Shown here: positions 1 to 64,000 of the stretch, piece after piece | Layout: every line of letters starts with the position of its first letter | Position numbering within the stretch: position 1 is the stretch's first letter | Assembly: GCF_003334405.1 (NCBI RefSeq) | Contig: NZ_QOWM01000007.1 | From: Escherichia coli | Lineage (GTDB): Bacteria > Pseudomonadota > Gammaproteobacteria > Enterobacterales > Enterobacteriaceae | Length of the DNA stretch: 64,000 nt | Direction: 5' to 3' (one strand) | Notes under the pieces: generated by a model | Seen by the model: only the letters and a program-made list of their open reading frames with translations | What the model was told of the DNA's origin: nothing | The model's database searches: none | Made by a program: the position numbers and the translations under genes

Positions 1-62
1 TTTTTCGTCTTGCGACGTTAAGAATCCGTATCTTCGAGTGCCCACACAGATTGTCTGATAAA

Positions 63-75
63 TTGTTAAAGAGCA
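63..75 (-). promoter_or_regulatory. rrn leader boxA antiterminator element (rrnC leader; 16S gene lies beyond window start)
   Basis: minus-strand reads TGCTCTTTAACAA, the rrn boxA consensus, downstream of rrn P2. Confidence 0.8.
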
Positions 76-104
76 GTGCCGCTTCGCTTTTTCTCAGCGG
101 CGCG

Positions 105-142
105 GGGTGTGCATAATACGCTTTCCCGCTACAGAGTCAAGC
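105..142 (-). promoter_or_regulatory. rRNA operon promoter P2
   Basis: minus-strand -35 TTGACT (135-140) and -10 TATTAT (113-118), 16-nt spacer; matches rrn P2 sequence. Confidence 0.8.
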
Positions 143-225
143 ATTTATTTTTGCTTTCTCTGCCGGAGTTCTCAGGAGAACCCCGCTGACCCGGCGGCGT
201 GTTTGCCGTTGTTCCGTGTCAGTGG

Positions 226-285
226 TGGCGCATTATAGGGAGTTATTCCGGCCTGACAAGAGGAAATTTAAAATAATTTTCTGAC
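226..285 (-). promoter_or_regulatory. rRNA operon promoter P1 with A/T-rich UP element
   Basis: minus-strand -35 TTGTCA (254-259), -10 TATAAT (232-237), 16-nt spacer, UP element AGAAAATTATTTTAAATTTCCT immediately upstream (262-285). Confidence 0.85.
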
Positions 286-411
286 CGCGCATTTTTTCAG
301 CAAAAGCCCCGTTAATGTGCCATAAAACAAGCAATTTGCCGTTTTTGCAACCGTAATCACACTTCCTGGTGGCATACTAAGGAGGAATAAAAAGAAAAAG
401 GAAGATAAGTA

Positions 412-1104
412 ATGCCTTTAAGCGCACAACAGTTAGCTGCACAGAAAAACCTTTCGTATGTTCTGGCTGAGAAGCTGGCGCAACGGATCTTAAAAGGTGA
501 ATATGAACCCGGCACCATTTTGCCCGGTGAGATTGAGCTGGGCGAGCAATTTGGAGTGAGTCGTACAGCGGTACGCGAAGCGGTCAAAACGTTAACGGCA
601 AAAGGGATGGTTTTACCGCGACCGCGAATTGGTACTCGGGTCATGCCACAATCGAACTGGAATTTTCTTGATCAGGAATTGCTTACCTGGTGGATGACAG
701 AAGAGAACTTTCATCAGGTCATCGATCACTTTCTGGTTATGCGTATCTGTCTGGAGCCGCAAGCCTGCCTACTGGCAGCAACGGTTGGCACCGCGGAACA
801 GAAAGCGCATCTCAATACGTTAATGGCCGAAATGGCGGCATTAAAAGAGAACTTTCGCCGTGAACGCTGGATCGAAGTCGATATGGCCTGGCATGAGCAT
901 ATCTATGAAATGAGCGCCAATCCGTTTTTGACCTCATTCGCCTCGCTATTCCATTCGGTTTATCACACTTACTTCACGTCAATTACCAGCGACACAGTGA
1001 TAAAGCTGGATCTGCATCAGGCGATTGTCGATGCGATTATCCAAAGCGATGGCGACGCGGCATTTAAAGCTTGTCAGGCGCTGCTACGCTCACCTGATAA
1101 GTGA
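412..1104 (+). CDS. yieP: GntR/FadR-family transcriptional regulator YieP
   Basis: 230-aa ORF; N-terminal wHTH (VSRTAVREAVKTL); position next to hsrA and rrnC as in K-12. Confidence 0.9.
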   Translation: MPLSAQQLAAQKNLSYVLAEKLAQRILKGEYEPGTILPGEIELGEQFGVSRTAVREAVKTLTAKGMVLPRPRIGTRVMPQSNWNFLDQELLTWWMTEENFHQVIDHFLVMRICLEPQACLLAATVGTAEQKAHLNTLMAEMAALKENFRRERWIEVDMAWHEHIYEMSANPFLTSFASLFHSVYHTYFTSITSDTVIKLDLHQAIVDAIIQSDGDAAFKACQALLRSPDK

Positions 1105-1126
1105 TAACCCGATAACAGGACATTGA

Positions 1127-2554
1127 ATGAGCGATAAAAAGAAGCGCAGTATGGCGGGTTTGCCGTGGATCGCGGCGATGGCCTTCTTCATGCAGGCACT
1201 TGATGCCACTATTCTTAATACCGCCTTACCCGCAATCGCTCATAGCCTTAATCGTTCTCCTCTCGCGATGCAATCAGCCATCATCAGTTATACGCTGACG
1301 GTGGCGATGCTTATTCCGGTAAGCGGATGGCTAGCCGATCGCTTCGGTACGCGTCGCATTTTTACCCTTGCCGTGAGTCTGTTCACATTGGGTTCTCTGG
1401 CCTGCGCACTTTCTAATTCGCTACCACAGCTGGTTGTCTTCCGGGTTATTCAGGGGATAGGCGGCGCAATGATGATGCCTGTTGCTCGGCTGGCCTTACT
1501 GCGCGCTTATCCTCGTAATGAACTTCTTCCAGTATTGAATTTTGTCGCCATGCCGGGTCTGGTGGGGCCAATTTTAGGCCCCGTTCTTGGCGGCGTGCTG
1601 GTCACCTGGGCAACCTGGCACTGGATATTTTTAATCAATATCCCCATAGGTATTGCGGGCCTTCTTTACGCGCGCAAACATATGCCCAATTTCACCACCG
1701 CACGACGCAGATTCGATATCACTGGCTTTTTGCTGTTTGGCCTCAGCCTTGTTCTCTTCTCAAGCGGAATAGAGCTATTCGGGGAAAAGATTGTCGCCAG
1801 CTGGATTGCCTTGACGGTAATTGTCACCAGCATCGGGTTACTGCTTCTCTATATTCTCCATGCACGACGCACGCCAAACCCATTAATTTCATTAGATTTA
1901 TTTAAAACCCGCACTTTCTCGATCGGTATCGTAGGCAATATTGCAACCCGTCTGGGGACCGGCTGTGTACCGTTCCTTATGCCATTGATGTTACAGGTAG
2001 GATTTGGTTATCAGGCGTTTATTGCTGGCTGTATGATGGCACCGACAGCGTTAGGTTCCATTATTGCAAAATCGATGGTTACCCAAGTCTTACGTCGTCT
2101 GGGCTATCGCCATACGTTAGTGGGGATCACGGTGATTATTGGGCTAATGATCGCTCAGTTCTCTTTGCAATCACCAGCAATGGCTATATGGATGCTGATC
2201 TTGCCGTTGTTTATATTAGGGATGGCTATGTCGACGCAGTTTACCGCGATGAATACCATCACACTTGCCGATCTGACCGATGACAATGCCAGCAGCGGTA
2301 ACAGTGTTCTGGCGGTCACGCAGCAACTGTCGATTAGTTTAGGCGTTGCTGTAAGTGCGGCCGTCCTTCGCGTTTATGAAGGAATGGAAGGCACAACGAC
2401 TGTCGAACAATTCCACTATACGTTTATCACAATGGGCATTATTACTGTTGCTTCAGCAGCAATGTTCATGCTTCTGAAAACAACCGATGGTAATAATTTG
2501 ATCAAAAGACAGCGTAAATCTAAGCCGAACCGCGTTCCATCAGAATCGGAGTAA
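1127..2554 (+). CDS. hsrA: MFS (DHA2-type) efflux transporter
   Basis: 475-aa ORF, multi-TM hydrophobic profile, MFS motifs; synteny. Confidence 0.9.
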
Positions 2555-3512
2555 GTTGTAATCGTTGTTGCTGAAGGGTCGGCTGGGTTATCCGATGGAT
2601 GAGTACATCAATCGCCAGCTCCCCCAGTTCATCTTTCGGTTGGTGGATAGTGGTTAATGGTGGCGTCATAAAGCTTGCCAGTTCGATATCGTCATAGCCA
2701 ATCACCGCGATATCCTGCGGAACCTGTAACTCTGCCTGATATAACGCCTGGTAAACGCCAACAGCCATAGCGTCATTTCCGGTAAAGACGGCCTGAGGAC
2801 GCAGCGGATGTGATAGCAGTTGGCGCATAGCGTCAAACCCGCCGTTAAATTCAAAATCACCAGTGACTTCATAGCCATCAGGAATGTTGAGACCCGCACG
2901 TTTCATCGCCGCCCGATAACCTTCCAACCGCAGGCGCGCCGGAGTTTTATCCAGCGGGCCGGTAATACAGGCGATACGGGTATGACCTTTATCGATCAGA
3001 TATTGCGTTGCTAAGTCTCCGCCCAGCAACGAGTTATCCTGAATAAGATCGCTGTCGCCATCGAACGGAGCCCAGTCCATCATCACAGTAGGCACTGTCG
3101 GATAACGTTGCATGATTTCACGCGAAGGTTGATGCGTTTCGGTGCACAGTAACAGCAAGCCATCAACGCGTTTTTGCATCAGCGTTTCCAGATTGCGATT
3201 CATCCGCTGTTCATCGCCTTCGGTATTGCAAAGGACGAGACTATAACCGCGTTCGAAGCAGCTGCGTTCAACGCCACGCACCAGTTCTGAATAGAAAGGA
3301 TTGGTACTGGCAGTGATCAACATGCCAATGGTATGTGTTTGATTGAGTTTGAGGCTACGCGCCAGAGCTGATGGCGCGTAATTGAGTTCTTTAATCGCCG
3401 CTTCAACTTTGGCGGTAATCGCTTCACTGACGAAGCGATCTTTATTGATAACGTGAGAAACTGTTGAGGTAGAAACGCCCGCCAGGCGGGCAACATCTTT
3501 CATTGTAGCCAA
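2520..3512 (-). CDS. rbsR: ribose operon repressor, LacI family
   Basis: 330-aa ORF; N-terminal LacI-type HTH ([24 protein letters not shown]); last gene of rbs cluster. Confidence 0.95.
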
Positions 3513-3515
3513 GCG

Positions 3516-4445
3516 TCACCTCTGCCTGTCTAAAAATGCGTCGATCTCTTCACGCCACGGTACGGAAGGTTGTGCGCCTTTACGTGTTACGGCAATCGCA
3601 GCGGCAGCATGGGCAAAACGAATCGCCTCTGGCAATGGTTTTTCTTCCAGCAATGCCGTGATTAACGCACCGTTAAAGGTATCTCCGGCAGCAATGGTAT
3701 CGACAGCCTGCACCCGGAATCCAGGAACGCGCTGACCTTCACCATTCACGCTAGCCCATACACCACGACTTCCTAAAGTAATCAGTACAGTACGGATACC
3801 TTTTTCATGCAGTACCTGCGCCGCCTTCGCTGCATCTTCATCATTTTCAACACGAATACCGGTGAGCTTTTCTGCTTCCGTTTCGTTTGGCGTAATAATG
3901 TCCACCAGCGCCAGCAGTTCGTCAGGAAGTTCGCGAGCCGGAGCCGGGTTAAGCGCAACGATAGTCTTATTTTGATGGGCGATTTTCGCCGCTGCCATCA
4001 CACTTTCGAGTGGTGATTCCAGCTGCATTAATAATGCTGACGCGTTGGCAATACGCTCACGTTGCGCTTCCACCAGCGCCGGGGAAAGGGCAGCATTAGC
4101 GCCGGCATGAATACCGATGACATTCTCACCTTCGCCATTAACAAAAATCAGCGCCACACCTGTTGATTCGCCTTTGATCACGCTGACCGGAGTAATATCA
4201 ATGTTATCAGTGGCGAGCTGCTGGCGAACGCTCTCACCAATGCTGTCATCACCCGTACAGGCAATAAACGCGATATTCGCACCGCTACGCCCAGCAGCCA
4301 CAGCCTGATTCGCGCCTTTGCCGCCAAATGCAACCTGATAGTGGTTACCGGTTACGGTTTCGCCTGGAGTAGGAAAAGATTGAAGATTAAGAATGTGGTC
4401 AGCATTAATGCTGCCAAGAACAACGAGGCTGCCTGCGTTTTGCAT
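3516..4445 (-). CDS. rbsK: ribokinase
   Basis: PfkB-family motifs (GGKGANQA, DTIAAGDTFNGAL); start taken at MQNAGSLVV (309 aa) rather than the longer ORF-track start. Confidence 0.93.
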   Translation of the reverse strand: MQNAGSLVVLGSINADHILNLQSFPTPGETVTGNHYQVAFGGKGANQAVAAGRSGANIAFIACTGDDSIGESVRQQLATDNIDITPVSVIKGESTGVALIFVNGEGENVIGIHAGANAALSPALVEAQRERIANASALLMQLESPLESVMAAAKIAHQNKTIVALNPAPARELPDELLALVDIITPNETEAEKLTGIRVENDEDAAKAAQVLHEKGIRTVLITLGSRGVWASVNGEGQRVPGFRVQAVDTIAAGDTFNGALITALLEEKPLPEAIRFAHAAAAIAVTRKGAQPSVPWREEIDAFLDRQR

Positions 4446-4570
4446 ATTCGGGATGTCCATAAAATGCGCCACCGTGTTAGGGTGGCGCGTGCCCTGCTTT
4501 TCTTTATATTACACGTTCATCTGTCGATGACGTATTTATGTCACCATCAGGTCATACAACCTGATTAAAA

Positions 4571-5461
4571 CTACTGCTTAACAACCAGTTTCAGATCAAC
4601 CGGATACTTAGCCTGAACTTTCTCGCCTTTCAGCACTTTATCTGCGGTTTCGACGCCTTTCGCGCCAATCTGATCGGGTAGCTGAGCGATAGTCGCTGCT
4701 AGTTTGCCATCATTCACCGCTTTTTCGCCATCCGGTGTACCGTCAAATCCGACGACCATCACATCCGATTTACCGGCAGTTTGCAGTGCGCGCAGCGCGC
4801 CCAGCGCCATTTCATCATTCTGCGCGAATACAGCCTGAACATCCGGATGAGCGGTCAACAGGTTCTGCATTACGTTCAAACCTTTAGTGCGATCAAAATC
4901 TGCTGGCTGGCTGGCAAGAACATTAAACTTGTGAGCAGCAACGGCCTGCTGGAAGCCTTCGCCACGTTCACGGGCTGCGGATGTACCAGCAATGCCTTGC
5001 AGCTCGATAACTTTGGCACCTTCACCCGCTTTCTTCGCGATGTAATCACCAGCGATTTTGCCGCCCAGTACGTTATCAGAAGCAATGTGGCTCACCACTT
5101 CACCTTTCGTTGCCTGGCGGTCAAGAGTGATAACCGGGATGTTCGCCTGGTTAGCCATCTTCACAGCATTACCCACTGCGTCGGAGTCGGTCGGGTTAAT
5201 CAGCAGAATTTTTGTGCCGCGAACGGTTAAGTCCTGCACGTTCGCCAGCTCTTTCGCCGGGTTGTTCTGGGAGTCCAGCACCACCAGGTTATAGCCAAGT
5301 TTATCCGCCTCTTTCTGCGCGCCATCTTTCAGCGATACAAAGAACGGGTTGTTAAGCGTGGAGACCACCAGCGCGATGGTGTCTTTTGCCATCGCATTCG
5401 CACTGACGGTGGCGCTTAGCGCAACAGCGGAAACCAGGGTAGCCAGTTTTTTCATGTTCAT
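4571..5461 (-). CDS. rbsB: periplasmic D-ribose-binding protein
   Basis: signal peptide [23 protein letters not shown] then periplasmic binding protein fold; 296 aa from the MNMKK start. Confidence 0.93.
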
Positions 5462-5485
5462 ATTCAAGATGTCCTGTAGTCGTTA

Positions 5486-6451
5486 TTACTGCTTTTTGTT
5501 GTCTACCAGCACCGCCAGCAAAATCACCACCGCTTTGACGATCATCTGGTAATAGGAGGAAACACCTAACAAATTCAATCCATTATTAAGGAAGCCAAGA
5601 ATTAATGCGCCGATCAACGTCCCAACAATGCGACCTTTTCCGCCCGCCAGACTCGTACCGCCCAGAACCACCGCAGCAATAGCATCCAGCTCATAGCCAG
5701 TCCCCGCCGTGGGTTGTGCGGAGGAGAGACGCGCCACTTCAATGATCCCGGCCAGCGATGCCAGCAGACCACAAAGAGAATAGACGATGATTTTGATTTT
5801 ATTGACGTTGATACCAGAAAGACGCGTTGCCGCTTCGTTGCCGCCCAGCGCGTAGATGTAACGCCCCAGACGCGTGTGATGCAGCATGTACCAGGCCGCG
5901 AGGAAGACAATCCCCATGATCCAGACTGGCGTCGGTACGCCCAGCGGACGACCAATACCAAACCAGCCAAACAGATCGGCGTTCTCAGTAAAGCCGGTAT
6001 TCACTGGGCTACCGTTGGTATAAACCATGGTCACGCCGCGCAGTAAAAGCATCATAACCAGCGTAGCGATAAACGCCTGGACGCGACCTTTCGCTACAAT
6101 CACCCCGGTTACCGCACCAATTGCGGCACCTAACGCGAGAGCAGCAGCGACAGCCACCAGCGCATTGACTTCAATGCCGACGATAGATGCAGCAACTGCG
6201 CCGGTCAGCGCCAACAGAGAACCTACCGATAAGTCGATGCCCGACGTCAGGATCACCAGCGTCATCCCGACCGCCATAATGGCGTTCACTGAGGTTTGCT
6301 GGAGAATATTGAATAAGTTATTGATGGTGAAAAAGTTCGGGCTTAACGTCGAGACAATCGCGATCAGCACCAGCAGAGCGATAAGCGATTTCTGCTCCAT
6401 CAGCCACGCTTTCGTGAAATAACGGCGACCAGAGACAGTCTGGGTTGTCAT
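5486..6451 (-). CDS. rbsC: ribose ABC transporter permease
   Basis: 321-aa polytopic membrane ORF; synteny in rbs operon. Confidence 0.95.
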   Translation of the reverse strand: MTTQTVSGRRYFTKAWLMEQKSLIALLVLIAIVSTLSPNFFTINNLFNILQQTSVNAIMAVGMTLVILTSGIDLSVGSLLALTGAVAASIVGIEVNALVAVAAALALGAAIGAVTGVIVAKGRVQAFIATLVMMLLLRGVTMVYTNGSPVNTGFTENADLFGWFGIGRPLGVPTPVWIMGIVFLAAWYMLHHTRLGRYIYALGGNEAATRLSGINVNKIKIIVYSLCGLLASLAGIIEVARLSSAQPTAGTGYELDAIAAVVLGGTSLAGGKGRIVGTLIGALILGFLNNGLNLLGVSSYYQMIVKAVVILLAVLVDNKKQ

Positions 6452-6455
6452 TTTT

Positions 6456-7961
6456 TTACTCCTGATTCACGCGATTAAGCTTGCCCACAGCGGCAGCCAT
6501 TAACACTTCCTGGGTGGCCTGCTCACGAGTAAATTCCCCGCTGAGATGCCCTTCATGCATGACGATGATGCGATCGCTCATGCCTAATACTTCTGGCATC
6601 TCCGATGACACCAGAATGATGCTCAAGCCATCGGCTTTGAACTGGTTAATCAGTTGATAGATCTCTTTTTTCGCGCCGACATCTACGCCACGGGTAGGTT
6701 CATCAAGGATCAACACTTTGGGGCGTGTCATCAGACCGCGGGCAATCGCCACTTTTTGCTGATTGCCACCGGAAAGCAGACCAATTGCCTGTTCCATCGA
6801 CGGAGTTTTCACATTAAACAGACGAATGAAATCACTCACAGCCTGCTGTTCATCGGCATGCTTCAAACTGCCGCCAGCGCGGCTGAAGTAGCGCAGCGCT
6901 GTCAGCGACATGTTCTCTTTTACTGACATGCCCAACACTAAACCGTCACGTTTACGGTCTTCGGAGATATACACAATGCCGTTTGCCAGGCCATCCTGCG
7001 GTGAACGGGTAACGACTTCATGCCCATCCAGGGTGACGTAACCGCTGGTGCGCGGTAGTGCGCCGTAGAGCACTTTCATCAGTTCGGTACGACCTGCGCC
7101 CATCAAACCAGAGACGCCAAGAATTTCGCCTTTGCGTAAAGTAAAAGAGACATCGTTAACGCCAGGTCCGCAGAGATTATCGACTTTCAGGCGGATATCT
7201 CCCGGCGCTTTGTCCAGGTGCGGATATTGATCTTCCAGCTTGCGACCCACCATCATCTCAATCAGCGAATCTTCGGTCAGTGATGCCACTTCGCGCTCAG
7301 CAATAAATTGCCCATCACGAAAAACGGTAACGTCATCGCAAATCTCGAAGATTTCTTTCATGCGGTGGGAGATATAGACAATACCGCGGCCTTGCGATTT
7401 CAGCTCGCGGATGACGCGGAACAGGGATTCGGTTTCGGTATCGGTCAGCGCATCGGTCGGTTCATCCATAATGATGACTTTCGACTCAAAGCTCAGCACT
7501 TTGGCGATTTCAACCATTTGCTGGTCACCGATGGAAAGATCGCCCACCAGCTTGTCGCTTTTAAAGCGCAGGTTAAGTTTAGCCAGCAATTTATCCGCTT
7601 CGGCATACATGGTTTTCCAGTCAATTTTGCCAAAGCGATTAACAAACTCACGACCGAGGAAAATGTTTTCGGCAATGGTCAACTGCGGGATCAGGTTCAG
7701 TTCCTGATGGATAATCCCAATCCCGGCTTCCTGGGAAGATTTTGGCCCGGTAAATGTCGTTTCTTTCCCCAGCCATAAAAGCGTACCGGCATCGCGAGTA
7801 TAGATGCCAGTAAGCACTTTCATCATGGTGGATTTACCCGCGCCGTTTTCGCCCACCAGCGCCATCACGCGGCCCGGATAGACATTTAACGCTGCGCCCG
7901 AGAGGGCTTTTACGCCCGGGAAGGCTTTATCGATGCCTTTAAGCTGAAGTAATGCTTCCAT
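6456..7961 (-). CDS. rbsA: ribose ABC transporter ATPase (duplicated NBD)
   Basis: 501 aa; two Walker A motifs ([18 protein letters not shown]) and ABC signature LSGGNQQK. Confidence 0.95.
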
Positions 7962-7968
7962 GACGGCC

Positions 7969-8388
7969 TCAGAACGTCACGCCAGCACAGAGAATGATAT
8001 TCGCATACGGAGAACATTCTCCGCTGCGAATTACCGCCTGACTTTCTGCGGTTTGTTGTTTGAATTGTTCATGCGTGGTGTAACGAATTTCAATGGTATT
8101 TCCCTGGTGTTTTTGCAGCTGCTCAAGGTGAGTGAGCAACGTTTCGTGGAGTTGCGGATTATGGTGTTTGATCTCTTCCGCGATAATGGCCGCCTCGACC
8201 TGCATTTCATTTGTGACGACGCCCAGCACCTGCATAAAAGAAGGTACACCCTGGGTTAATGCCATATCGATACGCGTTGTACTTTTGGGGATGGGTAAAC
8301 CAGCATCACACACCACCAGCGTATCGGTATGTCCCAGACGGGAGATCACCGATGAAATATCAGAATTAAGAACGGTGCCTTTTTTCAT
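7969..8388 (-). CDS. rbsD: D-ribose pyranase
   Basis: 139 aa from MKKGTVLN with SD GGAG upstream; first gene of rbs operon. Confidence 0.92.
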
Positions 8389-8399
8389 TTTTTTCTCCA

Positions 8400-8419
8400 T
8401 CAGCGAAACGTTTCGCTGA
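8400..8419. promoter_or_regulatory. RbsR operator (perfect 20-bp palindrome) in rbs 5' region
   Basis: TCAGCGAAACGTTTCGCTGA is its own reverse complement; lies 12 nt upstream of rbsD start codon. Confidence 0.8.
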
Positions 8420-8554
8420 CCCACAGTTTAATCCTGACTGAGTTGGGAAAACCATCGTGACGTTACGGAAATGTGATCAACCTCGAAACGTTTTACATGG
8501 TGATTAACCATGAAAACAAAAACGCCCCCTTATGAAGAAAGGAGGCGTCTGGCG

Positions 8555-10423
8555 TTAGATTTCGACCTGAGTACCCAGTTCGATAACCCTGTTTGGCGGG
8601 ATTTCAAATTGATCTGGTGCACGCAGCGCATTACGTTGCAGCAGCAAGTACAGCTTGCCGCGCAGACGCAAATACCACGGGCGTTTGCCGAGGATCAACG
8701 ACTCATGCGACATAAAGAAGGAGGTTTCCATCATCCGGCAACTTAATCCTTCCAGACCGCAGCGGTGGAAAACTTCTTCTACGTTTGGCGTTTCTCGCCA
8801 ACCATAACTTGCCACCACGCGCCAGAAAGTGGGCGACAGTTGTTCAATCTGTACCCGACGGACGTTATGGACATATGGAGCGTCTTCGGTGCGCAGAGTT
8901 AACAGAATCACCCGCTCATGCAATACCTTGTTATGTTTAAGGTTATGCATCAGCGCAAAGGGAATGACGTTGATTGCACGCGACATATACACCGCGGTCC
9001 CGGGCACGCGAACAGGCGGTGATTTCTCCAGCGAAGCAATCATCGCTTCCAGAGAGTTACCATGTTCATGCATCCGCCGCAGCAAGCGGAAACGCTCGCT
9101 CTTCCAGGTGGTCATCACGATAAACATCACAGTACCGAGGCTCAATGGCAACCAGCCGCCGGAGAGCAGTTTATCGAGGTTAGCGGTGAACAATGGAATA
9201 TCGACACAAAGGAAAGCAATCAGGATCAGCGCAACAAAATACTTATTCCAGTGCCAGTTCTGACGTGCCACGGTAGTCGAGAGAATAGACGTCAGCACCA
9301 TGGTTCCGGTCACCGCAATCCCGTACGCCGCCGCCAGGTTGCTGGAGTGCTCAAAGCTGACAATCACAATCACGACCGCGACATAGAGCATCCAGTTCAC
9401 AAACGGAATATAGATTTGCCCTGACTCCATTTCGGAGGTGTGAATAATGCGCATCGGCGACAAATATCCCAGACGTACCGCCTGACGCGTCAATGAGAAG
9501 ACGCCAGAGATAACCGCCTGCGAGGCAATTACCGTCGCCAGTGCGGCGATGATCAGCAGCGGGATCAGCGCCCAGTCCGGTGCCAACAGGAAGAACGGGT
9601 TCTTAATCGCTTCCGGGTTCTTTAACAACAGCGCTCCCTGACCGAAGTAATTAAGGGTCAAGGAAGGTAATACGACGGTGAACCACGCCAGGCGAATAGG
9701 GAACTTACCAAAGTGCCCCATATCAGCATACAGCGCCTCGACCCCCGTAATCGACAACACCACTGCCCCTAATGCAATAAAAGAAACCGTTTTGTATTCA
9801 AGGAAGAAATGCACCGCCCACATTGGATTCAGCGCATGCAGCACTTCCGGGTTAGCAATAATGCTACGTAACCCCAGTCCTGCCAGAATCAAAAACCAGG
9901 TCAGCATGATCGGCGCAAACAGCTTACCGACCATAGCCGTGCCATGTTTTTGAATCATAAATAATAAAGTGAGAACGATAATTGAGAGGGGAACTATCCA
10001 GGTATCCAGCTGCGGGGCGACGATTTCCAGACCTTCAATGGCTGACATCACCGAAATAGCGGGTGTTATGACGACTTCACCATAGAAAAAGCTGCCGCCG
10101 ATTAGCCCCATAATCACCAGCATTGATGTGGTTCGCGCCGACGTATTACGCCCGGCAAGCGACATCAACGTCAGGATCCCCCCCTCACCGGCGTTATCTG
10201 CCCGCATCACGAAGGTGAGATATTTAATGGAAACCACAAAGATTAGCAGCCAGAAGATCAGCGATAAAAAGCCAAACACGGCATCGCGTTCAACGCCAAA
10301 ACCAAACTGGCCGGACAAACATTCACGAAGTGTATATAACGGGCTGGTACCAATATCGCCGTAGACAACTCCAATCGCCGCGAGGGTAATCGCGGGCAAT
10401 GATTGCTTATTATCAGTGCTCAT
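8555..10423 (-). CDS. kup: low-affinity K+ uptake transporter Kup (TrkD)
   Basis: 622-aa ORF, KUP/HAK/KT family; synteny. Confidence 0.95.
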
Positions 10424-10645
10424 AGACTAGTCTTTCGTTGAAATATGAAATGTGTGCTTAGTCCCTTGGCCCACAAAAAAGCGCACAGTATGCACGATTA
10501 ACGGCAAAATCGTACTCCTAAATGCGGCCACATTAACCTGGCTCAAAGAAAAATACCCCCCCTTTGAGACTATTTTAGCCACCAGCAAGAAACGTCTATA
10601 CTCGCAATTTACGCAGAACTTTTGACGAAAGGACGCCACTTCATT

Positions 10646-12142
10646 ATGGCTCACCCTCATTTATTAGCGGAAAGAATTTCCCGCCTGAGCAGTTCGTTGG
10701 AAAAGGGGCTTTATGAACGTAGCCACGCCATCCGCTTGTGTTTATTAGCGGCATTAAGTGGTGAAAGTGTGTTCCTCCTTGGCCCGCCAGGTATTGCCAA
10801 AAGTTTGATCGCCCGGCGCTTAAAATTCGCCTTTCAGAATGCCCGCGCGTTTGAATATCTGATGACCCGCTTCTCCACGCCGGAAGAAGTTTTTGGTCCC
10901 CTTTCTATTCAGGCGCTAAAAGATGAAGGGCGCTATGAACGTTTAACCAGCGGTTACCTGCCGGAAGCAGAAATTGTCTTTCTGGATGAGATCTGGAAAG
11001 CGGGCCCGGCAATTCTTAATACCTTGCTCACCGCCATTAACGAGCGCCAGTTCCGCAACGGTGCACACGTAGAAAAAATCCCGATGCGTCTGCTGGTGGC
11101 GGCCTCCAACGAGCTGCCGGAAGCAGACAGCAGTCTGGAAGCGTTATATGACCGCATGCTGATTCGTCTGTGGTTAGATAAAGTGCAGGATAAAGCGAAT
11201 TTCCGCTCCATGCTGACCAGTCAACAGGATGAAAACGACAATCCGGTTCCTGATGCCTTGCAGGTCACAGATGAAGAATATGAACGCTGGCAGAAAGAGA
11301 TTGGTGAAATTACGCTGCCCGATCATGTATTTGAGCTGATTTTTATGCTGCGCCAGCAACTGGATAAATTACCGGATGCGCCTTATGTCTCGGATCGTCG
11401 CTGGAAAAAAGCAATCCGATTATTGCAGGCCAGCGCCTTTTTTAGCGGTCGCAGTGCTGTTGCCCCGGTAGATCTCATTTTGCTGAAAGATTGCCTGTGG
11501 TATGACGCGCAAAGCCTGAATTTGATACAACAACAAATTGATGTATTGATGACCGGTCACGCCTGGCAACAGCAAGGGATGTTGACTCGCCTTGGCGCGA
11601 TTGTGCAACGTCACCTGCAACTCCAGCAGCAACAAAGCGATAAAACAGCCTTAACGGTAATTCGTCTGGGCGGCATTTTCAGCCGTCGTCAGCAGTATCA
11701 ACTTCCTGTTAACGTTACTGCTTCCACTCTGACTCTACTGCTGCAAAAACCGTTAAAACTGCATGATATGGAAGTGGTTCATATCTCCTTTGAGCGTAGC
11801 GCGCTGGAACAGTGGCTGAGCAAAGGTGGTGAAATTCGCGGTAAACTGAACGGTATCGGCTTTGCCCAGAAACTGAATCTGGAAGTTGATAGCGCCCAAC
11901 ATCTTGTCGTTCGCGATGTAAGTTTACAAGGCAGTACGCTGGCACTTCCCGGTTCATCGGCTGAAGGTCTGCCTGGTGAAATAAAACAACAACTGGAAGA
12001 GCTTGAAAGCGACTGGCGCAAGCAACACGCTTTATTCAGCGAACAGCAAAAATGTCTGTTTATCCCTGGCGACTGGTTAGGTCGCATTGAAGCCAGCCTA
12101 CAGGATGTCGGTGCACAGATTCGCCAGGCACAACAATGCTAA
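10646..12142 (+). CDS. ravA: MoxR-class AAA+ ATPase RavA
   Basis: Walker A GPPGIAKS; 498 aa from MAHPHLL; overlaps viaA start. Confidence 0.93.

Positions 12143-64000: not shown

Follow-up and report, generated by a model that had tools for sequence, protein, structure and literature searches.

Positions 1 to 301 of the analysed DNA, read on the minus strand, are with a probability of about 97 % the control region of the rrnC ribosomal RNA operon of Escherichia coli. The whole analysed stretch, which we call the window, is 64,000 nucleotides long, and its positions 1-420 on the minus strand run from the complement of the yieP start codon (ATG at 412) to the window edge. A consensus scan of positions 1-1200 yielded two promoter-like sites and no more. 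Both lie on the minus strand, and shuffled sequences gave 1.1 ± 0.9 such sites. We read these two sites as the P1 and P2 promoters of the operon, and the features of the region, given in the direction of rRNA transcription, are as follows.

318-332, no strand assigned: 15-mer GCTTGTTTTATGGCA resembling Fis site II, with its centre at -102 from the P1 start (+1), 10 of 11 consensus positions
287-301, no strand assigned: 15-mer GCTGAAAAAATGCGC resembling Fis site I, with its centre at -71 from the P1 start, 10 of 11 specified consensus positions
261-282, minus strand: UP element AGAAAATTATTTTAAATTTCCT, 22 nt, A+T-rich, found by exact string match, -59 to -38 from the P1 start
232-259, minus strand: rrnC P1 core promoter, -35 TTGTCA at 259-254, 16-bp spacer, -10 TATAAT at 237-232, scan score 11/12
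223-231, minus strand: G+C-rich P1 discriminator GCGCCACC at 231-224 and predicted start A at 223, sequence identical to rrnB P1
1-223, minus strand: transcribed rrnC leader from the P1 start, incomplete in the window, with 69 further leader nt before the 16S gene
113-140, minus strand: rrnC P2 core promoter, -35 TTGACT at 140-135, 16-bp spacer, -10 TATTAT at 118-113, scan score 10/12
78-101, minus strand: boxB hairpin GCCGCT ... AGCGGC, arms at 101-96 and 83-78, a predicted stem in the RNA fold of positions 106-36
63-75, minus strand: boxA TGCTCTTTAACAA, 13 nt, exact match, invariant across the seven K-12 operons
41-50, minus strand: boxC TCTGTGTGGG (core TGTGTGGG at 48-41), exact match to UCUGUGUGGG of PMC10250234
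19-61, minus strand: 5′ strand of the 16S leader-trailer helix (RNase III processing stem), leader positions -130 to -88, the partner lying after the 16S gene and outside the window

An earlier reading of this DNA made from the sequence alone (the sequence-only reading) had proposed a P1 promoter with the hexamers TTGTCA and TATAAT and an UP element, a P2 promoter with TTGACT and TATTAT, and a boxA antiterminator at the window edge. All of these were recovered, P1 and P2 by the scan at 259..232 and 140..113, the UP element as a string at 282-261 and boxA as the exact 13-mer at 75-63, its only copy in the window. Since the 60 positions of the segment 223-282 are all identical to K-12 rrnB (60/60, as they are to rrnA and rrnC of the same strain), we place the P1 start by analogy at A223, nine bases after the -10 hexamer, with the discriminator at 231-224. 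In rrnB P1 the UP element lies at -60 to -40 and is bound by the alpha-CTDs of RNA polymerase, the G+C-rich discriminator occupies -8 to -1, transcription starts nine bases downstream of the -10 hexamer, and ATP is the initiating nucleotide (PMC7822876).

The start of P2 would fall at about 106-105 on the minus strand. The -10 hexamers of the two promoters are 119 bp apart, which fits the spacing of approximately 120 bp between P1 and P2 described for all seven operons (PMC4696680). Within the -10 and start region of P2 (TATTATGCACACC), the 9-mer TTATGCACA at 108-116 on the minus strand fits the DnaA-box pattern TTATNCACA. This is probably a coincidence, since chance alone should yield about 1.9 such matches in the window. 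A 43-aa open reading frame on the plus strand (107-238), which runs antisense to the P1-P2 spacer, was also considered and rejected, because nothing supports that it is coding.

The promoters and the leader are shared among several rrn operons, and the assignment to rrnC is supported by the sequence upstream of the promoters, by synteny and by the position of the 16S gene. The 129 bp upstream of the UP element are identical to K-12 rrnC at all 129 positions, whereas the other six operons match at only 25-50 of them (46-50 for rrnA and rrnB, 34 for rrnG). As this operon-specific segment matches rrnC alone, the operon is rrnC. On the window side, the rrn promoters are adjoined by yieP, hsrA and rbsR, according to both the open reading frame list and the RefSeq annotation of identical DNA. 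The assignment to rrnC that the sequence-only reading had made from synteny was thus confirmed by the full identity of the upstream segment, by the yieP-hsrA-rbsR neighbourhood and by the layout of 16S and tRNA genes in identical genomes.

At the larger scale, the entire window corresponds to positions 3,877,739-3,941,738 of K-12 MG1655 in reverse complement. The two sequences are colinear and 99.984 % identical, with no indels and 10 mismatches (window positions 85, 4887, 11413, 12762, 19584, 31830, 39043, 52035, 52872 and 58387). The window contains the rrnC promoter region, yieP, hsrA, rbs, kup, ravA-viaA, asnA/C, mioC, oriC, mnmG, rsmG, atp, glmUS, pst, bgl, tna, mnmE, yidC, rnpA, rpmH, dnaA, dnaN, recF and gyrB. 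Over positions 1-1939, which cover the rrnC promoters, yieP and part of hsrA, 1,938 of the 1,939 bases agree with K-12, the sole difference being position 85, and many E. coli chromosomes are 100 % identical to the window over positions 1-1200. Used as a query, this 1200-bp segment had matches in every one of the 5,426 complete E. coli genomes; the median was 7 places per genome, as many as there are rrn operons. We counted the yieP-rrn junction as present where one place covered at least 80 % of the query; this was the case in 5,401 of the 5,426 genomes, and 25 had no such place.

No rRNA or tRNA gene was found in the 64-kb window, and the Rfam search at gathering level detected no rRNA there, in agreement with the sequence-only reading, which had described a control region with no rRNA gene. 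The same reading expected the 16S gene about 100 nt beyond position 1 and had staked its interpretation on finding one within about 300 bp to the left of the window. In genomes that are 100 % identical over positions 1-1200, and likewise in K-12, the 16S 5′ end AAATTGAAGAGTTTGATCATGGCTCAG does lie there, well inside that limit, but it begins 70 nt to the left of position 1, closer than the expected distance. In one such genome (locus L001), window positions 1-1200 on the minus strand are identical to locus positions 6501-7700 and the 16S gene is annotated from 7770. In strain 6409, which is identical over positions 1-1200, the RefSeq annotation continues with 16S, tRNA-Glu, 23S, 5S, tRNA-Asp and tRNA-Trp, followed by hdfR, and this order of RNA genes is the layout of rrnC. 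From these identical and near-identical genomes we infer that the source genome carries its 16S gene next to position 1 as well.

The leader downstream of P2 carries the antitermination elements in the order boxB, boxA, boxC. The boxA 13-mer occurs once in 64 kb, and 0.11 occurrences with at most one mismatch would be expected. The boxC sequence does not vary among the seven K-12 operons or among the seven diverse E. coli rrnC alleles compared. The part of the leader assigned to the processing stem (-130 to -88) pairs with the 16S trailer of L001 at a predicted -56.4 kcal/mol, against -18.5 ± 3.5 kcal/mol for shuffled trailers. Folded in isolation, the leader is not unusually stable (z = -1.3), and we did not count this against the reading because the main partner of the leader is the distant trailer. 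The boxB, boxA and boxC elements and the role of the leader-trailer helix are described in PMC10250234.

Compared with K-12 rrnC, the region upstream of rrsC (b3756), the window has the same yieP-rrsC intergenic region over its whole length, the same neighbours and the same orientation save for a single base. This base lies in the boxB loop, where the window carries G at position 85 and K-12 rrnC carries A. The G is common to K-12 rrnA, rrnB and rrnG and to all six other E. coli rrnC alleles aligned, so it is K-12 rrnC, with its A, that deviates. In the alignment of the seven K-12 operons, the leader, P2, the P1-P2 spacer, P1 and the UP element of the window recur near-exactly in rrnA and rrnB and largely in rrnG. 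For both rrnA and rrnB, positions 1-282 differ from the window at a single base, which lies in the P2 segment 106-145. The identity to rrnB extends over positions 1-291 (to about -68 of P1) with the same kind of exception (39/40 in 106-145), and it spans the UP element, the -35 and -10 hexamers, the discriminator, the start region, the P2 hexamers and boxB, boxA and boxC. Above about -68, the Fis-site region is operon-specific, and only 50 of 129 positions of rrnB agree with the window. The surroundings differ too, since rrnB has murI upstream in the same direction as the operon, whereas rrnC has the divergent yieP.

To follow variation within rrnC, the window was aligned with six diverse alleles of this operon from E. 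coli. Across these seven alleles no change occurs in the -35 and -10 hexamers of P1 and P2, in the discriminator, in boxA and boxC or in the extended -10 element of yieP, and the P2 hexamers are also invariant in the K-12 operon alignment. The UP element varies only in its first base, which is changed from A to G in one allele. Differences between the alleles cluster in the P1-P2 spacer, immediately before the -35 hexamer of P2, and in boxB, with a few scattered positions elsewhere. The hot spot in the spacer lies at about 145-170 on the minus strand, where the strains EC20017429 and M1 (L014 and L015) carry the rrnG-type sequence …GAATCTCAAC… at rrnC, which suggests gene conversion between rrn operons.

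Several other explanations of the same signals have to be weighed. The near-identity among operons leaves room for the idea that the promoters are those of rrnA, rrnB or rrnG, because positions 1-282 differ from K-12 rrnA and rrnB by just one base in 106-145 and position 85 carries the G of rrnA, rrnB and rrnG in place of the A of K-12 rrnC. The segment beyond the UP element, however, matches rrnC at 129 of 129 positions and none of these three operons at more than 50. The one-base difference in the P2 segment has the base of rrnC, unlike rrnA, rrnB and rrnG, the flanking genes are yieP, hsrA and rbsR, and all 64 kb are colinear with the rrnC-oriC-dnaA region of K-12. The flanking sequence refutes this explanation, which we consider the least probable of those discussed here, with practically no chance of being correct. 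Only marginally better is the prospect of an orphan promoter, left behind in a source genome that had lost the rrnC structural genes by deletion or rearrangement, and driving either nothing or some other sequence. The window ends 70 nt before the expected 16S start, in 25 of the 5,426 complete genomes no place covers 80 % or more of positions 1-1200, recombination between rrn operons is known, and some strains have rrnG-type spacer alleles at rrnC. Against this, the junction is kept in 5,401 of 5,426 genomes, the 100 % identical genome that was examined has the full operon, and the window is 99.98 % K-12-like without indels, so such a loss is extremely unlikely.

A very small, slightly larger chance goes to a separate small RNA of the type known in Rfam as Ysr197, which would overlap the rrn leader or be processed from it and have its own function. 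The model RF02849 (Ysr197, Yersinia 'sRNA 197') does match window positions 304-53 on the minus strand over its full length, with 83.2 bits and E = 3e-20. This score is nevertheless far below the gathering threshold of 167, the match starts 81 bp upstream of the P1 start, and we found no evidence of a separate function. Moreover, the consensus of the model itself includes boxA, the complete P2 promoter and the -10 hexamer and discriminator of P1, so that RF02849 looks like a model of the Yersinia rrn promoter and leader rather than of a separate sRNA. The full-length alignment covers the P1 -10 hexamer, P2, boxB and boxA, and the family does not count the E. coli region among its curated members. 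The Rfam search at gathering level gave nothing in positions 1-400, and a permissive search returned only this sub-threshold match.

Elsewhere in the window, the only matches at Rfam gathering level are STnc410 at 26298-26455 on the minus strand (188 bits), located between atpC and glmU and opposite in strand to both, and AsdA at 58520-58600 on the minus strand (102 bits), which is antisense to dnaA. By coordinate transfer from the colinear K-12 chromosome, oriC is located at 15,764-15,995, and three DnaA boxes of the pattern TTATNCACA cluster at 15750-15758, 15824-15832 and 15930-15938. A further box of this pattern is present at 57792-57800, upstream of dnaA. The position of oriC fits the distance of approximately 16 kb reported between rrnC and oriC in a study that also describes rrnC as the sole rrn operon not colocalising with the others (PMC5110994).

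How the control region would work can be outlined from the literature on rrnB and other rrn operons. RNA polymerase with sigma-70 would initiate at P1 with +1 at 223. [quoted passage not shown] P2, about 118 nt downstream of P1, would supply basal transcription. In the nascent leader, boxB, boxA and boxC would assemble the Nus/S4/SuhB antitermination complex, and leader nucleotides -130 to -88 would later pair with the sequence after the 16S to form the RNase III stem. The binding of NusB/NusE, NusA, NusG, S4 and SuhB and the resistance to Rho termination are proposed here from the identity of the leader with those of rrnB and rrnG.

Regarding Fis itself, the two 15-mers listed above are the two best matches to the degenerate Fis consensus upstream of the UP element. 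Their centres at -71 and -102 coincide with the positions of Fis sites I and II of rrnB P1. Matches to the consensus are not enriched here (4 versus 3.7 in shuffled sequences), and the consensus is too degenerate to be significant alone. Taking their position together with the literature, we propose both as candidate Fis sites. Hirvonen et al. (2001) reportedly footprinted Fis on all seven rrn P1 promoters. For the cloned rrnC promoter, binding of Fis in gel shifts, stimulation by Fis as judged from reporter assays in a fis mutant, and promoter activity have been published (PMC4696680).

On the other side of this region, transcription leaves in the opposite direction towards yieP, for which we list the following features.

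370-385, plus strand: yieP promoter, extended -10 TGgCATACT (TG at 370-371, hexamer at 373-378) and transcription start at 385, from published 5′ RACE and a motif read from the sequence
412-1104, plus strand: yieP coding sequence, a GntR/FadR-family regulator, from the open reading frame list and the RefSeq annotation of identical DNA
1127-2554, plus strand: hsrA, 22 bp after yieP, from the same two sources

The yieP transcription start was mapped by 5′ RACE 27 nt upstream of the ATG (PMC11340327), which with the ATG at 412 puts it at window position 385. Seven bases upstream of this start lies the hexamer CATACT, preceded by TGg (370-372). Two consensus scans found no good sigma-70 pair of -35 and -10 hexamers for yieP on the plus strand, the best matches in one of them reaching 8/12 at irrelevant places, and the mapped start instead implies a promoter of the extended -10 type whose -35 is poor. 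A strong Shine-Dalgarno-like AAGGAGG at 379-385 ends exactly at the transcription start, and the working ribosome-binding site of yieP is a weaker one, GGAAG, located some 8 nt ahead of the ATG. In the 5′ UTR, position 407 is T in the window and in K-12 and A in the six other alleles aligned. Further downstream, hsrA converges with rbsR (2520-3512, minus strand), and their 3′ ends overlap by 35 bp (2520-2554), as in the K-12 annotation.

The sequence-only reading had also pointed out that the yieP promoter shares a divergent region with a very strong Fis-activated promoter, and as a matter of geometry this holds. The yieP transcription start and the +1 of rrnC P1 (385 and 223) stand back to back 162 bp apart, and the yieP core promoter occupies about -127 to -162 of rrnC P1. 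With this separation, the yieP core promoter falls inside the region of the rrn P1 Fis sites. The 5′ RACE study also reports that YieP regulates its own gene positively and gives a ChIP signal upstream of yieP (PMC11340327). One might speculate that rrnC is the only rrn operon in which a local regulator, YieP, modulates the activation by Fis, and that, conversely, yieP-hsrA is coupled to the growth rate via Fis and via negative supercoiling from the divergent P1; we regard this as a long shot.

The rrnC control region described here is already known and is one base away from the K-12 reference, so there is nothing new in it, and it carries little weight as a discovery, since rrn P1 and P2, the UP element, activation by Fis and boxA antitermination are among the best-studied control regions in bacteria. 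Both the mapped yieP promoter and its autoregulatory site lie in the Fis region of rrnC P1, a very strong promoter that diverges from yieP. For the window as a whole, the rrnC control region explains the strong promoter signals without a gene at its edge and anchors it as the rrnC-oriC-dnaA segment of the E. coli chromosome.

Follow-up and report, generated by a model that had tools for sequence, protein, structure and literature searches.

The control region of the lac operon comprises the main operator O1 at +11, the CAP site at -61.5, and a weak auxiliary operator, O3, at -82, with a further operator, O2, located inside lacZ. Operators of the LacI/GalR family take the form of even palindromes of 16-22 bp with a central CG (Ravcheev 2014), and in complexes of the LacI family with DNA the seven base pairs nearest the centre of each half-site are contacted. 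The ribose operon is controlled by RbsR, which is described in papers citing Mauzy & Hermodson 1992 and Shimada 2013 as a ribose-released repressor of rbsDACBKR, its release by D-ribose having been reported in E. coli and, by EMSA, in Serratia. The operator rbsO, in the form of the 30-mer GTGGGTCAGCGAAACGTTTCGCTGATGGAG, was used for RbsR-DNA crystals, in which RbsR is a dimer (bioRxiv 10.1101/2025.04.02.646877; PDB 9ny7/9ny8). A 2012 paper gives the E. coli rbs operon just one annotated operator.

The window considered here, a stretch of 64,000 nucleotides (64 kb) of the E. coli chromosome, carries kup-rbsDACBKR on the minus strand, and positions 8389-8554 correspond exactly to the kup-rbsD intergenic region. 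An 801-bp query around the palindrome found in this region matched 5412 of 5426 complete E. coli genomes at 95-100% identity, with kup, rbsD, and rbsA as the annotated genes. The features of the locus are as follows.

Stop at 8555, minus strand: kup, the gene upstream of rbsD.
8520..8550, minus strand: intrinsic terminator of kup, the upstream boundary of the rbs regulatory region.
8480..8499, minus strand: putative distal RbsR operator in its degenerate Escherichia form, centre 8489.5, predicted at about -71.5.
8469..8490, minus strand: CRP (cAMP receptor protein) site, 22-mer CGTTTCGAGGTTGATCACATTT, centre 8479.5, placed by conservation and geometry.
8449..8454, minus strand: weak -35 element TGGTTT, with an 18-nt spacer; TTGnnT in relatives.
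8425..8430, minus strand: -10 hexamer TAAACT; TACACT or TAAACT at a fixed distance from the CRP site in relatives.
8400..8419, minus strand: rbsO, the primary operator for RbsR and the proximal of the two sites; its centre, 8409.5, has a predicted position of about +9.5.
8398..8395 and 8388..8386, minus strand: Shine-Dalgarno sequence GGAG and rbsD start codon ATG.
8388..7969, minus strand: rbsD, with its ATG at 8388..8386.
8131..8150, minus strand: weak candidate for a third, internal RbsR-like site in rbsD, codons 81-85, TCCACGAAAC/GTTGCTCACT.
2520..3512, minus strand: rbsR, encoding the cognate LacI-family repressor of 330 aa, the last gene of the operon.

The RbsR protein of the window matches the 'Ribose operon repressor' of PDB entries 9ny7/9ny8 with E=6.5e-221; among its paralogs of solved structure, PurR (E=5e-95) is the nearest. 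The rbsR frame, whose 330 aa are those of the annotated and crystallised protein, starts with TTG rather than ATG (3510-3512, minus strand), 4 nt past the rbsK stop, and such a start would be consistent with low translation of the repressor. An Rfam search of positions 2000-9000 returned no RNA family. Within rbsD, serine codons 9, 13, and 16 (window region 8340-8365) exhibit unusually strong synonymous conservation in relatives, and the small RNA DsrA has been reported to pair with rbsD mRNA.

The proximal site, TCAGCGAAACGTTTCGCTGA at 8400-8419, consists of two 10-nt arms that are 100% complementary and separated by a spacer of 0, which confirms the exact 20-bp self-complementarity claimed in the initial annotation, and it represents the only perfect palindrome with arms of at least 8 nt in the 64-kb window. 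Perfect 20-bp palindromes appeared somewhere in 24 of 200 Markov-random windows, and by statistics alone the palindrome is only mildly unusual; its meaning derives instead from its position and from its identity to a published operator. It is separated from the rbsD ATG by 11 nt (8389-8399, including the Shine-Dalgarno GGAG at 8395-8398), so the distance of 12 nt given previously was essentially right. The site has the form typical of LacI/GalR-family operators, being an even palindrome of 20 bp with a central CG, and the cognate repressor gene, rbsR (2520-3512), lies in the same operon. The minus strand of the window from 8424 to 8395 reads GTGGGTCAGCGAAACGTTTCGCTGATGGAG base for base. The palindrome is rbsO, the published RbsR operator, just as its earlier assignment to RbsR as a LacI-family site had proposed; this part is already known and contributes nothing new. 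If transcribed from a start at about 8418, the palindrome would also fold, as the first part of the rbsD mRNA (8401-8418, minus strand), into a hairpin of 7 bp, predicted at -9.3 kcal/mol (z = -3.66) and located 2 nt ahead of the Shine-Dalgarno sequence; this modelled structure could alter mRNA stability or translation independently of RbsR.

Upstream of rbsO, the 10-mer CGAAACGTTT, present in the palindrome at 8404-8413, recurs at 8484-8493, extending to CGAAACGTTTT at 8484-8494 with an extra T at 8494; the two copies are 80 bp apart start-to-start, and the centres of the two sites are likewise 80 bp apart. A second repeat had been noticed before and does exist, but its previous placement at 8473-8484 is wrong by 11 nt, as those positions in fact belong to the CRP site, of which they cover the TGTGA half. 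The overlap of the repeat with the CRP site had been overlooked. In the rbs sense, 8480..8499 reads CATGTAAAAC/GTTTCGAGGT, in which the right half-site, CGAAAC, has no mismatch and the innermost 8 bp, AAACGTTT, are perfectly palindromic. Over the seven contacted base pairs of both half-sites, the full motif is not present, the left half being GTAAAAC instead of GCGAAAC. A second exact match to the operator of at least 10 nt occurred by chance in 498 of 200,000 random 135-nt upstream regions (about 0.25%, P ~0.0025), whereas at the scale of the whole window the 12-mers with up to two mismatches are unremarkable (5 observed against 4.0 expected). Scored with matrices built from other species, the E. 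coli distal site reaches 3.7-7 bits, compared with about 27-30 bits for the sites of those species, and ranks 3rd to 16th in the 64-kb window. Taken alone, the E. coli distal site is not separable from a chance near-match. In the literature searched, made up mostly of non-subscription journals, no paper contained the distal-site sequence, and a search for RbsR ChIP or footprint data turned up no binding data for any distal site.

The promoter of rbsD was placed from cross-species conservation rather than from a consensus scan. A scan of the intergenic region for the sigma-70 consensus gave no strong promoter, which is attributed to the dependence of the promoter on CRP and to its poor -35 element. 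In relatives, a conserved TtG block is located 25 nt from the CRP centre, and across loci the -10 hexamer keeps a fixed distance of 47 or 49 nt from that centre, with 49 nt in E. coli. The CRP core, TTCGA-N6-TCACA at 8487..8472, matches the consensus TGTGA-N6-TCACA at 8/10 positions, and the right 11-mer tGATCACATTT matches at 10/11. The stretch of DNA that forms the promoter-proximal half of the distal operator also forms the upstream half of the CRP site. The -10 hexamer TAAACT ends 15 nt ahead of the operator centre. Assuming that this hexamer spans -12 to -7, +1 would be 8418, and the predicted start of rbsD transcription, at about 8418/8417, falls within the operator's left arm. On this prediction, the distal repeat is centred at -71.5, the CRP site at -61.5, a class I position, and the palindrome at +9.5. 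The activity of an rbsD reporter has been found to rise with CRP activity and with added cAMP, and the only rbs start site given in the supplement to a Crp ChIP-exo paper is an internal one.

Related loci were collected by scanning 100,044 species genomes with the pattern GCGAAACGTTTCGC-N(5-30)-ATGAARAA, which represents only the proximal core and the rbsD start, so that the upstream region had no part in locus selection and all sampled genomes keep the exact proximal core. At least 120 loci matched, two of which were unrelated loci from Clostridia, leaving at least 118 rbs loci, which represent about 44 named genera of Enterobacterales. All 118 rbs loci among the matches listed encode a 139-aa RbsD followed by rbsA, and in each of the 68 that are long enough an RbsR homologue is present 4.8-5.1 kb downstream. 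Among these listed matches, the perfect 12/12 core CGAAACGTTTCG is found 77-80 bp (centre-to-centre) upstream of the proximal operator in 108 of 118 loci, i.e., the full operator core occupies the orthologous position of the distal site. The suggestion in the initial annotation that the repeat might be an auxiliary site is thereby upheld at the homologous position in relatives, where the palindrome is perfect, but less so for E. coli itself, whose copy is degenerate with two mismatches.

The relationship between the distal site and CRP is equally regular. Among the matches listed, 112 loci have their best CRP-like site on the downstream side of the distal palindrome at a centre-to-centre offset of exactly 10 bp, and the spacing between the two operators is 77 bp in 19 loci, 78 bp in 19, 79 bp in 49, and 80 bp in 30, within a range of 77-81 bp. 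Since only the distal-CRP offset is invariant, the distal site is positioned relative to CRP and not to the proximal operator. In the distal-anchored alignment of the listed matches, the consensus aGCGAAACGTTTCGAtggcGATCACA carries about 2 bits per column, with about 2 bits over aGCGAAACGTTTCGA and GATCACA, and sequence farther upstream carries about 0 bits. No base of the CRP-distal half, GCGAAAC, belongs to the CRP 22-mer, yet this half is near-invariant (C in 114/116, G in 115/116, and AAA in 116/116 of the distal sites among the matches listed), and because of this location its conservation is not explained by CRP. At position +6, an A is present in 113 of 116 distal sites and a C in all proximal sites among the matches listed, which fits a dual use, as the TGTGA of CRP requires A there; the conserved distal 14-mer equals the rbsO core except for this base that CRP needs. 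From such conservation, the upstream palindrome of the relatives is read as a genuine second operator of the RbsR type, at which RbsR would be expected to bind, fused to a genuine CRP site. Part of this may already be on record: a supplement of Ravcheev et al. 2014 (RegPrecise) predicts 17 RbsR sites for 11 regulons of Enterobacteriales, whereas regulons in other orders have about one each. Second sites in several species have probably been catalogued there as predictions, and the extra RbsR sites of RegPrecise are most probably the distal operator described here.

The degenerate form is shared within Escherichia. The E. coli window, a second Escherichia lineage (L047), and E. albertii (L005) all carry gatGTAAAACGTTTCGA, while Salmonella, Citrobacter, Klebsiella, Enterobacter, Yersinia, Serratia, Dickeya, and Proteus carry GCGAAACGTTTCGA. 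By parsimony, two transitions (GCGAAAC to GTAAAAC) would have arisen in the Escherichia stem; they affect the CRP-distal half-site, at positions 5 and 6 counted from the centre. An identical 50-mer is found in 5236 of the 5412 E. coli genomes, so the degenerate state is fixed in E. coli, and the E. coli distal copy is a degenerate ortholog that is probably weakly bound. Independent decay of the distal site was also observed in Xenorhabdus (L038), Tatumella (L046), and two Photorhabdus loci (L049 and L063). The sites there were altered by substitution or by the insertion of 1 nt (CGAAACGTTATCGA), and both the proximal operator and the GATCACA half of the CRP site were kept. Because decay occurred independently in Xenorhabdus, Tatumella, and some Photorhabdus, the distal site is dispensable.

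Several other sequences in the window were considered. The internal site at 8131-8150, about 269 bp downstream of rbsO, contains one perfect half-site, and its GAA-ACG-TTG codons are essentially invariant in the 43-44 species that keep HETLL, a subset conditioned on amino acids; TTG accounts for only 13% of the leucine codons in these genes. Without conditioning on HETLL, the 8131-8150 segment ranks only 16th of 137 for third-position conservation. This site might be a pseudo-operator resembling lac O2 or might reflect mere clade inheritance. The near-palindrome TCAGCAAAACGTGTTGCTGC at 35498-35517, which comes second when the window is ranked by the RbsR matrix, lies inside a 286-aa ORF; like the other near-matches to the matrix, it was set aside because it falls within coding sequence and scores at chance level. 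Between the kup terminator and the distal site, and overlapping the decayed left half of the latter, a 10-nt inverted repeat (8492-8501 and 8507-8516, TTTACATGGT and ACCATGAAAA) has arms that are 90% complementary and separated by a 5-nt gap. It is absent from the other two Escherichia lineages and is probably due to chance.

A mechanism can be proposed on this basis. Without ribose, an RbsR dimer on rbsO (about +1 to +20) would block initiation or promoter escape; ribose would free RbsR, and cAMP-CRP at about -61.5 would then activate the weak rbsD promoter. Farther upstream, the promoter-side half of the distal operator, GTTTCGA, doubles as the upstream CRP half. The centres of the distal and CRP sites, exactly 10 bp apart, are separated by a single turn of the helix and face the same side, and RbsR and CRP would need the same major-groove bases (TTCGA). 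RbsR and CRP would be mutually exclusive because both would put recognition helices into the same major groove, and, on these steric grounds, RbsR on an intact distal site at -71.5 would exclude cAMP-CRP. Species with the intact site may thus possess a double lock, composed of anti-activation upstream and promoter blockade downstream, both of which ribose would open. In E. coli, the upstream lock would probably be weak and repression would be exerted mainly via rbsO, which agrees with the single annotated operator; there, the lock regarded as certain is the proximal one only, and any binding of RbsR to the distal site is deduced from its sequence.

The explanation as a whole, namely that rbsO is the primary operator and that a distal operator, degenerate in Escherichia, shares a half-site with CRP, is considered probable. 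A broader interpretation is offered more tentatively, as a distinct possibility that falls short of being probable: the ancestral enterobacterial ribose promoter may be a composite switch without a loop, perhaps with a lac-like set of three sites that includes the one inside rbsD, in which one 7-bp half-site is read by either RbsR or CRP. A dimeric LacI-family repressor would thereby govern activation as well as initiation, and E. coli would be among the few lineages whose upstream lock has decayed.

The strongest competitor, although unlikely, holds that the E. coli distal site is still a working weak auxiliary operator, similar to lac O3, that competes with CRP. Such a role would be compatible with the perfect half-site (CGAAAC) and palindromic AAACGTTT centre of the site, with its exact orthologous position, with its fixation in E. 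coli, and with a left half, ATGTAAAAC, that is unchanged in three Escherichia lineages whose adjoining upstream sequence is wholly different; yet the sequence common to these three lineages was rejected as proof of constraint, since they have diverged too little. The two mismatches occur, moreover, within the seven contacted base pairs, where the E. coli site has T and A while other distal sites among the matches listed have C in 114/116 and G in 115/116 and proximal sites are invariant, and E. coli is annotated with only one operator. In another study, RbsR bound the Serratia rbsD probe and not a gvrA probe with AAACGTTT, an observation offered in favour of a working site that shows the flanks to matter in both directions.

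Cooperation of the distal and proximal operators through DNA looping, as between lac O1-O3 or gal OE-OI, with a single RbsR oligomer joining the two sites and the CRP-induced bend in between, is very improbable. The layout is indeed similar to that of lac, with an upstream auxiliary site, CRP at -61.5, and the main operator just past +1; the operator spacing is confined to 77-81 bp among the matches listed, and the possible third site inside rbsD would recall O2 inside lacZ. However, RbsR has 330 aa and its alignment with LacI ends at RbsR 311 and LacI 310, which leaves no room for a C-terminal tetramerisation helix, RbsR was crystallised as a dimer, and a LacI/RbsR chimera (LLhR) showed no dependence on operator spacing. 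Additionally, the operator spacing drifts by 4 bp (about 0.4 helical turn) while the distal-CRP offset does not vary, and 79-80 bp, about 7.5 turns, would be out of phase. Looping was rejected on the grounds of protein length, literature, and variable phasing. Hardly credible is the last alternative, that the upstream repeat is unrelated to RbsR and constitutes a chance match or just the weak half of a CRP site, which may invoke the unremarkable window-scale count of 12-mers, the matrix score of the E. coli site within the range of random hits, and the part of the repeat that truly belongs to the CRP site, but which is largely refuted by the conservation in relatives, where GCGAAAC outside the CRP 22-mer is near-invariant over about 44 genera among the matches listed next to a flank of about 0 bits and the 14-mer equals the rbsO core save the CRP-required base, as well as by the low probability (P ~0.0025) of the local 10-nt repeat.

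With the primary rbsO and the degenerate distal operator retained as the preferred reading, the finding is ordinary overall, and its evolutionary side adds a modest twist. In synthetic biology and LacI-family biophysics, the E. coli rbs control region is employed as a part with one operator. It appears to be a reduced version of a design with two operators, conserved across Enterobacterales, in which the second operator shares bases with a CRP site. If RbsR and CRP do compete, the design would represent a compact integration of a repressor and a global activator on one half-site. If true, the preferred reading would provide a natural case of regulatory simplification in Escherichia and would change the rbs annotation in Salmonella, Klebsiella, Yersinia, and others, while the composite switch, if it existed, would explain the single-operator textbook description of E. 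coli rbs.

In comparison with described systems, the locus is most directly related to rbsO/RbsR (Mauzy & Hermodson 1992; bioRxiv 10.1101/2025.04.02.646877), with the same palindrome, flanks, repressor gene, operon, and inducer; in the papers covered here, the distal site is no part of the E. coli operator as used or annotated. The RegPrecise RbsR regulog for Enterobacteriales (Ravcheev et al. 2014) is likewise a comparative-genomics catalogue that implies second sites, and the paper makes no mention of a CRP-shared half-site, of a 10-bp offset, or of decay in Escherichia. Descriptions of the CRP-shared half-site or of its Escherichia decay were not found in the literature searched, a body of mostly non-subscription journals that does not include the 2001 Laikova paper on pentose regulons. 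PurR, the closest RbsR paralog (340 aa), recognises the same AAACGTTT core, and some of its targets (purR, purA) have two independently bound sites; in contrast to RbsR, its half-site is GCAAAC rather than CGAAAC, it needs a corepressor, and its second sites overlap no CRP site. CytR at deoP2, cdd, and udp similarly represents a LacI-family repressor that neutralises CRP activation at catabolic promoters, but it binds beside CRP cooperatively and contacts it, whereas the sharing of a half-site in rbs would predict competition. As a LacI-family member that does not compete with CRP, CytR weighs against exclusion between RbsR and CRP. The rbs region resembles lac in its LacI-family repressor, main operator past the predicted start, class I CRP site at a predicted -61.5, putative weaker upstream auxiliary site, and possible intragenic pseudo-operator. 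The two differ in that O3 lies about 20 bp from the CAP centre with no bases in common, while the rbs distal site shares a half-site with CRP, and in that LacI is a DNA-looping tetramer, while RbsR lacks a tetramerisation segment and the rbs operator spacing is unphased.
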